Made by a program: the position numbers and the translations under genes | Shown here: positions 1-42,122 of the stretch, in pieces | How the letters are laid out: each line of letters opens with the position of its first letter | Position numbering within the stretch: position 1 is the stretch's first letter | IMG/VR virus record: IMGVR_UViG_2541047913_000004 | Reading direction: 5' to 3' (one strand) | DNA length: 42,122 nucleotides | Source of the DNA: a virus | Lineage: Duplodnaviria > Heunggongvirae > Uroviricota > Caudoviricetes | Notes under the pieces: generated by a model | The model's database searches: none | The model's input: only the letters and a program-made list of their open reading frames with translations | Told to the model about the DNA's origin: nothing

Positions 1-1164
1 TTACGCCTTCTTTATATCCTCCATAATTCCACAGTGGGACATATTTGGGACATTATCACCAAAAATGTCGTCTATTTTCCTTGCATGCTCTGTCAAATGA
101 TTAGGCGCAAGGTGAGCATACCTACGAACCATTTCTATGGACTCCCATCCGCCCATTTCCTGAAGCACAGATAATGGGACGCCTGACTGGATCAGCCAGC
201 TTGCCCAGGTGTGTCTGAGGTCATGGAAACGGAAATCTTCAATTCCTGCACGACGACAAGCTGATAGCCATGATGTCTTGCTGTCGATGCGCATCTTCCT
301 GACCGCAGGCGTTGATGTTCCATCTGCTCGCTTAGCCGCCTTGGTATGTACAAACACCCATTTGTGATGCTTGCCTATTTGATCACGCAACACTTTACAG
401 GCGGTATCGTTCAGCGCCACACCAATGGCGCGGTTTGATTTGCTCTCTTCTGGATTCACCCAGGCAACTCGTCGCTGCATGTCGATTTGTTGCCATTCCA
501 GATTTATGATGTTCGACTTTCTCAGACCAGTTGCCAGCGCAAACTTGACGACAGATTTCAGTGGTTCGGGGCACTCATCAATAAGGCGTTTTGCTTCCTC
601 CTTTTCCAGCCATCTGACTCGCTTGTTTCTGACCGCTGGTATCTTGATGACAGGCGCTTTTTCCAGCCACTTCCAGTCGCGTTCTGCAGCACGGAGAATG
701 GCCTTTATCATGGCAAGATGCTTTGCCTTTGTCTGAGTTGATACTGGCTTTGGTTCATAAACAGGCGGTTCTTTACCTTTCCTGATGGCGGCCTGAACTT
801 TCTGTTTCCATATTTCTTTCGTCTTTCTGTTATGCATTCTGCTTACAGCAGAGTAAATCTTTGCCTCCGAGATATCTTTAAGCCTTATACCCTCAAAATG
901 TTCAAGCCAAAACTCAATCCGGCTTTTATCTGAATCGAGAGATTTTTTATCAGCTTTTTCCTCAAGCCATCTTAGGCAGGCCTCTTCAAAAGTGACATCA
1001 GGTAAATCCCCTAGCTTTTCTACTCGCCAGAGTTCTGCTTTTCGCTTGTCGTGCAACTCCTGAGCTTGCCGCTTGTCCTTTGTGCCAAGAGATTCCTTAA
1101 TTCGTTTCCCGCCCGGGAGCGAATACGAGGCATACCATATTTCATTTCTGCGGAAGAGTGACAT
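1..1164 (-). CDS. int: Tyrosine-type site-specific recombinase (prophage integrase), 387 aa
   Basis: Full ORF with ATG at 1162-1164 preceded by a GAGGA Shine-Dalgarno; N-terminal arm-binding-like region; C-terminal catalytic region ends ...HDLRHTWAS...VLQEMGGW...VRRYAHL, the tyrosine-recombinase R/H-x-x-R/Y signature. Sits at the prophage end as expected for int. Confidence 0.93.
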
Positions 1165-1391
1165 TTTCTTTCCTCTGTTATGCCATCACCCGCGCTCACC
1201 TGGACAGTATGCAGCGGAGACTGAAGCGCCGCAATGCAAGCTTGCCGTGTTGTGAGGTAAGGAGATTTTGGCTTGGTTGGATCTTTACGTGTTGCCTGTA
1301 GGCGGCCTGTTCGTATCCAGTTGGTGGCGGTTGGTCTGGATATCTTAAGAAACTGACAGGCCTCATCGAGTGTGAGGCTGTATGGCTCCAT
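1020..1391 (-). CDS. xis: Excisionase / AlpA-like DNA-binding protein (recombination directionality factor)
   Basis: Internal Met of ORF 1020-1475 ([31 protein letters not shown]...) is translationally coupled to the upstream gene by a TAATG overlap at 1391; HTH region typical of AlpA/Xis. The C-terminal extent is uncertain: the ORF runs 145 nt into int in another frame. Confidence 0.6.
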
Positions 1392-1696
1392 TATTTCACC
1401 TCTTGCTGTGTCATTGTTGAAAAATGGATACCAGCTCGTTGCTGCCAGACGATCCAACCGAGAGTCATATCCCATGCCATGTATTCGTTATCGCCGTTTT
1501 TTGCTCTCCGACGATCTACTAAGTCACCGAAACGCTTTTCCATGAATAATTCATAGGCTTCGCGTTCATCTGGCTCTACTTCCAGAGATACGAGTGCGAT
1601 TTCATAAGCACGGCGCTCAATATCGTCTCGAACCTCTAGGCTGCTGATTCGTTCTTTGATTTCTTTAATCAGTTCTTTATTGGTAAATGTGGTCAT
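1391..1696 (-). CDS. yfdT: Early-left operon protein, YfdT-like, 101 aa
   Basis: ORF coupled by stop/start overlap to neighbours on both sides; length and order match the CPS-53 (KplE1) yfdPQRST cluster as I recall it. Function unknown. Confidence 0.6.
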   Translation of the reverse strand: MTTFTNKELIKEIKERISSLEVRDDIERRAYEIALVSLEVEPDEREAYELFMEKRFGDLVDRRRAKNGDNEYMAWDMTLGWIVWQQRAGIHFSTMTQQEVK

Positions 1697-2058
1697 TATG
1701 CTCCAGCCTCCGGTGCTTTTGGCATTACTGCCCAGTGAGTGATATTGACGTTTTCAAGGTCCCCGACCTGAAATGTCCACTGCCATTCTCCGGTTTCTTT
1801 TTGTCCCCAGGTGTACCAGAGAGAACGCCAGCCAATCAGCCAGCCTTCTCCATTAGCATCAAATAACAGAACACTTTCATTTGCTGGTGGCAGTTCAGCT
1901 GACACTGGTATTATTTTGTTTTCCAGTGCCGCACATTTAGCTTCAAGCGCGTCGAATTTACGTACCAGGTACTCAGCATTTGTTTCGTTCACTTTCAGAT
2001 CTCGCGGTACACATTTCCCGCGAAGAAACCCTTCCATTTCGAAAACATTCATGCGCAT
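1696..2058 (-). CDS. yfdS: Early-left operon protein, YfdS-like, 120 aa
   Basis: ORF overlapping the upstream gene stop by 10 nt and the downstream start by 1 nt; length and position match CPS-53 yfdS. Confidence 0.6.
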   Translation of the reverse strand: MRMNVFEMEGFLRGKCVPRDLKVNETNAEYLVRKFDALEAKCAALENKIIPVSAELPPANESVLLFDANGEGWLIGWRSLWYTWGQKETGEWQWTFQVGDLENVNITHWAVMPKAPEAGA

Positions 2059-2585
2059 TTGCGTAACTCCGATAAATCGTTAAAACGTTCCATAAACATC
2101 CCGTAGGCATGACCCGGTGCCAGTGGAATCACGTTGAACATCTCTGTTGCCGGGATGCCTTCCAGTACAGGCCAGAAAGAGCCATCATCAAGCCCGAGAT
2201 CGCGGCGTTCGGTTGCCAGCATGATGAGATCGGCATATTTCACGGGTGTACTCATAACTGGGGGTAACCCGTATTTCTCACGGATTACGGCGTCTATTTT
2301 TTCTTCCATCCGTTTATAGTCAGGAAGAAGGCGTTTCAGTGGTGCGGGGATGTCCTGGCAATACGCTTCTGTTGCATCATGCATTAACGCTTCAAAAGCA
2401 AATTCCTGCGGCACCAGCTGGCTGCAAAGAACCGCATGTTGGGCGACGCTGTAGAAGTGCGAAAGATGACCGGCAAAGCGACAGATATTTGAAAGGGAAA
2501 CCGCGATATCGTTAATATCGATGTCGTCTTTATTTATCTTGTCATAATAAAAATGCTTCCCGGAAAAAGTTTTAATAAATGACAT
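2049..2585 (-). CDS. yfdR: HD-domain phosphohydrolase (5'-deoxynucleotidase-like), YfdR-like, 178 aa
   Basis: HD-superfamily motifs (...AQHAV... and ...LMHDATEAY...). Start moved to the internal Met (MSFIK...), which has a GGAG Shine-Dalgarno about 7 nt upstream; this gives 178 aa, the CPS-53 YfdR length. Confidence 0.8.
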   Translation of the reverse strand: MSFIKTFSGKHFYYDKINKDDIDINDIAVSLSNICRFAGHLSHFYSVAQHAVLCSQLVPQEFAFEALMHDATEAYCQDIPAPLKRLLPDYKRMEEKIDAVIREKYGLPPVMSTPVKYADLIMLATERRDLGLDDGSFWPVLEGIPATEMFNVIPLAPGHAYGMFMERFNDLSELRKCA

Positions 2586-2712
2586 TTTGTTCTCCACGTA
2601 TATGCACTGCACCGCGCTGAATTCTGGTAAAAGGATGCCCTCACCATCCGGTGATTATTGAGTTAATTACGTTTCCATAAATGCCCCCGCAGGGGCATTT
2701 GCAGTAATGAAA

Positions 2713-3537
2713 TCAGGCGGTGAAAGTACCAATAAAGGTTTCTACTTTGCTGTCTTTGAATTTCTCAACAAGCAGATCACGAAATTCGTTAGCCATTTCT
2801 TCCTGCACCGCTTCCAGCTGAATAATGCGCAGAACCAGTACAGGACGATCGCCAGTGATAATGCTGAGGCGTAATTTAAACGGACGTTCTTTCAGACCTT
2901 CAAACGGAACGCATTTAAATTCAAATGCCACTGGCATAATGTCTTTGGTCTTCGCTTCGACAGACTCCATCAGGGAGCGTTTGCCGCTGAAGTCATTATC
3001 TTCAAAATCAGCGGTCTGGTTCGCTTCAATTGTGATTTTACGGATCGCCGCAGCCGCTTTGGTTGCCTGAATGGCGTCACCATTAGCATCAAAGCCCACA
3101 AGGTAGTCGGCCCAGTCTTCAATCCATTCTGCCAGTGACTTCTGGGAGTTACGCTCGCCGTTAACAGACAACAGGGCAGAGAACGGTGCTGTCTTTTTCA
3201 GTTTGAGAGTGGCGGTGTTATCTGCGTGACCTGGTTCATCAATAGTACCCAGGTTAAGCACACTGACGGCTCGCATATTATCGGCATCGATAAAGCAGCG
3301 GGTGCCTTCATCTGCAAGATCTTTAGAATAACGGGTAAAGTCATCGATGCTGGCAGTGGAAAGCGCACCACGGAAACGGAAGCGATTTAAATTAAATTTT
3401 TCCAGATCATGAATGCGGAAATTCTCAGGCAATGCCACAGCATCGGCACCAATCTTACTGATAATTTCATTAACACCCTGAGCAGAAATAAGGGCATGGA
3501 TTTGATTAATTGCGGTTGCGTCTAAGTTCTGAGACAT
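2713..3537 (-). CDS. yfdQ: DUF2303-family prophage protein, YfdQ-like, 274 aa
   Basis: Long clean ORF with ATG at 3535-3537; length and position match CPS-53 yfdQ. Confidence 0.75.
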
Positions 3538-3602
3538 AATAAGTCCTCACTATATAAAGATATTCAGTGATGAGATAAATAATCAGTTTATTAAGAACGA
3601 TA

Positions 3603-3965
3603 TTAATGACCTGCTGCGCGTAGTTTTCCGTCAGGTTCACCGGCAAGAGTCAGTATTTGTCCATAGTCTTCCTGCAGAATAGTCAGGCGACCACCGCGAT
3701 TGACATACATCGGCGTTTCGGTGGTGTCTTCTTCGGAAATTTTCCCGCGGTTAGTTGGGCGAACATATGAGAGTTTGTGTTTGATTTTCACACGGTTCTC
3801 ATCAAACGGTTCGATTTCCAGATTGAGTGAGACCTTCCCTTTGGTTTTCGTGTTCATCACACCGGAAGCGACTTCACTGAGAACTGCGCCGATTTTGGTT
3901 TCAAATACGCCGCCGTCCAGCTCCCCGATAAATGCCTGCACATCAGTACTGCGTTCGCTAGCCAT
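3603..3965 (-). CDS. yfdP: Early-left operon protein, YfdP-like, 120 aa
   Basis: Start placed at the internal Met (MASERSTDVQAFIGELDGG...) because a GAGGAG Shine-Dalgarno lies 7 nt upstream of this ATG (3963-3965). The ORF-track extension to 4283 translates the GC-rich structured region into Arg/Cys-rich low-complexity sequence. Confidence 0.65.
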   Translation of the reverse strand: MASERSTDVQAFIGELDGGVFETKIGAVLSEVASGVMNTKTKGKVSLNLEIEPFDENRVKIKHKLSYVRPTNRGKISEEDTTETPMYVNRGGRLTILQEDYGQILTLAGEPDGKLRAAGH

Positions 3966-3989
3966 TTTGCTGCTCCTCATCATATCGAC

Positions 3990-4330
3990 CCTGCAAGGTC
4001 GGTTGGTTTCTCCACAAAACAGAGAAGAACACCTGCGGTGGCAGCCGCCCGGATGGATTGGGTTATGAGCCCGTCGTCCGGTGATGCTCTTCTCTGTTTT
4101 GTAAAAAGGACGGTACCAGCCGGAAGCAAGGGTACAAGCTGGTACCGCCAGGACTACACACAGCATAAAGTTGTGGTGCCGGGTGCCTCCCGGTGCCTGG
4201 CGAAGGTTGCACACCAGGCGGGTGGGTATCCACAGAAGGTCGACTGTCAGCCTCAACCTTAACCCGCGTGCGCTGAGCCGCATTCACCACAACGCTAAGG
4301 ATTCTCTCTGGTTGAAAATACTTAGCTGTT
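3990..4330. ncRNA. Candidate structured non-coding element (unclassified); strand undetermined
   Basis: GC-rich block with no credible ORF in any frame, packed with perfect inverted repeats: a 15-bp stem 4014-4028/4088-4102 enclosing nested hairpins (4035-4048 and 4049-4053/4077-4081); a 10-bp stem 4111-4120/4138-4147 with a 17-nt loop; hairpins at 4179-4193 and 4195-4219. Flanked by AT-rich sequence. Confidence 0.3.
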
Positions 4331-4434
4331 ATGTGCCTGCTTTTAGCCACATCAGGCGAGGTGGACCTGGTTATTCCCCAACAACAAGGATTCGGTTAAT
4401 CTGGATATCCCCAACAACAATAAGAGTATTCAAT

Positions 4435-4950
4435 GTGATCGCTGAATTAACGGCAGCAATGACGGCTATTCGTGAAACAGCCCAGATTGCAAAACTAATG
4501 AACGAGGCAAAAACTCAATCTGAAGTAAATGCGGCTATTGGTGAGCTAAACTCAAAGCTTGCGTCTATTCAGCGCGAATGCGTGTCTCTCGTTGAACTGG
4601 TGGGCTCTTATCAAGAAATAAATGCTTCTCTCAAAGCTAAAATTGCAGAATTCGAAAACTTTGAGGCTCAGACGGAAGGCTATATCCTTAACCAACTTGA
4701 GTCGGGTACTTTTGTATACTCGAAGGAGGTAATCGTGAACGGTGGCAGCATAACCATGCATCTTTGCCCAAAATGTTTTGGACAAAAGATAGTATCGATA
4801 CTTCAACCATTCCCGGTTAGCGAAGATGAGCTTTTTCATAAAAGCAGGTGCCTCCACTGTGAAAATAAGTTTCTGATGAATAAAAATCCGGATTACGTAT
4901 CGCCTCCATCCATTGAGGAGTTGTCCAGAAAACTTAACGGCAATCTGTAG
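4435..4950 (+). CDS. Hypothetical coiled-coil protein with C-terminal zinc ribbon (CPKC...24 aa...CLHC); candidate lysogenic-conversion or exclusion factor
   Basis: GTG at 4435 with an AAGAG Shine-Dalgarno-like motif about 8 nt upstream (alternative ATG at 4459). N-terminal half is heptad-like and Glu/Lys/Ala-rich; C-terminal half has two CxxC pairs. The residue composition looks like a real protein, whereas the antisense ORF is Phe/Leu/Tyr-rich. Followed by its own intrinsic terminator. Confidence 0.6.
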   Translation: MIAELTAAMTAIRETAQIAKLMNEAKTQSEVNAAIGELNSKLASIQRECVSLVELVGSYQEINASLKAKIAEFENFEAQTEGYILNQLESGTFVYSKEVIVNGGSITMHLCPKCFGQKIVSILQPFPVSEDELFHKSRCLHCENKFLMNKNPDYVSPPSIEELSRKLNGNL

Positions 4951-4989
4951 ATTACTACTGTTGTGGATATCCAGATTGTTAAAGAGCTA

Positions 4990-5012
4990 AGCGTCCTGTA
5001 GGGCGCTTTTTT
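4990..5012 (+). terminator. Rho-independent terminator of the zinc-ribbon gene
   Basis: Hairpin agcgtcc-tgta-gggcgct followed by TTTTTT. The stem has a U-G wobble on the plus-strand RNA that would be a C-A mismatch on the minus strand, so it favours the plus orientation. Confidence 0.6.
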
Positions 5013-5097
5013 GTTGCTAACGAATCATCCTGGACTTCATATGCCCCAGGCGGATACTTCGTGGGCGTCCTGCCTGTTTGTTGTTTCTCTTGGGTAC

Positions 5098-5125
5098 ATT
5101 ATGTATCTCAAAGGTACATTGTCAA
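5098..5125 (-). promoter_or_regulatory. pL-like early-left promoter with overlapping operator-like palindromes (OL)
   Basis: Minus strand has a perfect -35 TTGACA (complement of 5120-5125), a 16-nt spacer and -10 CATAAT (complement of 5098-5103). The palindrome TACAT-T-ATGTA (5095-5105) overlaps the -10, and a GGTACA motif is shared with the cI-cro intergenic operators. Confidence 0.55.
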
Positions 5126-5128
5126 GTA

Positions 5129-5150
5129 TAAAAAAACCTGCCGAAGCAGG
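5129..5150 (-). terminator. Rho-independent terminator downstream of the repressor gene
   Basis: Hairpin cctgc-cgaa-gcagg (5137-5150) followed on the minus strand by a run of 7 U (complement of 5130-5136), 15 nt after the cI stop. Confidence 0.6.
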
Positions 5151-5164
5151 TTCATAAACATTGA

Positions 5165-5839
5165 TTAAGCTTTGATTTTGTATCTTCTTGGTTTTCCTGA
5201 GAAAATCACAGTTCCAATTATAGAGCAATTACCGTTGATCTTAATGTAAGGCTCAGGCCAGTTTGGGTTTAACGCTTTGAGATAACGCTGTGTCCCATCT
5301 TCTATCAACCTTTTGAAGGTGGTTTCACCTGTATCGTGCATCAATGCAATAACGTCGTCACCGTGGCAGGCAGGTACTTCAGGATCGACAAAAATCATGT
5401 CTCCCGGGCGGTACTCATCAATCATTGAATCACCTATCACCCGCAAGATATAAGTCATTTCCCCACAGGGTACAGGGCAGGGATACGTTTCTGCTGTGCT
5501 CAAATCAACCTCAGAATATCCAACTTCTTTCCATGCTCCGGCCTGTACCCATGATATGACAGGGACTAATGTGATTTGTTTATTAGTGATTGAAACATCA
5601 GGTTTTTTTGTGATGTTCGTTGTCTGGTGTTCTTGATCGAGCCATCCGACAGGCAGGTCGAAACATTTTTCTATGTGTCGTGCCATGCTGTCACCGATAT
5701 TTTTAGTAGCACCATCTCCCATAAACCTGCTGGTCTGGGTTGGCTCGCGATCAATCATAGTGGCAAAGGAAGAATTCCCGCCAACACCATCTCTCAGTTT
5801 TCTGGCGTTAGACCGCCGGATGTCATGGATTGTTTTCAT
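5165..5839 (-). CDS. cI: CI-type prophage repressor with LexA-like S24 autopeptidase domain, 224 aa
   Basis: C-terminal domain carries the Ser nucleophile in ...VIGDSM... and a downstream Lys (...TFKRL...), as in LexA/CI self-cleaving repressors. Divergently arranged with a Cro-like gene across an operator-containing intergenic region. Confidence 0.85.
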   Translation of the reverse strand: MKTIHDIRRSNARKLRDGVGGNSSFATMIDREPTQTSRFMGDGATKNIGDSMARHIEKCFDLPVGWLDQEHQTTNITKKPDVSITNKQITLVPVISWVQAGAWKEVGYSEVDLSTAETYPCPVPCGEMTYILRVIGDSMIDEYRPGDMIFVDPEVPACHGDDVIALMHDTGETTFKRLIEDGTQRYLKALNPNWPEPYIKINGNCSIIGTVIFSGKPRRYKIKA

Positions 5840-5929
5840 AACGAAATTAAAACCCTCGTACCGTTAAGGTACAAGTATCTTGAAGGTTCATTTCAATCAT
5901 GTAATATGTACATCGGAGGTACATATTGT
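5840..5929. promoter_or_regulatory. OR-like region: pR (rightward), probable pRM (leftward), operator palindromes
   Basis: Plus strand has -35 TTGAAG (5880-5885), a 16-nt spacer and -10 TAATAT (5902-5907) ahead of a GGAGG Shine-Dalgarno and the cro ATG. Palindromes GTACC-N5-GGTAC (5858-5872), ATGTA-ATATG-TACAT (5899-5913) and TGTAC-N7-GTACA (5907-5923) overlap the promoter. Confidence 0.6.
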
Positions 5930-6130
5930 ATGAAAGCGTATTGGGACTCTTTAACCAAAGAACAGCAGGGCGAGTTGGCCGGAAAAGTTGGCTCAACACC
6001 TGGCTACTTACGGCTGGTTTTCAATGGCTATAAAAAAGCCAGTTTTGTGCTGGCTAAAAAACTTGAGCAATGCACGTCAGGTGCAATTACGAAATCTGAC
6101 TTAAGACCGGATATCTATCCGAAAGATTAG
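5930..6130 (+). CDS. cro: Cro/YdaS-like HTH regulator, 66 aa
   Basis: Small ORF divergent from cI with a GGAGG Shine-Dalgarno 9 nt upstream of the ATG; helix-turn-helix-like segment ...GSTPGYLRLVFNGYKKASF... Confidence 0.75.
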   Translation: MKAYWDSLTKEQQGELAGKVGSTPGYLRLVFNGYKKASFVLAKKLEQCTSGAITKSDLRPDIYPKD

Positions 6131-6369
6131 CAGAACACTTTCAATTTTTAACCACAGAACGATGAGGCTAATCGTGGGTAAGCATCACTGGAAAATAGAA
6201 AAACAGCCTGAGTGGTACGTGAAAGCTGTCAGAAAAACTATCGCGGCGTTGCCGGGTGGTTACGCTGAAGCGGCTGATTGGCTCGATGTAACAGAAAACG
6301 CTTTATTCAACCGCCTGAACCGCCCCGGGAATCCTGGAGACTAAACTTCCTGAGAAAGAGGTAAACAGG

Positions 6370-6696
6370 ATGACTAAAAATACTCGTTTTTCCCCCGAAG
6401 TCCGTCAACGGGCAGTCCGTATGGTTCTGGAAAGTCAGAGCGAATATGACTCACAATGGGCGACAATTTGTTCCATTGCTCCAAAGATTGGCTGTACGCC
6501 GGAGACTCTGCGTGTCTGGGTTCGCCAGCATGAGCGGGATACCGGGGGCGGTGATGGAGGGCTCACCACCGCTGAACGTCAGCGTCTGAAAGAGCTGGAA
6601 CGTGAAAATCGTGAACTGCGCCGCAGTAACGATATCCTTCGCCAGGCTTCCGCTTATTTTGCGAAGGCGGAGTTCGACCGCCTCTGGAAAAAATGA
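6370..6696 (+). CDS. IS629 OrfA (transposase N-terminal HTH protein), 108 aa
   Basis: HTH and leucine-zipper-like sequence typical of IS3-family OrfA; ends in an A6 run (6688-6693) that overlaps the orfB start. Confidence 0.9.
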
Positions 6697-7583
6697 TGCC
6701 ACTGCTGGATAAGCTGCGTGAGCAGTACGGGGTCGGACCGCTATGCAGCGAACTGCATATTGCCCCGTCAACGTATTACCACTGTCAGCAACAGCGACAT
6801 CATCCTGATAAACGCAGTGCCCGTGCGCAGCGCGATGACTGGCTGAAGAAAGAGATACAGCGCGTATACGATGAAAATCACAAGGTATACGGTGTGCGTA
6901 AAGTCTGGCGTCAGTTGTTACGGGAAGGTATCAGAGTGGCCAGATGCACTGTGGCACGTCTCATGGCGGTTATGGGACTTGCCGGTGTTCTCCGGGGTAA
7001 AAAGGTCCGTACGACCATCAGCCGGAAAGCCGTTGCCGCAGGCGACCGCGTAAACCGTCAGTTCGTGGCAGAACGACCTGACCAGCTGTGGGTGGCTGAT
7101 TTTACTTACGTCAGCACATGGCGGGGCTTCGTCTATGTGGCGTTCATCATTGATGTGTTTGCCGGATACATCGTGGGGTGGCGGGTCTCATCGTCCATGG
7201 AAACGACATTCGTGCTGGATGCACTGGAGCAGGCGTTATGGGCCCGTCGACCGTCCGGCACGGTCCATCACAGTGATAAAGGTTCTCAGTATGTATCGCT
7301 GGCCTACACACAGCGGCTTAAGGAAGCCGGATTACTGGCATCAACAGGAAGTACAGGCGACTCGTATGACAACGCGATGGCGGAGAGCATCAATGGTCTT
7401 TACAAAGCGGAGGTAATACACCGTAAGAGCTGGAAAAACCGTGCAGAAGTGGAACTGGCCACACTCACGTGGGTGGACTGGTATAACAATCGACGATTGC
7501 TGGAAAGGCTGGGCCATACTCCTCCGGCAGAAGCAGAAAAAGCTTATTATGCTTCCATCGGAAACGATGATCTGGCAGCCTGA
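6693..7583 (+). CDS. IS629 OrfB (DDE transposase catalytic domain), 296 aa
   Basis: DDE/RNase H-fold integrase-like region (...WVADFTYV... ...HSDKGSQY... ...DNAMAES...). Lies in the -1 frame relative to orfA, so an OrfAB fusion by -1 frameshifting at the A6 run is expected. Confidence 0.9.
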
Positions 7584-8034
7584 GTTCACAGATAAAACAC
7601 TCTCCAGGAAACCCGGGGCGGTTCAGCCTTCGTGCAGATGGCGATCAGATTTTCCCGCTGGGATGGGCAATGGTTTTACAGCGTGCTGGTGGCACTCACT
7701 TCATTGCTGATGCTGTGGCGCAGTCTGCAAATGGCGTCTTTGTGTCTCTTCCTGACGTCGAGGATGTGGACAACGCCGATATTAACCAGCGCCTGCTGGA
7801 AGTCATTGAACAGATCGGCAGTTATTCAAAACAGATTCGTTCAGCAATTGAAGACGGTGTAGTGGAACCGCATGAGAAGACAGCAATTAACGACGAGCTG
7901 TACCTCTCAATTTCGAAGCTGCAGGAGCATGCAGCACTGGTCTACAAAATTTTTTGCATTTCAGAAAGTAATGACGCCCGCGAGTGTGCAGCTCCGGGCG
8001 CCGTGGCGTGTCGTGACTGTGGAGAAACTAACGC

Positions 8035-8393
8035 ATGAACAGTTTAACAACACACTACCGTCGCTCGCAACTGATTGCGCTTCCTGTACCGGGTGGAAAA
8101 GCGAAGGTGGAGTATTGCTATGCAGTAAATGTACCAGGTGACAGGGAAATTGTAACCCACAGCTTTGCAGAGTGGGCTGTGGGTGATTTCAACCGGCAGA
8201 AGGAGACAGTCCTTTGCGACAAGTTAACCGCTGGTTCAAAGATCACTACGGAGTGCCCGTCAGAGTCATTCGTTGGGAGCCGGAAACACAACGTGTTATC
8301 TACCTCCGCGAAGGCTATGAGCATGAGTGCTTCAGCCCGCTCGAACAGTTTCGTCGTAAATTCAGGGAAATAGAGGTCGGTCATGAGCACTAA
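8035..8393 (+). pseudogene. Hypothetical phage gene with apparent frameshift (two-frame ORF)
   Basis: Frame A (ATG 8035) looks protein-like for about 60 codons and then degenerates. Frame B opens at 8187, has no ATG, and encodes a plausible ...[47 protein letters not shown]... tail ending at 8393. Consistent with a 1-nt indel near 8190-8225 or a sequencing error. Confidence 0.4.
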
Positions 8394-9324
8394 ATTAACC
8401 GGCTATGTATGGGATGGTTGCGCTGCATCAGGCATGAAATTATCCAGCGTGGCAATTATGGCCCGCCTGGCTGATTTCAGTAATGACGAAGGTGTGTGCT
8501 GGCCATCAATTGAAACCATTGCCCGCCAGATTGGCGCGGGGATGAGTACCGTCAGAACGGCTATCGCACGGCTGGAAGCAGAAGGCTGGTTAACGCGTAG
8601 GGCGCGTCGCCAGGGTAACCGCAATGCGTCGAATGTTTATCAGCTTAACGTTGCGAAGCTTCAGGCAGCGGCATTTTCTCAACTGTCAGATTCTGACCCG
8701 TCAAAATCTGACGCATCAAAATCTGCCCCGTCAAAATTTGATGCGTCGAAATCTGGCAAAAAAGCGGGTTTTCACCCGTCAGAATCTGGTGGGGATCCGT
8801 CAGTAAAATCAAAACATGATCCGTCAGATAAAAAAACTTCTCGTCCGGACGCTTCGCAACCGGACACGCAGACGGCTGAACAGGATTTTTTAACTCGCCA
8901 TCCTGATGCGGTTGTATTCAGCCCTAAAAAGCGCCAGTGGGGGACGCAGGATGATTTGACCTGCGCACAGTGGCTCTGGAAAAAAATCATCGCCCTGTAC
9001 GAGCATGCCGCCGAATGTGACGGCGAGGTGGTTCGTCCCAAAGAACCGAACTGGACAGCCTGGGCAAACGAAATTCGCCTGATGTGTGTGCAGGATGGTC
9101 GTACTCATAAACAAATCTGCGAGATGTACAGCCGCGTCAGTCGCGATCCGTTCTGGTGCCGTAACGTGCTCAGCCCGTCGAAGCTGCGGGAAAAATGGGA
9201 TGAGCTTTCCCTGCGCTTATCGCCGTCCGTCAGCACGTACACCGAAAAACGCGAAGACCCGTACTTCAAAGCCAGTTACGACAACGTGGACTACAGCCAG
9301 ATCCCGGCAGGATTCAGGGGGTGA
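8383..9324 (+). CDS. Replication initiator (lambda O-like, N-terminal HTH), 313 aa
   Basis: N-terminal winged-HTH-like region; the central part contains iterated DPSKSDASKS-type peptide repeats that reflect DNA iterons; occupies the O position after cro/cII. Confidence 0.8.
   Translation: MSTKLTGYVWDGCAASGMKLSSVAIMARLADFSNDEGVCWPSIETIARQIGAGMSTVRTAIARLEAEGWLTRRARRQGNRNASNVYQLNVAKLQAAAFSQLSDSDPSKSDASKSAPSKFDASKSGKKAGFHPSESGGDPSVKSKHDPSDKKTSRPDASQPDTQTAEQDFLTRHPDAVVFSPKKRQWGTQDDLTCAQWLWKKIIALYEHAAECDGEVVRPKEPNWTAWANEIRLMCVQDGRTHKQICEMYSRVSRDPFWCRNVLSPSKLREKWDELSLRLSPSVSTYTEKREDPYFKASYDNVDYSQIPAGFRG
8698..8835 (+). repeat. Replication-origin-like iterons inside the initiator gene
   Basis: About 15-bp units CCGTCAAAATCTGAC / GCATCAAAATCTGCC / CCGTCAAAATTTGAT / GCGTCGAAATCTGGC in tandem (8698-8756), with further copies at 8775-8789, 8797-8810 and 8821-8835 ending in an A-rich tract. 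Same organisation as ori-lambda inside O. Confidence 0.6.
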
Positions 9325-9815
9325 TCATGAGTCTTTTGAATGACGTTCAGAAATTCATTGAAGCCCATCCGGGGTGTACTTCCGGAGACATTGCGGATGC
9401 TTTTGCAGGTTACTCACGACAGCGCGTTCTGCAGTCAGCAAGCAAGTTACGTCAGAGTGGGCGTGTGGCTCACCGTTGTGAAGGGGATACACGCAGACAT
9501 TTCCCGCGGCTGACTGAGATACCGCAGGAGCCGGAACCGCAACCAGTTCGTGAATCCAGACCTGTGCGCAATTTCTATGTCGGCACTAACGATCCCCGGG
9601 TGATTTTGTGCCTGACCCGCCAGGCGGAAGAACTGGAGTCCAGGGGCTTATACCGTCGTGCTGCAACGGTGTGGATGGCGGCATTCCGTGAAAGCCACTC
9701 CCAGCAAGAGCGAAACAATTTTCTTGCGCGTCGTGAGCGGTGTTTACGGAAAAGCAGCAAGCGCGCTGCATCGGGTGAAGAGTGGTATCTGTCAGGGAAT
9801 TACGTGGGGGCTTAA
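9321..9815 (+). CDS. PerC-family (Pch-like) transcriptional regulator with N-terminal winged-helix-like region, 164 aa
   Basis: C-terminal segment ...LTRQAEELESRGLYRRAATVWMAAFRESHSQQERNNFLARRERCLRK... resembles the PerC/Pch regulator signature as I recall it; coupled by ATGA overlap to the replication gene. Confidence 0.55.
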   Translation: MIMSLLNDVQKFIEAHPGCTSGDIADAFAGYSRQRVLQSASKLRQSGRVAHRCEGDTRRHFPRLTEIPQEPEPQPVRESRPVRNFYVGTNDPRVILCLTRQAEELESRGLYRRAATVWMAAFRESHSQQERNNFLARRERCLRKSSKRAASGEEWYLSGNYVGA

Positions 9816-10468
9816 TGAGTAATAAATATTGCCAGGCGCTGGTGGAGCTGCGGAACAAACCAGCCCATGAACTGAAGGAAGTGGGCGATCAGTGGCGCAC
9901 GCCGGACAACATTTTCTGGGGAATTAACACCCTGTTTGGCCCGTTTGTTCTGGATCTGTTTACTGATGGTGATAACGCCAAATGCGCCGCGTATTACACT
10001 GCGGAAGACAACGCGCTGGCGCATGACTGGTCAGAACGTCTTGCGGAGCTTAAAGGTGCTGCCTTTGGTAATCCCCCGTACAGCCGCGCCAGTCAGCATG
10101 AGGGGCAATACATCACCGGCATGCGTTACATCATGAAGCATGCCAGTGCCATGCGTGATAAAGGCGGGCGCTATGTTTTCCTGATCAAAGCTGCCACCAG
10201 CGAAGTGTGGTGGCCGGAAGATGCAGACCATATTGCTTTTATTCGCGGGCGTATTGGTTTTGAACTGCCAGCCTGGTTTATCCCGAAGGACGAGAAGCAG
10301 GTGCCGACAGGCGCTTTCTTCGCTGGTGCTATTGCTGTTTTCGACAAGACCTGGAAGGGACCGGCAATCAGCTACATCGGGCGCGATGAACTTGAGGCAT
10401 GTGGTGAGGCCTTTCTGGCGCAGGTTCGCCAGCAGGCGGAAAAACTGGTCAGGGAGATGGCGGCATGA
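9815..10468 (+). CDS. Phage DNA N6-adenine methyltransferase (Dam-like), 217 aa
   Basis: NPPY catalytic motif (...FGNPPYS...); start at the internal Met coupled by TAATG to the upstream gene. Confidence 0.85.
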   Translation: MSNKYCQALVELRNKPAHELKEVGDQWRTPDNIFWGINTLFGPFVLDLFTDGDNAKCAAYYTAEDNALAHDWSERLAELKGAAFGNPPYSRASQHEGQYITGMRYIMKHASAMRDKGGRYVFLIKAATSEVWWPEDADHIAFIRGRIGFELPAWFIPKDEKQVPTGAFFAGAIAVFDKTWKGPAISYIGRDELEACGEAFLAQVRQQAEKLVREMAA

Positions 10469-10791
10469 CGACGTTAACTCAATGCCAGCAGCAGGTGCTG
10501 GATATGCTGATTTCTTACCAGCAAGAACGTGGCTTTCCGCCAACCAATCAGGAGGTGGCAACCATGCTGGGATACCGTTCGGTGAATGCAGCGGTGGAGC
10601 ATCTTCGCGCACTGGAGAAAAAAGGCGTCATCACGATAAAGCGTGGCGTGGCCCGGGGGATAACTCTTCATACCGCGGTGAAGGACGACGACAGCGAGGC
10701 GGTCGGGATTATCCGCGCACTGCTTGCCGGTGAGGAAAACGCCAGGCTGCGTGCAGCCCACTGGTTACATGAGAGGGGCCTGAAAGTATGA
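10465..10791 (+). CDS. LexA N-terminal DNA-binding-domain-only protein, 108 aa
   Basis: ...QQVLDMLISYQQERGFPPTNQEVATMLGYRSVNAAVEHLRALEKKGVI... resembles the LexA winged-HTH domain; no S24 peptidase domain is present. Confidence 0.55.
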   Translation: MTTLTQCQQQVLDMLISYQQERGFPPTNQEVATMLGYRSVNAAVEHLRALEKKGVITIKRGVARGITLHTAVKDDDSEAVGIIRALLAGEENARLRAAHWLHERGLKV

Positions 10792-11177
10792 AGCTGATCT
10801 TGCCTTTCCCGCCCAGCGTGAACACGTACTGGCGACACCCCAACAAAGGGGCGTTTGCTGGTAAGAGTCTGATAAGCGCAGCGGGGCGCAAATTCCAGAG
10901 CGCGGCGTGCGCAGCAATAGTTGAGCAGTTACGTCGTCTGCCGAAACCAACGTCGGCACCTGCTTCAGTGGAGATCGTGTTGTTTCCTCCGGATAACCGG
11001 ATCCGCGATCTGGACAACTATAACAAGGCGCTGTTTGACGCCCTGACCCATGCGGGTGTGTGGGAAGACGACAGTCAGGTGAAAAGAATGCTGGTGGAGT
11101 GGGGACCGGTTATCCCGAAAGGGAAGGTCGAGATCACTATCAGTAAGTACGAGAAAACGGCGGGTGCAGCCGCCTGA
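10788..11177 (+). CDS. rusA: Holliday-junction resolvase RusA, 129 aa
   Basis: RusA-family length and acidic catalytic residues (...DLDNYNKALFDAL...VWEDDSQV...); lies in the nin-like region before Q. Confidence 0.85.
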   Translation: MKLILPFPPSVNTYWRHPNKGAFAGKSLISAAGRKFQSAACAAIVEQLRRLPKPTSAPASVEIVLFPPDNRIRDLDNYNKALFDALTHAGVWEDDSQVKRMLVEWGPVIPKGKVEITISKYEKTAGAAA

Positions 11178-11196
11178 TCAAGAGGAGAAACGAAGT

Positions 11197-12006
11197 ATGA
11201 ATAATCTGATGGTCATTGATGGTATTGAAGTTCGTCGTGATGCTTATGGGCGTTACAGCCTGAACGATCTGCATCGCGCAGCAGTAGCATCTGGTGCAAA
11301 TGCCAGAACCAAGGAGCCGGGAAAGTTTCTTTCCAGCCAACAAACTGTTGAGCTTGTTCATGAATTGACCAACACCCAGAATTTGGGTGTTGACCCGGTG
11401 AGTGTGATTCATGGGGGAAATGAACGGGGAACGTATGTCTGCAAGGAACTGGTGTATGCCTATGCAATGTGGATCAGCCCGTCATTCCATCTGAAGGTGA
11501 TCCGTACTTTCGATATGGTAACCAGCGCACCGGAAAAATTATCCGGACAGGCTGCTGACAAGATGCAGGCTGGCGTGATCCTGCTGGACTTTATGCGCCG
11601 GGAGTTAAACCTGTCTAACTCTTCAGTGCTTGGTGCCTGTCAGAAACTCCAGGAGGCTGTTGGCTTACCGAATCTGGCACCGCGCTATGCCATTGATGCT
11701 CCTGCTGATGCACACGATGGCTCAAGTCGCCCGACACTGTCACTGAGTGCACTGCTGAAACAGTATGGTATACGCCTGACGGCTAATCAGGCATATCACC
11801 AGATGGTGAAACTGGGGATCGTCGAGCAGCGCGAACGATACAGCCGTACAGCGATTAACAACATCAAAAAATTCTGGTCGCTGACAGCGAAAGGTTGCAT
11901 GTTCGGCAAGAACATCACCAGTCCCGCAAATCCGCGCGAGACACAGCCGCATTTCTTCGAATCCCGATTCCCTGAGCTGTTAAAGCTGCTCGATACCGTT
12001 CATTGA
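11197..12006 (+). CDS. KilA-N domain protein, 269 aa
   Basis: Start at the internal Met (MNNLMVIDGIEV...) with an AGGAG Shine-Dalgarno upstream; N-terminal KilA-N-like domain. Confidence 0.7.
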   Translation: MNNLMVIDGIEVRRDAYGRYSLNDLHRAAVASGANARTKEPGKFLSSQQTVELVHELTNTQNLGVDPVSVIHGGNERGTYVCKELVYAYAMWISPSFHLKVIRTFDMVTSAPEKLSGQAADKMQAGVILLDFMRRELNLSNSSVLGACQKLQEAVGLPNLAPRYAIDAPADAHDGSSRPTLSLSALLKQYGIRLTANQAYHQMVKLGIVEQRERYSRTAINNIKKFWSLTAKGCMFGKNITSPANPRETQPHFFESRFPELLKLLDTVH

Positions 12007-12007
12007 G

Positions 12008-13003
12008 GTGACCGTGAGAGCACTACTGACCCCTGAAATTGCCCCGCGTATGGGGATCGTATTGTTCAGGCCAGGTTCAGAGCTGATGCCCCTGTTTATG
12101 CAGGGGCGTGTCCTGCTGGAGCCTGAGCCGGAGCGTTATTCATCTTTCGCCAGTGGTGCCGTTCCGGCGGCATCACAACCGCTGGCGGATGATCCTGCCG
12201 TTCGGGCCGTGTTCCGCAATGAGGCAGTGATCCGTCGTGCTGGTGGCGTGGAATGTCTTGAAAGCTGGTTACTTCGTGAAAAAGGCTGCCAGTGGCCTCA
12301 TTCCGACTGGCACAGCGAGAACATGACCACAATGCGACACGCTCCGGGTGCAATCCGTCTGTGCTGGCACTGCGATAACCAGCTGCGCGATCAGTTCACG
12401 GAACGGCTGGAATCAATGGCAACGGATAACTGTGCCCGCTGGGTGTTGTCTGTTGTGCGTCGGGATCTCGGTTTTGATGACAGTCACGTTGTGACAATGC
12501 CGGAACTGTGCTGGTGGCTGATTCGTAATGATCTGGCGGATGCCTTACCGGAAAGTGCAGCCCGTAAGGCACTGAGATTACCGAAGCCTGTTGTGCCGTC
12601 TGTTACCCGGGAAAGTGACCTTGTGCCTTCGGTTCCTGCCACCAGCATCATCCAGGATAAGGCGAAAAAGGTGCTGGCGCTGAAAGTGGATCCGGAGTCG
12701 CCGGAGTCTTTTATGTTACGCCCAAAACGTCGCCGCTGGGTTAATGAAAAGTACACGCGCTGGGTTAAGACACAGCCGTGTGCATGTTGTGGAAAGCCAG
12801 CTGATGATCCGCATCATCTGATAGGCCATGGTCAGGGTGGAATGGGTACAAAAGCGCATGACCTTTTTGTGCTGCCTTTGTGCAGAAAACACCACGACGA
12901 ACTGCATGCGGATACCGTGGCATTTGAAGAGAAGTATGGCTCCCAGCTGGAGCTGATATTTCGTTTTATCGATCGCGCACTGGCGATTGGTGTGCTGGCC
13001 TGA
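12008..13003 (+). CDS. DUF968-family protein (YdfU-like) with C-terminal Cys/His nuclease-like motif, 331 aa
   Basis: GTG start 2 nt after the upstream stop; C-terminal ...[21 protein letters not shown]...[10 protein letters not shown]... suggests an HNH-like zinc-binding module. Confidence 0.65.
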
Positions 13004-13020
13004 TTTTGTGGAGAAAGTTA

Positions 13021-13404
13021 ATGCGTGATATTCAGATGGTTCTTGAACGTTGGGGAGCGTGGGCGGCTAATAATCATGAAGATGTGACCTGGTCGTCCAT
13101 TGCCGCCGGTTTTAAGGGATTAATTCCTTCAAAAGTAAAATCTCGCCCGCAATGTTGTGACGATGACGCGATGATTATTTGCGGGTGCATGGCCCGTCTG
13201 AAAAAGAACAACAGCGATTTGCACGATTTATTAGTAGATTATTATGTAGTCGGTATGACATTCATGTCACTGGCAGGTAAGCATTGCTGCTCTGATGGTT
13301 ATATCGGGAAAAGGTTACAGAAGGCTGAGGGCATAATTGAAGGGATGTTAATGGCATTAGATATCCGGTTAGAGATGGATATCGTTGTTAATAACTCTAA
13401 TTAA
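13021..13404 (+). CDS. quuD: Late-gene antiterminator Q (QuuD-type), 127 aa
   Basis: Start at the internal Met ([24 protein letters not shown]...); Cys-rich motif [16 protein letters not shown]; position immediately before the late-operon leader and lysis genes. Confidence 0.8.
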
Positions 13405-13437
13405 TATGCCAATTGTTTACTGAAAGTTATTAAAAAT

Positions 13438-13455
13438 GGGGCGTTGCAACGCCCC
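13438..13455 (-). terminator. Minus-strand intrinsic terminator downstream of nmpC (possible 3' end of an IpeX-like 3'UTR sRNA)
   Basis: Perfect palindrome GGGGCGTTGCAACGCCCC followed on the minus strand by AUUUUUAAU and on the plus strand by CAAAAAU, so it is orientation-specific for the minus strand, about 140 nt past the nmpC stop. Confidence 0.45.
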
Positions 13456-13543
13456 CAAAAATAAAGGGTAATATATAACAGAAGGTTTATATAGTTAGAA
13501 GCAAGGTTGTGCTCCTAAAGGAAGTGGCTTGAGGGAGCCACTT

Positions 13544-13583
13544 ATATGTTGGGGAGGCAACGCCTCCCGCAACATATCTTTTT
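13544..13583 (+). terminator. Plus-strand intrinsic terminator after Q (tR'-like)
   Basis: 14-bp stem (13544-13557 / 13563-13577, one bulged G) with a 5-nt loop, followed by CUUUUUCG on the plus strand only; about 140 nt downstream of the Q stop. Confidence 0.45.
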
Positions 13584-13593
13584 CGTAATCAGA

Positions 13594-14691
13594 TTAGAAC
13601 TGGTAAACCAGACCTACAGCAACGATGTCATCAGTGCTTACACCGAGTGCTTTAGTGAAGTCATTTTTGTCAAGCAGGTTGATTTTGTAATCAACGAAAG
13701 TAGACATATTTTTGTTGAAGTAATAGGTTGCACCTACATCAACATATTTGACTAAGTCCTGATCGCCCCATACTCCAAGATCCTTACCTTTAGATTGCAG
13801 GTAAGCAACGGACGGACGCAGACCGAAATCGAACTGATATTGTGCAACAGCTTCGAAGTTTTGAGCTTTATTAGCAACGAAGTGATCAGCAAATACAGTC
13901 ATATTCTGGGTTTCAGAATAGGTAGTGGCCAGGTAAATGTTGTTAGCGTCATATTTCAGACCTGCGGCCCAAACTTCTGCATTTTTACCGGAAGCAAATA
14001 CTTCAGGAAGAACTTTCCCTGCATTAACTTGAGTGTCGGTACGATCAGATTTCGCATAAGTTGCACCGATACCGAATCCTTCGTATTCATAGGTAGCAGA
14101 GAAACCGAAGCCATCACCGTTACCTTCGGTGTAGTTATCGAAATCGCTACGATCGTTTTTGCCTTGGTACTGAGCAGCAAAGTTCAGACCATCAACCAGA
14201 CCAAAGAAGTCGTTGTTACGATAGGTTGCAACACCAGTGGTGCGACCAGTCATGAACACATCTGTTTGGGTCCAGGTATCGCCACCGAATTCTGGCAGAA
14301 CGTCAGTCCACGCACCGATGTCGTATGCTACACCGTAGTTACGGCCGTAATCGATTGAGCCGTAGTCACCGAATTTCAGGCCTGCAAATGCAAGACGGGT
14401 TTTGTCTTTGGAGGAACCTTGAGATTCAGCGCGGTTGCCTTTGAATTCATATTCCCACTGACCGAAACCAGTCAGCTGATCGTTGATTTGGGTTTCGCCT
14501 TTGAAGCCCAGACGAACATAAGTAGTATCACCATCATCTGCATCGTTAGAGGAAAAGTAGTGCTTGGCATTAACTTTCCCGTACAGATCCAGCTTGTTAC
14601 TGTCTTTATTATAAATTTCAGCTGCCTGAGCAGACATCGCCATCAGTACTGATGCAGCTACAGCAGAAATTGCCACTGTTAATTTTTTCAT
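13594..14691 (-). CDS. nmpC: Outer-membrane porin NmpC/Lc (OmpC/OmpF family), 365 aa
   Basis: Signal peptide ([23 protein letters not shown]), porin beta-barrel pattern and C-terminal ...VGLVYQF; intact, with no IS5 interruption. Confidence 0.9.
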
Positions 14692-15279
14692 CGTGAGCCC
14701 TTTTTTTTGAACTATTATTAAAAAATGATGTCACTGCGCGATAAATATTCATCTAATCAATGTGATTATTTCAAGATGTAAGTTTTAGTTTCTCATTTAA
14801 TTTGTGAAGTAGATCTCTATTTTTATCTGAACTTTTTCTATCGAAACCTATTTATGGCTCTTATTTGAACAAAAATAAATCTATTAGCTAATTTATATTA
14901 ATGGCTGTTATTTATGGTGGTTCTATAATTCGTCTGTTTAATTTAAACCGGCTAAAAATAACACTGGAAATTATTTATTGGTTATTTGTTGAGGTTTTCT
15001 TATGTATTTGTGGTGATGTTTTGAACACTCGGTAGCATTCTCATAAATATCATTCAGTGGTTTACGTACGTAAAAAATTGGTTATGCTGTTAAGAGTGGT
15101 TACTTCGTCACACAGCTTAAACCCGCCGTCGAGCTGGTTTTTCCATTTTTTGAGTCTCGATATTAGCTGATAACTCAATACCTGAGTTATTCACTGACTC
15201 GGAGTCAGTTACGTTTCTGCTTTTTTGCGATACGTTGTATTCCCTCAATTTACACCCGCTTTGTCTGCGAGGTGGGGTT

Positions 15280-15495
15280 ATGAAATTCATGGATAAGTTA
15301 ACAACTGGAGTCGCCTATGGCACCTCAGCAGGTAGTGCCGGTTACTGGTTTTTACAGCTGCTCGATAAAGTCACTCCCTCACAGTGGGCAGCAATAGGTG
15401 TGCTGGGTAGCCTGGTATTTGGCCTGCTGACGTACCTGACAAACCTTTATTTCAAGATTAAAGAAGATAAGCGCAAGGCTGCGAGAGGTGAATAA
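15280..15495 (+). CDS. essD: Class II holin (S21/EssD-type pinholin) with dual-start motif, 71 aa
   Basis: MKFMDK... gives Met1 and Met4 starts; two transmembrane segments; stop overlaps the endolysin start (TAATG). Confidence 0.85.
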
Positions 15496-15992
15496 TGCCT
15501 CCATCATTACGAAAAGCCGTTGCTGCTGCTATTGGTGGCGGAGCAATTGCTATAGCATCAGTGTTAATCACTGGCCCAAGTGGTAACGATGGTCTGGAAG
15601 GTGTCAGCTACATACCATACAAAGATATTGTTGGTGTATGGACTGTATGTCACGGACACACCGGAAAAGACATCATGCTCGGTAAAACGTATACCAAAGC
15701 AGAATGCAAAGCACTCTTGAATAAAGACCTTGCCACTGTCGCCAGACAAATTAACCCGTATATCAAAGTCGATATACCGGAAACAACGCGCGGCGCTCTT
15801 TACTCATTCGTTTACAATGTGGGTGCTGGCAATTTTAGAACATCGACGCTTCTTCGCAAAATAAACCAGGGCGATATCAAAGGCGCATGTGATCAGCTGC
15901 GTCGCTGGACATACGCTGGCGGTAAGCAATGGAAAGGCCTGATGACTCGTCGTGAGATTGAGCGTGAAGTCTGTTTGTGGGGGCAACAGTGA
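15495..15992 (+). CDS. rrrD: SAR endolysin (R21-type lysozyme), 165 aa
   Basis: N-terminal Gly/Ala-rich signal-anchor-release segment ([20 protein letters not shown]) followed by a lysozyme domain. Confidence 0.9.
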
Positions 15993-16450
15993 GCAGAGTA
16001 ACCGCGATTATATCCGCTCTGATTATCTGCATCATCGTCAGCCTGTCATGGGCGGTCAATCATTACCGTGATAACGCAATCGCCTACAAAGCCCAGCGCG
16101 ACAAAAATGCCAGAGAACTGAAGCTAGCGAACGCGGCAATTACTGACATGCAGATGCGTCAGCGTGATGTTGCTGCGCTCGATGCAAAATACACGAAGGA
16201 GTTAGCTGATGCGAAAGCTGAAAATGATGCTCTGCGTGATGATGTTGCCGCTGGTCGTCGTCGGTTGCACATCAAAGCAGTCTGTCAGTCAGTGCGTGAA
16301 GCCACCACGGCCTCCGGCGTGGATAATGCAGCCTCCCCCCGACTGGCAGACACCGCTGAACGGGATTATTTCACCCTCAGAGAGAGGCTGATCACTATGC
16401 AAAAACAACTGGAAGGAACCCAGAAGTATATTAATGAGCAGTGCAGATAG
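15989..16450 (+). CDS. rz: Rz i-spanin, 153 aa
   Basis: GTG start ([17 protein letters not shown]...), N-terminal transmembrane segment, coiled-coil periplasmic domain; near-identical to lambda Rz as I recall it. Confidence 0.8.
16209..16391 (+). CDS. rz1: Rz1 o-spanin lipoprotein, embedded in the +1 frame of Rz, 60 aa
   Basis: Lipobox ...VVVGC and a Pro-rich mature region; lies wholly inside Rz in another frame, the classic Rz/Rz1 arrangement. Confidence 0.75.
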
Positions 16451-16481
16451 AGCTGACCATATCGATGGGCAACTCATGCAA

Positions 16482-16775
16482 TTATTTTGAGCAATACACA
16501 CGCGCTTCCAGCGGAGTATAAATGCCTAAAGTAATAAAACCGAGCAATCCATTTACGAATGTTTGCTGGGTTTCTGTTTTAACAACATTTTCTGCGCCGC
16601 CACAAATTTTGGCTGCATCGACAGTTTTCTTCTGCCCAATTCCAGAAACGAAGAAATGATGGGTGATGGTTTCCTTTGGTGCTACTGCTGTCTGTTTGTT
16701 TTGAACAGTAAACGTCTGTTGAGCACATCCTGTAATAAGCAGGGCCAGCGCAGTAGCGAGTAGCATTTTTTTCAT
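16482..16775 (-). CDS. bor: Bor lipoprotein (serum-resistance moron), 97 aa
   Basis: Signal peptide with lipobox (LLITGC); 97 aa; same position and strand as lambda bor. Confidence 0.85.
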   Translation of the reverse strand: MKKMLLATALALLITGCAQQTFTVQNKQTAVAPKETITHHFFVSGIGQKKTVDAAKICGGAENVVKTETQQTFVNGLLGFITLGIYTPLEARVYCSK

Positions 16776-17065
16776 GGTGTTATTCCCGATGCTTTTTGAA
16801 GTTCGCAGAATCGTATGTGTAGAAAATTAAACAAACCCTAAACAATGAGTTGAAATTTCATATTGTTAATATTTATTAATGTATGTCAGGTGCGATGAAT
16901 CGTCATTGTATTCCCGGATTAACTATGTCCACAGCCCTGACGGGGAACTTCTCTGCGGGAGTGTCCGGGAATAATTAAAAACGATGCACACAGGGTTTAG
17001 CGCGTACACGTATTGCATTATGCCAACGCCCCGGTGCTGACACGGAAGAAACCGGACGTTATGAT

Positions 17066-17476
17066 TTAGCGTGGAAAGATTTGTGTAGTGTTCTGAATGC
17101 TCTCAGTAAATAGTAATGAATTATCAAAGGTATAGTAATATCTTTTATGTTCGTGGATATTTGTAACCCATCGGAAAACTCCTGCTTTAGCAAGATTTTC
17201 CCTGTATTGCTGAAATGTGATTTCTCTTGATTTCAACCTATCAAAGGACGTTTCTATAAGATGCGTATTTCTTGAGAATTTAACATTTACAACCTTTTTA
17301 AGTCCTTTTATTAACACAGTGTTATCGTTTTCTAACACAATGTGAATATTATCTGTGGCTAGATAGTAAATATAATGTGAGACATTGTGACGTTTTAGTT
17401 CAGAATAAAACAATTCACAGTTTAAATCTTTTCGCACTTGATCGAATATTTCTTTAAAAATGGCAACCTGAGCCAT
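17066..17476 (-). CDS. ybcV: DUF1398-family protein, YbcV-like, 136 aa
   Basis: ATG at 17474-17476 has a GGAAGG Shine-Dalgarno about 8 nt upstream and gives 136 aa, matching YbcV; the ORF-track start at 17599 is a TTG with no ribosome-binding site. Confidence 0.6.
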
Positions 17477-17761
17477 TGGTAAAACCTTCCATGTGATACG
17501 AGGGCGCGTAGTTTGCATTATCGTTTTTATCGTTTCAATCTGGTCTGACCTCTTTGTGTTTTGTTGATGATTTATGTCAAATATTAGGAATGTTTTCAAT
17601 TAATAGTATTGGTTGTGTAACAAAGTGCGGTCCTGCTGGCATTCTGGAGGGAAATACAACCGACAGATGTATGTAAGGCCAACGTGCTCAAATCTTCATA
17701 CAGAAAGATTTGAAGTAATATTTTAACCGCTAGATGAAGAGCAAGCGCATGGAGCGACAAA

Positions 17762-17968
17762 ATGAATAAAGAACAATCTGCTGATGATCCCTCCGTGGAT
17801 CTGATTCGTGTAAAAAATATGCTTAATAGCACCATTTCTATGAGTTACCCTGATGTTGTAATTGCATGTATAGAACATAAGGTGTCTCTGGAAGCATTCA
17901 GGGCAATTGAGGCAGCGTTGGTGAAGCACGATAATAATATGAAGGATTATTCCCTGGTGGTTGACTGA
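17762..17968 (+). CDS. ybcW: Small prophage protein, YbcW-like, 68 aa
   Basis: ORF in the same position as the lambda/DLP12 right-arm small ORF; length matches YbcW. Confidence 0.5.
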
Positions 17969-18132
17969 TCACCATAACTGCTAATCATTCAAACTACTTA
18001 ACCTGTGACAGAGCCAACACGCAGTCTGTCACTGTCAGGAAAGTGGTAAAACTGCAACTCAATTACTGCAATGCCCTCGTAATTAAGTGAATTTACAATA
18101 TCGTCCTGTTCGGAGGGAAGAACGCGGGATGT

Positions 18133-18327
18133 TCATTCTTCATCACTTTTAATTGATGTATATGCTCTCTTTTCTGACGTTAGCCTCCGACGGCAGGCTT
18201 CAATGACCCAGGCTGAGAAATTCCCGGACCCTTTTTGATCAAGAGCGATGTTAATTTGTTCAATCATTTGGTTAGGAAAGCGGATGTTGCGGGTTGTTGT
18301 TCTGCGGGTTCTGTTCTTCGTTGACAT
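18133..18327 (-). CDS. ylcI: DUF3950-like small protein (YlcI-like; possible ribbon-helix-helix), 64 aa
   Basis: Basic N-terminus (MSTKNRTRRTTTRNIRFPNQMIEQINIAL...) suggests a ribbon-helix-helix-like DNA binder; position matches DLP12/lambda ylcI. Confidence 0.55.
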   Translation of the reverse strand: MSTKNRTRRTTTRNIRFPNQMIEQINIALDQKGSGNFSAWVIEACRRRLTSEKRAYTSIKSDEE

Positions 18328-18526
18328 GAGGTTGCCCCGTATTCAGTGTCGCTGATTTGTATTGTCTGAAGTTGTTTTTACGTTAAGTTGATGCAGATCA
18401 ATTAATACGATACCTGCGTCATAATTGATTATTTGACGTGGTTTGATGGCGTAGATGCACGTTGTGACATGTAGATGATAATTATTATCATTTTGCGGGT
18501 CCTTTCCGGCGATCCGACAGGTTACG

Positions 18527-18538
18527 GGGCGGCGACCT
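18527..18538 (+). promoter_or_regulatory. cosN cohesive-end site (lambda-type 12-nt overhang GGGCGGCGACCT)
   Basis: Sequence ...CGACAGGTTACG / GGGCGGCGACCTCGCGGGTTTTCGCTATTTATGAAAATTTTCCGG... matches the lambda right-end/left-end junction as I recall it; cosQ is expected upstream and cosB (Nu1/IHF sites) downstream to about 18700. Confidence 0.85.
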
Positions 18539-18715
18539 CGCGGGTTTTCGCTATTTATGAAAATTTTCCGGTTTAAGGCGTTTCCGTTCTTCTTCGTCGT
18601 AACTTAATGTTTTTATTTAAAACACCCTCTGAAAAGAAAGGAAACGACAGGTGCTGAAAACGAGCTTTTTGGCCTCTGTCGTTTCCTTTCTCTGTTTTTG
18701 TCCGTGGAATGAACA

Positions 18716-19235
18716 ATGGAAGTCAACAAAAAGCAGCTGGCTGACATTTTCGGCGCGAGTATCCGTACCATTCAGAACTGGCAGGAGCAGGGAATGCCCG
18801 TTCTGCGGGGTGGTGGCAAGGGTAATGAAGTGCTTTATGACTCTGCCGCCGCCATAAAATGGTATGCCGAAAGGGATGCTGAAATTGAGAACGAAAAGCT
18901 GCGCCGGGAAGTTGAAGAACTGCGGCAGGCCAGCGAGACAGATCTCCAGCCAGGGACTATTGAGTACGAACGCCATCGACTTACGCGTGCGCAGGCCGAC
19001 GCACAGGAGCTGAAAAATGCCAGAGACTCCGCTGAAGTGGTGGAAACCGCATTCTGTACTTTCGTGCTGTCGCGGATCGCAGGTGAAATTGCCAGTATTC
19101 TCGACGGGATCCCCCTGTCGGTGCAGCGGCGTTTTCCGGAACTGGAAAACCGACATGTTGATTTCCTGAAACGGGATATCATCAAAGCCATGAACAAAGC
19201 AGCCGCGCTGGATGAACTGATACCGGGGTTGCTGA

Positions 19236-19261
<26 letters not shown>
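18716..19261 (+). CDS. nu1: Terminase small subunit Nu1, 181 aa
   Basis: MEVNKKQLADIFGASIRTIQNWQEQGMPVLRGGGKGNEVLYD... matches lambda gpNu1 nearly residue for residue (winged-HTH cosB binder). Confidence 0.95.
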
Positions 19262-22942
<3,681 letters not shown>

Positions 22943-22962
<20 letters not shown>

Positions 22963-24262
22963 TCTCCCGCATATTGCCAGCATGGCTTTTAATGAGCCGC
23001 TGATGCTTGAACCCGCCTATGCGCGGGTTTTCTTTTGTGCGCTTGCAGGCCAGCTTGGGATCAGCCGCCTGACGGATGCGGTGTCCGGCGACAGCCTGAC
23101 TGCCCAGGAGGCACTCGCGACGCTGGCATTATCCGGTGATGATGACGGACCACGACAGGCCCGCAGTTATCAGGTCATGAACGGCATCGCCGTGCTGCCG
23201 GTGTCCGGCACGCTGGTCAGCCGGACGCGGGCGCTGCAGCCGTACTCGGGGATGACCGGTTACAACGGCATTATCGCCCGTCTGCAACAGGCTGCCAGCG
23301 ATCCGATGGTGGACGGCATTCTGCTCGATATGGACACGCCCGGCGGGATGGTGGCGGGGGCATTTGACTGCGCTGACATCATCGCCCGTGTGCGTGACAT
23401 AAAACCGGTATGGGCGCTTGCCAACGACATGAACTGCAGTGCAGGTCAGTTGCTTGCCAGTGCCGCCTCCCGGCGTCTGGTCACGCAGACCGCCCGGACA
23501 GGCTCCATCGGCGTCATGATGGCTCACAGTAATTACGGTGCTGCGCTGGAGAAACAGGGTGTGGAAATCACGCTGATTTACAGCGGCAGCCATAAGGTGG
23601 ATGGCAACCCCTACAGCCATCTTCCGGATGACGTCCGGGAGACACTGCAGTACCGGATGGACGCAACCCGCCAGATGTTTGCGCAGAAGGTGTCGGCATA
23701 TACCGGCCTGTCCGTGCAGGCTGTGCTGGATACCGAGGCTGCAGTGTACAGCGGTCAGGAGGCCATTGATGCCGGACTGGCTGATGAACTTGTTAACAGC
23801 ACCGATGCGATCACCGTCATGCGTGATGCACTGGATGCACGTAAATCCCGTCTCTCAGGAGGGCGAATGACCAAAGAGACTCAATCAACAACTGTTTCAG
23901 CCACTGCTTCGCAGGCTGACGTTACTGACGTGGTGCCAGCGACGGAGGGCGAAAACGCCAGCGCGGCGCAGCCGGACGTGAACGCGCAGATCACCGCAGC
24001 GGTTGCGGCAGAAAACAGCCGCATTATGGGGATCCTCAACTGTGAGGAGGCTCACGGACGCGAAGAACAGGCACGCGTGCTGGCAGAAACCCCCGGTATG
24101 ACCGTGGAAACGGCCCGCCGCATTCTGGCCGCAGCACCACAGAGTGCACAGGCGCGCAGTGACACTGCGCTGGATCGTCTGATGCAGGGTGCCCCGGCAC
24201 CGCTGGCTGCAGGTAACCCGGCATCTGATGCCGTTAACGATTTGCTGAACACACCAGTGTAA
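22943..24262 (+). CDS. C: Head maturation protease / minor capsid protein C, 439 aa
   Basis: GTG start (VTAELRNLPHIASMAFNEP...) after an AGGAGGAG Shine-Dalgarno; ClpP/S49-like protease fold; 439 aa as in lambda gpC. Confidence 0.9.
23867..24262 (+). CDS. nu3: Scaffolding protein Nu3 (in-frame internal start within C), 131 aa
   Basis: Internal ATG in the C frame gives the C-terminal 131 aa (MTKETQSTTVSATASQ...), as for lambda Nu3. Confidence 0.6.
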   Translation: MTKETQSTTVSATASQADVTDVVPATEGENASAAQPDVNAQITAAVAAENSRIMGILNCEEAHGREEQARVLAETPGMTVETARRILAAAPQSAQARSDTALDRLMQGAPAPLAAGNPASDAVNDLLNTPV

Positions 24263-24271
24263 GGGATGTTT

Positions 24272-24604
24272 ATGACGAGCAAAGAAACCTTTACCCATTA
24301 CCAGCCGCTGGGCAACAGTGACCCGGCTCATACCGCAACCGCGCCCGGCGGATTGAGTGCGAAAGCGCCTGCAATGACCCCGCTGATGCTGGACACCGCC
24401 ACCCGTAAGCTGGTTGCGTGGGATGGCACCACCGACGGTGCTGCCGTTGGCATTCTGGCGGTTGCTGCTGACCAGACCAGCACCACGCTGACGTTCTACA
24501 AGTCCGGCACGTTCCGTTATGAGGATGTGCTCTGGCCGGAGGCTGCCAGCGATGAGACGAAAAAACGGACCGCGTTTGCCGGAACGGCAATCAGCATCGT
24601 TTAA
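24272..24604 (+). CDS. D: Head decoration protein D, 110 aa
   Basis: [27 protein letters not shown]...; 110 aa from the second Met. Confidence 0.9.
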
Positions 24605-24659
24605 CCTTACCCTTCATCACTAAAGGCCGCCTGTGCGGCTTTTTTTACGGGATTTTTTT

Positions 24660-25685
24660 ATGTCGATGTACACAACCGCCCAGCTGCTGGCGGCAAATGA
24701 GCAGAAATTTAAGTTTGATCCGCTGTTTCTGCGTCTCTTTTTCCGTGAGAGCTATCCCTTCACCACGGAGAAAGTCTATCTCTCACAAATTCCGGGACTG
24801 GTAAACATGGCGCTGTACGTTTCGCCGATTGTTTCCGGTGAGGTTATCCGCTCCCGTGGCGGCTCCACCTCTGAATTTACGCCGGGATATGTCAAACCCA
24901 AGCATGAAGTGAATCCGCAGATGACCCTGCGTCGCCTGCCGGATGAAGATCCACAGAATCTGGCGGACCCGGCTTACCGCCGCCGTCGCATCATCCTGCA
25001 GAACATGCGAGACGAAGAGCTGGCCATTGCTCAGGTCGAAGAGATGCAGGCAGTTTCTGCCGTGCTTAAGGGCAAATACACCATGACCGGTGAAGCCTTC
25101 GATCCGGTTGAAGTGGATATGGGCCGCAGTGTGGCGAACAACATCACGCAGTCCGGCGGTACGGAGTGGAGCAAGCGTGACAAGTCCACGTATGACCCGA
25201 CCGACGATATCGAAGCCTACGCGCTGAACGCCAGCGGTGTGGTGAATATCATCGTGTTTGATCCGAAAGGCTGGGCGCTGTTCCGTTCCTTCAAAGCCGT
25301 CAAGGAGAAGCTGGATACCCGTCGCGGCTCTCATTCCGAGCTGGAGACAGCGGTAAAAGACCTGGGCGAAGCGGTGTCCTATAAGGGGATGTATGGCGAT
25401 ACGGCGATCGTCGTGTATTCCGGACAGTACGTGGAAAACGACGTCAAAAAGAACTTCCTTCCGGACAACACGATGGTGCTGGGGAACACTCAGGCACGCG
25501 GTCTGCGCACCTATGGCTGCATTCAGGATGCGGACGCACAGCGCGAAGGTATTAACGCCTCTGCCCGCTACCCGAAAAACTGGGTGACCACCGGCGATCC
25601 GGCGCGTGAGTTCACCATGATTCAGTCAGCACCGCTGATGCTGCTGGCTGACCCTGATGCGTTCGTGTCCGTACAACTGGCGTAA
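24660..25685 (+). CDS. E: Major capsid protein E, 341 aa
   Basis: MSMYTTAQLLAANEQKFKFDPLFLRLF...; 341 aa, lambda gpE-like (HK97 fold). Confidence 0.95.
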   Translation: MSMYTTAQLLAANEQKFKFDPLFLRLFFRESYPFTTEKVYLSQIPGLVNMALYVSPIVSGEVIRSRGGSTSEFTPGYVKPKHEVNPQMTLRRLPDEDPQNLADPAYRRRRIILQNMRDEELAIAQVEEMQAVSAVLKGKYTMTGEAFDPVEVDMGRSVANNITQSGGTEWSKRDKSTYDPTDDIEAYALNASGVVNIIVFDPKGWALFRSFKAVKEKLDTRRGSHSELETAVKDLGEAVSYKGMYGDTAIVVYSGQYVENDVKKNFLPDNTMVLGNTQARGLRTYGCIQDADAQREGINASARYPKNWVTTGDPAREFTMIQSAPLMLLADPDAFVSVQLA

Positions 25686-25726
25686 TCATGGCCCTTCGGG
25701 GCCATTTTCTCTCTGTGGAGGAGTCC

Positions 25727-26122
25727 ATGACGAAAGATGAACTGATTGCCCGTCTTCAGGTGCTGGGTGAGCAACTGAACCGTGATGTCAGCCTGACGGG
25801 GACGAAAGAAGAACTGGCACTCCGTGTGGCAGAGCTGGAAGAGGAGCTTGATGACACGGATGACGCTGCCGGTCAGGACACATCTGTCAGCCCGGAAAAT
25901 GCGCTGACCGGACATGAAAATGAGGTTGTATCAGCGCAGCCGGATACCGTGACTGATACGGCTGATCTGGTCACGGTTGTGGCACTGGTGACGCTGCATA
26001 CTGATGCACTTCACGCCACGCGGGATGAGGCTGTGGCATTTGTGCTGCCGGGAACGGCGTTCCGTGTCTCTGCCGGTGTGGCAGCTGAAATGACAGAGCG
26101 CGGCCTGGCCAGAATGCAATAA
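25727..26122 (+). CDS. FI: DNA-packaging protein FI, 131 aa
   Basis: MTKDELIARLQVLGEQLNRDVSLTGTKEELALRVAELEEE...; lambda gpFI-like. Confidence 0.85.
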   Translation: MTKDELIARLQVLGEQLNRDVSLTGTKEELALRVAELEEELDDTDDAAGQDTSVSPENALTGHENEVVSAQPDTVTDTADLVTVVALVTLHTDALHATRDEAVAFVLPGTAFRVSAGVAAEMTERGLARMQ

Positions 26123-26133
26123 CGGGAGGCGCT

Positions 26134-26508
26134 GTGGCTGATTTCGATAACCTGTTCGATGCTGCCATTGCCTGCGCCGATGAAACGATACGCGGGTACA
26201 TGGGAACGTCAGCCACCATGACATCCGGTGAGCAGTCCGGTGCTGTGATACGTGGTGTTTTTGATGACCCTGAAAATATCAGCTATGCCGGACAGGGCGT
26301 GCGCGTTGAAGGCTCCAGCCCGTCCCTGTTTGTCCGGACTGATGATGTGCGGCAGCTGCGGCGCGGCGACACGCTGACCATCGGTGAGGAAAACTTCTGG
26401 ATAGACCGGATTTCGCCGGATGATGGCGGAAGCTGTCATCTCTGGCTTGGGCGGGGCGTACCGCCTGCCGTTAACCGTCGCCGCTGGAAGGGGGATGTAT
26501 GGCCATAA
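26134..26508 (+). CDS. FII: Head completion / tail attachment protein FII, 124 aa
   Basis: GTG start after a GGGAGG Shine-Dalgarno; (M)ADFDNLFDAAIA...; lambda gpFII-like. Confidence 0.85.
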   Translation: MADFDNLFDAAIACADETIRGYMGTSATMTSGEQSGAVIRGVFDDPENISYAGQGVRVEGSSPSLFVRTDDVRQLRRGDTLTIGEENFWIDRISPDDGGSCHLWLGRGVPPAVNRRRWKGDVWP

Positions 26509-27077
26509 AAGGTCTTGAGCAGGCCGTTGAAAACCTCAGCCGTATCAGCAGAACGGCGGTGCCCGGTGCCGCCGCAATGGCCATTAACCGCGTTGCTTCA
26601 TCCGCGATATCGCAGTCGGTGTCACAGGTTGCCCGTGAGACAAAGGTACGCCGGAAACTGGTAAAGGAAAGGGCCAGGCTGAAAAGGGCCACGGTCAAAA
26701 ATCCGCAGGCCAGAATCAAGGTTAACCGGGGGGATTTGCCCGTAATCAAGCTGGGTAATGCGCGGGTTGTCCTTTCGCGCCGCAGGCGTCGTAAAAAGGG
26801 GCAGCGTTCATCCCTGAAAGGTGGCGGCAGCGTGCTTGTGGTGGGTAACCGTCGTATTCCCGGCGCGTTTATTCAGCAACTGAAAAATGGCCGGTGGCAT
26901 GTTATGCAGCGTGTGGCCGGGAAAAACCGTTACCCCATTGATGTGGTGAAAATCCCGATGGCGGTGCCGCTGACCACGGCGTTTAAACAAAATATTGAGC
27001 GGATACGGCGTGAACGTCTTCCGAAAGAGCTGGGCTATGCGCTGCAGCATCAACTGAGGATGGTAATAAAGCGATGA
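26499..27077 (+). CDS. Z: Tail completion protein Z, 192 aa
   Basis: 192 aa, lambda gpZ-like. Confidence 0.9.
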   Translation: MAIKGLEQAVENLSRISRTAVPGAAAMAINRVASSAISQSVSQVARETKVRRKLVKERARLKRATVKNPQARIKVNRGDLPVIKLGNARVVLSRRRRRKKGQRSSLKGGGSVLVVGNRRIPGAFIQQLKNGRWHVMQRVAGKNRYPIDVVKIPMAVPLTTAFKQNIERIRRERLPKELGYALQHQLRMVIKR

Positions 27078-27469
27078 AACATACTGAACTCCGTGCAGCC
27101 GTACTGGATGCACTGGAGAAGCATGACACCGGGGCGACGTTTTTTGATGGTCGCCCCGCTGTTTTTGATGAGGCGGATTTTCCGGCAGTTGCCGTTTATC
27201 TCACCGGCGCTGAATACACGGGCGAAGAGCTGGACAGCGATACCTGGCAGGCGGAGCTGCATATCGAAGTTTTCCTGCCTGCTCAGGTGCCGGATTCAGA
27301 GCTGGATGCGTGGATGGAGTCCCGGATTTATCCGGTGATGAGCGATATCCCGGCACTGTCAGAGTTGATCACCAGTATGGTGGCCAGTGGCTATGACTAC
27401 CGACGCGACGATGATGCGGGCCTGTGGAGTTCAGCCGATCTGACTTATGTCATTACCTATGAAATGTGA
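27074..27469 (+). CDS. U: Tail terminator protein U, 131 aa
   Basis: 131 aa, lambda gpU-like. Confidence 0.9.
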
Positions 27470-27476
27470 GGACGCT

Positions 27477-28217
27477 ATGCCTGTACCAAATCCTGTAATG
27501 CCGGTGAAAGGTGCCGGGACCACCCTGTGGGTTTATAAGGGGAGCGGTGACCCTTATGCGAATCCGCTTTCAGACGTTGACTGGTCGCGTCTGGCAAAAG
27601 TTAAAGACCTGACGCCCGGCGAACTGACCGCTGAGTCCTATGACGACAGCTATCTCGATGATGAAGATGCGGACTGGACTGCGACCGGGCAGGGGCAGAA
27701 ATCAGCCGGAGATACCAGCTTCACGCTGGCGTGGATGCCCGGAGAGCAGGGGCAGCAGGCGCTGCTGGCGTGGTTTAATGAAGGTGATACCCGTGCCTAT
27801 AAAATCCGCTTCCCGAACGGCACGGTCGATGTGTTCCGTGGCTGGGTCAGCAGTATCGGTAAAGCGGTGACGGCGAAGGAAGTGATCACCCGCACGGTGA
27901 AGGTCACCAATGTGGGACGCCCGTCGATGGCAGAAGATCGCAGCACGGTCACAGCGGCAACCGGCATGACCGTGACGCCTGCCAGCACCTCGGTGGTGAA
28001 AGGGCAGAGCACCACGCTGACCGTGGCATTCCAGCCGGAAGGCGCAACCGACAAGAGCTTCCGTGCGGTGTCTGCGGATAAAACAAAAGCCACCGTGTCG
28101 GTCAGTGGTATGACCATCACCGTGAAAGGTGTTGCTGCAGGCAAGGTCAACATTCCGGTCGTATCCGGTAATGGTGAACTTGCTGCGGTTGCAGAAATCA
28201 CTGTCACCGACAGTTAA
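27477..28217 (+). CDS. V: Major tail tube protein V, 246 aa
   Basis: Start at the internal Met ([22 protein letters not shown]...); C-terminal Ig-like domain; 246 aa. Confidence 0.9.
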
Positions 28218-28232
28218 TCCGGAGAGTCAGCG

Positions 28233-28655
28233 ATGTTCCTGAAAACCGAATCATTTGAACATAACGGCGTGACCGTCACGCTTTCTGAACTTTCAGCCCT
28301 GCAGCGTATTGAGCATCTCGCCCTGATGAAACGGCAGGCAGAACAGGCGGAGTCAGACAGCAACCGGAAGTTTACAGTGGAAGACGCCATCAGAACCGGT
28401 GCTTTTGTGGTGGCGATGTCCCTGTGGCATAACCATCCGCAGAAGACAAAGCAGCCTTCCATGAATGAAGCCGTTAAACAGATTGAGCAGGAAGTGCTTA
28501 CCACCTGGCCCACAGAGGCAATTTCTCATGCTGAAAACGTGGTGTACCGGCTGTCCGGTATGTATGAGTTTGTGGTGAATGATGCCCCTGAACAGGCAGA
28601 GGACGCCGGGCCTGCAGAGCCTGTTTCTGCGGGAAAGTGTTCGACGGTGAGCTGA
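28233..28655 (+). CDS. G: Tail assembly chaperone G, 140 aa
   Basis: 140 aa, lambda gpG-like; ends just after the GGGAAAG slippery site. Confidence 0.9.
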   Translation: MFLKTESFEHNGVTVTLSELSALQRIEHLALMKRQAEQAESDSNRKFTVEDAIRTGAFVVAMSLWHNHPQKTKQPSMNEAVKQIEQEVLTTWPTEAISHAENVVYRLSGMYEFVVNDAPEQAEDAGPAEPVSAGKCSTVS

Positions 28656-29071
28656 GTTTTGCCCTGAAACTGGCGCGCGAGATGGGGCGACCCGACTGGC
28701 GTGCCATGCTTGCCGGGATGTCATCCACGGAGTATGCCGACTGGCACCGCTTTTACAGTACCCATTATTTTCATGATGTTCTGCTGGATATGCACTTTTC
28801 CGGGCTGACGTACACCGTGCTCAGCCTGTTTTTCAGCGATCCGGATATGCATCCGCTGGATTTCAGTCTGCTGAACCGGCGTGAGGCTGACGAAGAGCCT
28901 GAAGATGATGTGCTGATGCAGAAAGCGGCAGGGCTTGCCGGAGGCGTCCGCTTTGGCCCGGACGGGAATGAAGTTATCCCCGCTTCCCCGGATGTGGCGG
29001 ACATGACGGAGGATGACGTAATGCTGATGACAGTATCAGAAGGGATCGCAGGAGGAGTCCGGTATGGCTGA
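28233..29071 (+). CDS. T: Tail assembly chaperone G-T fusion made by programmed -1 frameshift
   Basis: Slippery heptamer G GGA AAG at 28631-28637; the -1 frame is open from 28637 to 29071 and reads ...SAGK-VFDGELSFALKLAREMG... after the slip. Confidence 0.8.
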
Positions 29072-31625
29072 ACCGGTAGGCGATCTGGTCGTTGATTTAA
29101 GTCTGGATGCGGCCAGATTTGACGAGCAGATGGCCAGAGTCAGGCGTCATTTTTCCGGTACGGAAAGTGATGCGAAAAAAACAGCGGCAGTCGTTGAACA
29201 GTCGCTGAGCCGACAGGCGCTGGCTGCACAGAAAGCGGGGATTTCCGTCGGGCAGTATAAAGCCGCCATGCGTATGCTGCCTGCACAGTTCACCGACGTG
29301 GCCACGCAGCTTGCAGGCGGGCAAAGTCCGTGGCTGATCCTGCTGCAACAGGGGGGGCAGGTGAAGGACTCCTTCGGCGGGATGATCCCCATGTTCAGGG
29401 GGCTTGCCGGTGCGATCACCCTGCCGATGGTGGGGGCCACCTCGCTGGCGGTGGCGACCGGTGCGCTGGCGTATGCCTGGTATCAGGGCAACTCAACCCT
29501 GTCCGATTTCAACAAAACGCTGGTCCTTTCCGGCAATCAGGCGGGACTGACGGCAGATCGTATGCTGGTCCTGTCCAGAGCCGGGCAGGCGGCAGGGCTG
29601 ACGTTTAACCAGACCAGCGAGTCACTCAGCGCACTGGTTAAGGCGGGGGTAAGCGGTGAGGCTCAGATTGCGTCCATCAGCCAGAGTGTGGCGCGTTTCT
29701 CCTCTGCATCCGGCGTGGAGGTGGACAAGGTCGCTGAAGCCTTCGGGAAGCTGACCACAGACCCGACGTCGGGGCTGACGGCGATGGCACGCCAGTTCCA
29801 TAACGTGACGGCGGAGCAGATTGCGTATGTTGCTCAGTTGCAGCGTTCCGGCGATGAAGCCGGGGCATTGCAGGCGGCGAACGAGGCCGCAACGAAAGGG
29901 TTTGATGACCAGACCCGCCGCCTGAAAGAGAACATGGGCACGCTGGAGACCTGGGCAGACAGGACTGCGCGGGCCTTCAAATCCATGTGGGATGCGGTGC
30001 TGGATATTGGTCGTCCTGATACCGCGCAGGAGATGCTGATTAAGGCAGAGGCTGCGTTTAAGAAAGCAGACGACATCTGGAATCTGCGCAAGGATGATTA
30101 TTTTGTTAACGATGAAGCGCGGGCGCGTTACTGGGATGATCGTGAAAAGGCCCGTCTTGCGCTTGAAGCCGCCCGAAAGAAGGCTGAGCAGCAGACTCAA
30201 CAGGACAAAAATGCGCAGCAGCAGAGCGATACCGAAGCGTCACGGCTGAAATATACCGAAGAGGCGCAGAAGGCTTACGAACGGCTGCAGACGCCGCTGG
30301 AGAAATATACCGCCCGTCAGGAAGAACTGAACAAGGCACTGAAAGACGGGAAAATCCTGCAGGCGGATTACAACACGCTGATGGCGGCGGCGAAAAAGGA
30401 TTATGAAGCGACGCTGAAAAAGCCGAAACAGTCCGGCGTGAAGGTGTCTGCGGGCGATCGTCAGGAAGACAGTGCTCATGCTGCCCTGCTGACGCTTCAG
30501 GCAGAACTCCGGACGCTGGAGAAGCATGCCGGAGCGAATGAGAAAATCAGCCAGCAGCGCCGGGATTTGTGGAAGGCAGAAAGTCAGTTCGCGGTACTGG
30601 AGGAGGCGGCACAACGTCGCCAGCTGTCCGCACAGGAGAAATCCCTGCTGGCGCATAAAGATGAGACGCTGGAATACAAACGCCAGCTGGCTGCACTTGG
30701 CGACAAGGTTACGTATCAGGAGCGCCTGAACGCGCTGGCGCAGCAGGCGGATAAATTCGCACAGCAGCAACGGGCAAAACGGGCCGCCATTGATGCGAAA
30801 AGCCGGGGGCTGACTGACCGGCAGGCAGAACGGGAAGCCACGGAACAGCGCCTGAAGGAACAGTATGGCGATAATCCGCTGGCGCTGAATAACGTCATGT
30901 CAGAGCAGAAAAAGACCTGGGCGGCTGAAGACCAGCTTCGCGGGAGCTGGATGGCAGGCCTGAAGTCCGGCTGGAGTGAGTGGGAAGAGAGCGCCACGGA
31001 CAGTATGTCGCAGGTAAAAAGTGCAGCCACGCAGACCTTTGATGGTATTGCACAGAATATGGCAGCGATGCTGACCGGCAGTGAGCAGAACTGGCGCAGC
31101 TTCACCCGTTCCGTGCTGTCCATGATGACAGAAATTCTGCTTAAGCAGGCAATGGTGGGGATTGTCGGGAGTATCGGCAGCGCCATTGGCGGGGCTGTTG
31201 GTGGCGGCGCATCCGCGTCAGGCGGTACAGCCATTCAGGCCGCTGCGGCGAAATTCCATTTTGCAACCGGAGGATTCACAGGAACCGGCGGCAAATATGA
31301 GCCAGCGGGGATTGTTCACCGTGGTGAATTTGTCTTCACGAAGGAGGCAACCAGCCGGATTGGCGTGGGGAATCTCTACCGGCTGATGCGCGGCTATGCC
31401 ACCGGTGGTTATGTCGGTACACCGGGCAGTCTGGCTGACAGCCGGTCGCAGGCGTCCGGGACGTTTGAGCAGAATAACCATGTGGTGATTAACAACGACG
31501 GCACGAACGGGCAGATAGGTCCGGCTGCTCTGAAGGCGGTGTATGACATGGCCCGCAAGGGTGCCCGTGATGAAATTCAGACACAGATGCGTGATGGTGG
31601 CCTGTTCTCCGGAGGTGGACGATGA
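29064..31625 (+). CDS. H: Tail tape-measure protein H, 853 aa
   Basis: 853 aa, coiled-coil-rich, Gly-rich C-terminal region; lambda gpH-like. Confidence 0.95.
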   Translation: MAEPVGDLVVDLSLDAARFDEQMARVRRHFSGTESDAKKTAAVVEQSLSRQALAAQKAGISVGQYKAAMRMLPAQFTDVATQLAGGQSPWLILLQQGGQVKDSFGGMIPMFRGLAGAITLPMVGATSLAVATGALAYAWYQGNSTLSDFNKTLVLSGNQAGLTADRMLVLSRAGQAAGLTFNQTSESLSALVKAGVSGEAQIASISQSVARFSSASGVEVDKVAEAFGKLTTDPTSGLTAMARQFHNVTAEQIAYVAQLQRSGDEAGALQAANEAATKGFDDQTRRLKENMGTLETWADRTARAFKSMWDAVLDIGRPDTAQEMLIKAEAAFKKADDIWNLRKDDYFVNDEARARYWDDREKARLALEAARKKAEQQTQQDKNAQQQSDTEASRLKYTEEAQKAYERLQTPLEKYTARQEELNKALKDGKILQADYNTLMAAAKKDYEATLKKPKQSGVKVSAGDRQEDSAHAALLTLQAELRTLEKHAGANEKISQQRRDLWKAESQFAVLEEAAQRRQLSAQEKSLLAHKDETLEYKRQLAALGDKVTYQERLNALAQQADKFAQQQRAKRAAIDAKSRGLTDRQAEREATEQRLKEQYGDNPLALNNVMSEQKKTWAAEDQLRGSWMAGLKSGWSEWEESATDSMSQVKSAATQTFDGIAQNMAAMLTGSEQNWRSFTRSVLSMMTEILLKQAMVGIVGSIGSAIGGAVGGGASASGGTAIQAAAAKFHFATGGFTGTGGKYEPAGIVHRGEFVFTKEATSRIGVGNLYRLMRGYATGGYVGTPGSLADSRSQASGTFEQNNHVVINNDGTNGQIGPAALKAVYDMARKGARDEIQTQMRDGGLFSGGGR

Positions 31626-31951
31626 AAACCTTCCGCTGGAAAGTGAAACCCGGTATGGATGTGGCTTCGGCCCCTTCTGTAAGAAAGGTGCGCTTTGGTG
31701 ATGGCTATTCCCAGCGAGCGCCTGCCGGGCTGAATGCCAACCTGAAAACGTACAGCGTGACGCTTTCTGTCCCCCGTGAGGAGGCCACGGTACTGGAGTC
31801 GTTTCTGGAAGAGCACGGGGGCTGGAAATCCTTTCTGTGGACGCCGCCTTATGAGTGGCGGCAGATAAAGGTGACCTGCGCAAAATGGTCGTCGCGGGTC
31901 AGTATGCTGCGTGTTGAGTTCAGCGCAGAGTTTGAACAGGTGGTGAACTGA
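31622..31951 (+). CDS. M: Tail tip protein M, 109 aa
   Basis: 109 aa, lambda gpM-like. Confidence 0.9.
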   Translation: MKTFRWKVKPGMDVASAPSVRKVRFGDGYSQRAPAGLNANLKTYSVTLSVPREEATVLESFLEEHGGWKSFLWTPPYEWRQIKVTCAKWSSRVSMLRVEFSAEFEQVVN

Positions 31952-32649
31952 TGCAGGATATCCGGCAGGAAACACTGAATGAATGCACCCGTGCGGAGCA
32001 GTCGGCCAGCGTGGTGCTCTGGGAAATCGACCTGACAGAGGTCGGTGGAGAACGTTATTTTTTCTGTAATGAGCAGAACGAAAAAGGTGAGCCGGTCACC
32101 TGGCAGGGGCGACAGTATCAGCCGTATCCCATTCAGGGGAGCGGTTTTGAACTGAATGGCAAAGGCACCAGTACGCGCCCCACGCTGACGGTTTCTAACC
32201 TGTACGGTATGGTCACCGGGATGGCGGAAGATCTGCAGAGTCTGGTCGGCGGAACGGTGGTCCGGCGTAAGGTTTACGCCCGTTTTCTGGATGCGGTGAA
32301 CTTCGTCAACGGAAACAGTGACGCCGATCCGGAGCAGGAGGTGATCAGCCGCTGGCGCATCGAGCAGTGCAGCGAACTGAGCGCGGTGAGTGCCTCCTTT
32401 GTACTGTCCACGCCGACGGAAACGGATGGCGCTGTTTTTCCGGGACGTATCATGCTGGCCAACACCTGCACCTGGACCTATCGCGGTGACGAGTGCGGTT
32501 ATAGCGGTCCGGCTGTCGCGGATGAATATGACCAGCCAACGTCCGATATCACGAAGGATAAATGCAGCAAATGCCTGAGCGGTTGTAAGTTCCGCAATAA
32601 CGTCGGCAACTTTGGCGGCTTCCTTTCCATTAACAAACTTTCGCAGTAA
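31951..32649 (+). CDS. L: Tail tip protein L, 232 aa
   Basis: 232 aa, lambda gpL-like; Cys cluster near the C-terminus. Confidence 0.9.
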   Translation: MQDIRQETLNECTRAEQSASVVLWEIDLTEVGGERYFFCNEQNEKGEPVTWQGRQYQPYPIQGSGFELNGKGTSTRPTLTVSNLYGMVTGMAEDLQSLVGGTVVRRKVYARFLDAVNFVNGNSDADPEQEVISRWRIEQCSELSAVSASFVLSTPTETDGAVFPGRIMLANTCTWTYRGDECGYSGPAVADEYDQPTSDITKDKCSKCLSGCKFRNNVGNFGGFLSINKLSQ

Positions 32650-32654
32650 ATCCC

Positions 32655-33398
32655 ATGACACAGACAGAATCAGCGATTCTGGCGCACGCCCGGCGATGTG
32701 CGCCAGCGGAGTCGTGCGGCTTTGTGGTAAGCACGCCGGAGGGGGAAAGATATTTCCCCTGCGTGAATATCTCCGGTGAGCCGGAGGCGTATTTCCGTAT
32801 GTCGCCGGAAGACTGGCTGCAGGCAGAAATGCAGGGTGAGATTGTGGCGCTGGTCCACAGCCACCCCGGTGGTCTGCCCTGGCTGAGTGAGGCCGACCGG
32901 CGGCTGCAGGTGCAGAGTGATTTGCCGTGGTGGCTGGTCTGCCGGGGGACGATTCATAAGTTCCGCTGTGTGCCGCATCTCACCGGGCGGCGCTTTGAGC
33001 ACGGTGTGACGGACTGTTACACACTGTTCCGGGATGCTTATCATCTGGCGGGGATTGAGATGCCGGACTTTCATCGTGAGGATGACTGGTGGCGTAACGG
33101 CCAGAATCTCTATCTGGATAATCTGGAGGCGACGGGGCTGTATCAGGTGCCGTTGTCAGCGGCACAGCCGGGCGATGTGCTGCTGTGCTGTTTTGGTTCA
33201 TCGGTGCCGAATCACGCCGCAATTTACTGCGGCGACGGCGAGCTGCTGCACCATATTCCTGAACAACTGAGCAAACGAGAGAGGTACACCGACAAATGGC
33301 AGCGACGCACACACTCCCTCTGGCGTCACCGGGCATGGCGCGCATCTGCCTTTACGGGGATTTACAACGATTTGGTCGCCGCATCGACCTTCGTGTGA
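32655..33398 (+). CDS. K: Tail tip assembly protein K (JAMM/MPN plus NlpC/P60-like), long form 247 aa
   Basis: Full ORF starts 6 nt after the L stop. JAMM signature HSHPGGLPWLSEAD (H-x-H-x7-S-x2-D) is present, and the upstream Glu of the motif lies in the N-terminal 48 residues, which the classical 199-aa annotation (start at MSPEDW, 32799) would exclude. Confidence 0.8.
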   Translation: MTQTESAILAHARRCAPAESCGFVVSTPEGERYFPCVNISGEPEAYFRMSPEDWLQAEMQGEIVALVHSHPGGLPWLSEADRRLQVQSDLPWWLVCRGTIHKFRCVPHLTGRRFEHGVTDCYTLFRDAYHLAGIEMPDFHREDDWWRNGQNLYLDNLEATGLYQVPLSAAQPGDVLLCCFGSSVPNHAAIYCGDGELLHHIPEQLSKRERYTDKWQRRTHSLWRHRAWRASAFTGIYNDLVAASTFV

Positions 33399-33967
33399 AA
33401 ACGGGGGCTGAAGCCATCCGGGCACTGGCCACACAGCTCCCGGCGTTTCGTCAGAAACTGAGCGACGGCTGGTATCAGGTACGGATTGCCGGGCGGGACG
33501 TCAGCACGTCCGGGTTAACGGCGCAGTTACATGAGACTCTGCCTGATGGCGCTGTGATTCATATTGTTCCCAGAGTCGCCGGGGCCAAGTCAGGTGGCGT
33601 ATTCCAGATTGTCCTGGGGGCTGCCGCCATTGCCGGATCATTCTTTACCGCCGGAGCCACCCTTGCAGCATGGGGGGCAGCCATTGGGGCCGGTGGTATG
33701 ACCGGCATCCTGTTTTCTCTCGGTGCCAGTATGGTGCTCGGTGGTGTGGCGCAGATGCTGGCACCGAAAGCCAGAACTCCCCGTACACAGACAACGGATA
33801 ACGGTAAGCAGAACACCTATTTCTCCTCACTGGATAACATGGTTGCCCAGGGCAATGTTCTGCCTGTTCTGTACGGGGAAATGCGCGTGGGGTCACGCGT
33901 GGTTTCTCAGGAGATCAGCACGGCAGACGAAGGGGACGGTGGTCAGGTTGTGGTGATTGGTCGCTGA
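33296..33967 (+). CDS. I: Tail assembly protein I, 223 aa
   Basis: 223 aa, overlaps the K 3' end in another frame as in lambda; ubiquitin-like N-terminus and hydrophobic Gly/Ala-rich C-terminal part. Confidence 0.9.
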   Translation: MAATHTLPLASPGMARICLYGDLQRFGRRIDLRVKTGAEAIRALATQLPAFRQKLSDGWYQVRIAGRDVSTSGLTAQLHETLPDGAVIHIVPRVAGAKSGGVFQIVLGAAAIAGSFFTAGATLAAWGAAIGAGGMTGILFSLGASMVLGGVAQMLAPKARTPRTQTTDNGKQNTYFSSLDNMVAQGNVLPVLYGEMRVGSRVVSQEISTADEGDGGQVVVIGR

Positions 33968-34027
33968 TGCAAAATGTTTTATGTGAAACCGCCTGCGGGC
34001 GGTTTTGTCATTTATGGAGCGTGAGGA

Positions 34028-37000
34028 ATGGGTAAAGGAAGCAGTAAGGGGCATACCCCGCGCGAAGCGAAGGACAACCTGAAGTCCACGCAGTTGCTGA
34101 GTGTGATCGATGCCATCAGCGAAGGGCCGGTTGAAGGTCCGGTGGATGGATTAAAAAGCGTGCTGCTGAACAGTACGCCGGTGCTGGACACTGAGGGGAA
34201 TACCAACATCTCCGGTATCACGGTGGTGTTCCGTGCCGGTGAGCAGGAGCAGACACCGCCGGAGGGATTTGAATCCTCCGGCTCCGAGACGGTGCTGGGT
34301 ACGGAAGTGAAATATGACACGCCGATCACCCGCACCATTACGTCTGCAAACATCGACCGTCTGCGCTTTACCTTCGGTGTACAGGCACTGGTGGAAACCA
34401 CCTCAAAGGGTGACAGGAATCCGTCGGAAGTCCGTCTGCTGGTTCAGATACAACGTAACGGTGGCTGGGTGACGGAAAAAGACATCACCATTAAGGGCAA
34501 AACCACCTCGCAGTATCTGGCCTCGGTGGTGGTGGGTAGCCTGCCGCCGCGCCCGTTTAATATCCGGATGCGCAGGATGACGCCGGACAGCACCACAGAC
34601 CAGCTGCAGAACAAAACGCTCTGGTCGTCATACACCGAAATCATCGATGTGAAACAGTGCTACCCGAACACGGCACTGGTCGGCGTGCAGGTGGACTCGG
34701 AGCAGTTCGGCAGCCAGCAGGTGAGCCGTAATTATCATCTTCGCGGGCGCATTCTGCAGGTGCCGTCGAACTATAACCCGCAGACGCGGCAATACAGCGG
34801 TATCTGGGACGGAACGTTTAAGCCGGCATACAGCAACAACCCGGCCTGGTGTCTGTGGGATATGCTGACCCACCCGCGCTACGGCATGGGGAAACGTCTT
34901 GGTGCGGCGGATGTGGATAAATGGGCGCTGTATGTCATCGGCCAGTACTGCGACCAGTCAGTGCCGGACGGTTTTGGCGGCACGGAGCCGCGCATCACCT
35001 GTAATGCCTACCTGACCACGCAGCGTAAGGCGTGGGATGTGCTCAGTGATTTCTGCTCGGCGATGCGCTGTATGCCGGTATGGAACGGGCAGACGCTGAC
35101 GTTCGTGCAGGACCGACCATCAGATAAGGTGTGGACCTATAACCGCAGTAATGTGGTGATGCCGGATGATGGCGCGCCGTTCCGCTACAGCTTCAGCGCC
35201 CTGAAGGACCGCCATAATGCCGTTGAGGTGAACTGGATTGACCCGAACAACGGCTGGGAGACGGCGACAGAGCTTGTTGAAGATACGCAGGCCATTGCCC
35301 GTTACGGTCGTAATGTCACGAAGATGGATGCCTTTGGCTGTACCAGCCGGGGGCAGGCACACCGCGCCGGGCTGTGGCTGATTAAAACGGAACTGCTGGA
35401 GACGCAGACCGTGGATTTCAGCGTGGGTGCTGAAGGGCTTCGCCATGTACCGGGCGATGTCATTGAAATCTGCGATGATGACTATGCCGGTATCAGCACC
35501 GGTGGTCGCGTGCTGGCGGTGAACAGCCAGACCCGGACGCTGACGCTCGACCGTGAAATCACGCTGCCATCCTCCGGTACCACGCTGATAAGCCTGGTTG
35601 ACGGAAGTGGTAATCCGGTCAGCGTGGAGGTTCAGTCCGTCACCGACGGACTTAAGGTGAAAGTGAACCGGGTTCCTGACGGCGTTGCAGAATACAGTGT
35701 GTGGGGGCTGAAGTTGCCGACGTTGCGTCAGCGCCTGTTCCGCTGTGTGAGTATCCGTGAGAACGATGACGGCACGTATGCCATCACTGCCGTGCAGCAT
35801 GTACCGGAAAAAGAAGCCATCGTGGATAACGGGGCGCACTTTGACGGCGACCAGAGCGGCACGGTGAATGGTGTCACGCCGCCAGCGGTGCAGCACCTGA
35901 CCGCCGAAGTCACCGCAGACAGCGGGGAATATCAGGTGCTGGCGCGCTGGGACACGCCGAAGGTGGTGAAGGGCGTGAGCTTTATGCTTCGCCTGACCGT
36001 GGCAGCGGATGACGGCAGTGAGCGGCTGGTCAGCACGGCCCGGACGACGGAAACCACATACCGCTTCACGCAACTGGCTTTGGGAAACTACAGGCTGACA
36101 GTCCGGGCGGCAAATGCCTGGGGGCAGCAGGGCGATCCGGCGTCGGTATCGTTCCGGATTGCCGCACCGGCAGCACCGTCGCGGATTGAGCTGACGCCGG
36201 GCTATTTTCAGATAACCGCCACGCCGCATCTTGCCGTTTATGATCCGACGGTACAGTTTGAGTTCTGGTTCTCGGAAAAGCGGATTACCGATATCAGGCA
36301 GGTTGAAACCACAGCCCGCTATCTTGGCACGGGGCTGTACTGGATAGCCGCCAGTATCAATATCAAACCGGGCCATGATTATTATTTTTACGTTCGCAGT
36401 GTGAACACCGTTGGCAAATCGGCATTTGTGGAGGCCGTCGGTCGGGCGAGCGATGATGCGGAAGGTTACCTGGATTTTTTCAAAGGCAAGATAACCGAAT
36501 CCCATCTCGGCAAGGAGCTGCTGGAAAAAGTCGAGCTGACGGAGGATAACGCCAGCAGACTGGAGGAGTTTTCGAAAGAGTGGAAGGACGCCAACGATAA
36601 GTGGAATGCCATGTGGGCTGTCAAAATTGAGCAGACCAAAGACGGCAAACATTATGTCGCGGGTATTGGCCTCAGCATGGAGGACACGGAGGAAGGCAAA
36701 CTGAGTCAGTTTCTGGTTGCCGCTAACCGTATCGCATTTATTGACCCGGCAAACGGGAATGAAACGCCGATGTTTGTGGCGCAGGGCAATCAGATATTCA
36801 TGAACGACGTGTTCCTGAAACGCCTGACGGCACCCACCATTACCAGCGGTGGCAGTCCTCCGGTATTTTCCCTGACATCAGACGGAAAGCTGACCGCTAA
36901 AAATGCGGATATCAGTGGCAGTGTGAATGCGAACTCCGGGACGCTCAACAATGTCACGATAAATGAAAACTGTACGATTAAGGGCATGCTGGAGGCGACC

Positions 37001-37441
37001 CAGGTCAGAGGGGATTTCGTTAAAGCTGTATCAAAAGCCTTCCCGAAAAAAGTCGGTACGTGGGGTAACACGGAAACACCAAACGGTACGGTTACAGTCA
37101 CCATCAGCGATGATCATAACTTTGACCGCCAGATTATTATTCCGCCCATTATTTTTAACGGTATAGCGTATGACGATCCGGGGAGCGGAAATAACCCAGG
37201 AGGCACGCGATACACGGGTTATGGTTTTGAAGTTCGCAAAAACGGCGTATTAATCGCATCCAGAGAAACTAAAGGGGCCATTCCCGGTAGTTACAGTGCG
37301 GTTATTGATATGCCGAGTGGCAGGGGAAGCGTCACTCTGGAGTTTAAGATTTTCCAGAAAGGCAATCAGGGGGCAGGGAATATCACCGATTGTACAGTGA
37401 TTGTGACCAAAAAAGCGGCTTCCGGTATCAGTATTCGTTGA
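34028..37441 (+). CDS. J: Central tail fibre / host-specificity protein J, 1137 aa
   Basis: Lambda gpJ-like over most of its length; the C-terminal region appears to differ from lambda J as I recall it. Confidence 0.95.
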
Positions 37442-37463
37442 AATATTTATAACCCCAATAAAT

Positions 37464-37490
37464 GGCGTCAGGAATGACGCCTTTTTTATT
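37464..37490 (+). terminator. Rho-independent terminator after J
   Basis: GGCGTCA-GGAA-TGACGCC followed by TTTTTT. Confidence 0.7.
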
Positions 37491-37511
37491 GCAGAAAAGC
37501 GAGAGGTAATT

Positions 37512-38111
37512 ATGCGTAAAGTTTGTGCAGCCATTTTGTCCGCAGCCATTTGTCTGGCCGTATTCGGTGCGCCTGCATGGGCATCTGAACATCAGTCCAC
37601 GCTGAGCGCGGGGTATCTTCATGCCTTGACGAACGTTCCCGGCAGCGATGATCTTAACGGGATTAACGTGAAATACCGTTATGAGTTTACGGACACACTG
37701 GGGCTGGTGACGTCATTCAGCTATGCAGGAGACAAGAATCGCCAGCTGACCCGTTACAGCGATACCCGCTGGCATGAAGATTCCGTGCGTAACCGCTGGT
37801 TCAGCGTGATGGCGGGGCCGTCTGTGCGCGTGAATGAATTGTTCAGCGCGTATGCGATGGCGGGTGTGTCTTACAGCCGTGTGTCGACTTTCTCCGGAGA
37901 TTATCTGCGGGTGACCGACAACAAGGGGAAAACGCATGATGTGCTGACCGGAAGTGATGACGGTCGCCACAGCAACATGTCTCTGGCGTGGGGGACTGGC
38001 GTGCAGTTTAACCCGACCGAATCCGTGGCCATTGATGTCGCTTATGAAGGTTCCGGCAGTGGTGACTGGCGCACTGACGGTTTCATCGTGGGTGTCGGTT
38101 ATAAATTCTGA
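37512..38111 (+). CDS. lom: Lom outer-membrane protein (Ail/PagC/OmpX family), 199 aa
   Basis: Signal peptide (...FGAPAWA) and beta-barrel pattern ending ...GFIVGVGYKF; same position as lambda lom. Confidence 0.9.
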   Translation: MRKVCAAILSAAICLAVFGAPAWASEHQSTLSAGYLHALTNVPGSDDLNGINVKYRYEFTDTLGLVTSFSYAGDKNRQLTRYSDTRWHEDSVRNRWFSVMAGPSVRVNELFSAYAMAGVSYSRVSTFSGDYLRVTDNKGKTHDVLTGSDDGRHSNMSLAWGTGVQFNPTESVAIDVAYEGSGSGDWRTDGFIVGVGYKF

Positions 38112-38137
38112 TTAGCCAGGTAACACAGTGTTATGAC

Positions 38138-38165
38138 AGCCCGCCGGTTCAGGCGGGCTTTTTTG
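38138..38165 (+). terminator. Rho-independent terminator after lom
   Basis: AGCCCGCC-GGTTCA-GGCGGGCT followed by TTTTTT. Confidence 0.7.
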
Positions 38166-38175
38166 TGGGGTGAAT

Positions 38176-41100
38176 ATGGCAGTAAAGATTTCAGGTGTAC
38201 TGAAAGACGGCACAGGAAAACCGGTACAGAACTGCACAATCCAGCTGAAAGCAAAACGTAACAGTACCACTGTGGTGGTGAACACGCTGGCCTCAGAAAA
38301 TCCGGATGAAGCCGGGCGTTACAGCATGGACGTTGAGTACGGTCAGTATAGCGTTATTCTGTTGGTGGAGGGATTCCCGCCGTCACATGCCGGGACCATC
38401 ACCGTGTATGAAGATTCTCAACCCGGTACGCTGAATGATTTTCTCGGTGCCATGACGGAGGATGATGCCCGTCCGGAGGCACTGCGACGTTTTGAACTGA
38501 TGGTGGAAGAGGTGGCGCGTAACGCGTCCGCGGTGGCACAGAACACAGCAGCCGCGAAGAAGTCAGCCAGCGATGCCAGCACATCAGCCCGTGAGGCGGC
38601 AACCCATGCGACTGATGCTGCAGGCTCAGCACGCGCAGCCAGCACGTCAGCCGGACAGGCCGCGTCGTCGGCTCAGTCAGCGTCTTCCAGCGCAGGAACG
38701 GCATCAGCAAAGGCCACTGAAGCATCAAAAAGTGCTGCCGCTGCAGAGTCCTCAAAAAGCGCGGCGGCCACCAGTGCCGGTGCCGCGAAAACGTCTGAAA
38801 CGAATGCTGCAGCGTCACAACAATCAGCAGCCACTTCTGCATCCACCGCGACCACGAAAGCGTCAGAAGCTGCCACCTCAGCCCGGGATGCGTCGGCTTC
38901 AAAAGAGGCGGCAAAATCATCAGAAACGAGCGCAGCCTCGAGCGCCAGTAGTGCAGCCTCCTCGGCTACGGCGGCAGGAAATTCCGCGAAGGCGGCAAAA
39001 ACGTCCGAGACGAACGCCAGGTCTTCTGAAACGGCAGCGGGACAGAGCGCCTCAGCTGCGGCAGGCTCAAAAACAGCGGCTGCGTCGTCTGCCAGTGCCG
39101 CGTCAACAAGTGCCGGGCAGGCCTCAGCCAGTGCCACCGCTGCCGGAAAGTCGGCAGAAAGTGCCGCATCGTCTGCTTCAACAGCCACAACGAAGGCTGG
39201 CGAAGCCACTAAACAGGCCAGCGCAGCAGCGAGGTCTGCTTCCGCAGCGAAGACATCCGAAACGAACGCGAAAGCGTCGGAAACCCGTGCAGAATCCTCA
39301 AAAACGGCAGCTGCATCGTCAGCCAGTTCGGCGGCGTCATCGGCCTCATCGGCGTCTGCTTCAAAAGATGAGGCGACCAGACAAGCGTCAGCAGCGAAGA
39401 GTAGCGCCACGACGGCATCCACGAAGGCGACAGAGGCAGCTGGCAGTGCGACGGCGGCAGCTCAGAGCAAAAGTACGGCGGAATCCGCGGCAACGCGCGC
39501 CGAGACAGCAGCTAAACGGGCAGAGGATATTGCATCCGCCGTGGCGCTTGAGGATGCGAGCACGACGAAAAAGGGGATAGTACAGCTCAGCAGTGCGACC
39601 AACAGCACGTCTGAAACGCTGGCGGCAACGCCAAAGGCAGTAAAAGCAGCCAATGACAATGCTGAGAAACGTCTGCAGAAAGACCAGAACGGCGCTGATA
39701 TACCCGATAAGGGACGCTTCCTGAACAACATTAACGCGGTCAGTAAAACAGACTTTGCTGATAAGCGTGGTATGCGTTATGTGCGGGTTAACGCTCCTGC
39801 AGGTGCAACATCTGGAAAATATTACCCTGTTGTTGTTATGCGTTCTGCTGGCTCAGTAAGCGAACTGGCATCAAGGGTCATTATCACCACGGCAACGCGA
39901 ACCGCAGGCGATCCGATGAATAACTGCGAGTTTAACGGATTTGTTATGCCTGGTGGCTGGACTGACAGGGGGCGTTATGCTTATGGAATGTTCTGGCAAT
40001 ATCAAAACAATGAACGAGCCATCCACTCAATAATGATGAGTAATAAGGGCGATGATTTGCGCTCTGTGTTCTATGTTGATGGCGCTGCTTTCCCTGTTTT
40101 TGCGTTTATCGAAGATGGCCTGTCAATATCCGCACCTGGTGCTGATCTCGTTGTTAATGATACGACCTATAAGTTTGGGGCAACAAATCCAGCGACTGAA
40201 TGTATCGCGGCGGACGTTATCCTTGATTTTAAGAGTGGGCGTGGTTTTTATGAGTCCCATTCGTTAATCGTTAACGATAACTTGTCGTGCAAAAAACTTT
40301 TTGCCACAGACGAAATTGTAGCGCGTGGTGGTAATCAGATTCGAATGATAGGTGGGGAGTATGGGGCATTATGGCGTAATGATGGCGCTAAAACTTACCT
40401 GCTGCTTACCAATCAAGGTGATGTTTATGGTGGCTGGAATACATTAAGACCGTTTGCTATTGATAACGCAACCGGCGAACTGGTTATTGGAACCAAACTG
40501 TCTGCAAGTCTGAACGGTAACGCATTGACAGCAACAAAGCTGCAAACGCCAAGACTGGTTTCTGGGGTTGAGTTTGATGGTTCAAAAGATATTACTTTAA
40601 CCGCCGCGCATGTGGCTGCTTTTGCCAGAAGGGCAACGGATACATATGCCGATGCGGATGGTGGCGTTCCCTGGAATGCCGAATCAGGCGCTTACAATGT
40701 CACCCGCTCTGGCGACAGCTATATTCTGGTTAACTTCTATACCGGAGTCGGAAGTTGCCGGACCCTGCAGATGAAGGCGCATTACAGAAATGGAGGTCTG
40801 TTCTACCGTTCCTCAAGAGATGGCTATGGTTTTGAGGAAGGCTGGGCAGAAGTTTATACCTCGAAAAATCTTCCACCAGAAAGCTACCCAGTTGGCGCAC
40901 CAATTCCGTGGCCATCAGATACCGTTCCGTCTGGTTATGCCCTGATGCAGGGGCAGACTTTTGACAAATCTGCATACCCGAAACTTGCAGTTGCTTATCC
41001 GTCAGGCGTGATCCCTGATATGCGTGGCTGGACGATTAAGGGCAAGCCCGCCAGTGGTCGTGCCGTATTGTCTCAGGAACAGGACGGCATTAAATCGCAC

Positions 41101-41538
41101 ACCCACAGCGCCAGCGCATCAAGTACGGATTTGGGTACGAAAACCACATCGTCGTTTGATTACGGCACTAAATCTACGAATAACACCGGGGCACATACAC
41201 ACAGTGTGAGCGGCTCTACAAACTCGGCTGGAGCACACACACACTCACTAGCCAACGTGAACACGGCTAGTGCTAACTCCGGTGCTGGTAGTGCATCAAC
41301 AAGATTGTCTGTTGTGCATAATCAAAACTATGCAACATCATCTGCTGGCGCACATACCCACTCACTGTCCGGCACTGCTGCAAGCGCAGGTGCACACGCA
41401 CATACTGTCGGTATTGGTGCTCATACGCACTCGGTTGCGATTGGCTCACATGGACACACCATCACCGTTAACGCTGCTGGTAACGCGGAAAACACCGTCA
41501 AAAACATCGCATTTAACTATATTGTGAGGCTTGCATAA
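38176..41538 (+). CDS. stf: Side tail fibre protein Stf, 1120 aa (enlarged relative to the lambda Stf as I recall it)
   Basis: Lambda-Stf-like N-terminus ([26 protein letters not shown]...); a long Ala/Ser/Thr-rich low-complexity repeat region; a central domain that differs from lambda; C-terminal distal-fibre region with repeated GAHTHS/GAHAHT/GSHGHT His-x-His motifs ending ...[11 protein letters not shown]. Confidence 0.85.
38540..39530 (+). repeat. Ala/Ser-rich coding repeat region inside stf
   Basis: Reiterated peptide units (...AAKTSETNA... four times; ...SAASSA... many times) with matching DNA-level repeats; the compositional bias produces long spurious ORFs in other frames. Confidence 0.6.
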
Positions 41539-42122
41539 TGGCATTCAGAATGAGTGAACAACCACGGACCATAAAAATTTATAATCTGCTGGCCGGAACT
41601 AATGAATTTATTGGTGAAGGTGACGCATATATTCCGCCTCATACAGGTCTGCCAGCAAACAGTACCGATATTGCACCGCCAGATATTCCGGCTGGCTTTG
41701 TGGCTGTTTTCAACAGTGATGAGGCATCGTGGCATCTCGTTGAAGACCATCGGGGTAAAACCGTCTATGACGTGGCTTCCGGCGACGCGTTATTTATTTC
41801 TGAACTCGGCTCATTACCGGAAAATGTCACCTGGTTATCCCCGGAAGGGGAGTTTCAGAAGTGGAACGGCACAACCTGGGTGAAAGATGCAGAAGCAGAA
41901 AAACTGTTCCGGATCCGGGAGGCGGAAGAAACAAAAAACAGCCTGATGCAGGTAGCCAGTGAGCATATTGCGCCACTTCAGGATGCTGCAGATCTGGAAA
42001 TCGCAACGGAGGGAGAAACCTCGTTGCTGGAAGCCTGGAAAAAGTATCGGGTGTTGCTGAACCGTGTTGATACATCAACTGCACCTGATATTGAGTGGCC
42101 TACGAACCCTGTCAGGGAGTAA
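41538..42122 (+). CDS. tfa: Tail fibre assembly protein Tfa, 194 aa
   Basis: 194 aa, coupled by TAATG to stf; lambda Tfa-like; its stop codon is the last 3 nt of the window. Confidence 0.9.

Follow-up and report, generated by a model that had tools for sequence, protein, structure and literature searches.

A conserved structured RNA directly behind pL in lambdoid prophages lacking N: a possible put-like antiterminator

The put RNAs of phages HK022 and HK639 suppress pausing and termination without any protein partner, through the beta' zinc-binding domain of RNA polymerase, and to our knowledge RNA-only processive antitermination is known essentially from this one family. In the rrn operons, whose antitermination signals include a boxA, the order of elements is boxB and then boxA. 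The boxA element protects untranslated RNA from Rho (PMC7665894), and in HK022 the putL RNA lies behind a pL-type promoter (PMC9378689), the same arrangement as the one described below. The expression of early operons in the many lambdoid phages without N is an acknowledged gap in knowledge (2025 Genome Research paper on phage LLS; PMC12315714). Phage LLS belongs to the same class as the prophage studied here and has a yfdP/Q/R left operon; its lack of N was noted and a put-like mechanism was guessed (PMC12315714).

Here, we describe a computational analysis of the early region of an N-less prophage in a 42,122-nucleotide stretch of DNA, referred to as the window. We present evidence that its pL transcript begins with a conserved, structured RNA and that an exact boxA and terminators lie downstream. 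Its position and the analogy with put suggest that the leader RNA may be a put-like antiterminator, with boxA as a helper that loads Nus factors and with a pR operon that carries no such element; we assign this reading a probability of roughly 45%.

The early region of an e14/SfV-type prophage without N

The window carries an e14/SfV-type lambdoid prophage. Its pL promoter (5098-5125, minus strand) has the -35 hexamer TTGACA (5125-5120) and the -10 hexamer CATAAT (5103-5098) at a spacing of 16 nt, agrees with the consensus at 11 of 12 positions, is flanked by ATGTACC operator half-sites and has its predicted start near 5091 on the minus strand. The same promoter, with its operators, is found in SfV, PhiR49 and the e14 element of E. 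coli K-12. The repressor gene is cI-like, of the LexA/S24 family and the e14 ymfK type (5165-5839, minus strand), with its terminator at 5134-5153. On the right side, a Cro-like repressor gene of the e14 ymfT type (5930-6130, plus strand) is followed by the 5' part of a ymfL/ydaT-like gene (6162-6344, plus strand), which is interrupted by an IS3-family insertion (orfA, 6370-6696; orfB, 6693-7583) and resumes at about 7670-8038. An ALIL frameshift pseudoknot (6651-6767, 120 bits) lies in the insertion region.

The left operon opens with a yfdP-like CDS (3603-3965, minus strand; phrog_204, E = 1e-47; annotated YfdP in PhiR49_1) about 1.1 kb from pL, and xis and int lie at its distal end, past several terminator-like hairpins. 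The late antiterminator gene Q is at 13021-13404 on the plus strand. These coordinates bear out the original prediction, which had recognized a YfdP-like gene more than 1 kb away as the first minus-strand gene past pL, a gap of 31 nt between the Cro-like gene and the following CII/YdaT-like gene, and a Q-type antiterminator in the late region. That prediction had also reported no small N-like ORF, and profile searches lead to the same result: in HMM scans against PHROGs and Pfam, complemented by a stop-to-stop ORF inventory and including two minus-strand ORFs without assignment (4063-4350 and 4552-4857), no left-operon ORF matched the N/Nun family. The annotations of SfV, SfII, phiNP, ZF40, mEp237 and ST64B contain no N either.

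Like the nut sites of lambda, the leader RNA described below is an early-operon signal close to the promoter, and the pL transcript of the window also bears a boxA. Unlike the lambda N/nut system, the window prophage encodes no N, lacks a boxB with a GNRA-like loop 3' of its boxA, and has nothing comparable on the pR side; the hairpin that is present lies 5' of boxA and has a tetraloop that varies among loci. The earlier statement that no boxA/boxB pair is visible is thus correct for a lambda-type pair, which was not found in the window, where CGCTCTTA-type boxA sequences are not enriched, and incorrect with regard to boxA itself, of which an exact rrn-type copy occupies 4976-4987 on the minus strand. 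No nut site was found that follows both pL and pR, boxA being present on the left side only; a boxA-like word on the pR side, ACTCTTTAACCA, lies inside cro (5946-5957), has two mismatches and is not significant. The pR operon carries no leader element of this kind and probably needs none, its genes being closely spaced and no strong intrinsic terminator being predicted ahead of Q.

Terminators and an exact boxA in the left operon

Region 3966-4440 of the minus strand folds far better than its shuffles (z = -6.1). It includes an STnc100/PasD-like prophage sRNA module (4100-4323, minus strand) that matches Rfam RF02076 with 42.4 bits (E = 3.7e-7), a score below the family's gathering score of 47, in a full-length alignment (1-206); the ST64B homologue, at 35.1 bits, is also below it. 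The module resembles STnc100/PasD in being prophage-borne and in aligning with the model from end to end, the conserved CACCGGGAGGCACCCGGCACCA core and the final terminator among the aligned parts, and differs in its location in the early-left operon rather than in the late region near Q, stx and the lysis genes. Related STnc100 copies reside in late operons, either behind stx2 or close to Q, and have been described as sRNAs (bioRxiv 10.64898/2026.05.13.724894; PMC12370729). Identity with PasA or PasC was rejected, as those sRNAs sit in the late region and not at pL. Homologues of the module, appearing as a spurious ORF family, follow the leader motif described below in 47 other loci.

The module ends in a terminator on the minus strand, formed by a hairpin at 4109-4149 (-25.7 kcal/mol, z = -4.85) and a U-run at 4102-4106. 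It is followed by a near-perfect hairpin of 99 nt (4009-4107, minus strand; -51.2 kcal/mol, z = -8.15) and then UUUUGUGG. This long hairpin is 98% conserved in mEp460, 2H10 and the Stx2c phages, and its predicted fold could serve as a second terminator or as a site of RNase III-type processing upstream of yfdP. The segment 3990-4330, originally put forward as a candidate cis-acting antitermination element, therefore contains an STnc100-like sRNA with a strong terminator and a long hairpin, which are obstacles to transcription and hence signals for an antiterminator to overcome.

Closer to the promoter, some 105 nt beyond the predicted start of pL, lies the boxA GCTCTTTAACAA (in RNA, GCUCUUUAACAA; 4976-4987, minus strand). 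It is the only exact copy of this 12-mer in the 42 kb, against a chance expectation, by our own estimate and for both strands, of about 0.005. On the pL transcript boxA stands directly 3' of an asymmetric hairpin (4989-5008). Read from the plus strand, this hairpin (-12.1 kcal/mol) precedes a U-run and is the terminator of a convergent inserted gene; read from the pL strand, a C.A mismatch weakens it to -7.5 kcal/mol and the U-run is absent. The inserted gene, a moron at 4435-4950 on the plus strand (phrog_1244), encodes a C-terminal CxxC...CxxC motif and is flanked by 26-nt inverted repeats (4398-4423 and 4952-4977); SfV and e14 lack it and have other genes at that position. BoxA directly precedes about 515 nt of pL RNA that is antisense to this gene and untranslated. 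The exact GCUCUUUAACAA, the hairpin before it and the long untranslated RNA after it are all shared with the boxA elements of rrn operons and CRISPR leaders (PMC7665894), from which the window element differs in being embedded in a phage pL transcript and in its physical fusion with the terminator of the convergent moron.

A conserved RNA motif at the start of the pL transcript

The description of the pL neighbourhood, in which no nut sites were visible, overlooked a conserved structured leader of about 65 nt at 5019-5082 on the minus strand, matched by our covariance model R1 with 85.9 bits (E = 8e-30). The motif begins about 10 nt past the predicted pL start, its first helix starting 15 nt beyond the -10 hexamer. 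It lies directly behind pL, 700 nt upstream of the 3990-4330 element, and is the better candidate of the two for a cis-acting antitermination RNA. Its architecture is a three-way junction closed by helix P1 (5077-5082 paired with 5019-5024); helix P3 (5046-5050 paired with 5029-5033) carries the loop GGCRUAYGAAnn, an AUGA junction precedes the 3' strand of P1, and the core, AGGCAGGACGCCCACGAAGUAGCYGCC, is near-invariant. In the window copy we find P1, P3, the core AGGCAGGACGCCCAYG..GUAGC, the AUGA junction and the pL-type promoter upstream.

Several lines of evidence establish this fold. In an alignment of 98 sequences (93 distinct), two-sided compensatory changes occur at 10 of the 11 variable base pairs of P1 and P3, and 95.5% of the P1/P3 cells can pair, as opposed to 21-47% when the partners are slid against each other; none of 500 shuffles reached the observed pairing score. 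The G-U pairs are compatible only with the pL-sense strand, and RNAalifold independently recovers both helices. With 182 sequence variants collected, the motif is a real, structured and well-supported new RNA family. Rfam 15 gave no match, not even for the near-consensus SfII copy at E <= 10; the motif strings occur in no searchable paper, and the literature on ymfJ, ymfK, e14 and put-like elements, King et al. (2011, J Bacteriol 193:5784) excepted, likewise yielded nothing. Resemblances to an ops/RfaH site, a hammerhead-like core and a CsrA site, judged by inspection only, were set aside, the matching letters being unconserved or in the wrong order.

Each phage carries a single copy of the motif, invariably on the pL side; no second, pR-side copy was found in the window with sequence patterns, with R1 at default filters or with R1 unfiltered over 3400-9000. 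In nearly every non-redundant locus P1 is preceded by a sigma-70 promoter, in most of them at a distance of 12-23 nt, and while the operators around these promoters diverge widely, the motif stays constant. It occurs in phages of E. coli, Shigella, Salmonella, Klebsiella, Citrobacter, Yersinia, Pectobacterium and Pantoea, and about a third of complete E. coli genomes (1855/5426) contain it, including that of K-12, where the e14 copy lies between ymfK and ymfJ. None of 25 sampled E. coli matches bears an RNA annotation. A crude scan called sense-strand terminators in 114 of 163 motif loci and scored higher still on the antisense control strand; it does not discriminate, and terminator enrichment downstream of the motif was dropped as an argument.

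In several respects the leader resembles put: it is a structured RNA of 65-75 nt directly after pL in an N-less lambdoid phage, with P1 at the very 5' end of the transcript; it is built of two hairpins and an additional helix, and its unpaired residues are highly conserved; and it is present as a single left-operon copy, as in HK639. It differs in that the sequences cannot be aligned, that a P1-closed three-way junction takes the place of the pseudoknotted stem I plus stem II of put, and that no putR-type second copy exists. R1 does not match HK022 or HK639. Conversely, model R2, built from HK022 putL, HK022 putR and HK639 putL and recovering these three at 72-99 bits, finds nothing in the early region of the window, its best matches (E = 4 and 7) lying elsewhere. 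Homology to put, suggested to the eye by CGAAC..GGC and AGGAUGA, was accordingly rejected: the blocks differ in order, CGAAC falls in the variable P1, and the models do not cross-match.

In the window copy itself, P1 contains an A.C mismatch (5079/5022), and position 5054 bears a G-to-U change seen in no other variant, which lets an alternative hairpin win the single-sequence fold. This copy may be impaired, and the prophage that carries it has the IS3 insertion in ymfL as well.

Possible roles of the leader RNA

In the reading that we favour, the first 75 nt or so of the pL transcript would fold into the conserved three-helix RNA (5019-5082, minus strand) and, while still attached to its RNA polymerase, would render that polymerase resistant to terminators down the left operon, first the STnc100-like one at 4109-4149, then the long hairpin at 4009-4107, and after these some weaker sites. 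The leader would thus perform the task of put in HK022 with an unrelated sequence and fold. The boxA at 4976-4987, an element of host type, would load NusB/NusE and other Nus factors, and the resulting complex would shield the 515 nt or so of untranslated antisense RNA from Rho. An action of the motif on RNA polymerase is proposed here from position and analogy, as is the use of boxA. The earlier suggestion that early antitermination is either absent or provided by a cis-acting RNA fits in its general form, because the prophage lacks N, has a conserved promoter-proximal RNA on the pL side and has a compact pR operon without a strong predicted terminator; the element it had named, 3990-4330, was the wrong one.

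Alternatively, the motif may be a nut-like site at which a trans-acting factor, either a phage protein other than N or a host factor of the Nus type, docks on RNA polymerase. Its near-invariant loop region of about 25 nt resembles a sequence-specific binding surface, the lambda, P22 and rrn systems all combine RNA sites with proteins, and an rrn-type boxA adjoins the motif in some loci. We nevertheless regard this as unlikely, since no gene consistently accompanies the motif: the ORFs that come first behind it belong to many unrelated families that differ among phages, none of them the N family or an annotated antiterminator. The phage backbones that carry it are also very diverse, and about 87% of the motif loci have no boxA. 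The partner might nonetheless be a host factor.

A role apart from termination, as a 5' stabilizer of the pL mRNA, a leader that senses a ligand or has another regulatory task, or a small RNA or decoy released by processing, is suggested by the location of the motif at the 5' end of the transcript and by the wealth of sRNAs in prophage early regions (STnc100-like, isrK, C4). This, too, seems improbable. A simple 5' hairpin would suffice for stabilization and would not need an invariant core of 25 nt; a conserved expression platform is lacking, the distance to the next gene ranging from about 26 nt in SfV to more than 1 kb in the window, and most loci have no terminator directly after the motif. 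Among the collected loci, moreover, the motif was never found away from a pL-type promoter.

It is also conceivable that the prophage does without early antitermination altogether, with most pL transcripts ending at the STnc100-like terminator, the distal genes relying on leaky read-through or internal promoters, and motif and boxA being bystanders. Nothing in the pR operon calls for antitermination. Phages 2H10, cdtI, mEp460 and the Stx2c phages share this terminator, the long hairpin and yfdP with the window, and some of them the cI and pL too, but they lack the motif and bear another leader of about 250 nt in its place. This gene layout can therefore exist without the motif, a point that also speaks against the reading that we favour. 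We consider this account quite improbable, however, given that xis and int lie beyond several terminator-like hairpins and that the motif, present in prophages of more than 20 named Enterobacterales genera, has evolved under strong purifying selection with compensatory changes, which points to a function linked to pL transcription. That the 3990-4330 element is itself a cis-acting antiterminator, for which its strong and conserved structure within the pL operon might speak, is scarcely credible in view of its STnc100 family match, the canonical terminator at its end, the description of its late-operon relatives as sRNAs, and its distance of some 770-1100 nt from pL, a promoter that the other conserved element abuts.

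If the leader is indeed a put-like antiterminator, it would be a second and far more widespread antiterminator RNA, the RNA-only strategy would be common, and structural biologists would gain a new, naturally occurring RNA that binds RNA polymerase. The e14 copy makes the question testable in E. coli K-12 with simple reporter constructs, and should the antitermination role prove wrong, a new RNA family present in a third of complete E. coli genomes would remain well supported. In its widest form, which we hold tentatively and at less than even odds, the proposal is that the motif represents a second class of protein-independent antiterminator that binds RNA polymerase, structurally unrelated to put but its functional analogue, and used by a sizeable fraction of the N-less lambdoid prophages of the Enterobacterales, e14 included, and that convergent insertions bring with them a terminator/boxA module by which pL transcription survives the antisense stretch. 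Such a fused module suggests how genes inserted in reverse orientation can sit in an operon without breaking it. The hairpin and boxA occur together in 23 of the 182 non-redundant motif loci (about 13%), in all 23 in the pL sense and in none in antisense, and in 11 of these 23 loci a convergent ORF of at least 60 amino acids ends within about 30 nt.

Early region and the search for antitermination signals

The early region of an e14/SfV/PhiR49-type lambdoid prophage makes up the first 14 kb of the window; its cI, pL and cro sequences are of the ymfK/ymfT type known from E. coli K-12 e14. The minus strand carries int (1-1164), xis, then yfdT-, EaE- and yfdR-like genes, yfdQ (2713-3537), yfdP (3603-3965), a near-consensus pL promoter (5098-5125) and cI (5165-5839). 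A long non-coding stretch separates yfdP from an inserted plus-strand gene (phrog_1244; 4435-4950). On the plus strand, cro (5930-6130) precedes a ymfL/ydaT-like gene, which is followed by ymfM, O, yfdN, dam, a LexA-like gene, rusA, two further ORFs and Q (13021-13404).

The layout described in the original prediction is correct: yfdP, 1.1 kb away, is the first gene reached from pL, and 31 nt separate cro from the next ORF. The reported lack of an N-type antiterminator is likewise borne out, as none of the left-operon ORFs has an N/Nun family match in PHROGs or Pfam; this covers the sole two unassigned ORFs on the minus strand. The accompanying statement that no boxA is visible is wrong. The pL transcript contains GCTCTTTAACAA, the same as the rrn boxA core, at 4976-4987; there is no other exact copy within the window. 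The proposal that early antitermination is either absent or provided by a cis-acting RNA was sound in outline, and misplaced in naming the structured element at 3990-4330.

The genes of the pR operon overlap or are closely spaced and no strong intrinsic terminator is predicted before Q; thus, this operon may need no antitermination. A boxA-like word with two mismatches, ACTCTTTAACCA, is found inside cro (5946-5957, plus strand), approximately 30-40 nt past the likely pR start, and taken alone is without statistical significance. Just after cro, the ymfL/ydaT-like gene is split by an IS3-family element (6345-7600), comprising orfA (6370-6696), orfB (6693-7583) and an ALIL pseudoknot (6651-6767). 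This insertion is expected to exert polarity on the entire pR operon, and the prophage is therefore probably defective. Near the window end there is also a full-length match to the IS009 RNA family (41881-42079, plus strand; 225.7 bits).

A conserved RNA at the start of pL transcripts

A BLAST search with the pL region revealed that query positions ~81-148 (window ~5085-5018) are conserved by themselves across phages with unrelated repressors and operators; SfII, phiNP, ZF40, YeP1-3, AH07, ST64B, mEp237, SPN3UB, SEN34 and Klebsiella phages share this stretch. Combining phage records with pattern scans that covered IMG/VR and a single genome for each species yielded 182 distinct variants of the leader motif, which in the window occupies 5019-5082 on the minus strand. 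An alignment of 98 sequences contains two helices, P1 and P3, that are rich in compensatory change: P1 occurs as AACGAA/UUCGUU, AGCGAA/UUCGCU, CCACC/GGUGG and GUCAUC/GAUGAC, and P3 as CCUGG/CCAGG, CCCGG/CCGGG, CUACC/GGUAG, CCGAC/GUCGG and others. In this alignment, two-sided changes were found in 10 of the 11 P1/P3 pairs. Pairing was observed in 95.5% of cells, versus 21-47% with slid partners, no shuffle matched the observed score, and RNAalifold, unaided, returned the same P1 and P3. The segment between the helices, AGGCAGGACGCCCAYG(2-3 nt)GUAGCYGCC, is near-invariant, the P3 loop reads GGCRUAYGAAnn, and an AUGA junction lies 5' of the P1 3' strand in 176/182 variants; for the 15-nt word on which the scans relied, invariance is in part by construction. 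A second scan with a different anchor recovered loop variants with one additional base.

R1, the covariance model built from the motif, scores the window copy at 85.9 bits when calibrated and finds exactly one copy per phage; switching the filters off brought up no copy on the pR side either. The leader motif has no match in Rfam 15 and its sequence string does not occur in the searchable literature, although it may have been described elsewhere. That it constitutes a new RNA family is solid; a function in antitermination is putative.

Nearly all non-redundant loci have a TTGAC-type promoter whose end lies 12-23 nt upstream of P1, and the motif therefore forms the 5' end of pL transcripts. The operators around these promoters represent many different immunity types, and the genes that follow the motif vary between phages and include no member of the N family. 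The motif is present in 1855 of 5426 complete E. coli genomes, K-12 among them, where it lies in e14 between ymfK and ymfJ. None of the 25 E. coli matches listed carries an RNA annotation, and one overlaps a hypothetical-protein CDS. Other prophage hosts include Xenorhabdus, Photorhabdus, Yersinia, Serratia, Pectobacterium, Erwinia, Pantoea, Klebsiella, Citrobacter, Enterobacter and Kosakonia. The exact 22-nt motif core also appears in two assemblies bearing non-Enterobacterales labels, Chryseobacterium sp. 18061 (L167) and Pseudomonas lundensis (L178), which may reflect contamination or mislabelling.

The copy in the window may itself be defective. It alone among the 182 variants bears a G-to-U change at 5054, in the otherwise invariant GUAG, and because of this change a competing hairpin (CAGGC.GGA/UCC.GCCUG) beats the covariation-supported P3 in the minimum-energy fold. 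It also has an A.C mismatch in P1 (5079/5022), which SfV and e14 share.

Structured elements and a boxA module in the left operon

The 3990-4330 element is strongly structured (z = -6.1). Its minus-strand segment 4100-4323 aligns over the full length of Rfam STnc100 (42.4 bits against a gathering score of 47; E = 3.7e-7), covering the conserved CACCGGGAGGCACCCGGCACCA core and the terminal terminator of the family, and is probably a borderline relative of these RNAs. STnc100/PasD RNAs are prophage sRNAs (bioRxiv 10.64898/2026.05.13.724894; PMC12370729). The terminator (4109-4149 plus U-run, minus strand; -25.7 kcal/mol) is followed by a 99-nt, almost perfect hairpin (4009-4107, minus strand; -51.2 kcal/mol) and by a small hairpin ahead of the yfdP ribosome-binding site. 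Given the STnc100 alignment, the terminator and the long hairpin, the best reading of this element is an sRNA/terminator cluster within the left operon: an obstacle rather than an antiterminator. Homologous sequence, detected through a spurious ORF family over the element, follows the leader motif in 47 loci. In an E. coli K-12-type e14 (L234), the annotated ymfH CDS (4300-4611) overlaps the homologue of the STnc100-like RNA and long hairpin (4245-4604), and ymfH may be a mis-called ORF over structured RNA.

The boxA lies directly 3' of a hairpin (4989-5008) on the pL transcript. As the inserted gene's terminator on the plus strand, this hairpin folds at -12.1 kcal/mol and has a U-run; in pL RNA, a C.A mismatch weakens it to -7.5 kcal/mol and the U-run is missing. 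Among the 182 non-redundant motif loci, 23 contain this unit: an A-run, GCGCCC-NNNN-GGACGC, UUA and GCUCUUUAACAAU. Distances, loop sequences and flanking genes vary; all copies are oriented in the pL sense, with no occurrence in the reverse orientation. In 11 of the 23, a convergent ORF of 60 aa or more terminates ~30 nt or less downstream. Taken by itself, the boxA is a typical rrn-type element; what is unusual is its setting. Together with Nus factors, boxA shields untranslated RNA from Rho (PMC7665894), and the simplest reading is that the module would let pL transcription cross the convergent insert. The inserted gene is flanked by 26-nt inverted repeats that are 85% complementary (4398-4423 and 4952-4977), and a direct repeat, TCCCCAACAACAA (4375-4387/4408-4420), adjoins the left arm; these features suggest a discrete mobile or recombination-prone cassette.

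A possible put-like role for the leader

The leader motif is not a lambda nut site. Given its position, its conservation across heteroimmune phages, the lack of N or any linked protein, the downstream terminators and the precedent of HK022/HK639, the most economical explanation is that it modifies RNA polymerase in cis, in the manner of put. We give this explanation a probability of about 0.45; boxA would then be a supplement at loci that require it. In function the motif may resemble put, the protein-independent antiterminator RNA of those phages, but it fails to match put in sequence and structure. A model of HK022 putL, HK022 putR and HK639 putL has no match in the early region, and the motif lacks the put-specific residues described as shared by the ten 'known put sequences' aligned in Hwang et al. 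2022.

Phages 2H10, cdtI and mEp460 and the Stx2c phages share the terminator, long hairpin and yfdP of the window, and some also its cI and pL. In these phages the motif is replaced by a different conserved pL leader of ~250 nt (3090-3470 in 2H10, L130; 2585-2865 in mEp460, L235), segments of which are also present in phiV10, TL-2011b and P1 or P1-like phages. This leader has no Rfam match; its GUAGCCG, GACGCC and GAUGA words recall the motif. It either takes over the role of the motif, or that role is not essential. Neither isrK nor C4-antisense RNA is present in the window; matches to these families above the gathering score were found in ST64B (L233, 21-97) and 2H10 (L130, 896-983 and 1008-1084), where they sit in the right operon near an antirepressor-type regulator.

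Follow-up and report, generated by a model that had tools for sequence, protein, structure and literature searches.

What does an open reading frame near the repressor gene of a lambdoid prophage encode, and does its product serve the resident phage, defend the lysogen or do neither? The frame in question occupies positions 4435-4950 of a stretch of Caudoviricetes DNA of 42,122 nucleotides (IMG/VR record IMGVR_UViG_2541047913_000004), the whole of which is referred to here as the window. An initial annotation, made from the letters of the DNA alone, regarded it as an orphan coiled-coil and zinc-ribbon gene at the map position of lambda rexAB and sieB and, together with an adjacent structured element, as a candidate for an undescribed module expressed in lysogens. 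The analysis presented here indicates that the gene adds a divergent new member to the Rip1 family and is not an undescribed module, and that it has no connection with the structured RNA next to it.

Genomic setting and reading frame

The window is a lambdoid prophage whose early-left arm is of the SfV/CPS-53 type, with lambda-type Nu1, gpA and portal genes farther to the right. The features that surround the gene are the following:

1-1164, minus strand: int
Early-left arm: yfdT-, eaE- and yfdR-like genes
2713-3537, minus strand: yfdQ
3603-3965, minus strand: yfdP
4100-4323, minus strand: STnc100/PasD-like prophage sRNA (Rfam RF02076)
4327-4434, plus strand: conserved leader of 108 nt, delimited by the start of homology and by conservation across backbones
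4435-4950, plus strand: predicted Rip1-family gene, GTG start, 171 aa, from ORF calling and homologue alignment
4989-5014, plus strand: intrinsic terminator, an 8-bp GC-rich stem (4989-5008) and then a T-run
5080-5125, minus strand: pL-like promoter (TTGACA-16-CATAAT, 5125 to 5098) and operator-like repeats
5165-5839, minus strand: cI (S24-peptidase)
About 5930-6130, plus strand: cro

The frame runs on the plus strand from a GTG at 4435 to a stop at 4950, is preceded by the Shine-Dalgarno sequence AAGAG at 4422-4426, and specifies a protein of 171 aa and 19 kDa. Start codon, Shine-Dalgarno sequence and N-terminal residues alike are kept in homologues from four other prophage backbones. Against these homologues the frame has a dN/dS of 0.14-0.31 and is therefore under purifying selection; the ORF is a real gene. 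The estimate of about 170 aa in the initial annotation holds in view of this conserved start and selection, and the terminator that it had placed at 4990-5012 is present as the stem and T-run listed above.

Membership of the Rip1 family

Rip1 is encoded by prophages and brings about abortive infection (Patel, McCarthy, Taylor et al., Nature 651:1060, 2026). As summarised in a review (PMC13434031) and a meeting report (PMC12908700), Rip1 is non-toxic when alone, superinfected Rip1 lysogens become rounded, and escape mutations map to the portal in Pseudomonas phages and to the small terminase in E. coli phages, while cryo-EM places 12 Rip1 monomers around an 11-mer small-terminase ring. The same two sources state that Rip1 complexes permeabilise liposomes and cells, leading to premature lysis of infected cells, and that homologues are widespread in proteobacterial prophages (PMC13434031, PMC12908700). 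The review describes oligomeric small-terminase or portal rings as the trigger for membrane pores, with the C-terminal half of Rip1 touching the ring and the N-terminal amphipathic helices making the pore (PMC13434031).

Several comparisons connect the window protein with Rip1. When all PDB chains were searched with phmmer, the single significant match was chain L of entry 9oox (9oox_L, 'ring interacting pore 1 (Rip1)'; E 2.6e-7), in which chain residues 25-159 align with query residues 11-150 and both CxxC pairs are aligned. The protein in this entry is gp37 of Escherichia phage HK446, to which the window protein is 27% identical by BLASTP (E 4e-11). A profile made from 31 sequences, including HK620 HkaP and Pseudomonas DMS3 gp25, matches 9oox with an E value of 5.9e-27 over profile positions 4-151 of 165 and chain residues 14-160 of 164. 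Furthermore, the window protein belongs to phrog_1244 (E 2.8e-59), a family listed as of unknown function, to which HK446 Rip1, DMS3 gp25 and HK620 HkaP also belong (E 1e-51 to 1e-61 for the four proteins). A tblastn search of phage genomes brought out relatives of about 28% identity in HK620 (hkaP) and HK629/HK630, as well as in the Pseudomonas Mu-like phages DMS3, JBD30, D3112 and MP38.

Four features of sequence, fold and layout expected of a Rip1 gene were found at this locus. Homology to the characterised Rip1 is full-length, and an amphipathic helical N-terminus is followed by a C-terminal globular domain. The CxxC...CxxC pattern is present, its standing as a feature of Rip1 being itself taken from the alignment. 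The layout is that of a single-gene prophage moron, with antisense placement in 12 of 12 contexts, a terminator of its own and a conserved leader. On the strength of this homology, the window gene is very probably a divergent member of the Rip1 family.

The family is also far larger than the word orphan would suggest. A word-index search yielded 123 homologues, nearly all from Enterobacterales and all named 'hypothetical', and a profile search of 1.84 billion cluster representatives (50%-identity clusters) matched 2,765 of them at E <= 1e-3, with 1,041 reaching E <= 1e-10; the 150 best of the 2,765 are mostly proteins of about 145-180 aa matched near full length. Of 5,426 complete E. coli genomes, 686 carry the 654-bp module over at least 80% of its length, and the copy in O157:H7 has about 94% identity to it. 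A gene with thousands of cluster matches, a PHROG and this many carriers is therefore not an orphan. Neither does 'undescribed' apply, since the Rip1 family was described in 2026 (Nature 651:1060, summarised in PMC13434031) and has a solved structure, 9oox. The profile search and the structure prediction that had been proposed as checks both point to Rip1 (9oox), the former with the E value of 5.9e-27 given above and the latter with a pLDDT of 90.6.

Predicted fold and invariant cysteines

The AF2 model of the 171-aa protein, made with an MSA of 40 homologues, reaches that pLDDT of 90.6 and comprises helices at residues 2-24 and 28-79, followed by a beta-rich domain at 84-150. Amphipathic stretches are predicted at residues 7-24 and 37-54 (muH 0.41-0.44), and the two-part design agrees with that published for Rip1 (PMC13434031). 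The cysteines C111, C114, C139 and C142 (CPKC...CLHC, with a spacing of CxxC-24-CxxC) are invariant in all 31 aligned sequences, and G91, Y95, L123 and P125 are likewise invariant across the family. The helical N-terminus and the zinc ribbon proposed earlier are both confirmed by these results. Foldseek returned 9oox_L and 9oox_M as the sole significant PDB matches to the model (TM normalised to the target, 0.53 and 0.76, respectively); the title of the entry is 'HK446 Rip1 in complex with T6 small terminase'.

Family and defence-system databases had little to say about the protein. Searches of Pfam gave sub-threshold coiled-coil-type matches only, which were judged to be noise, no usable NCBIfam match was found, a fold search of BFVD added nothing, and PADLOC assigned zero families to the window protein; PADLOC v2.0.0 (2023) also misses HK446 Rip1 itself. 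The DksA/TraR family (zf-dskA_traR) is without a Pfam match even at E <= 10, the spacing in the window protein being CxxC-24-CxxC, and profiles for RexAB and SieB are unmatched as well (zero families in PADLOC, nothing relevant in Pfam). The earlier statement that the protein is unrelated to Rex, SieB and DksA/TraR is supported by these absent matches and by the different cysteine spacing.

Map position and antisense placement

Two 20-nt operator-like repeats (5080-5119) overlap the strong pL-like promoter. Two further copies of the repeat lie between cI and cro (5872-5924), which makes these sequences plausible oL and oR operators. As pL reads from 5125 to 5098, the ORF lies downstream of it, antisense within the early-left transcription unit; it is convergent with cI, and the leftward pL transcript would cross the cassette antisense. 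Of the map position first assigned to the gene, the proximity to cI is correct. The equation with lambda rexAB is not, because rexAB lies between cI and oL and the window gene is downstream of pL on the antisense strand, in a slot that matches those of HK446 rip1 (gp37) and HK620 hkaP instead.

Antisense placement inside a phage operon is common to all of the 12 gene-called contexts, which comprise the window, its near-identical relative PhiR49_1, HK620, DMS3, HK446, the Rac-like prophage of O157:H7, and prophages of Salmonella, E. coli, Citrobacter, Edwardsiella, Arsenophonus and Klebsiella. The DMS3 copy sits between the terminase subunits, the HK446 copy between N and cIII, and the Salmonella copy directly after cro. 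An ORF-based strand census of 80 IMG/VR loci was crude and is reliable for the downstream neighbour only, as shadow ORFs confounded the upstream calls. Such antisense placement is the classic moron layout, which would allow expression from a repressed prophage.

Some loci of the family have arrangements of their own. In Arsenophonus nasoniae (L021, 3501-3989), a homologue of the enterobacterial clade is antisense between a lysis cassette and Nu1/gpA-type terminase genes, a position that echoes the terminase-adjacent site in Pseudomonas phages. The Rip1-like gene of an Edwardsiella locus (L019, 3501-5779) is followed on the same strand by ORFs of 228 aa and 175 aa, and that of a Klebsiella michiganensis locus (L023, 3501-4464) by a same-strand gene for a DUF2767 protein; these small downstream genes may be multi-gene antisense islands or encode partner proteins.

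Leader, terminator and exchangeable cargo

Homology to prophages of other backbones in O157, Salmonella and E. coli (L011) begins at 4327/4328 and reaches the terminator. In divergent copies, the leader retains 87-92% nucleotide identity compared with 63-64% for the ORF, and the sequence farther upstream is unalignable. The leader was found in 79 of the 80 IMG/VR loci with the gene, the one exception being cut by a contig end. Judged by this pattern of conservation, the 108-nt leader belongs with the gene. It is CA-rich and contains two CCCCAACAACAA repeats (4376-4387 and 4409-4420) with ARN-type triplets, the second of which abuts the Shine-Dalgarno sequence. Hfq reportedly binds A-R-N repeats that accompany Shine-Dalgarno sequences (PMC4104026), which offers a possible lead here.

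A standard sigma-70 scan did not find a promoter on the plus strand. A weight-matrix scan gave a weak candidate, with a -35 of TTCCCC at 4374-4379, a spacer of 17 nt and a -10 of TAATCT at 4397-4402; this predicted element is the only positionally conserved promoter candidate in the leader, and its -10 reads TATAAT in the E. coli prophage L011. The possibility that the leader is a structured RNA was rejected (fold z +1.2), as was the possibility that its CA-rich repeats are a target of GcvB R1, the duplex energy of -16.9 kcal/mol being equalled or bettered by 1,888 of 2,000 random windows.

The leader is more widely distributed than the gene, occurring at a coverage of at least 80% in 1,276 of the 5,426 E. 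coli genomes, about twice the gene-carrying count. The E. coli D2 prophage is alignable with the window up to 4418 and again from 4956, and between the shared leader and terminator an ORF of the ECs1072 family takes the exact place of the Rip1-like ORF. In other E. coli prophages the same leader, or part of it, precedes a 167-aa ORF, ORFs of 159-164 aa whose hydrophobic core has two segments, and a 170-aa ORF that has a signal peptide and weakly matches LprI. Loci that combine the leader with an unrelated single ORF are L006, L015, L016, L017 and L018, and L006 also has the same terminator. The ORFs of 167, 159-164 and 170 aa had no Pfam match above threshold, and none of the alternative cargo ORFs, that of the ECs1072 family included, had a PADLOC match.

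Since the same leader and terminator surround unrelated ORFs, the slot is a single-gene moron hotspot, the conserved flanks of which could act as recombination handles, and the alternative cargo ORFs are candidates for further prophage defences or morons. A more speculative proposal, which we regard as doubtful in its entirety, is that of a portable cassette, in which the 108-nt leader and the terminator would provide shared signals for expression and, at the same time, sites of recombination at which single-gene cargo is exchanged beside the immunity region of enterobacterial lambdoid prophages. The (ARN)n repeats at the Shine-Dalgarno sequence would then impose shared post-transcriptional control, for instance via Hfq, and this clade of Rip1 may sense a different ring trigger than HK446 Rip1.

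The adjacent structured RNA

The structured element that had been grouped with the gene matches the full length of the Rfam model RF02076 (STnc100) at 4100-4323, its 42.4 bits falling just short of the gathering score of 47 (E 1.6e-7). It folds with a z of -2.5, and a strong terminator hairpin closes it. Both STnc100 and PasD have been described as sRNAs of prophages (bioRxiv 10.64898/2026.05.13.724894). The sRNA sits between pL and yfdP with its 5' end abutting the leader of the Rip1-like cassette, and it occurs as well in SfV and the E. coli D2 prophage, neither of which has the Rip1-like gene. The window follows the SfV backbone up to 4364 (3401-4364, 97.7%) and again from 5019 (98.1%); between these blocks SfV has orf33 on the other strand and the Rip1-like gene is absent. 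Because 3401-4364 is common to SfV and the sRNA is on the minus strand, the element was assigned to the phage backbone and rejected as a part of the module, so that the joint module first envisaged falls away. A promoter for the sRNA at 4100-4323 was not found, and it may therefore be processed from the pL transcript.

Probable function and alternative explanations

Because of the full-length homology, the fold, the invariant cysteines, the antisense placement and the selection on the frame, it is likely that the window protein works as a ring-triggered, pore-forming abortive-infection defence. The initial annotation had guessed at superinfection exclusion or abortive infection, and the full-length homology to Rip1 favours that guess. 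That the window protein is expressed in the lysogen, responds to such a trigger, forms pores and protects against phage is carried over from Rip1 by homology, and at 27-28% identity neither the specificity of the trigger nor even the retention of pore activity can be read from the sequence.

If the window protein acts as Rip1 does, transcription of the gene in the lysogen would start in its own leader and proceed rightward, opposite to the repressed pL operon, to end at the gene's own terminator before oL/pL and cI. The protein would be inert alone. In the late phase of a superinfecting phage, ring-shaped oligomers of the small terminase or the portal would appear, the C-terminal zinc-ribbon/beta domain would bind around the ring, and the ring would template about 12 copies of the protein. 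The N-terminal amphipathic helices could then assemble into an inner-membrane pore, with lysis or depolarisation of the cell before progeny are complete. On induction, antisense transcription from pL could lower expression of the Rip1-like gene during the resident lytic cycle, a speculative damping that may spare the resident phage.

Other functions have to be considered. The Rip1 fold might have been turned to a different job, for example that of a nucleic-acid-binding zinc-ribbon regulator or an entry-stage superinfection-exclusion factor, as identity to HK446 Rip1 is only 27%, zinc ribbons often bind nucleic acids, and hkaP of HK620 is annotated as 'putative superinfection exclusion'. That annotation is itself unsupported, however, and the homology includes the N-terminal helical half; moreover, the family is uniform, with single-domain members of about 145-180 aa, and the gene has the same antisense moron placement as the proven Rip1 genes, so that a change of job is unlikely. 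More improbable still is a role in the cycle of the resident phage, such as the coupling of its own terminase or portal ring assembly to lysis timing. The window does encode lambda-type Nu1, gpA and portal, and the gene lies beside lysis and terminase genes in Arsenophonus and Pseudomonas phages, but it is always antisense to the lytic operons, would be opposed here by pL transcription on induction, and behaves as exchangeable moron cargo that the close relatives SfV and the E. coli D2 prophage do without.

A silent or decaying passenger ORF without current function is very hard to credit and the least probable explanation of all, even though a strong promoter was not detected and the early-right operon of the prophage has suffered an IS insertion. 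The dN/dS of 0.14-0.31, the four cysteines and other residues invariant across genera, an intact copy in 686 complete E. coli genomes, and conservation of leader, Shine-Dalgarno sequence and terminator alike all argue for a maintained gene. Ring-triggered abortive infection of the Rip1 type is the preferred reading of this locus.

Relation to known systems

In comparison with Rip1 itself (HK446 gp37 and the Pseudomonas aeruginosa Rip1), the window protein shares the PHROG, the predicted fold and homology over the full length. It is similar in size to HK446 Rip1 (171 aa versus 164 aa), both have N-terminal helices and a C-terminal domain with four cysteines, and both genes are single-gene morons that run antisense to the phage operon around them, close to the immunity region or to terminase genes. 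The differences are that identity to HK446 Rip1 is only 27-28% and that the window gene falls in a separate clade of Enterobacterales with a conserved 108-nt leader of its own, not present in front of HK446 rip1 or HK620 hkaP. As far as could be found, there is no experimental work on this clade, and no text relevant to hkaP or HK446 was found. HK620 HkaP and DMS3 gp25/D3112 orf25 are about 28% identical to the window protein, fall in the same PHROG, conserve the four cysteines and are encoded by antisense genes, and their annotation goes no further than hypothetical or 'putative superinfection exclusion'.

Lambda RexAB and P22 SieB are lysogen-expressed abortive-infection or exclusion functions encoded beside the immunity region, and RexB is a membrane channel that collapses the membrane potential. 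A relationship to them in sequence or fold is absent by Pfam, PADLOC, phmmer against the PDB and Foldseek. RexAB is a two-protein system co-transcribed with cI, whereas the window gene encodes a single protein, is convergent with cI and lies downstream of pL.

The tail assembly blocker Tab of Pseudomonas phage JBD26 is an opposite-strand prophage moron with its own promoter that acts late, on virion assembly, by blocking tail assembly, and it has a partner, anti-Tab (PMC10884400). [quoted passage not shown] It was rejected, as Tab is an unrelated protein of 83 aa that blocks tail assembly, in contrast to the pores of the Rip1 type, and a partner gene is not evident at the window locus.

Implications for annotation

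The principle of this defence is not new, the Rip1 family and its mechanism having been published in 2026. The present assignment gives a likely function, that of a Rip1-type abortive-infection pore responding to packaging or portal rings of phages, to a 'hypothetical' protein found in about one-eighth of complete E. coli genomes, O157:H7 included. This could be relevant wherever phage susceptibility has to be predicted, as in phage therapy, and to the annotation of defence systems, as PADLOC and NCBIfam are without a model for the family. In addition, the shared leader could help to find further single-gene prophage defences.

Other features of the window

Relative to PhiR49_1, the window has an IS3-family insertion of about 1.3 kb at 6317-7625, within a ymfL-like gene of the early-right operon. 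The element contains orfA (6370-6696) and orfB (6693-7583) as well as a match to the Rfam ALIL frameshift pseudoknot at 6651-6767. The insertion may impair lytic growth of the window prophage while leaving the Rip1-like gene intact. Farther right, a 365-aa Gram-negative porin (Pfam Porin_1, E 1.8e-156) is encoded on the minus strand at 13594-14691 among plus-strand ORFs, and this gene is likely a lysogenic-conversion moron. Near the right end of the window, in or beside the ORFs of the tail-fibre region, a full-length match to Rfam IS009 (RF02111, 225.7 bits) lies on the plus strand at 41881-42079.

Follow-up and report, generated by a model that had tools for sequence, protein, structure and literature searches.

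Our study of a 42 122 nt stretch of caudoviricete DNA (the window) revealed an element on the minus strand, at 5098–5125, that is very probably the repressor-controlled early-leftward promoter (pL) of a lambdoid prophage of the e14/SfV type. The account that we favour, and consider somewhat better than an even bet as a whole, is that pL is controlled by CI and directs transcription antisense through a gene for a Rip1-like protein carried as cargo, which would lower expression of that gene upon induction. That pL transcription goes as far as to silence the gene on induction is, judged from the sequence, close to an open bet and perhaps a little short of one. The promoter itself is of an ordinary, textbook type; the leader RNA of its transcript and the slot around the cargo gene have not yet been described. 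A prophage that carries a Rip1-like pore triggered by phage rings must not kill its own lytic cycle, and self-immunity could come, in a simple form, from a lytic promoter directed through that gene, with a geometry that recurs wherever Rip1-like genes were found.

The early-leftward promoter and its operators

The features between the cro gene and the predicted transcription start are as follows.

5856–5924, no strand: OR, three related 19-bp sites (5856–5874, 5873–5891 and 5906–5924) between cI and cro
5165–5839, minus strand: cI-like repressor gene of the CohE/YmfK type, 224 aa, with a LexA-like S24 autocleavage domain (open reading frame list; Pfam)
5126–5153, minus strand: intrinsic terminator of cI, a hairpin (5153–5134) and its T run, with ATAC filling the gap to the -35 hexamer (terminator scan)
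5098–5125, minus strand: pL promoter (consensus scan; invariant in eight phages; annotated as 'promoter' in phage Ayreon)
5101–5119, no strand: operator OL1, ATGTATC-TCAAA-GGTACAT, an exact pattern match (0 mismatches) that fills the pL spacer
5081–5099, no strand: operator OL2, 2 mismatches (also found by repeat analysis), covering the edge of the -10 hexamer and the predicted start

The initial annotation had proposed a minus-strand promoter at this place, and a consensus scan returned it with 11 of 12 positions matched: a -35 hexamer TTGACA (5125–5120), a 16-nt spacer and a -10 hexamer CATAAT (5103–5098). The gap of 4 nt between the cI terminator and the -35 hexamer, measured from the T run, is as originally described. 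Transcription is predicted, from the position of the -10 hexamer, to start near 5091, and the description of pL as strong is a sequence-based guess because the spacer is 16 nt and the optimum 17. It is the sole match of ≥11/12 on either strand of the window (0.31 expected by first-order Markov resampling), and seven matches reach ≥10/12 against the 5.0 expected by the same procedure. The pL hexamers and the half-sites of OL1 are unchanged across eight related phages, with variation confined to the operator centres, and pL is invariant even in a Hafnia phage with different flanks. Of the 5426 complete E. coli genomes searched, 1547 (~29 %) match the segment comprising pL and the leader at least partially, and 818 do so at ≥80 % coverage. 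As expected of a lambdoid pL, this sigma-70 promoter lies just 3' of the repressor gene on the early-left strand, and all genes from 3968 to 1 in the open reading frame list are on the minus strand.

The repressor carries a Peptidase_S24 domain (Pfam PF00717, 1.5e-26); its counterpart is annotated as cI or repressor in SfV, PhiR49_1 and Ayreon, and the terminator is annotated as such in SfV and Ayreon. PhiR49_1, whose host is ECOR13, shares 99 % identity with this region. The operator-like palindrome TACAT-T-ATGTA that had been noted over pL is present at 5095–5105, where it constitutes the junction of OL2 and OL1; a 19-bp pattern, ATGTAYC-N5-GRTACAT, is the better operator model. Allowing ≤3 mismatches, this pattern has 12 matches in the window compared to 3.6 expected, a number reached by 0 of 100 shuffles, and five of the 12 flank cI (OL1, OL2 and the three at OR). 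The 5-nt centre of OL1 occurs in six versions in the eight phages around invariant half-sites, and the centre-to-centre distance of OL2 and OL1 is 20 bp. The proposal that operators overlapping pL are shared with the OR region was borne out by these sites, GGTACA itself recurring at OR, such that repeated sites with a consensus common to OR overlap the promoter, as in lambdoid phages generally. The OR region also contains a direct-repeat family (D1) and an inverted repeat (I4), and it is annotated as a 'putative operator region' in SfV. One further candidate for an OL site, at 5041–5059, is probably due to chance, as it has 3 mismatches and lies inside hairpin P3 of the leader RNA.

The arrangement is similar to lambda pL/OL and HK620 pL/OL1–3, in that the promoter lies directly after the repressor terminator and points away from it, repeated operators with a consensus common to OR overlap the -35 and -10 hexamers, the repressor is putatively SOS-cleavable and the early-left operon extends down to xis and int. 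It differs in having two clear OL sites of a 7-5-7 architecture, in the absence of an N gene or boxB after pL, and in a first 1.1 kb that is untranslated and carries an antisense gene.

The leader RNA and its counterpart in E. coli K-12

5020–5081, minus strand: structured leader RNA of the pL transcript, 62 nt (conservation, covariation and covariance model)

The leader folds into a closing stem P1 (5081–5077 with 5024–5020), an invariant small hairpin GGC-AGGAC-GCC and a hairpin P3 (5050–5046 with 5033–5029), and was found at 194 loci (72 sequence classes) beside many immunity types. Among 54 distinct sequences, covariation was seen at pair 42–59 (CG23/GC13/UA12/AU5), pair 44–57 (GC21/UA13/AU12/CG5) and pair 9–70 (GC35/AU14), and the covariation score was reached by 0 of 500 shuffles. 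The covariance model built here finds one copy in the window, at 92 bits. Two GGA motifs of the leader are invariant, and on their account CsrA may be guessed at as a bound protein. Assignment of the strand from wobble pairs gave no clear strand. A search of Rfam at gathering thresholds returned no match in 3900–5200, the leader included, and a permissive search of the region returned a sub-threshold STnc100 match and noise, with nothing for the leader. This RNA is present in prophage e14 of K-12, unannotated in the K-12 record examined and absent from Rfam; the best-known laboratory strain thus offers direct access to it.

Like the put elements of HK022, the leader is a cis RNA structure near the start of an early operon in a phage without an N protein. 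However, it has no sequence similarity to HK022 putL, and put occurs as a pair after both early promoters, whereas the leader is single copy and the pR side lacks it. On these two grounds we rejected the idea that the leader is put-like, and the two elements are distinct, since one locus (L217) has a separate put-like element after the leader.

Prophage e14 offers a close comparison for the promoter region. It carries an identical pL core downstream of ymfK/cohE, a gene of the same length as cI here; the identity takes in pL, OL1, OL2 and the beginning of the leader, its repressor and its Cro belong to the types seen here, and an antisense cargo gene (ymfI) lies behind the same GCCTG..GGTGG motif. 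It differs in that a sense gene, ymfJ, directly follows the leader, in that it is without the cargo terminator, the boxA and the bracketing inverted repeat described below, and in that ymfI is unrelated to Rip1. The first gene after pL in e14, ymfJ, reached a log2 fold change of 4.8 at a late SOS stage, intE being assigned to the same late SOS-induced group (PMC11002266); in a dam mutant, no transcript was more strongly up-regulated than that of ymfJ (PMC11741368). By analogy, the published SOS induction of ymfJ supports the activity of pL. The antisense cargo ymfI rose after DNA damage, with a log2 fold change of 1.98 from reads that were possibly not strand-specific (PMC11002266).

The cargo gene and its slot

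4435–4950, plus strand: cargo gene, 171-aa Rip1-like protein with a GTG start (PDB and PHROGs homology; start fixed by a 171-aa Klebsiella homologue)
4989–5014, plus strand: intrinsic terminator of the cargo gene, hairpin 4989–5008 and T run (terminator scan)
4952–4977, no strand: right arm of an inverted repeat that flanks the cargo on both sides (repeat I1, 26 nt, 85 % complementary)
4398–4423, no strand: left arm of the same repeat (I1), just 5' of the ribosome-binding site of the cargo gene
4335–4420, no strand: left flank of the slot, GCCTG-N7-CCAC-N2-CAGGC-N3-GTGG (4335–4364) and two direct repeats (repeats, conservation)

The plus-strand gene facing pL had been described as a zinc-ribbon gene; its CxxC pairs are present, and the description is extended here by its identity as a homologue of the Rip1 family. 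The protein has a putatively coiled-coil N-terminal half, for which Pfam gave weak coiled-coil matches, followed by a CxxC...CxxC zinc ribbon. It matched PDB chain 9oox_L, 'ring interacting pore 1', by phmmer (E 2.6e-7, query 11–150 against chain 25–159) with both CxxC pairs aligned, and it belongs to phrog_1244 (2.8e-59), an unnamed PHROGs family. HK620 HkaP and D3112 orf25 are among its homologues, and a search by gene name returned only papers unrelated to hkaP. Pfam and PADLOC (2023) otherwise returned nothing useful for the protein, the 2023 release of PADLOC being without a Rip1 model. Rip1 is a single-protein abortive-infection pore that is triggered by portal or small-terminase rings, and phages escape it via portal or small-terminase mutations (reviewed in PMC13434031). 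The similarity extends over most of the protein, and the gene is likewise prophage-borne and on the opposite strand to its lytic neighbours, as is D3112 orf25 between terminase genes; however, identity to the solved protein is low, and the gene here is in the pL leader region, not between terminase genes. By homology, the cargo gene is a Rip1 homologue with a putative role in defence. In all eight contexts examined, the Rip1-like gene was the lone opposite-strand gene, and three unrelated architectures set it against a lytic operon: the pL operon, a Mu-like early operon and a position between terminase genes. For the cargo gene, the plus strand at 4100–4445 showed no sigma-70-like promoter of ≥8/12, and expression of the cargo in the lysogen is for this reason an assumption; inspection by eye found no sigma-54, sigma-32 or sigma-E consensus upstream.

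The slot accommodates at least 10 alternative cargo clusters, which invariably lie antisense to pL, and it occurs next to no fewer than 18 downstream immunity types. The convergent layout of cargo and pL is systematic rather than accidental. The parts of the slot, namely the leader, a one-way terminator, a boxA, the inverted repeat and the left-flank motif, are more tightly conserved than the cargo. The cargo terminator has a conserved stem and a free loop, and folds at -11.5 kcal/mol on the plus strand compared to -7.5 on the minus strand; the difference had the same sign in all 24 variants compared, with means of -10.8 (plus) and -7.0 (minus). The bracketing inverted repeat is maintained by compensatory changes, seen among 19 variants of the arm pair that enclose unrelated cargoes. 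Wobble pairs (A.C 34 against G.U 18, with register problems) gave no clear strand for it, as for the leader. In the left flank, the direct repeats are TCCCCAACAACAA, at 4375–4387 and 4408–4420, and the motif is also found upstream of HK620 hkaP, e14 ymfI and a plus-strand ORF of SfV. A Gin/Hin-type invertible segment bounded by the inverted repeat was considered and rejected, because every one of the 10 cargo clusters keeps its cargo in a single orientation with respect to the flanks.

The route from the leader to yfdP

4976–4987, minus strand: boxA-like GCUCUUUAACAA in the pL transcript, one base past the hairpin of the cargo terminator (the only exact match in the window)
4100–4323, minus strand: STnc100-like RNA region, ending in a terminator-like hairpin (4147–4111) and U run (4110–4102) (Rfam, folding)
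3603–3968, minus strand: yfdP-like gene, ~1.12 kb past the predicted start; no convincing sense gene of the pL operon precedes it

In the antiterminator of rrn leaders, a boxB hairpin is followed by boxA, boxC and then the 16S processing stem. The pL transcript has the same hairpin-then-boxA order, and its boxA abuts one arm of a long-range inverted repeat around ~530 nt of untranslated RNA; it differs in that its hairpin behaves as the cargo terminator and in that no clear boxC was found. The rrn type has the boxA consensus UGCUCUUUA followed by an ACAAU spacer, and the pL transcript has AGCUCUUUAACAAU, in which the boxA core and the next base make a 13-nt identity to the boxA and spacer of rrnG (rrn sequence: PMC2724277). 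The resemblance has its limit: boxA of the consensus type is not peculiar to rrn leaders and turns up in ordinary N-dependent nut sites, HK620 nutL being one. The boxA was present in 27 of 89 leader-anchored classes, and all 27 carry antisense cargo, compared to 34 of the 62 classes without boxA, the classes not being phylogenetically independent. This association is a correlation only; the pL transcript may make use of Nus factors.

No convincing sense ORF was found between 5091 and 3969, and a scan found no minus-strand promoter-like site between 5090 and 3970. Neither an N gene or N-like antiterminator to accompany a nutL, nor a boxB-like hairpin after boxA in the pL transcript, was found; SfV orf33, in the equivalent place, was considered as an N-like protein; it lacks an arginine-rich motif, and the searches placed it in no family. 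The STnc100-like region scored 42.4 bits against RF02076 (E 1.6e-7), below the gathering score of 47, and is on this match likely to be a relative of that family, not a scored member. The hairpin before yfdP has 13 bp and a U run (-26.3 kcal/mol, z -4.3); the terminator scan called no minus-strand terminator between pL and 3985, having missed the hairpin at 4147–4102 because of its long loop. The antisense cargo RNA showed no C-over-G bias (C 22 %, G 20 %) when its composition was checked for Rho loading. Read-through to yfdP would need a mechanism, given the strong hairpin, the 1.1 kb of untranslated RNA and the lack of an N-like protein or a second, put-like copy. The 13-nt rrn match past the cargo-terminator hairpin is sensible only if polymerase passes that hairpin.

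Proposed transcription from pL against the cargo gene

In the lysogen, LexA-like CI would bind OL1, between the hexamers, and OL2, over the start, and thereby shut pL, and the SOS response would open it through RecA-stimulated cleavage of CI. The transcript would then start near 5091 with its structured leader (5081–5020), read through the cargo terminator, which is weak in the pL direction, and the boxA (4987–4976), and run antisense over the Rip1-like gene (4950–4435), the STnc100-like element and yfdP, eventually reaching xis and int. The antisense run across the plus-strand gene was part of the initial annotation, and it follows from the gene order: every early-left gene, from yfdP to int, lies beyond the cargo, and pL transcripts must cross it to reach them. 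The Rip1-like gene would be a 'moron' of the lysogeny type, carried in a conserved slot whose cargoes are invariably oriented against pL. The likeliest outcome of induction is that colliding polymerases, together with antisense RNA made from pL, lower the expression of the abortive-infection protein, and in the repressed prophage the pL and cargo programmes would be insulated from each other. Rip1 that had already been made would outlast transcriptional silencing. Of the switch proposed in the initial annotation, the pL-type promoter, its operators and the antisense course are supported, and silencing of the cargo gene upon induction is plausible.

Interference between convergent promoters is established in coliphage 186 (pR/pL) and in lambda (PR versus PRE, oop). 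The present layout is similar in that a lysogeny-type unit lies in the path of a strong lytic promoter, for which reason collisions and antisense RNA are to be expected. It differs in its overlap, ~650 bp compared to 62 bp in coliphage 186, and in that the opposing (cargo) promoter is not recognised here.

Three other explanations were weighed. As consensus scans yield false positives, at 5.0 matches of ≥10/12 expected per window, pL could be a functionless chance match; we find this hardly credible given that it is the sole 11/12 match, that it occupies the canonical pL position beneath operators common to OR, that it is invariant across diverged phages, including the Hafnia phage with differing flanks, and that its e14 counterpart is SOS-induced. 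A more serious contender, though still an unlikely one, is that pL is real and the convergent layout has no regulatory role, the cargo being turned against pL only to stay independent of the lytic programme under its own promoter and terminator, like an ordinary moron. The same slot does host at least 10 unrelated cargoes, and because of these the opposed orientation may give insulation alone; the cargo has a dedicated terminator; escape from Rip1 by portal or small-terminase mutations (PMC13434031) makes an insensitive resident phage feasible; and DNA damage did not lower e14 ymfI, with the above caveat that the reads were possibly not strand-specific (PMC11002266). However, the anti-lytic orientation recurs in three unrelated phage architectures, and a strong derepressed promoter reading through a 516-bp gene is expected to interfere, as in coliphage 186 and lambda PR/PRE. 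If the layout had no such role, self-protection from Rip1 would lie in a resident terminase and portal that do not trigger it.

It is less likely again, and decidedly improbable, that most pL transcripts end early, either at the 5008–4989 hairpin, acting bidirectionally, or at the 4147–4102 hairpin. The fairly U-rich minus-strand sequence that follows the former, UAGCUCUUUAAC, would fit such an ending, as would the 13-bp hairpin and U run before yfdP, an STnc100-like match just under threshold and the failure to find an N gene. Yet the 5008–4989 hairpin was the weaker on the minus strand in every one of the 24 variants, the stretch from 5090 to 3970 holds no further promoter-like site on that strand, the grouping of e14 intE with ymfJ (PMC11002266) argues against early termination, and so does the rrn boxA and spacer match beyond the hairpin. 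With early termination, pL would mainly make short leader and STnc100-like RNAs, and the genes from yfdP to int would need another promoter or regulated antitermination.

A more speculative extension, which we think unlikely, is that the pL leader region is a composite RNA device that lets a prophage without N carry backward defence genes within its early operon. One part would be the covariation-supported 62-nt leader, common to many enterobacterial temperate phages including K-12 e14. Another would be the rrn-like hairpin–boxA unit, recruiting host Nus factors such that polymerase survives ~1.1 kb of untranslated RNA and the terminator-like hairpin before yfdP. The covarying inverted repeat, running from the end of boxA, would be the third, pairing across the antisense cargo in the manner of the 16S processing stem. 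If such a device exists, the antisense RNA may be looped out or excised while pL shuts the abortive-infection gene during lytic growth. Since the slot is conserved beyond its cargo and occurs beside at least 18 immunity types, it can serve as a marker for new prophage defence genes, and it may also be a general way of housing antisense genes within an operon.

The promoter and its operators

The left 10 kb of the window is a lambdoid prophage early region. PhiR49_1 is 99 % identical to the window over 3500-6400, and the SfV, SfIV, Ayreon, cdtI and Stx2c phages are 96-98 % identical to the same region, as two blocks.

Features of the early region and of the early-leftward promoter (pL) locus
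1-1164, minus: integrase
left 10 kb, minus: excisionase-size and ea-type ORFs
left 10 kb, minus: HD hydrolase and YfdQ
3603-3968, minus: YfdP
4435-4950, plus: cargo gene (GTG start, 171 aa; phrog_1244, Rip1 homology)
5081-5020, minus: conserved structured leader RNA, 62 nt, about +11 to +72, at the start of the pL transcript, supported by covariation
5081-5099: operator OL2, match to the 19-bp pattern, over the predicted pL start
5101-5119: operator OL1, exact match to the 19-bp pattern, filling the pL spacer
5165-5839, minus: LexA-like CI repressor (Peptidase_S24, 1.5e-26)
between cI and cro: three OR operator sites, matches to the 19-bp pattern
near 5931-6130, plus: cro
left 10 kb, plus: ymfL-like genes

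The initial annotation of a consensus promoter on the minus strand was upheld: TTGACA (5125-5120), a 16-nt spacer and CATAAT (5103-5098) match 11 of 12 consensus positions, the sole match of at least 11/12 in the whole window (0.31 expected). As had been described, the -35 hexamer starts 4 nt past the T run that follows the cI terminator hairpin (5153-5134), and GGTACA is common to the pL and OR regions. The palindrome at 5095-5105, which had been read as an operator, is present, but it is merely the junction of the 19-bp sites OL2 and OL1. Repeat and pattern searches improved on it with the 19-bp model ATGTAYC-N5-GRTACAT, which at up to three mismatches gave 12 matches against 3.6 expected, a number reached by no shuffle; five of the 12 (OL1, OL2 and the three OR sites) flank cI.

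Across eight phages, one of them a Hafnia phage with different flanks and repressor length, the pL hexamers and both OL1 half-sites were invariant and the central five bases of OL1 occurred in six versions, which fits what a dimer-bound operator inside a promoter would show. A promoter is already annotated at this position in the phage Ayreon record. The element is very probably pL. It and its operators are of the e14/SfV immunity type, real, with an ordinary core and effectively of a known kind; the interest of the finding comes from the surrounding architecture of slot, leader and boxA, which appears to be undescribed, and not from the promoter itself.

The segment spanning pL and leader had at least a partial match in 1547 of 5426 complete E. 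coli genomes, and a match at ≥80 % coverage in 818. In prophage e14 of K-12, the DNA downstream of the repressor gene ymfK (cohE) matches the window base for base, starting at the -35 hexamer and continuing into the leader. The first gene after this copy, ymfJ, is induced late in the SOS response, to a log2 fold change of 4.8 (PMC11002266), and is the most up-regulated transcript of a dam mutant (PMC11741368). No direct mapping of the pL start site or of repressor binding was found.

A structured leader RNA

The leader was recovered at 194 loci in 72 sequence classes. Many temperate phages of enterobacteria carry it, and the carriers include SfV, SfII, SfIV, ST64B, mEp237, SPN3UB, ZF40, YeP1, phiNP and e14. 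As 26 of its bases served as the search pattern, these are invariant by construction; the remaining bases (54 distinct sequences) covary strongly. Two hairpin pairs are each seen as four Watson–Crick types, one pair of the closing stem alternates between GC and AU, and 88 cells were changed on both sides compared to 26 in shuffles. The covariation score was reached by none of 500 shuffles and collapsed when registers were slid. The leader had no match in Rfam, and its covariance model found a single copy in the window. Two GGA motifs are invariant, one in an AGGAC loop and one in GGAUGA, and our guess is that they might bind CsrA.

Depending on the locus, the leader is followed by sense ORFs, by a put-like element (one locus) or by a unit of boxA plus cargo. 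In the viral contig L217, the leader is followed within about 150 nt by a sequence resembling HK022 putL, GAACGGCGCG.CUUUAAACCAUGCGUCGG..., so that leader and put elements are separate, combinable modules.

The cargo slot

SfV matches the window at 3900-4364 and 5019-5199, and the DNA between differs. A scan of viral contigs with the right-flank sequence of this slot gave 124 loci. Their cargoes fall into at least 10 clusters, among them several variants resembling Rip1, a protein like SfIV_36, a secreted protein and a membrane protein, and the loci have at least 18 different downstream immunity/pL types. In these loci the cargo and pL are never on the same strand, and the cargo start codon is ~60 nt past the CCCCAACAACAAGG motif. 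The cargo gene is bracketed by an inverted repeat (arms 4398-4423 and 4952-4977), which 19 arm-pair variants retain through compensatory changes. In Klebsiella phage Kp4882-1 both flanks are nearly the same and the cargo protein is 50 % identical to that of the window; a Klebsiella homologue of 171 aa fixes the length of the window's protein.

The cargo protein, previously described as a zinc ribbon and assigned here to phrog_1244, is a homologue of Rip1 ('ring interacting pore 1'; PDB 9oox_L, E 2.6e-7), and both CxxC pairs align. A 2026 review (PMC13434031) describes Rip1 as the product of a Pseudomonas prophage gene located between the terminase genes; the protein assembles on rings formed by the small terminase or portal of an infecting phage, and its pore leads to premature cell lysis. 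Homologues include D3112 orf25 and HK620 HkaP, the latter annotated as a 'putative superinfection exclusion protein'. The Rip1-like gene was the lone gene on the opposite strand, either within a lytic operon or next to the repressor, in all eight contexts inspected (the window, HK620, HK630, D3112, Kp4882-1, RcWaterboi, VW-6B and 606R2).

Each of the antisense cargo genes examined is preceded by a motif, GCCTG-N7-CCAC-N2-CAGGC-N3-GTGG (window 4335-4364; HK620, L008 2398-2430; e14, L226 about 3270-3300; SfV, L002 about 2384-2416), with four invariant short stem segments and variable loops. This pattern would suit an H-type pseudoknot or a site for protein binding; the SfV record labels the motif a terminator. 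In SfV it precedes an unannotated plus-strand ORF of ~80 aa (L002 about 2397-2640), which overlaps orf33, annotated on the minus strand; SfV may thus carry antisense cargo too, with orf33 possibly mis-called. The 5′ region of the window's cargo gene also contains two exact direct repeats of TCCCCAACAACAA (4375-4387 and 4408-4420, 33 bp apart), perhaps serving as a regulator-binding pair or in translation. At the corresponding position upstream of hkaP, HK620 carries two TACCCCTACAG repeats.

Cargo terminator, boxA and the presumed route to yfdP

The hairpin at 4989-5008, with a conserved stem and a freely variable loop, is the cargo terminator. All 24 variants are more stable when read in the cargo direction than in the pL direction (-10.8 vs -7.0 kcal/mol), owing to a conserved U.G pair, so cargo transcripts should end here and pL transcripts should leak through. 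One base past this hairpin the pL transcript reads AGCUCUUUAACAAU, of which 13 bases match the boxA and spacer of rrnG exactly. As in rrn, the hairpin comes first and boxA second. That the pL leader region is a composite rrn-like device seems unlikely. BoxA is present in 27 of 89 leader-anchored classes and is followed by antisense cargo in all 27, compared to 34 of the 62 classes without it (Fisher p = 3.7e-6, for classes that are not phylogenetically independent).

Between the predicted pL start and yfdP no convincing sense ORF was found, leaving about 1.12 kb untranslated. This stretch includes a GC-rich structured region (4100-4323, minus) that scores 42.4 bits against Rfam STnc100, just below the threshold of 47, and ends upstream of yfdP with a strong terminator-like 13-bp hairpin (4111-4147) and U run (together 4147-4102; -26 kcal/mol, z -4.3). 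Nor was an N-like gene found. Read-through to yfdP and int is therefore something we infer, and it would need a mechanism; boxA is the only candidate element identified.

The e14 DNA equivalent to the STnc100-like region adjoins, and possibly lies within, the annotated CDS 'ymfH'. At the same position in Hafnia phage yong2, in the pL leader upstream of its yfdP homologue, ARAGORN reports a tRNA-Gly(CCC)-like gene (L005 1618-1691, minus). Just before the yfdP ribosome-binding site of the window is a long inverted repeat (4014-4102; 25-nt arms, 84 % complementary). A comparable hairpin, built from other stem bases, was seen by eye in yong2; this points to conservation of an RNA hairpin, which may be a processing site.

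A proposed switch

The initial annotation proposed that pL silences the cargo gene on induction. This is reasonable, and Rip1 biology supplies a rationale, since a prophage has to avoid setting off its own abortive-infection pore; the recurrent opposite-strand geometry adds comparative support. However, the switch is still something we infer, because a search for a cargo promoter found none, protein already made would outlast silencing, the slot also houses unrelated cargoes, and ymfI, the antisense cargo of e14, was up after DNA damage (PMC11002266; the one relevant expression value, from data that may not be strand-specific). Silencing of the Rip1-like gene by pL is a tentative reading, its chances falling a little short of even.

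Mobile elements

An IS3-family insertion sequence (about 6345-7600; orfA 6370-6696, orfB 6693-7583), containing an Rfam ALIL frameshift pseudoknot (6651-6767), splits the ymfL-like gene downstream of cro, and this prophage copy may thus have a defect in lytic growth. Close to the window's right end, at 41881-42079, Rfam IS009 is matched over its full length (225.7 bits).

What the first reader, a model, noticed from the sequence alone, without database searches (positions are those of the whole stretch)
6162..8038. IS629 has cleanly split the CII/YdaT-like gene
A complete IS629 copy (6316-7625; 1310 bp; TG...CA ends; inverted repeats; 3-bp GCC target duplication) interrupts a gene whose two halves rejoin in frame when the IS and one duplication copy are removed. 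This points to a recent insertion into an otherwise intact prophage and places the element in an IS629-bearing E. coli lineage (IS629 is abundant in O157:H7-type genomes). YdaT-type proteins are sometimes annotated as toxins, and this map position is cII-like, so the insertion may alter the lysis-lysogeny decision or polarity on the downstream replication genes. The A6 run at 6688-6693 immediately before the orfA UGA is the likely -1 frameshift site for the OrfAB transposase.
Basis: partly seen in the sequence, partly recalled or inferred. Interest (0 to 1): 0.5.

Follow-up and report, generated by a model that had tools for sequence, protein, structure and literature searches.

The report
IS629 insertion splitting prophage gene ymfL

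Summary
A full-length 1310-bp IS629 lies at 6316-7625, with TG...CA ends, 23/25 inverted repeats and a 3-bp GCC duplication. Removing it and one GCC gives a sequence 906/906 identical to the uninterrupted locus in three complete E. coli genomes, where one gene is annotated.

Four points of the interpretation need correcting.
- **Gene.** It is ymfL (96% identical to K-12 e14 YmfL; NCBIfam YmfL, Pfam Phage_CP76 "CII"). It has no detectable sequence similarity to YdaT.
- **Downstream gene.** The next gene, whose start overlaps the ymfL stop, is ymfM, the SfiC cell-division inhibitor.
- **Lineage.** This is not an O157 marker. The window matches E. coli UMEA 3201-1 exactly over the 8171 bp compared, IS629-like copies occur in 3043 of 5426 complete genomes, and O157-phage copies are less similar.
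- **Frameshift site.** The site is more likely the in-frame U_UUU at 6657-6660, 5 nt upstream of stem-loop I of an ALIL pseudoknot (Rfam, 120 bits). This motif is kept in 25/25 distinct related elements. The A6 run is kept in only 15/25 and lies 3' of that stem-loop.

The insertion looks recent: it is absent from all 5426 complete genomes. Effects on the prophage are inferred, not shown. Low interest.

The parts
5165..5839 (-). ymfK-type prophage repressor (LexA-like, S24 peptidase domain)
   Evidence: Pfam Peptidase_S24 92.8 bits. Annotated as ymfK LexA family protein in the IS-free relative.
5930..6130 (+). ymfT, Cro-position helix-turn-helix gene (YdaS family)
   Evidence: Pfam YdaS_toxin at 25.1 bits, below the cutoff of 30. 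phrog_35 transcriptional repressor. PGAP names it ymfT, YdaS family.
6162..6315 (+). 5' part of ymfL. The ORF now runs on into the IS to the stop at 6342-6344, adding NRPGNPGD.
   Evidence: The exact 56-aa product from GTG is on record as EQY01576.1 in E. coli UMEA 3201-1.
6313..6315 (.). Left copy of the 3-bp target duplication, GCC
   Evidence: The empty site in L001 has one GCC.
6316..7625 (+). IS629 (IS3 family), 1310 bp, in the same orientation as the early-right operon
   Evidence: 99.9% identical to many E. coli copies. The A6-version fusion protein is named 'IS3-like element IS629 family transposase'. NCBIfam transpos_IS3 365-370 bits.
6316..6340 (+). Left inverted repeat (IRL)
   Evidence: 23/25 match to the reverse complement of 7601-7625.
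7601..7625 (-). Right inverted repeat (IRR)
6370..6696 (+). orfA (108 aa, HTH_Tnp_1)
6630..7583 (+). orfB reading frame (-1 relative to orfA). It is open from 6630; the first ATG is at 6693. It carries the rve/DDE core.
6657..6660 (+). U_UUU tetramer (0-frame codon UUU at 6658-6660): the best-supported -1 frameshift site
   Evidence: It ends 5 nt before stem-loop I. An in-frame U_UU[U/C] is kept in 25/25 distinct ALIL-bearing relatives. U_UU.[U,C] is among the most shift-prone tetramers and is used in the IS3 family (PMC4066793). The fusion protein with this junction is on record on 379 contigs.
6651..6767 (+). ALIL frameshift-stimulating pseudoknot. Stem-loop I is at 6666-6682 and stem-loop II at 6728-6767.
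   Evidence: Rfam RF01497, 120.2 bits against a gathering score of 50. The apical loop GUUCG pairs 5/5 with the internal loop CGGAC, and these covary with GCUCG/CGAGC in relatives.
6688..6693 (+).
   Evidence: It lies 3' of stem-loop I, in the linker. It is present in only 15/25 relatives. A fusion with this junction is on record once.
7626..7628 (.). Right copy of the target duplication, GCC
7629..8038 (+). 3' part of ymfL. As a free-standing ORF it runs 7670-8038 (122 aa from an internal ATG).
   Evidence: Pfam Phage_CP76 is recorded on this fragment in UMEA 3201-1. phrog_7487 matches exactly this 122-aa piece.
8035..8373 (+). ymfM homologue (cell-division inhibitor, SfiC). Its ATG overlaps the ymfL stop (ATGA).
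   Evidence: 109/112 identical to K-12 b1148. Function from bioRxiv 10.1101/2020.11.19.390815.
8383..9324 (+). First downstream replication-type gene (HTH_36/DnaD_N-like), exposed to any polarity from the IS
   Evidence: Pfam. Same gene order in IS-free relatives.

Best explanation
**What happened.** A recent copy-out-paste-in transposition placed an intact IS629 (IS3 family) into codon 52 of ymfL. ymfL is the CII-position regulator gene of an e14/DLP12-type lambdoid prophage that starts with an intD-type integrase; IS-free relatives sit next to a tRNA-Arg gene. The host is E. coli UMEA 3201-1 or a clonal relative. The insertion duplicated GCC.

**What is shown.**
- YmfL is cut just after a stretch that looks like a helix-turn-helix motif (not confirmed by any model). 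What remains is a 56/60-aa N-terminal peptide and a promoterless 122-aa C-terminal ORF.
- The element itself is intact. Its transposase OrfAB is made by -1 frameshifting, most probably at U_UUU (6657-6660), stimulated by the ALIL pseudoknot.

**What is inferred.**
- The CII-like function is lost.
- Expression of the overlapping ymfM and of the downstream replication and Q genes is probably reduced. Early-right transcripts must now cross 1.3 kb in which most ribosomes stop at the orfA UGA.
- The prophage would then be less able to establish lysogeny or to complete induction.
- Precise excision, which the IEE protein promotes for this IS, would restore the wild-type allele exactly.
For: - **Anatomy.** Boundaries, inverted repeats, duplication and in-frame rejoin.
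- **Empty site.** It is 906/906 identical, with a single GCC and one annotated ymfL gene.
- **Gene identity.** NCBIfam phage_reg_YmfL 169.8 bits (cutoff 90), Pfam Phage_CP76 51.4 bits, phrog_101 'CII-like transcriptional activator', 96% identity to K-12 YmfL.
- **Downstream gene.** YmfM, 97% identical to K-12.
- **Source.** 8171/8171 identity to UMEA 3201-1, including the IS.
- **Recency.**
  - No complete genome has this junction.
  - The whole of ymfL is identical to an IS-free allele.
  - The IS differs from its nearest copies by one synonymous base.
- **Prophage otherwise intact.** There are 12 mismatches in 24,375 bp against the N51 prophage, which has no pseudogene flags. The tail ORFs are full length.
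- **Frameshift signals.**, and PMC4066793 and PMC5009743.
- **Known biology.** IS629 insertion in prophages is common: 62% of the sites in four O157 genomes (PMC3271280). IEE-dependent precise excision is described in bioRxiv 10.1101/2023.06.07.543989 and PMC9397093.
Against: - No expression or phenotype data exist for this locus, so polarity and loss of induction are inference. A consensus scan found no strong terminator inside the IS; there is only one weak terminator-like site at 7083-7098.
- YmfL has no demonstrated function in any phage. Its over-expression in K-12 gave no filamentation phenotype.
- The A6 run cannot be excluded as a secondary shift site. One relative (L039) has a -1 frame stop between the U-run and the A-run, and NCBI holds one protein built on the A6 junction.
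- Whether the host carries iee is unknown.
Confidence: 0.9

Rival explanations
1. The two flanking ORFs are normally separate genes, and the in-frame rejoin is coincidental.
For: PHROGs holds separate families for each half: phrog_8690 for the N part and phrog_7487 for the 122-aa C part.
Against: - 1302 complete genomes carry at least 80% of the IS-deleted locus, and one 183-aa ymfL is annotated in every IS-free relative read here.
- The rejoined protein is full length against NCBIfam YmfL and phrog_101 and 96% identical to K-12 YmfL.
- The half-families are most simply collections of interrupted or contig-end copies.
Confidence: 0.01
2. The insertion is an assembly artefact: a repeat copy of IS629 mis-placed into ymfL.
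For: IS629 is multi-copy in many genomes, and draft assemblies often break or mis-join at IS copies. The source is a scaffold-level assembly.
Against: - A perfect 3-bp duplication of a sequence that is single in the empty site is the signature of real transposition.
- The left junction is also present in an independent Logan assembly of run SRR958631.
- This IS copy carries a private SNP.
Confidence: 0.03
3. The insertion is old and inherited, part of a long-degraded cryptic prophage, rather than recent.
For: - Related prophages carry IS629-family insertions in or near ymfL (IAI39, ETEC1706, strain 2-1).
- The left arm of this prophage family carries a frameshifted hypothetical gene and a truncated HTH gene.
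Against: - Those insertions are at different positions with different duplications (GAT, CTC), so they are independent events.
- This junction is in none of the 5426 complete genomes.
- The flanks show no divergence from an IS-free allele across the whole gene.
- The IS ORFs and the duplication are intact.
Confidence: 0.05
4. OrfAB is made by -1 slippage on the A6 run (6688-6693) with the UGA in the A site.
For: - A_AA.A is a usable tetramer (PMC4066793).
- The run sits inside the orfA/orfB overlap directly before a stop.
- NCBI has a protein built on this junction, WP_085959878.1.
- In L039 only this site would give an open fusion.
Against: - The run lies 3' of stem-loop I of the ALIL stimulator, whereas such stimulators act from 4-10 nt downstream of the shift site (PMC4066793, PMC5009743).
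- It is absent from 10/25 ALIL-bearing relatives, all of which keep the in-frame U_UU[U/C] 5 nt upstream of stem-loop I.
- The U-run fusion is the version on record on 379 contigs, and it scores 5 bits higher against the IS3 model.
Confidence: 0.2

Closest known systems
IS629 (isoforms IS1203, IS3411), IS3 family
   Same: - 1310 bp, TG...CA ends, about 25-bp inverted repeats and a 3-bp duplication.
- orfA and orfB in frames 0 and -1, with an rve/DDE core and an ALIL frameshift stimulator.
- 99.0-99.9% identical to the best-matching phage and genome copies listed, among them records annotated IS629.
- Insertion into prophage genes is its usual habit (PMC3271280).
   Different: Nothing of substance. 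This copy has one private synonymous base (window 6806). It is closer to copies in non-O157 strains than to O157 Stx-phage copies.
YmfL of the K-12 cryptic prophage e14 (b1147); Pfam Phage_CP76, the phage 186 CII family
   Same: - 96% identity to K-12 YmfL.
- The same repressor(ymfK)-ymfT-ymfL-ymfM gene order.
- Passes the NCBIfam YmfL and Pfam CP76 cutoffs.
   Different: - Here the gene is interrupted.
- The prophage is a full-size lambdoid with an intD-type integrase, not the e14 remnant; IS-free relatives sit beside a tRNA-Arg gene.
- CII-like activity of YmfL itself has never been shown.
YdaT of the Rac and CP-933P prophages (functional equivalent of lambda CII; PMC9986795)
   Same: It has the same map position, the second gene of the early-right operon after a YdaS-family Cro-like gene. 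It is presumably a regulator.
   Different: There is no detectable sequence similarity (BLASTP E=11, no Pfam YdaT hit). Fold-level similarity could not be tested because the model had pLDDT 39.7.
IS629/IS1203 insertions in the early-right region of related prophages (IAI39, ETEC1706, strain 2-1, NCCP 13914, SW070919, MS8345)
   Same: The same IS family and the same orientation as the operon. Three of the insertions are inside ymfL, within 70 bp of one another.
   Different: The positions and target duplications differ, so these are independent events. None is the window's insertion.

Membership tests
IS629 / IS3 family insertion sequence | Length about 1.3 kb with imperfect terminal inverted repeats ending 5'-TG...CA-3' | tested here: met
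   1310 bp; 23/25 inverted repeats; TG/CA ends.
IS629 / IS3 family insertion sequence | 3-bp direct target duplication, verified against an empty site | tested here: met
   GCC flanks both ends. There is a single GCC in the IS-free allele of 2013C-3181.
IS629 / IS3 family insertion sequence | orfA (HTH) and orfB (DDE/rve) in relative frames 0 and -1 | tested here: met
   HTH_Tnp_1; rve, HTH_21 and rve_3. The orfB frame is -1 and open from 6630. NCBIfam transpos_IS3 scores 365-370 bits against a cutoff of 160.
IS629 / IS3 family insertion sequence | Near-identity to elements curated as IS629 | tested here: met
   99.0-99.9% identical to the best phage records, two of which (LC567824, LC567828; 99.2% and 99.4%) are annotated 'IS3 family IS629'. 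The A6-version fusion is named 'IS3-like element IS629 family transposase'. ISfinder itself was not available.
IS629 / IS3 family insertion sequence | Transposition activity of this copy | not testable with these tools
   The ORFs are intact and identical to a protein on record on 379 contigs. Activity needs an experiment.
ALIL frameshift-stimulating pseudoknot (Rfam RF01497) | Covariance-model score above the gathering threshold | tested here: met
   120.2 bits against 50, full length 1-117.
ALIL frameshift-stimulating pseudoknot (Rfam RF01497) | Apical loop of stem-loop I complementary to the internal loop of stem-loop II, with covariation | tested here: met
   GUUCG/CGGAC pairs 5/5 in the window. 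It covaries with GCUCG/CGAGC. 16/25 distinct relatives pair 5/5 and the rest 4/5.
ALIL frameshift-stimulating pseudoknot (Rfam RF01497) | Slippery motif in the 0 frame 4-10 nt upstream of stem-loop I | tested here: met
   U_UUU at 6657-6660 ends 5 nt before 6666. It is kept in 25/25 relatives. The spacing rule is from PMC4066793.
YmfL / Phage_CP76 (phage 186 CII-type regulator) | Profile match above the curated cutoffs | tested here: met
   NF041471 169.8 bits (cutoff 90). PF06892 51.4 bits (cutoff 26). phrog_101 237.6 bits.
YmfL / Phage_CP76 (phage 186 CII-type regulator) | Position after the Cro-like gene, divergent from the repressor, followed by ymfM | tested here: met
   The order ymfK(-) ymfT ymfL ymfM is the same as in K-12 e14.
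YmfL / Phage_CP76 (phage 186 CII-type regulator) | Transcriptional activation of a lysogeny promoter | not testable with these tools
   No functional data for YmfL were found. Over-expression does not cause filamentation.
YdaT (Pfam YdaT_toxin; POU-like CII equivalent) | Sequence similarity to YdaT | tested here: not met
   No Pfam hit at E<=0.01. BLASTP against K-12 YdaT gives E=11. No YdaT chain appears among PDB sequence hits at E<=10.
YdaT (Pfam YdaT_toxin; POU-like CII equivalent) | POU-like fold plus tetramerising helix | tested here: inconclusive
   The single-sequence AlphaFold model has pLDDT 39.7 and is unusable for fold search.

The most novel reading that the evidence does not exclude
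The early-right segment (ymfL-ymfM-replication genes) of e14/DLP12-type prophages may be a recurrent, orientation-biased landing zone for IS629-family elements.

- All seven independent insertions seen here point the same way as the operon.
- Three lie within 70 bp inside ymfL.
- The window's copy abuts an 8/9 copy of its own left end.

This could reflect one of three things:
- selection for silencing ymfM and prophage replication (domestication);
- end-like target capture;
- coupling of transposase expression to the SOS-inducible phage promoter by read-through.
Probability: 0.15. Interest if true: 0.35.

Novelty: already known. Interest (0 to 1): 0.12.

Why it matters
The practical value is mostly in annotation.
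- The two small ORFs at 6162-6344 and 7670-8038 are fragments of ymfL and should not be treated as genes. PHROGs already holds families made of such halves.
- The insertion is a strain-specific marker for UMEA 3201-1-like isolates.
- It may have disabled a CII-like regulator and dampened the SOS-inducible division inhibitor ymfM and prophage replication, which is one ordinary route by which prophages become locked in.
- IS629/IS3411-type elements most probably frameshift at the conserved U_UUU upstream of the ALIL pseudoknot, not at the eye-catching A6 run. This is relevant to how their transposases are annotated; NCBI holds both versions.

None of this opens a new question.

Tried and rejected
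- **Sequence link to YdaT.** Tested with Pfam, BLASTP and PDB sequences; none found.
- **Fold-level comparison.** Abandoned. The single-sequence AlphaFold model of YmfL had pLDDT 39.7.
- **Mazauric et al. 2008 (ALIL in IS3411).** Not held in the library. The supplements of PMC4066793 do not list the IS3411 motif. The shift site therefore rests on my comparative analysis and on general rules from PMC4066793 and PMC5009743.
- **Promoter and terminator scan of 5700-8500.**
  - It found no sigma-70-like site, not even the expected early promoters, so the scan is uninformative here.
  - It found only weak terminator-like hairpins.
- **Hot spot in ymfL.** Considered and not claimed. Two or three insertions among several thousand genomes is not clearly more than expected, given thousands of IS629 insertion events and the known enrichment in prophages (PMC3271280). 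I could not enumerate all split ymfL copies with the tools.
- **Phage collection.** It has no record with an IS in ymfL.
- **'100.0%' identities.** Rechecked base by base: 3 mismatches in 1-6315 against 2013C-3181, and 12 in 7626-32000 against N51.
Full report
**1. The observation**

The stretch 6316-7625 is exactly 1310 bp. It begins TGAACCGCCCCGGG and ends with the reverse complement of that sequence. The first 25 bases of the two ends match as inverted repeats at 23 positions. GCC lies directly outside both ends (6313-6315 and 7626-7628).

Joining 6162-6315 to 7629-8038 gives a 564-nt open frame of 187 aa. The element is 99.9% identical over its full length to IS3-family copies in E. coli. 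Matches covering at least 80% of it occur in 3043 of 5426 complete genomes. No other IS629 end is present in the window.

The decisive control is the empty site. The flanks with the IS and one GCC removed (906 bp) are 100% identical to the chromosomes of strains 2013C-3181, 2013C-4282 and STLEFF_29. 1302 genomes hold at least 80% of this IS-deleted locus in one place. In 2013C-3181 the site reads ...CAACCGCC|TTCGTGCAG... with a single GCC, and one gene, ymfL (183 aa from a GTG that corresponds to window 6174), is annotated across it.

**2. The interrupted gene**

- The rejoined protein passes NCBIfam NF041471 'YmfL family putative regulatory protein' (169.8 bits, cutoff 90).
- It passes Pfam PF06892 Phage_CP76 'phage regulatory protein CII' (51.4 bits, cutoff 26).
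- It matches phrog_101 'CII-like transcriptional activator' over its full length.
- It is 96% identical to YmfL (b1147) of the K-12 cryptic prophage e14.

The neighbours are the e14-type set. There is a LexA-like repressor ymfK on the opposite strand (5165-5839) and a YdaS-family Cro-position gene ymfT (5930-6130).

Directly downstream is an ORF at 8035-8373 whose ATG overlaps the ymfL stop (ATGA). It is 109/112 identical to K-12 YmfM. YmfM is the SOS-inducible, FtsZ-ring-blocking division inhibitor responsible for the SfiC phenotype. In the same study, ymfL over-expression did not cause filamentation (bioRxiv 10.1101/2020.11.19.390815).

The label 'YdaT-like' is not supported by sequence. There is no Pfam YdaT hit, BLASTP against K-12 YdaT gives E=11, and no YdaT chain appears among PDB sequence hits. 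YdaT is a positional and functional analogue of CII in other prophages (PMC9986795, PMC5917428), so the resemblance is one of map position only. A fold-level test failed because the single-sequence model was unusable (pLDDT 39.7).

**3. Origin of the window and age of the insertion**

The window starts with an intD-type integrase (1-1164) and runs through a complete-looking lambdoid gene set to the tail-fibre genes. In IS-free relatives the same prophage sits next to a tRNA-Arg gene beside fimZ.

Comparison with other genomes:
- Window 1-6315 differs at 3 positions from 2013C-3181.
- The whole of ymfL, and the sequence on to 8278, is identical to that strain.
- Window 7626-32000 differs at 12 positions from strain N51, and 7 of those lie in 7636-7714. 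The window is therefore a mosaic of known prophage segments, with a joint inside ymfL.
- The N51 segment carries no pseudogene flags over 24 kb.
- The tail genes in 32-42 kb have full-length ORFs matching an annotated relative.

No complete genome carries this insertion. A 2.5-kb query and a 70-bp left-junction query both found none.

The exact N-terminal fusion peptide (56 aa, ending ...[12 protein letters not shown]) and the 122-aa C-terminal fragment are both on record from E. coli UMEA 3201-1. The scaffold of that strain is 8171/8171 identical to window 2174-10344, including the IS. An independent assembly of run SRR958631 contains the left junction.

The IS differs from the copies in MS8345 by one synonymous base, and from the IAI39 copy by two. 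Copies in Stx phages of O157 are 99.0-99.5% identical.

The insertion is therefore real, private to this strain background and recent. IS629 presence does not point to an O157:H7-type lineage.

**4. The element and its frameshift**

orfA (6370-6696, HTH_Tnp_1) and orfB (rve core) are intact. orfB is in the -1 frame and open from 6630.

Rfam finds a full-length ALIL pseudoknot at 6651-6767 (120.2 bits against a gathering score of 50). Stem-loop I is the 17-nt hairpin at 6666-6682, and stem-loop II is at 6728-6767. The apical loop GUUCG is fully complementary to the internal loop CGGAC.

The IS3-family rule used by Sharma et al. is 4-10 nt, and they list IS3411 as having the smallest hairpin of their 20-element set, whose sizes start at 17 nt (PMC4066793). 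[quoted passage not shown]

Five nucleotides upstream of stem-loop I is an in-frame U_UUU (6657-6660; codon UUU at 6658-6660). U_UU.[U,C] is among the three most shift-prone tetramers and is used in the IS3 family.

I fetched relatives of the transposase from other species (49-98% identity) and located ALIL in them.
- All 25 distinct full-register sequences keep an in-frame U_UU[U/C] at that position.
- Only 15, the enterobacterial IS629-like subgroup, have an A run before the orfA stop.
- The loop and internal-loop pairs covary.

NCBI holds both possible fusion proteins. The U-run version (...[16 protein letters not shown]...) is on 379 contigs, and the A6 version (...LWKKMMPLL...) is on one. 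The U-run version scores 370.2 bits against the IS3 model and the A6 version 365.3.

One relative (L039) has a -1 frame stop between the two motifs, so the A run cannot be dismissed as a secondary site. I put about 0.75 on U_UUU as the programmed site and about 0.2 on A6. I could not read the primary paper.

**5. Likely consequences (inference)**

The insertion falls right after the stretch YAEAADWLDVTENALFNRL, which looks like a helix-turn-helix motif. That reading comes from the sequence alone; the structural model is too poor to confirm it. It separates this stretch from the C-terminal two thirds of the protein, so the CII-like function is very probably lost.

Transcripts from the early-right promoter must now cross the IS. 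Most ribosomes will stop at the orfA UGA, leaving about 0.9 kb untranslated. ymfM has also lost the upstream translation that its overlapping start suggests it depends on. Reduced expression of ymfM, the replication genes and the Q antiterminator is therefore plausible, but it was not tested. The consensus scan found no convincing terminator.

IS629 insertion into prophage genes is common (62% of the sites in four O157 genomes; PMC3271280). IEE-dependent precise excision can reverse such insertions (bioRxiv 10.1101/2023.06.07.543989; PMC9397093). Here it would regenerate an allele identical to that of 2013C-3181.

**6. Comparison with what is known, and verdict**

Every component is a known entity:
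- IS629, with its ALIL frameshift signal;
- ymfL and ymfM;
- an e14/DLP12-type lambdoid prophage.

The event type is textbook. The sequence is already public, although the fragments there are annotated as a hypothetical protein and a 'phage transcriptional regulator'.

Related prophages show independent IS629-family insertions in ymfL:
- IAI39, 22 bp downstream, with duplication GAT;
- ETEC1706, 69 bp downstream, with duplication CTC, carrying an IS1203-type element 96.1% identical to the window's IS.

They also show insertions just upstream of ymfL, in ymfM, in a Rha gene and in the replication gene. All are in the orientation of the operon. I do not claim a hot spot, because the numbers are small and prophage enrichment is already known.

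Interest is low. The useful outputs are the corrected gene identity, the missed ymfM, the source strain and the re-assigned frameshift site.

Noticed in passing
window 6307-6324: The 9 bp of ymfL directly left of the IS (TCAACCGCC) are an 8/9 direct copy of the first 9 bp of the IS (TGAACCGCC). About 44 other IS629-like insertions in fetched loci have at most 5/9. The chance of 8/9 or better at one abutting flank is about 1e-4. This may reflect insertion next to end-like sequences, which from my own recollection (no source checked) has been reported for IS911, another IS3-family member.
   Followed up: partly
L002, L003, L004, L008, L010, L011 and window 6316-7625: Seven independent IS629/IS1203 insertions lie in the early-right region of related prophages: three in ymfL within 70 bp, one just 5' of ymfL, and one each in ymfM, a Rha gene and the replication gene. 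All have the transposase in the same direction as the operon (two-sided binomial p about 0.016 if independent). No census was done.
   Followed up: partly
window 8035-8373 and 8214-8393: The ymfM homologue (97% identical to K-12) overlaps a DUF4222 ORF in another frame. PGAP annotates only DUF4222 in the closest relatives (2013C-3181, N51) but annotates ymfM in K-12 and NCCP 13914. So ymfM goes unannotated in at least these two relatives, and possibly in many genomes.
   Followed up: partly
window 6162-6344 and 7670-8038: PHROGs v4 has separate families that match only the N-terminal part (phrog_8690) and exactly the 122-aa C-terminal part (phrog_7487) of YmfL, besides the full-length phrog_101. 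These look like families built from interrupted or truncated copies.
   Followed up: no
window 7636-7714: Seven of the twelve differences between the window (7626-32000) and the N51 prophage cluster here, and N51's ymfL 5' half and immunity genes differ. The window is identical to 2013C-3181 up to 8278 and diverges after that. A mosaic recombination joint therefore lies inside or next to ymfL, close to the IS site.
   Followed up: partly
window 6654-6660 and 6687-6693: In the minimum-free-energy fold of 6640-6775, the U-rich shift region (UUAUUUU) pairs with the A6 run (GAAAAAA), extending stem-loop I. The whole fold is not more stable than shuffles (z = -0.97). It is unknown whether this competes with or modulates the ALIL structure.
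   Followed up: no
L039 (Martelella alba contig), about 682-740: An IS629-like element, 81% identical at protein level, in an alphaproteobacterium has a TTC-to-TTT change in the stem-loop I loop. This creates a -1 frame TGA between the U-run and the A6 run. In that copy only a shift at the A run could give a fusion, or else the copy is defective.
   Followed up: no
window 1196-1391 (- strand): PGAP marks a 66-nt 'helix-turn-helix domain-containing protein, incomplete' next to the integrase in relatives. In the window, an excisionase-like HTH sequence ([33 protein letters not shown]...) is open for much longer and overlaps the int start. Whether the excisionase is intact is unclear, and this bears on whether the prophage can excise.
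   Followed up: no
window 3980-4290: The corresponding gene in IS-free relatives is flagged 'hypothetical protein, frameshifted' by PGAP (L001 6081-6391). The prophage family therefore carries at least one shared defect unrelated to the IS.
   Followed up: no

Follow-up and report, generated by a model that had tools for sequence, protein, structure and literature searches.

yfdN, the gene that follows the replication initiator in a lambdoid prophage, encodes a PerC/ANR-superfamily protein with a predicted winged-helix domain

The yfdN locus

The window analysed here is a 42,122-nucleotide stretch of Caudoviricetes DNA (IMG/VR record IMGVR_UViG_2541047913_000004). On its plus strand, an O-like replication initiator gene (8383–9324), yfdN (9327–9815) and dam follow one another. 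The initiator is assigned by PHROG 391 ('replication initiation O-like', 2e-134) and by a Pfam HTH_36 match, and ori-like iterons lie within its gene at 8671–8793. Read from the ATG at 9327, yfdN encodes 162 residues plus a stop codon; translation from a GTG at 9321 instead would yield the 164-residue form found in the RefSeq annotation. A Shine-Dalgarno sequence, AGGGGG, can be read directly at 9316–9321, 5 nt upstream of the ATG. It sits within the final codons of the initiator gene, whose TGA stop occupies 9322–9324, and this arrangement points to translational coupling of yfdN to the initiator. At the other end of the gene, the yfdN stop overlaps the dam start in the sequence TAATG (9813–9817). 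No sigma-70-like promoter was found within 6800–10600.

The open reading frame at 9321/9327–9815 is a genuine gene, yfdN. Besides its place in the list of open reading frames and its Pfam PerC match, its product is identical at 157 of 164 residues (96%) to E. coli K-12 YfdN (b2357), and PHROG 1324 matches the protein over its full length (residues 1–161, E=5.6e-78). The overall dN/dS of 0.27, with values of 0.2–0.3 in both domains, indicates purifying selection. Because the plus-strand frame has these family matches and is under purifying selection, opposite-strand open reading frames within 9321–9815 are treated as spurious. The family assignment is already known: RefSeq labels the gene 'PerC family transcriptional regulator', and Uhlich et al. 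termed yfdN the K-12 PerC homologue (PMC5931665). As a finding, the assignment itself therefore carries little weight.

Domain architecture of YfdN

YfdN is composed of two domains joined by a linker and followed by a short tail, all encoded on the plus strand. The N-terminal domain (residues 1–60; 9327–9506) is predicted to fold as a winged helix, with helices at residues 3–13, 19–25 and 31–44 and a β-hairpin wing at 47–60 in the structure model, which corresponds to the H1-H2-H3 plus hairpin order of this fold. Conservation in the domain is concentrated at an NPG turn (P15, G16) and at basic positions 40 and 49, and its pI is 9.4. The winged helix may bind DNA or, alternatively, a partner protein; protein-binding winged helices are among its top structural matches. 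The linker (residues 61–89; 9507–9593) is rich in Pro and Glu and disordered, with pLDDT below 50 at residues 63–79. It varies in length and sequence, its alignment columns are gapped, and its dN/dS (0.48) is the highest among the segments of YfdN.

The PerC/ANR core (residues 90–149; 9594–9773) is strongly basic (pI 11.3) and is modelled as three helices spanning residues 90–105, 109–122 and 126–149. In the model, an antiparallel helix A/helix B pair and a capping helix resemble a single TPR unit with its cap, and the core superposes on TPR units, suggesting a protein-binding kind of module. A TPR sequence profile does not appear among the Pfam matches of YfdN at E≤1, and a sequence profile search of the PDB gave nothing but noise (E>0.5), with no structure of a PerC or ANR protein among the matches. 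Across a 32-sequence family alignment, A100, L103, R111 and A112 are invariant, R136 and C139 are nearly so, and E104, G107 and W116 are kept in 24–27 of the sequences. The C-terminal tail (residues 150–162; 9774–9812) carries a motif common to the whole family, [WF][YF]L[AS]G[NR][YF]xG, which in the window reads W153-YLSGNYVG-A162. It is modelled with low confidence as a β-hairpin; of 30 homologues, reaching as low as 23% identity, 28 keep G157 and G161.

Homology to the PerC family extends over the core. The preliminary description had proposed a PerC-like C-terminal half preceded by a winged-helix-like domain that would not be expected in the short Pch proteins, and both parts hold up, the second as a predicted fold. 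Pfam PF06069 matches residues 98–149 at 37.9 bits (threshold 22.6; E=2.2e-9), covering model positions 5–56 of 90. Alignment to PerC and PchA-E reveals a common core of about 50 residues, and in a five-way alignment A100, L103, E104, G107, R110, R111, A112, W116, R129, R136 and C139 are invariant. YfdN nevertheless departs from the full-length PerC architecture, being 162 residues long with an added winged helix and no counterpart of the PerC C-terminal half, where PerC and PchA-E carry the segment NxxxIKxAV...MG. Core-only members of the PerC family, 55–69 residues long, exist.

Distribution, conservation and dispensability

By RefSeq gene name, yfdN is found in 2674 of 5426 complete E. coli genomes, about half. 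It is also present in phages SfII, SfV and mEp460 and in the Stx2a and Stx2c phages of O157:H7. Over the queried stretch, 9000–10100, the window is 99.9% identical to phage PhiR29_1, and the order initiator–yfdN–dam is common to K-12, SfII, SfV, Stx2a_1447 and PhiR29_1. Full-length, two-domain homologues that keep the conserved motifs are detected down to 23% identity. A scan of genome contigs for related loci recovered only five, and viral-contig scans with two proteins (P0127 and P0161) found none.

The gene is dispensable. One identical in-frame deletion, which removes codons 27–158, is present in seven IMG/VR loci, in phage cdtI, which its source paper describes in the title as inducible, and in 116 complete genomes. 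A role in anti-phage defence was considered and rejected, as PADLOC gave no match.

Proposed role in the early operon

The explanation that we prefer, in which we place about even confidence, is that yfdN is a non-essential accessory regulator gene of the early operon of lambdoid phages and prophages and a member of the PerC/ANR superfamily. yfdN would be co-transcribed and translationally coupled with the O-like initiator upstream and dam downstream, so that YfdN would be produced during induction or infection, while the early-right operon is active. The winged helix would tether YfdN to DNA, or alternatively to another protein, and the TPR-like PerC/ANR module would make protein–protein or nucleoprotein contacts, as in the short members of the family. 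Such contacts might be of the Pch type, remodelling H-NS/StpA/Hha silencing complexes, or of the ANR/Aar type, sequestering AraC-type activators and H-NS. Relief of H-NS/StpA/Hha silencing by Pch has been described (PMC4764244).

Roughly half of E. coli genomes, and Stx2 phages as well, carry this two-domain PerC/ANR protein. If YfdN does remodel H-NS silencing or sequester transcription factors upon induction, then host gene expression would become coupled to induction, as might virulence in strains that have the LEE. Membership in the PerC family does not by itself predict activation or repression.

Relationship to the ANR anti-activators

A role as an ANR-type anti-activator, in which YfdN would inactivate an AraC/XylS-family activator, H-NS or both, in the manner of Aar and Rnr or, apparently, of EcCIMP1_025 at LEE1, is possible though unlikely. 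The ANR model NF033650 matches residues 96–142 (E=2.3e-5) over 47 of its 54 positions. The score of 24.1 bits lies below the curated cut-off of 32 and so falls short of membership; over the same positions, YfdN-like proteins score 17.8–28.1 bits and PerC/Pch proteins 13.6–18.2 bits. A natural protein (P0207) clears the curated cut-offs of both families, and the two curated families overlap. Since the core fits the ANR model about as well as PerC and Pch do, the family name does not reveal the sign of regulation.

The ANR consensus residues A10, E14, A22, W26, A29, W43 and R47 (PMC4983702) correspond to A100, E104, A112, W116, A119, F132 and R136 of YfdN. The first five are identical and identically spaced, whereas Phe132 replaces the second tryptophan and both it and Arg136 lie one residue closer. 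Aar binds the AggR linker and H-NS (PMC4983702, PMC10148876), and a TPR-like, protein-binding fold would suit an anti-activator. Against this, ANRs are single-domain proteins of 4–10 kDa that accompany the AraC-type activators they bind and inhibit, whereas YfdN is double that size and its gene lacks an AraC-type neighbour; the annotation of the PhiR29_1 genome contains no AraC-family gene. The fused winged helix also suggests another mode of targeting.

Relationship to the replication initiator

The position of yfdN after the initiator is fixed. In 40 of 40 homologous loci, found by similarity to YfdN (28–100% identity), the gap from the upstream stop to the yfdN-like start is −4 to +2 nt and the adjoining upstream open reading frame is at least 150 residues long and, wherever it was examined, encodes an O-like initiator. 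Initiators of at least three unrelated types show this order. Across three types they share an invariant C-terminal tail, DYSQIPAGFRG in the window (9289–9321, plus strand). Tail and yfdN co-occur in 112 of 121 loci selected by the tail motif and in 38–39 of the 40 selected by YfdN. Overlap with the yfdN ribosome-binding site was rejected as the sole reason for conservation of the tail, because all four-fold sites vary; with 27 synonymous DNA variants, the tail is under selection at the protein level. The Q antiterminator contains a near-identical segment, DYSxIxAGF(K/R)G.

These features raise the question of whether YfdN occupies the slot of a λ P- or DnaC-like helicase loader as a replication accessory protein that works with the initiator, for example through a TPR-like module that binds the IPxGFRG tail. 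TPR domains often bind C-terminal peptides, and the yfdN-bearing replication modules of the phages examined contain no P, DnaC or DnaB gene. In prophage Sp4 of strain Sakai, an initiator with the same IPxGFRG tail (ECs_1073) is followed in the same slot by a DnaC-like loader, ECs_1074, which as a positive control matches PHROG 50 ('DnaC-like helicase loader') at 2.9e-83. We nevertheless regard a loader-slot function as improbable. Position directly after, and coupled to, the initiator is all that YfdN has in common with such loaders. It has neither sequence nor fold likeness to them and no ATPase motif; Pfam, PHROGs and NCBIfam gave no similarity to a helicase loader or to an AAA+ motif. The Sp4 initiator, locus L109 (which has the tail without yfdN) and the yfdN-deletion alleles (all of which keep the tail intact) also led us to reject exclusive pairing of the DYSxIPAGFRG tail with YfdN, and the deletion of codons 27–158 persists on different initiator backgrounds. 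Finally, the core also occurs in short PerC/ANR proteins, which have no initiator partner.

A more specific form of this idea is very doubtful. YfdN would be a replication-module adaptor, and not a transcription factor of the classical kind, whose TPR-like module binds the IPxGFRG peptide of the initiator, and perhaps the DYSxIxAGF(K/R)G segment of Q. Where a phage has no DnaC/P-type loader gene, such binding would tune the firing of the origin or the early-to-late switch; by extension, the PerC/Pch/ANR superfamily would be single-TPR peptide-binding adaptors. Plasmid-borne PerC-family genes adjoin a divergently transcribed helix-turn-helix regulator gene rather than replication genes, so PerC genes have no general association with replication genes.

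The proposed link to LEE virulence regulation

The preliminary description had also named this protein a candidate link between the prophage and the LEE virulence locus, and this suggestion finds no support. The LEE (escN–escV) is present in 697 of the 5426 complete E. coli genomes, so at least 1977 of the 2674 yfdN carriers (74%) have no LEE to regulate. The LEE is therefore ruled out as a conserved or general target, and any connection between YfdN and virulence is speculative.

Nor does family membership predict activity at ler (PMC5931665, PMC11773190). PerC and PchABC activate LEE1 through relief of H-NS silencing (PMC4764244), and with PchA/B/C the activation of ler is 4-fold or more; PchD gives no, or at most bare, ler activation and PchE less than 2-fold (PMC5931665). 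PerC-like proteins on the EDL933 and CFT073 islands have no effect on LEE1, and the island-borne EcCIMP1_025 represses it (PMC11773190). Because PchD, PchE and the island proteins do not act as ler activators, the family name does not fix function.

That YfdN is itself a Pch-like activator of ler/LEE1, coupling the prophage to type III secretion virulence, is accordingly a very remote prospect. YfdN does have a true PerC core, its presence on the Stx2a and Stx2c phages of O157:H7 would lead to expression in LEE-positive hosts upon induction, and Uhlich et al. removed yfdN from their MG1655 ler::lacZ reporter strain (PMC5931665). These points are outweighed by the scarcity of the LEE among carriers, by the loss of the C-terminal half common to PerC and PchA-E, and by the behaviour of PchD, PchE and the island proteins, which share the core and hardly affect ler, are inert or repress. 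The PerC/Pch literature examined contains no report of YfdN activity at ler.

It is scarcely credible that yfdN is a decaying or non-functional remnant whose PerC match has no present function: deletion alleles are tolerated and the K-12 copy lies in a cryptic prophage beside truncated yfdO and yfdM, but both domains are under purifying selection, full-length homologues retain their motifs to 23% identity, and the gene occurs in phage isolates whose genome records are complete, among them PhiR29_1, SfII and SfV.

Comparison with known systems

PerC, encoded on the EPEC EAF plasmid, and PchA/B/C, encoded on EHEC prophages, share with YfdN the core A..LE..G.YRRAA..W...(E)R....RR..C at 37–43% identity, and all are carried by mobile elements. 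PerC and Pch are single-domain proteins of 89–104 residues, whereas YfdN has in addition the 60-residue winged helix and linker and lacks the region corresponding to Pfam model positions 57–90. The same core is present in PchD, PchE and the PerC-like proteins of EcCIEDL933, EcCICFT073 and EcCIMP1_025 (P4-like islands/PICIs); these too are short and single-domain, retaining the PerC C-terminal half and having no winged helix. PchE is the best pairwise match to YfdN (40% over 52 residues, E=2e-10), and its gene likewise lies just downstream of replication genes (primase, SSB). When over-expressed, PchE is reported to affect curli and flagella (PMC6265319, PMC7369912).

The ANR proteins Aar, Rnr and Cnr resemble YfdN in having three helices and a protein-binding kind of module with a predicted TPR-like fold, which in YfdN is fused to the winged helix. 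The closest counterpart is K-12 YfdN itself (b2357, in CPS-53), which, with PHROG 1324, SfII_42 and SfV orf40, is the same protein as that in the window. Its neighbourhood is also alike, with an O fragment (yfdO), yfdN and then a dam fragment (yfdM), yfdO and yfdM being truncated. The elements that carry them differ: the K-12 gene resides in the cryptic remnant CPS-53, whereas the gene described here belongs to a near-complete lambdoid prophage.

Reading frame and domain structure of YfdN

The open reading frame of yfdN runs from 9321 to 9815 on the plus strand and encodes 164 residues from a GTG start; the coordinates and frame agree with the preliminary description, and the peptide quoted there is present in the translation. 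Sequence inspection places the stop codon of the upstream initiator gene (TGA, 9322–9324) over this GTG, a plus-strand Shine–Dalgarno sequence (AGGGGG) at 9316–9321 and an ATG at 9327. The ATG is the likelier start because distant homologues begin with MSL(L/M) in the alignment and the Escherichia phage PhiR29_1 record annotates the 162-residue form. At the other end, the start of dam overlaps the yfdN stop (TAATG).

The AlphaFold2 model, built on an alignment of 17 homologues (mean pLDDT 80), contains two domains. Residues 1–60 form three helices and a β-hairpin (pLDDT ~90), so that the extra N-terminal winged helix noted earlier was correctly recognized. A disordered, Pro/Glu-rich linker (residues 63–79) leads to a C-domain of three helices (residues 90–105, 109–122 and 126–149; pLDDT >90), followed by a low-confidence C-terminal tail. 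PF06069 (PerC) matches residues 98–149 (E = 2.2e-9), scoring 37.9 bits where the Pfam gathering threshold is 22.6. Pairwise BLASTP matches YfdN to PerC from pMAR2 of EPEC E2348/69 (37% identity over 46 residues, E = 2e-6) and to PchE (40% over 52, E = 2e-10), PchA (43% over 44, E = 2e-8) and PchD (33% over 46, E = 1e-5) from O157:H7 Sakai. The profile score and these matches bear out the proposed PerC-family assignment. When the five proteins are aligned, 11 positions do not vary (A100, L103, E104, G107, R110, R111, A112, W116, R129, R136 and C139, YfdN numbering).

The gene is already known, and so is its PerC-family membership. RefSeq names it "yfdN: PerC family transcriptional regulator" and it occurs in 2674 of 5426 complete E. 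coli genomes. Across the queried stretch (9000–10100), PhiR29_1 DNA is 99.9% identical to the window. SfII, SfV (orf40), mEp460 and Stx2a and Stx2c phages also carry yfdN, the SfII copy being annotated "PerC transcriptional activator family protein", and PHROG 1324 ("transcriptional activator") covers the whole protein (5.6e-78). K-12 YfdN (b2357, cryptic prophage CPS-53) is identical at 157 of 164 positions and is currently annotated "uncharacterized protein". Uhlich et al. (2018) called yfdN "the K12 unique PerC homologue" and deleted it from a ler::lacZ reporter strain (PMC5931665). Otherwise YfdN surfaces as a hit in a glycogen screen by over-expression, as one of the five genes of a filamentation region and as a member of a predicted interactome cluster. 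We found no experiment in the literature on YfdN itself, and for so common a gene the residual value lies there.

Against 1.84 billion representative proteins, a profile search returned only 195 clusters at E ≤ 1e-3. These comprise two-domain proteins of 133–165 residues (identity to the window protein as low as 23%), proteins of 55–100 residues with the PerC core only, and fragments with the N-domain only. The alignment shows the two-domain architecture to be conserved: helix 1 is followed by an NPG turn, and the PerC core and a C-terminal [WF][YF]L[AS]G[NR][YF]xG motif are shared. Rare fusions (P0020/P0021, P0026/P0027, P0040/P0041 and P0082) join YfdN to Dam, RusA or the initiator N-terminal HTH_36. 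Mostly single-member clusters, they probably reflect deletions or frameshifts in decaying prophages rather than real architectures.

The reading we prefer, at about even odds, is that the early-right operon makes YfdN as an accessory, non-essential protein, with the winged helix serving as an anchor and the PerC/ANR core making regulatory contacts. Its identity and architecture are near certain; the mechanism we infer. Because no promoter-like site was found in 6800–10600, yfdN would be co-transcribed with the initiator, to which it would also be translationally coupled. The winged helix most likely anchors YfdN, either on DNA or on a partner protein, and the TPR-like module most likely makes protein contacts of an anti-silencing or anti-activation kind.

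PerC and ANR as overlapping families

The NCBIfam model for ANR (AraC negative regulator) matches residues 96–142 of YfdN (E = 2.3e-5) with 24.1 bits, below the cut-off of 32. PerC, PchA, PchD and PchE match it at the same positions (13.6–18.2 bits), and other YfdN-like proteins reach 28.1 bits. P0207, an 81-residue protein found with the YfdN profile, exceeds both curated thresholds (PerC 72.4 bits, ANR 45.1 bits), which means that the Pfam PerC family overlaps the NCBIfam ANR family. Santiago et al. reported seven ANR consensus residues (A10, E14, A22, W26, A29, W43 and R47; PMC4983702), and these correspond to A100, E104, A112, W116, A119, F132 and R136 of YfdN, with identical spacing for the first five.

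We take the PerC/ANR core to be one TPR-like unit capped by a further helix, and so a module for binding proteins. No TPR profile is among the Pfam matches to YfdN. The domain is strongly basic (pI 11.3). Many relatives in the profile search are core-only proteins of 55–69 residues. Given the family overlap, the core-only members and the TPR-like core, the labels 'activator' and 'negative regulator' describe one superfamily. This overlap with its fold, and the conserved initiator tail described below, are two side observations of secondary value. ANR proteins bind AraC-type activators, which they inactivate, and also bind H-NS (PMC4983702, PMC10148876). That YfdN is itself an ANR-like negative regulator is a possible but unlikely alternative, favoured by the consensus residues, five of the seven at identical spacing, and set against a model score below the cut-off.

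The replication module and the initiator tail

The module reads cI, cro, ymfL (cII-like, Pfam CP76), ymfM, O-like initiator, yfdN, dam, lexA-DBD-like, rusA, kilA-N, ydfU (HNH) and Q. No lambda-P, DnaC or DnaB gene lies within it (5100–13400), and yfdN therefore occupies the position of lambda P. In all 40 loci recovered by YfdN similarity (28–100% identity), a long ORF (≥150 residues) lies directly next to yfdN, the distance between them being −4 to +2 nt. The initiators are of at least three unrelated types with mutual identity of only 20–34%, all ending in DYSxIPxGFRG (window 9289–9321; also loci L016, L109 and L005:10962–10982, with the first D variable). The tail codons vary synonymously over 27 DNA variants, which rules out a ribosome-binding-site constraint and indicates selection on the peptide.

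The conserved adjacency and tail suggest an initiator–YfdN partnership. An exclusive one is rejected, since the tail also occurs without YfdN: in Sakai Sp4 (L005:9894–11738), ECs_1073 ends in the same tail and a DnaC-like loader fills the slot held by yfdN in the window; L109 has the tail and no yfdN; and yfdN deletion alleles adjoin intact tails. A near-identical segment lies close to the N-terminus of the Q antiterminator-like protein (13105–13119; ..VDYSPIAAGFKG.. in L016), and the window, translated in six frames, contains AGF[RK]G at just two places. Tail and segment may represent one short linear motif recognized by the same partner, probably a host protein.

The deletion is one identical in-frame loss of codons 27–158, found in seven IMG/VR loci (L077, L081, L090, L128, L132, L143 and L144), phage cdtI (AB285204, 38422–38474) and 116 complete E. 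coli genomes. It leaves a 30-codon ORF (MSLLNEVQKFIEAHPGCTSGDIADAF followed by YVGA and a stop) that keeps the TAATG coupling to dam. Its presence on several initiator and SNP backgrounds suggests selection to retain dam coupling while dropping YfdN. The source paper of phage cdtI calls it an "inducible lambdoid prophage" in its title. YfdN can therefore be dispensed with, and this counts against an essential replication role; a replication accessory protein, as the lambda P position might imply, is accordingly improbable. Infective cdtI particles reportedly formed.

Three further features of this region stand apart. Five to six direct repeats of ~15 bp (TCAAAATCTGACGCA-like, 8671–8793) lie within the O-like gene, where they encode a serine- and lysine-rich segment (SDSDPSKSDASKS...); they look like origin iterons, by analogy with lambda ori within O. 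An IS3-family element (IS1203/IS629-like, ~6300–7626; orfA 6370–6696, orfB 6693–7583) interrupts ymfL, unlike in PhiR29_1, and may be polar on the initiator and yfdN downstream in the same operon. A 108-residue protein (10465–10791), conserved 3′ of yfdN/dam in most related phages, has the LexA DNA-binding domain (PF01726, 2.6e-19) without the protease domain and could compete with LexA at SOS boxes.

YfdN, the LEE and the Pch proteins

The preliminary description also put the protein forward as a candidate link between this prophage and host virulence regulation. A link to the LEE finds no support: LEE escN–escV is present in 697 of the 5426 genomes, so that at least 1977 yfdN carriers, K-12 included, lack the LEE, which thus cannot be the conserved target of YfdN. 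Family members also differ in sign. Activation of ler is at least 4-fold with PchA/B/C and less than 2-fold with PchE, and PchD gives none (PMC5931665). The PICI PerC-like proteins of EDL933 (PchE) and CFT073 leave LEE1 unaffected, and EcCIMP1_025, whose ANR similarity its authors pointed out, represses it (PMC11773190). The label "PerC family" is therefore no guide to LEE activation, and a Pch-like ler activator is a poor candidate. Because Stx2 phages of O157:H7 carry yfdN, it may have a side effect where the host is LEE-positive.

Least credible of all is a functionless remnant; both domains are under purifying selection (dN/dS 0.27 overall, 0.08 in the N-domain, 0.33 in the C-domain; 0.20–0.27 in a divergent clade).

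In Sakai Sp7, pchE lies directly 3′ of a primase and SSB gene in a P4-like element (L003:6519–7460), and in plasmid loci L179 and L180 PerC-family genes adjoin a divergently transcribed gene for a 244-residue helix-turn-helix regulator; the context of PerC-core genes thus varies with the type of mobile element. Pch proteins act by relieving H-NS/StpA/Hha silencing, yet H-NS was not co-precipitated with PchA (PMC4764244). The C-terminal half of PerC and PchA–E is absent from YfdN, and only their first ~50 residues (PF06069 model positions 5–56 of 90) are common to it.

Follow-up and report, generated by a model that had tools for sequence, protein, structure and literature searches.

A probable Q-nmpC-ipeX-pR'-S module of the DLP12/PA-2 type, with an intact porin gene between Q and the predicted late promoter of a lambdoid prophage

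Introduction

In lambda, the late promoter pR' is located just after the antiterminator gene Q. In the Stx phages (933W, Sakai Sp5 and the H-19B type), pR' and the Q stop codon overlap, and tRNAs and stx are carried as cargo in the late transcript, after pR'. The pR' start in Sakai has been mapped by dRNA-seq and the tR' 3' end by Term-seq, 258 nt apart, and the promoter is constitutive. A fragment of the DLP12 lysis-operon promoter (-121 to +650) has been used as a reporter in K-12, in work that cites Q control of the operon.

The K-12 prophage DLP12 (qsr') has the gene order quuD, ipeX, nmpC, essD, rrrD, rzpD and bor, as does the locus described here; its attachment site, argU next to fimZ, is also that of a strain with an identical module. 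A 2006 study of IpeX reportedly found that lysogens of PA-2 make the porin Lc and lose OmpC. Reviews support this in outline; in one of them, IpeX is described as a 167-nt DLP12 RNA, a product of the porin promoter contained within the porin transcript, and the RNA has been placed on PA-2 as well. According to the literature, IpeX lowers the synthesis of OmpC and OmpF, and its RNA has been detected by RT-qPCR in clinical isolates, among which the levels vary little. IpeX resembles other 3'-UTR-derived small RNAs of enterobacteria in being a regulatory RNA that derives from an mRNA 3' end; however, it differs from the typical Hfq-dependent members in that a review reports its action on ompC without evident base pairing and one source describes it as Hfq-independent, whereas other papers describe it as Hfq-dependent. 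NmpC itself is considered the E. coli counterpart of Salmonella OmpD.

Cargo at the same site is also known from phages with a related Q, namely SfII, PhiR55_1 and phiP27, in which the inserted genes are followed, as here, by the same pR' block and the late genes. In these phages, however, the cargo is unrelated to nmpC: two minus-strand genes in SfII and one minus-strand gene in PhiR55_1, both encoding uncharacterised proteins, and a GIY-YIG nuclease on the plus strand in phiP27.

Results

Layout of the module

The window, that is, the whole stretch of DNA analysed, is the 42,122-nt Caudoviricetes record IMGVR_UViG_2541047913_000004, in which the locus at 13405-15279 was studied. The prophage spans int to the tail-fibre genes and is colinear with the inducible phage PhiR29_1. 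Many E. coli chromosomes carry the 2.5-kb module at 100% identity, and PhiR29_1 carries it at 99.9%; its features are therefore not due to chance. Sequence identity, gene integrity and the hairpins are direct observations here, and all of the features listed in a preliminary description of the locus were recovered where they had been placed, with shifts of a few bases at most. The region is read as the usual Q-nmpC-ipeX-pR'-S module, here in a lambdoid prophage of the DLP12/PA-2 type that has not decayed, with a probability of roughly 80%; judged by sequence comparison, this architecture is already known from DLP12, PA-2 and many sequenced lambdoid phages. An IS3-family element breaks the early-right operon of the prophage, and Q and late transcription may therefore be non-inducible in this copy. 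The left part of the module consists of Q and, on the opposite strand, the porin gene with its upstream region:

13021 (ATG)-13404 (stop), plus strand: Q antiterminator of the QuuD type, 127 aa (Phage_antitermQ, PF06530, full length, E 8.5e-54)
13594-14691, minus strand: intact nmpC/lc porin gene, 365 aa, with a signal peptide of 23 residues (Porin_1, full length, E 1.8e-156)
14692-15059, minus strand: AT-rich nmpC promoter/regulatory region, the promoter being predicted (composition, weak promoter candidates)

Q, named quuD by PGAP in identical RefSeq genomes, is 79% identical to the Q of Stx phages on sequence comparison and distantly related to the Q21 structures PDB 6P18 and 6JNX (E 7.6e-8); its domain, and the fact that it closely resembles a Q whose site of action is known, place it in the 933W/DLP12 QuuD type. 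Downstream, on the same strand, lie the predicted cognate late promoter/qut block, then hairpins and the holin gene. The late promoter does not directly adjoin Q here: the Q stop codon (13404) and the -35 hexamer beginning at 15061 are 1656 bp apart, and the nmpC-ipeX unit occupies the gap.

The porin gene had been described as intact, 365 codons long, of the NmpC/Lc kind and opposite to Q, and this description holds in full. Residues 29-365 align with Porin_1 profile positions 1-337 of 337, the frame is uninterrupted, and 362 of the 365 residues (99.2%) are identical to PA-2 Lc and likewise to K-12 NmpC rejoined across IS5. OmpC and OmpK36 are the nearest solved structures, aligned over residues 24-365. 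On the strength of these matches, the product is NmpC/Lc, a full-length 16-strand general-diffusion porin, and its ORF and signal peptide are also intact in identical genomes and in most related phages examined. The IS5 disruption of the K-12 DLP12 copy, cited in the same description, is confirmed by the MG1655 RefSeq annotation; there IS5 lies in nmpC after codon 346 and the structural genes have been lost, whereas nmpC is intact here.

The spacer between the porin and holin genes (14692-15279) measures 588 bp, in agreement with the first estimate of about 590 bp of AT-rich DNA, although it is only partly AT-rich: GC is 23-32% over 14700-15100 and climbs to 37-47% near the holin. Comparison of phage records confines the AT-rich upstream region to nmpC-bearing phages. 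A low-threshold scan places weak nmpC promoter candidates at 14794-14765 and 14774-14744, and a CRP site that is marked in the PA-2 record corresponds to about 14800-14820 of the window. As a candidate moron, the unit has a terminator, is present or absent among relatives, shows low GC upstream and has a weakly predicted promoter.

The spacer between Q and nmpC

The 189 bp between Q and the porin gene carry hairpin terminators, as predicted from the folds and U-runs, on both strands:

13416-13421, plus strand: GTTTAC at the left boundary of the insert, possibly left over from the pR' -35 region (aligned to the 3' ends of Stx-phage Q genes)
13427-13593, minus strand: nmpC 3' untranslated region, the IpeX locus, about 162-167 nt (~98% identity to the K-12 DLP12 spacer)
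13432-13455, minus strand: predicted intrinsic terminator of the nmpC-ipeX transcript, GGGGCGUUGCAACGCCCC then A UUUUU (terminator scan)
13544-13583, plus strand: hairpin followed by CUUUUU, candidate terminator of the Q transcript (folding)

The spacer is ~98% identical to the quuD-nmpC spacer of K-12 DLP12, 97.4% identical to that downstream of lc in PA-2 (GenBank J02580; the comparison covers 2.8 kb, the whole of PA-2 on record) and 92.6-100% identical across 36 phage records including PA-2; it is present in 2503 of 5426 complete E. coli genomes. Among phage records, only these 36 contain it, and each of them also spans the complete nmpC-holin spacer; the Stx-phage and SfII loci that were examined lack it. 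Such a distribution is consistent with a spacer that travels with nmpC.

An IpeX-like locus had been proposed for the nmpC 3' untranslated region, and the identity to the K-12 and PA-2 spacers bears this out. The region lies directly 3' of the nmpC stop codon (13594), on the same strand and before the Q stop codon (13404); 162-167 nt separate the nmpC stop codon from the U-run, against an RNA of 167 nt in the literature, with a Rho-independent terminator at the end. Assigned by described position and size together with the K-12 and PA-2 identity, and with its ends taken from reviews, the 3' untranslated region is, by homology, the already known ipeX locus. It folds into four hairpins plus the terminator at -62.4 kcal/mol (z -8.0 versus shuffles). 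The minus-strand terminator, which had been expected about 140 nt past the stop codon, begins with its stem at 138 nt (13455-13438) and ends with a U-run to 13432, 162 nt past the stop codon, with a fold of -13.9 kcal/mol; across eight homologous loci, the loop changes but the stem is constant. These eight IpeX loci average 96% identity, and their few changes are uninformative for covariation. A lenient scan of 13560-13800 yields a single weak minus-strand promoter candidate (8/12 matches).

A search with Rfam 15 over 12000-17000, with E up to 1, returned no IpeX or StxS family but only a chance snoRNA match, and at the gathering threshold over the whole window only the ALIL pseudoknot and IS009 were returned, both unrelated. 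Rfam appears to be without an IpeX model, so a missing family match is no evidence against IpeX membership. Similarly, an ipeX feature is absent from the MG1655 RefSeq annotation, and no annotation lies under the spacer match in 11 of 11 full-length examples among the matches listed. Among species-representative genomes outside E. coli, the first stem-loop of IpeX was not found, save on one short contig of a Streptomyces assembly, which is probably contamination.

The plus-strand hairpin (13544-13578) has 15 pairs and one bulge (-21.3 kcal/mol, z -5.95) and is followed by CUUUUU to 13583; owing to the bulge, it escaped a simple terminator scan. Its minus strand is the first stem-loop of IpeX. 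The preliminary description had placed a hairpin with a U-run after Q and likened it to tR'; the hairpin and the U-run are present, but their identity as tR' is unlikely, given that a pR' or qut homolog is absent upstream within 13405-13593. The hairpin is probably the terminator of the Q (early-right) transcript.

The late promoter, the leader and the lysis genes

The right part of the module contains the presumed late control elements and the first lysis genes:

15061-15088, plus strand: predicted late promoter pR', TTTACG-16 nt-TATGCT (alignment to annotated Stx-phage pR')
15089-15120, plus strand: initially transcribed block, GTTAAGAGTGGTTACTTCGTCACACAGCTTAA, presumed Q-engagement/pause element (qut) (single copy, conservation)
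15119-15150, plus strand: first leader hairpin with U-runs, AACCCGCCGTCGAGCTGGTTTTTCCATTTTTT, candidate tR' (alignment, folding)
15193-15236, plus strand: second leader hairpin, ACTGACTCGGAGTCAGT, then a U-rich tract, second tR' candidate (folding)
15252-15277, plus strand: stem-loop just before the dual-start holin gene (Met1, Met4) (folding)
15280-15495, plus strand: S21-type pinholin (Pfam P21 holin S, PF04971)
15495-15992, plus strand: SAR-type endolysin (Pfam PF00959)

The -35 and -10 hexamers of pR' are weak (8/12 matches). The homology of the promoter block is observed directly: it aligns with the annotated pR' of the Stx phages 06-3462 and Ss-VASD, and window positions 15060-15142 match the Q-end/pR' region in hundreds of Stx phages. 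The block at 15061-15145 has a single copy in the window and does not vary among eight nmpC modules. Within it, the initially transcribed block at 15089-15120, which would serve as qut, occurs once in the window against 0 occurrences expected by chance, and it is near-invariant among this phage, the Stx phages and SfII, with diverging flanks. Together with the Q family, the -35 and the first leader hairpin are homologous between the Stx phages and this locus; in contrast, this locus lacks the 258-nt StxS leader with its tR', and its own leader measures only 186 nt. A consensus promoter scan returned nothing in 13300-15400; it misses the homologous pR' too and is not decisive, and a scan at a lower threshold was used in its place.

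The transcription start was placed by counting 258 nt back from the Sakai Sp5 tR' to the aligned AAGAG (window 15093-15095), because the coordinates in the StxS paper differ from the current RefSeq version. Since the block is homologous to the mapped Stx pR', occurs as a single copy in the window and is invariant in the eight modules, the most likely start of late transcription is near 15094, which leaves 186 nt to the holin gene. The hexamer GTTTAC, which opens the pR' block at 15060-15065, recurs at 13416-13421; being a match of 6 nt, this only hints that part of the pR' -35 region persists at the left boundary of the insert.

The two leader hairpins vary among relatives. The first is annotated as a 'possible rho-independent terminator' in phage 06-3462 and is weakened here by a G-to-T change, to -6.5 kcal/mol compared with -12.0 kcal/mol for the GCGGG form; K-12 DLP12 differs from this locus in having this stronger GCGGG hairpin and in missing 15 nt of the holin leader. 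The second has no U-run directly after its stem, and the U-tract that follows has been lost from K-12 and phage Chlobot. PA-2 shares both variants of the present leader, GCTGG in the first hairpin and CGGAGTCAG in the second. By analogy, the stem-loop at 15252-15277 may have a regulatory role; at the homologous gene, the 434B record gives starts for an S71 antiholin and an S68 holin. The lysis genes are named essD and rrrD in identical genomes, and the 434B record lists a class II holin and a SAR endolysin.

Discussion

The insert would be a reverse-oriented moron of ~1.64 kb (~13422-15059), placed between Q and Q's own late promoter, and its cargo unit would comprise the AT-rich promoter region, nmpC/lc and a structured 3' untranslated region of ~165 nt with its own terminator. 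We infer its expression, the processing of its RNA, the repression of other porins and the function of each terminator. In a lysogen, the unit would be transcribed leftward from its own promoter to yield the NmpC/Lc porin, as publications on PA-2 and DLP12 suggest, and the 3' tail of the nmpC mRNA would be, or would be processed into, IpeX, which would lower OmpC and OmpF synthesis, such that the major porins are swapped. Rightward early transcripts would be halted past Q by the hairpin at 13544-13583, thereby avoiding both a collision with nmpC transcription and a Q-independent reach to the lysis genes. At pR', Q would engage RNA polymerase and enable it to pass the leader hairpins (15119-15150 and 15193-15236) and enter the lysis and structural genes; by homology, late transcription that starts at pR' would never enter nmpC.

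The preliminary description had instead supposed that late transcripts read about 1.9 kb, largely antisense through nmpC, to reach the lysis genes, which is unlikely in view of the sole copy of the pR' block at 15061-15145, downstream of nmpC. In its complete form, this alternative would have the late promoter just after Q as in lambda, with the hairpin at 13544-13583 as tR' and a Q-modified polymerase crossing nmpC to the holin gene. The pR' of Stx phages does adjoin Q, a strong plus-strand terminator stands 140-180 nt past the Q stop codon, resembling the lambda pR'-tR' spacing, and GTTTAC, which resembles the -35 region of pR', lies 12 nt past the stop codon; however, the sequence that follows this hexamer leads directly to the nmpC terminator, and no suitably spaced -10 is present. 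The spacer also holds promoter candidates (TTGCAA-19-TAATAT and GTAATA-16-TATAGT), but all sigma-70 candidates in 13405-13540 are weak, with 8/12 matches and either poor spacing or a poor -35. Moreover, the pR'/initially transcribed block is missing from 13405-13593, the phage records show the spacer together with nmpC, the Stx-phage and SfII loci examined do not contain it, and other phages likewise hold cargo between Q and the pR' block, all of which makes a promoter directly after Q very improbable. A variant that keeps pR' at 15061-15088, with induced pR transcripts passing 13544-13583, through antitermination or leakage, and crossing nmpC antisense to shut off porin and IpeX in the lytic cycle, is also unlikely, if less so. 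The terminator at 13544-13583 is intrinsic and open to bypass by any N-like antitermination, the convergent orientation allows collision or antisense effects, and the 3' end of the Q transcript would overlap IpeX by ~150 nt. The hairpin is, however, a strong one, and the immunity-region ORFs tested against PHROGs include no N-like gene; they match a repressor, Cro-like and CII-like proteins, and proteins of unknown function.

Returning to a late promoter downstream of nmpC and a halt after Q, a separate question is whether the porin unit is active in its host. The upstream region, at 23-32% GC, would be of the kind that H-NS usually silences. The title of a cited 1998 paper calls nmpC "quiescent" in E. 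coli B, and the small differences in IpeX level among clinical isolates also fit a silent unit, with little or no IpeX and no lysogenic-conversion phenotype. Such silence is a real possibility but the less probable outcome: against it stand the making of Lc and loss of OmpC that are said to mark PA-2 lysogens, the ipeX RNA measurable in clinical isolates, and an ORF and signal peptide kept intact in relatives.

The convergent arrangement also permits a more speculative proposal. The Q transcript (ending at 13583) and the nmpC-ipeX transcript (ending at ~13432) would share ~150 nt of perfect complementarity and might form an antisense control loop, an idea drawn only from the positions of the terminators and one that we regard as improbable. 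If it were true, abundant nmpC-ipeX RNA in the lysogen would pair with stray Q mRNA and lead to its cleavage, keeping the lysis genes more firmly silent; once the phage is induced, IpeX and nmpC mRNA would be destroyed by heavy transcription of Q, and IpeX would gain a second, phage-directed role beside porin control.

For this phage family, the module means that the late promoter need not adjoin Q. The cargo sits upstream of pR', on the other strand and under its own control, unlike stx downstream of pR', and models of prophage cargo expression should place pR' by homology and not by position. Carried by nearly half of the complete E. coli genomes searched and unannotated in the examples listed, ipeX is a regulator of two major porins that routine annotation misses. 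Where it is expressed, the porin unit would alter the porins displayed by the host and thus bear on phage receptor availability and antibiotic entry.

Organization of the Q–porin–lysis module

The preliminary description had placed Q, spacer hairpins, an intact porin, an AT-rich stretch and a holin in this part of the genome, and that inventory proved accurate when open reading frames (ORFs), Pfam matches and terminators were compared with it.

Features of the Q–porin–lysis module (window positions)
13021 (ATG)–13404, plus strand: Q, 127 aa, matched over its full length by Pfam Phage_antitermQ
Directly after Q: Q–porin spacer, 189 bp
13455–13438, minus strand: stem of the spacer terminator, then A UUUUU
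13544–13578, plus strand: strong spacer hairpin, then CUUUUU (−21.3 kcal/mol, z −5.95)
13594–14691, minus strand: porin gene (nmpC/lc), 365 aa, frame unbroken, Porin_1 E 1.8e-156
Between porin and holin: spacer, 588 bp, GC dropping to 23–32% across 14700–15100
15280–15495, plus strand: S21-type holin (Pfam)
15495–15992, plus strand: endolysin (Pfam)

Two short plus-strand ORFs in the module look spurious: one of 44 aa (14901–15035) in the AT-rich region upstream of the porin, entered as a hypothetical protein in the record of the temperate phage PhiR29_1, and one of 69 aa (13546–13755), a hypothetical protein in the PA-2 ("ORF1") and 434B records, which begins inside the plus-strand hairpin and overlaps the 3' part of nmpC in antisense.

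Probable position of the late promoter

A lambda layout, with Q, the late promoter pR' and the terminator tR' in succession, had been proposed for this module, along with late transcripts that read antisense through nmpC; the conserved pR' block sits instead past nmpC, at 15060–15142, and with this homology downstream of the porin the proposed transcription model is most likely wrong. With the nmpC–holin spacer as the query, 15060–15142 matches 355 phage records, mostly Shiga-toxin (Stx) phages, in which the match coincides with the end of a Q gene whose product is 79% identical to the window Q. The aligned bases are annotated as late promoter pR' in phage 06-3462 and Shigella phage Ss-VASD, followed in the former by a "possible rho-independent terminator". 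Shared in the alignment with the Stx-phage pR' region are TTTACG (−35), a −10 region, the near-invariant TAAGAGTGGTTAC(T/A)T(C/T)G(C/T)CAC and a hairpin, AACCCGCCG...GC(G/T)GGTTTTT.

In the Stx phages of strain Sakai, dRNA-seq and Term-seq mapped the pR' start and, 258 nt downstream, the 3' end of tR'; the start is described as "closely associated with Q" (PMC7547250). Counting back from the U-run of the Sp5 tR' reaches AAGAG, 5–7 nt past the −10, for which the window equivalent is 15093–15095. The block occurs in exactly one copy in the window (chance expectation, none), is invariant across eight nmpC-bearing modules and remains recognisable in SfII. The Stx-phage and SfII loci examined lack anything equivalent to the Q–nmpC spacer, which in the phage collection is confined to 36 records, all of them also covering the complete nmpC–holin spacer. 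In K-12 studies, a lysis-operon fragment from −121 to +650 serves as a promoter, and Q control of the operon is cited. Judged from sequence, late transcription probably starts about 186 nt upstream of the holin and never traverses nmpC; the probability is put at roughly 85%, because the placement of pR' is based on homology and not on transcripts of this phage.

The plus-strand hairpin at 13544–13583, initially called tR'-like, is unlikely to be tR' because the promoter block is missing upstream and the spacer offers only two weak sigma-70-like candidates (8/12 matches, with poor spacing or a poor −35). On the plus strand, this hairpin would act as a terminator for rightward early transcripts beyond Q, and on the minus strand it may form the first stem-loop of IpeX, the small RNA from the nmpC 3' untranslated region; it would not halt the porin transcript, since it is without a U-run on that strand. 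Some antisense transcription of nmpC could occur if early transcripts undergo antitermination in this phage; no N-like gene was recognised among the immunity-region ORFs tested. Antisense control between the overlapping 3' ends of Q and nmpC–ipeX is a speculative and improbable notion.

The 1986 GenBank record of PA-2 lists two CRP-binding sites, mapping to window positions ~14800–14820 and ~15096–15116; the second lies within the conserved initially transcribed pR' block (GTGGTTACTTCGTCACAC), ~400 bp from the porin start, and the record's linking of this site to porin control looks questionable.

The porin and IpeX

The reading of the porin as an intact NmpC/Lc holds, with 362 of 365 residues identical to PA-2 Lc and likewise to K-12 NmpC once both IS5-flanking fragments are joined. 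IpeX is described as a 167-nt RNA of DLP12, the cryptic K-12 prophage, that is transcribed from the phage porin promoter within the porin transcript and then processed; it is reported to reduce OmpC and OmpF, and one review assigns it to PA-2 as well. The 2006 abstract of Castillo-Keller, Vuong and Misra (J Bacteriol 188:576) reportedly locates ipeX between the nmpC stop and the terminator, and is said to note that the sequence following lc in PA-2 is identical and that IpeX shows no simple complementarity to ompC, in substantial agreement with these descriptions.

An IpeX-like 3' untranslated region was likewise correctly recognised in the window, where the spacer is ~98% identical to the K-12 quuD–nmpC spacer (92.6–100% across 36 phage records, PA-2 included), and the terminator U-run lies 162–167 nt beyond the nmpC stop codon, counted from the first base past it, against the published 167. 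The predicted fold of this stretch comprises four hairpins and the terminator (−62.4 kcal/mol, compared with −33.3 in shuffles; z −8.0). Of 5426 complete E. coli genomes, 2503 contain the spacer; among the 11 full-length examples listed, nothing is annotated beneath the match, and no Rfam family matches the ipeX locus (12000–17000 searched, E up to 1). A scan of species-representative genomes with the first IpeX stem-loop returned E. coli only, bar one exact match in an assembly of Streptomyces alkaliterrae, on a contig of 442 bp (NZ_VJYK02000722.1) that is almost certainly contaminating E. coli DNA. The proposed porin/IpeX identity is right, yet already known as textbook DLP12/PA-2 biology. 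One paper calls nmpC "quiescent" in E. coli B in its title; given that report and the AT-rich upstream region, nmpC may be silent in this copy.

The holin leader

The stretch from the predicted late start to the holin contains two hairpins, both of them candidates for tR'. The first (15119–15150) has its canonical form in K-12-type sequences, at −12.0 kcal/mol and followed by U-runs, and carries a G-to-T mismatch in the window and PA-2 (−6.5 kcal/mol); positions 15132–15136 read GCTGG in the window, PA-2 and ev099, whereas K-12 has GCGGG, as do five other loci; the change to GCTGG halves the predicted stability. The second (15193–15236) is stronger in the window than in K-12, which, like phage Chlobot, is without 15 nt including the U-tract after this hairpin. 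These variants could alter basal read-through into the lysis genes. Directly ahead of the holin start (region 15252–15290) is a nine-pair stem-loop, and the holin frame offers a second start at Met4 besides Met1; the 434B record gives these as antiholin S71 and holin S68, an arrangement resembling the dual starts that control S21 and lambda S.

Relatives, state and probable insertion site

Many E. coli chromosomes carry a 100% identical copy of the 2.5-kb module, with its genes named quuD, porin, essD and rrrD by PGAP, and PhiR29_1 has the module at 99.9% identity. The entire window, integrase through tail-fibre assembly gene, is colinear with PhiR29_1 except for a 1.3-kb insertion at ~6317–7625. 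In a strain with the identical module, the prophage occupies the tRNA-Arg gene beside fimZ, which is the attachment site of DLP12. Together, these comparisons identify the window as an undecayed relative of DLP12. At its right end, within the tail-fibre assembly region, Rfam RF02111 (IS009) matches at full length (41881–42079, plus strand, 225.7 bits).

The insertion is an IS3-family element (6317–7625, 1.31 kb; end sequence TGAACCGCCCCGGGAATCCTGGAGAC) with overlapping transposase ORFs (6370–6696 and 6693–7583) and an ALIL frameshift pseudoknot (6651–6767). It splits the cII-like ymfL gene of the early-right operon into N-terminal (6162–6344) and C-terminal (7670–8038) remnants and is absent from PhiR29_1 and strain 2012EL-2448. 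The element may be polar on the replication genes and Q, and this prophage may therefore be incapable of the late programme and non-inducible.

Homology to Stx-phage Q dwindles around the last Q codons, and the hexamer that opens the pR' block, GTTTAC, occurs both at 13416–13421, 12 nt past the Q stop, and at 15060–15065; this pair may be microhomology or a short duplication from an insertion event, or, being a 6-nt match, could be chance. Between the two copies, the terminator, IpeX, nmpC and its AT-rich upstream region form a compact unit, organized in the classic manner of autonomous phage cargo genes. Cargo unrelated to nmpC lies between related Q proteins and the same pR' block in three further phages, namely two minus-strand genes of unknown function in SfII (L014, 2767–5308; Q identity 43%), one minus-strand gene in PhiR55_1 (L020, 1540–2582) and a plus-strand GIY-YIG nuclease in phiP27 (L021, 764–2560). 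The Q/pR' junction looks like a recurrent insertion site.

Follow-up and report, generated by a model that had tools for sequence, protein, structure and literature searches.

An StfR-type side tail fibre gene in a lambda-like prophage, with a proposed rod, shaft and metal-needle architecture

Very probably, the stf gene in the window (the whole 42,122-nt stretch of viral DNA analysed here, IMG/VR record IMGVR_UViG_2541047913_000004) encodes a side tail fibre of the StfR allele, carried by a lambda-like prophage whose integrase is of the DLP12 type (intD); we model this protein as a proximal rod, a central shaft and a distal metal-binding needle. The model is based on results computed here: homology, the order of the domains, the register of the heptads, conservation of the histidines, purifying selection and frequency in the population. 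From these we infer the trimeric state, the binding of metal, the length of the rod and the role in adsorption. The features are collected in Table 1.

Table 1. Features of the side tail fibre locus, with positions in the window and residues (aa) of Stf
Feature	Position	Strand	Description
Terminator-like hairpin and T-run	38138..38169	+	After lom, immediately 5' of the stf ribosome-binding site
stf	38176..41538	+	One intact ORF, 1120 aa, StfR-type side tail fibre
N-terminal tail-attachment domain	38176..38457	+	aa 1-94, inside Pfam phage_tail_N (aa 1-134)
Ala/Ser/Thr-rich tract	38518..39546	+	aa 115-457, 49 uninterrupted heptads xSAxxAx, putative proximal trimeric coiled-coil rod
15 heptads (105 aa) present in window Stf and StfR, absent from lambda	39097..39411	+	aa 308-412; global alignment and single-gap scan
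Tandem repeat, 9 nt x 2.4	39332..39353	+	TRF; SSA repeats at aa ~386-393; -3 aa polymorphism at aa ~387
Central shaft	39547..40878	+	aa 458-901, unrelated to the lambda central region
gp37-type collar and needle	40879..41535	+	aa 902-1120, seven HxH metal sites (predicted); Pfam Collar and Phage_fiber
Tip subdomain	41245..41334	+	aa 1024-1053, presumed receptor-contact cassette
tfa	41538..42122	+	Tail fibre assembly chaperone, 194 aa; start overlaps stf stop; PF02413 E = 9.6e-44

The start of stf was placed at ATG 38176, because GGGGTG lies 5-6 nt upstream and the proteins of lambda and K-12 begin with MAVKISGV; initiation at the in-frame GTG at 38170 would instead yield a product of 1122 aa. 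Compared with StfR of the Rac prophage of E. coli K-12 (WP_000279097.1), window Stf was identical at 1103 of 1120 positions (98%), with equal length, no gaps and 17 substitutions. This collinear near-identity, which places the protein in the StfR allele, ran over the full length, central shaft and tip included, and the two shared 49 heptads, seven HxH motifs and an identical tip. The window protein was an exact match of the RefSeq entry WP_021564955.1, which falls with a representative of the same length (1120 aa) in a cluster of 15,543 proteins. Copies of stf covering at least 80% were found in 1231 of 5426 complete E. coli genomes, and the Stf proteins of the sequenced phages 2H10, mEp332, Kati, ev099, PhiR34_1 and Turner were 84-95% identical in the aligned parts. 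Judged by its sequence, window stf is an ordinary fibre allele that is already known and is very common in prophages of E. coli. The dN/dS against K-12 stfR was 0.08 for the whole gene; by region, it was 0.04-0.13 across coiled coil, shaft and needle (0.13 in the Ala/Ser tract), and the N-terminal domain had zero nonsynonymous differences. These ratios indicate purifying selection on stf.

Stf had been described from the letters alone as enlarged, at 1120 aa against 774 aa in lambda. Both lengths were confirmed; however, K-12 StfR also has 1120 aa, so the size is nothing special. The 346 extra residues were the balance of gains of 105 in the tract and 269 in the central region and a loss of 28 at the C-terminus. 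The extra length had been ascribed to the Ala/Ser/Thr repeat and a different centre, and both indeed contributed, but the tract accounted for only 105 of the 346 residues (~30%). BLASTP of aa 458-903 against lambda Stf gave no significant similarity, in line with the proposed difference of the central domain. Heptad counts were 49 in the window, K-12 StfR, PhiR29_1 and 2H10, and 34 in lambda; lambda is therefore simply the shorter class. The length gap to lambda is a matter of cassette choice and not of recent repeat expansion, and the long Ala/Ser rod and His-rich tip are standard traits of the StfR fibre family.

Two other readings of the length were considered. According to the first, which we hold to be unlikely, coiled-coil length is a selected setting of "reach" that changes in large whole-heptad blocks. 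The known classes comprise 34 heptads in lambda, 49 in the StfR class and 64 in one E. coli genome (P0002), and both steps are of 15 heptads (105 aa), although the part of the tract concerned is not the same (aa 308-412 in the first step, aa 189-293 in the second). If this were true, diverged blocks of heptads would seem to undergo unequal exchange, with selection acting on register and perhaps also on a preferred length quantum, and the length could match, for example, the thickness of O-antigen or capsule relative to the central fibre. Among the 26 homologue clusters with tract indels, only five differed by a multiple of 7, and heptad quantization is thus confined to the large class differences. 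A 105-aa or other super-period was not clearly seen in the tract, where lag identities were flat at multiples of 7 (0.38-0.46, with 77 marginally the highest).

According to the second reading, which seemed to us quite unlikely, Stf is unusually enlarged and its tract is a hypervariable contingency region that changes by slipped-strand or unequal recombination. Length variation by slippage had been predicted by the sequence-only reading, and rare variants of that kind exist: tandem duplications of 105 aa (P0002), 40 aa (P0016) and 7 aa (P0019, P0025, P0028, and P0064), and a deletion of 28 aa in P0013 that falls precisely between the copies AAKSSET and AAKTSET, which share 9 nt. A change of -3 aa at the 9-nt micro-repeat occurred in about 9-10 of ~120 homologue clusters, and across the PF08400 family the tract ranged from ~20 to 349 aa. 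However, these variants were single-member clusters, some of them from draft assemblies, and no tract indel was found in 92 of 118 full-length homologue clusters, nor did K-12, 2H10 and PhiR29_1 depart from 49 heptads. Frequent copy-number polymorphism was thus not seen among the close relatives in these 118 clusters. A search of the tract for long, near-identical tandem DNA repeats was likewise negative: the longest exact repeat in its 1038 nt was 12 nt, against a codon-shuffled mean of 12.1 and a maximum of 15; the diverged repeat families were 15-46 nt long with 63-87% identity; and the only true tandem DNA repeat that TRF reported in stf was the 9-nt unit in 2.4 copies. The peptide AAKTSETNA, said to recur four times, was exact at three places (aa 203, 273, and 357), the fourth being the variant AAKSSETSA (aa 245), and these four copies were encoded by differing codons. 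The dN/dS of the tract also indicates constraint. The truly variable parts of the homologues lay elsewhere: length varied more in a 44-aa module that follows the coiled coil, as seen in 76 of 118 clusters, and in the tip cassette. Cassette choice remains our explanation of the length difference, and the prediction of slippage was weakly supported.

The late operon ended in the order J (34028-37441), lom (37512-38111), stf (38176-41538) and tfa (41538-42122), the same as in lambda and 2H10 and as expected for the lambda Stf/StfR family. The adjacent Tfa (Caudo_TAP) is also typical of this family, and the window protein was 94% identical to lambda Tfa and likewise to K-12 TfaR. K-12 stfR sits in a truncated, defective Rac remnant, whereas window stf follows J and lom in a complete lambda-like prophage. 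The state of that best-known copy would agree with a reading in which window stf, too, is a decaying remnant from which no functional fibre is made, and so would an IS element inserted in a cII-like gene in the early regulatory region of the prophage. We consider this very unlikely, since the ORF of 1120 codons was uninterrupted with an intact tfa, the whole-gene dN/dS was low, the full lambda-like structural gene set was present with 97% identity to plaque-forming phages, and the allele, identical tip included, occurred in the isolated phage Turner. Because of the IS element, the stf copy here may nevertheless lack expression from an inducible phage. Invertase crossover sites of the AAACCNNGGTTT type and long inverted repeats were searched for in stf and tfa and none was found. 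The window ends at the tfa stop, and an invertase may lie beyond it, as one does downstream in K-12 and 2H10; in K-12 it is pinR that follows stfR-tfaR of Rac.

The StfR-type fibre gene begins with a match to PF08400 (phage_tail_N) that covered the whole profile (1-134 of 134; E = 1e-71). The 94-aa chain of the lambda Stf N-domain in PDB 9e7m/9mgh matched the same N-terminus (E = 6e-52). The Ur-lambda Stf N-domain forms a dodecameric collar at the gpV/gpM junction (PMC12617516).

The tract that follows showed continuous heptad periodicity in a single register with small or apolar core positions, as in a coiled coil. Of the 49 heptads, 47 had Ala at position 6, 35 had Ala at position 3, and 37 had Ser at position 2; the lag-7 autocorrelation of Ala was 0.46 (z = 8.6 against shuffles). 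The composition of aa 135-470 was 37% Ala, 24% Ser and 12% Thr. Residues 102-393 of Ur-lambda Stf were modelled as a coiled coil (PMC12617516), and the first 307 aa of window Stf, including ~190 aa of the tract, were 87% identical to that protein and shared its heptad pattern. By analogy, with helicity and oligomeric state carried over from the Ur-lambda model, the tract probably forms a proximal trimeric helical rod. That it is instead a disordered linker of low complexity, or an artefact of assembly, is extremely improbable: the extreme composition (73% Ala+Ser+Thr) and the 23 LCRs with which StfR has been flagged as an outlier in low complexity (PMC12695832) stand against a register unbroken over 343 aa with Ala at nearly all d-like positions, a homologous lambda segment that cryo-EM/ET with AlphaFold3 showed as a rigid coiled coil in the proximal fibre (PMC12617516), and a tract alike in length and sequence in >1000 complete genomes.

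In the central shaft, aa 440-521 and aa 812-907 were similar to Mu gpS (PDB 5YVQ, 8JU3), in which they matched residues 90-172 and 321-415 (profile E = 6e-49), and aa 663-777 resembled the trimerization domain of T4 gp34 (Pfam Gp34_trimer, E = 3.4e-27). The PDB matches of the shaft were 8ju3, 5yvq, 4uxe and 5nxf. Unlike window Stf, Mu gpS is a myovirus baseplate fibre without the PF08400 N-domain, long coiled coil or gp37-type needle. The matches to Mu gpS and gp34 became better with a profile built from the fibres of phages 9g, JenK1 and HdK1, and no PDB search, including that with this profile, returned a solved homologue for aa ~522-700. The AlphaFold2 model of aa 458-905 (20 homologues) was unusable (pLDDT 29.2, pTM 0.20) because the alignment was 98-100% identical. 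The shaft architecture was thus assigned in part. PhiR29_1 was 99.4% identical to the left arm of the window, yet it carried another central module and tip. At the level of sequence, Stf is a mosaic of exchangeable cassettes, and their exchange is shown directly by PhiR29_1. The natural exchange points of the fibre were located near aa 510, near aa 880-900 and at aa 1014-1055.

The collar and needle were homologous to the solved needle of T4 gp37 (domains D10-D11), with a collar that is split by a stem-and-tip insertion. The phmmer match to 2XGF covered its residues 27-242 with 154 of 219 identical (70%; E = 2e-88); 61 of 71 residues were identical in the collar, and 39 of 50 and 34 of 50 in the stem. 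At this identity, monomer prediction of an intertwined trimer was deemed unnecessary and unreliable for the C-terminal 350 aa. Where six or more GAHTHS-type repeats had been announced, there were seven HxH motifs (aa 975, 1007, 1021, 1060, 1074, 1083, and 1092), five of the form GAHxH[ST] plus GSHGHT and KSHTHS. The domain limits and seven iron sites of gp37 are known (PMC6957217). All 14 histidines aligned in register with the iron-coordinating pairs of gp37 (883/885, 915/917, 929/931, 966/968, 980/982, 989/991, and 998/1000), which upheld the proposed likeness to the metal-coordinating T4 fibre. By analogy with gp37, we infer that the needle binds metal and that its trimer is intertwined.

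The tip was divergent from that of gp37 (residues 932-959), being two residues longer and identical at only 4 of 28 positions. It was an indel hot spot among the homologues, and an identical tip occurred in only 10 of 118 clusters, in K-12 StfR and in a single isolated phage, Turner. A divergent, variable tip fits the earlier suggestion of a specific receptor, although the receptor contact is presumed. Of the eight T4 tip residues other than histidine that are critical for OmpC/LPS binding (I933, N937, G938, G940, G942, G943, S947 and Y949), only N937 and G943 were kept; OmpC or LPS binding therefore cannot be assumed for window Stf. The architecture, adsorption role and OmpC role of the Ur-lambda fibre have been described (PMC12617516), and the OmpC specificity of lambda cannot be transferred to window Stf. 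Literature searches turned up nothing on the receptors of StfR-type fibres or of phages Turner, Kati, Chlobot and the PhiR series.

By homology with Ur-lambda Stf, the protein would trimerize, and aa 1-94 would dock on the tail just above the tail tip. The Ala-core coiled coil of 49 heptads would give a thin rod of ~51 nm, ~15 nm beyond that of the 34 heptads of lambda, and would be followed by a beta-structured shaft of Mu gpS-like and T4 gp34-like modules. In the distal gp37-type collar and needle, the three chains would be fastened together by seven metal ions, with six histidines of the HxH motifs coordinating each ion, and the 30-residue tip loop would presumably touch the receptor. The Tfa chaperone, in place of gp38/gp57A in T4, would fold the distal end. 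The side fibre is predicted to accelerate the reversible phase of adsorption, before J, the central fibre, engages its own receptor.

As an annotated, very common fibre in which every domain has a characterized relative, Stf has little discovery value. What it offers is a map of the domains of the StfR allele at the level of residues, with attachment domain, rod, shaft, seven-site needle and 30-residue tip, and exchange points that could serve as junctions for engineers of lambda-based delivery particles. The tip would be easy to test for a receptor, as it is common to K-12 StfR and phage Turner.

Among the other known fibres, Ur-lambda Stf was 71% identical in the collar and needle, whereas its central region was unrelated, with a length of only about 178 aa where window Stf has 447, and it had eight HxH motifs and a longer, different tip. 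The fibres of the virulent Queuovirinae phages 9g and JenK1 aligned collinearly over the full length of window Stf with 46-49% identity. The shaft was shared by 9g, JenK1 and HdK1, at 62-70% identity for aa 522-777 (up to 81% in the domain-by-domain tabulation) and 52-81% for aa 778-901; however, the N-domain and coiled coil of these fibres were far more divergent (35% identity), and they contained extra shaft repeat modules. Eight HxH motifs were present in the 9g fibre, and the database record of 9g carries the remark 'similar to lambdoid Rac prophage'.

The stf gene was a single unbroken ORF of 1120 codons, and its product begins MAVKISGV. An in-frame GTG is located 6 bases upstream of the ATG; this start is less likely because a Shine-Dalgarno-like GGGGTG sits at the right distance from the ATG and the lambda and K-12 proteins start alike. 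StfR, the side tail fibre of the E. coli K-12 Rac prophage, was identical to the window protein at 1103 of 1120 positions (98%) with equal length and no gaps, and the genes shared 97.4% DNA identity. The length of 774 aa given for lambda Stf by the sequence-only reading was confirmed from the Ur-lambda record KT232076. Since K-12 StfR has equal length, the description of the window fibre as enlarged was largely an artefact of a lambda-only comparison; the protein is already known, and the window carries it in the form that is usual for it. The exact protein was found as RefSeq WP_021564955.1 (E. coli UMEA 3201-1), its 90%-identity cluster held 15,543 database sequences, and among 5426 complete E. 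coli genomes, 1231 had a copy that spanned 80% or more of stf. The same type occurred in the sequenced phages 2H10, mEp332, Kati, ev099, and PhiR34_1 (93–95% identity) and Turner (84%). Compared with K-12 stfR, there were 71 synonymous and 17 non-synonymous differences, with a dN/dS of 0.08 for the whole gene and 0.13 for the Ala/Ser tract, which indicated that all parts of stf are under purifying selection.

Judged by its sequence, the window is a lambda-like prophage. The structural genes were ~97% identical to those of lambda-group phages, and the right end had the canonical order J-lom-stf-tfa. With intD at the left edge and the tfa stop exactly at the right, it has the appearance of an entire lambdoid prophage of the DLP12 site. 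Beyond the window, the closest genome continued with a ybcY-like methyltransferase gene, a tfa fragment, and an alpha/beta hydrolase gene, followed by ompT and envY. A hairpin resembling a strong terminator, found between lom and stf, ended ~10 nt 5′ of the stf ribosome-binding site; given this hairpin, stf expression would require antiterminated late transcription.

Features of the window and of the Stf protein
Feature	Position	Strand	Remarks
intD	1–1164	−	DLP12-type integrase, 387 aa; several E. coli genomes carry it at 100% identity
cI-like repressor	5165–5839	−	
IS3-family element	6317–7625		~1.3 kb
IS3-family orfA	6370–6696		HTH_Tnp_1
ALIL frameshift pseudoknot	6651–6767		Rfam; in IS3-family element
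IS3-family orfB	6693–7583		rve
General porin	13594–14691	−	365 aa; Porin_1 (Pfam), E = 1.8e-156
Terminator-like hairpin	38138–38169	+	8 pairs (7 G-C), then T-run
stf	38176–41538	+	
Alternative ORF in tract	38573–39580	+	335 aa
Alternative ORF in tract	38673–39422	−	249 aa
Tandem repeat in tract	39332–39353		9 nt × 2.4
tfa	41538–42122	+	94% identical to lambda Tfa and to TfaR (Rac assembly chaperone)
Rfam IS009 (RF02111)	41881–42079	+	Full-length, inside 3′ part of tfa CDS; 225.7 bits (gathering score 117)
Stf N-terminal domain	aa 1–134		Pfam phage_tail_N, E = 1e-71
Stf Ala/Ser/Thr tract	aa 115–457		Exactly 49 heptads, single register, xSAxxAx

Residues 1–94 of Stf matched the lambda Stf N-domain chain (PDB 9e7m/9mgh), which in Ur-lambda builds a collar at the gpV/gpM junction (PMC12617516). 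In the heptads of the tract that follows, Ala occupied position 6 in 47 of 49 and position 3 in 35, and Ser occupied position 2 in 37; the lag-7 autocorrelation of Ala was 0.46 (z = 8.6 against shuffles). The lambda tract comprised 34 heptads, likewise unbroken, and the difference was one block (window Stf aa 308–412). At a coiled-coil rise of ~0.15 nm per residue, the rod would be ~51 nm long, vs. ~35 nm in lambda. The alternative long ORFs in the tract translated into low-complexity strings, Pro/Arg/Gln-rich or Ala/Asp-rich, consistent with a by-product of GCN/TCN codon bias rather than genes.

The surplus of 346 aa over lambda consisted of +105 in the coiled coil, +269 in the central shaft, and −28 in the C-terminal needle. 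The sequence-only reading had attributed it to the repeat tract and a different central domain. Both contributed, and the shaft was indeed unrelated to that of lambda; however, the tract was the minor source, because it supplied 105 aa against 269.

That reading also proposed length variation of the tract by slipped recombination. The peptide AAKTSETNA, counted four times, occurred exactly three times (aa 203, 273, and 357), the fourth copy being the variant AAKSSETSA (aa 245); apart from this detail, the description of Stf was accurate. Codon usage differed among the four AAK(T/S)SET(N/S)A copies. Within the 1038-nt tract, exact direct repeats reached at most 12 nt (codon-shuffled controls: mean 12.1, maximum 15), repeat families were 15–46 nt with 63–87% identity, and Tandem Repeats Finder detected only the 9-nt repeat. 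Thus, no DNA-level slippage hot spot was found in the tract by exact repeats, repeat families, or Tandem Repeats Finder.

Of the 118 full-length clusters (90% identity) nearest to Stf, 92 carried no indel in the tract, and K-12 StfR, 2H10, and PhiR29_1 all had exactly 49 heptads. The other 26 clusters, every one single-member, represented real repeat-mediated events, including tandem duplications of 105, 40, and 7 aa and a 28-aa deletion precisely between AAKSSET and AAKTSET copies. About 9–10 clusters had a change of −3 aa at the 9-nt micro-repeat, and the net change was a multiple of seven in just 5 of the 26. Among PF08400 family representatives, the tract ranged from ~20 to 349 aa, with modes near 230–239 (lambda class) and 337–349 (StfR class). 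Tract length therefore evolves, but slowly and rarely; the window copy is the standard state of the StfR class, and the label "slippage-prone" was again largely due to comparison with lambda only.

In the shaft, aa 440–521 and 812–907 matched phage Mu gpS (PDB 8ju3/5yvq), and aa 663–777 matched the T4 gp34 trimerisation domain (PF21446; PDB 4uxe/5nxf); PDB searches by sequence found no solved homologue for aa ~522–700. The virulent phages 9g, JenK1, and HdK1 shared the shaft, with 62–70% identity over aa 522–777 and 52–81% over aa 778–901. Two Shigella sonnei homologues (P0001 and P0006) had insertions of 53 and 106 aa after window Stf aa 719 in the gp34-like domain, which suggests a second copy-number-variable module. 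A 44-aa module directly after the coiled coil had one or two extra copies in 76 of 118 clusters; the window Stf had the form without an extra copy. This module and the fibre tip, rather than the Ala/Ser tract, were the parts that truly varied.

Residues 902–1120 were 70% identical to T4 gp37 residues 811–1026 (PDB 2XGF, E = 2e-88). Seven HxH motifs (at least six had been reported) were located within the last 150 aa, six of them as G[AS]HxH[ST], whereas lambda Stf had eight. All 14 of their histidines paired one-to-one with those of gp37, in which HxH histidines from three chains hold seven iron ions along the needle (PMC6957217). This supported the proposed likeness to gp37, and the C-terminus is probably a metal needle of that type. 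With domain limits as published (PMC6957217), identities were 61/71 in the collar, 39/50 and 34/50 in the stem, and just 4/28 in the tip, where T4-critical residues were mostly not conserved. An identical tip was found in just 10 of 118 clusters and one isolated phage, Turner, and aa 1024–1054 formed an indel hot spot.

PhiR29_1 was 99.4% identical to the window in the left arm and ~97% in the structural genes. Its Stf (964 aa) had the same N-domain and coiled coil but another tip and, between breakpoints close to aa 510 and aa 880, another central module. Because this near-identical relative differs in these parts, its Stf is direct evidence for cassette exchange, which fits the recombination of lambda stf-tfa with Rac shown experimentally (PMC3945230).

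By analogy, the window fibre would most likely work like that of Ur-lambda, in which four trimeric side fibres reach from the tail, are the first to touch the cell surface, in a reversible manner, and speed adsorption before J engages its receptor (PMC12617516). Known receptors are OmpC, and possibly the unmodified O16 antigen, for lambda Stf, OmpC and LPS for T4 gp37 (PMC6957217), and galactose of the LPS core for Gifsy-1 Stf.

The IS3-family element was absent from PhiR29_1, which was 98–99% identical on either side. It splits the ymfL/CII-like (Phage_CP76) gene adjoining the cI-like repressor, and thus early regulation of the prophage may be damaged. The prophage also carried a porin gene, whose counterpart in PhiR29_1 was annotated as OmpD. 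The porin is presumably similar to the NmpC/Lc porins carried by DLP12 and PA-2, and its expression in a lysogen might alter which porins the cell displays and, as a result, how sensitive the cell is to phages that depend on porins.
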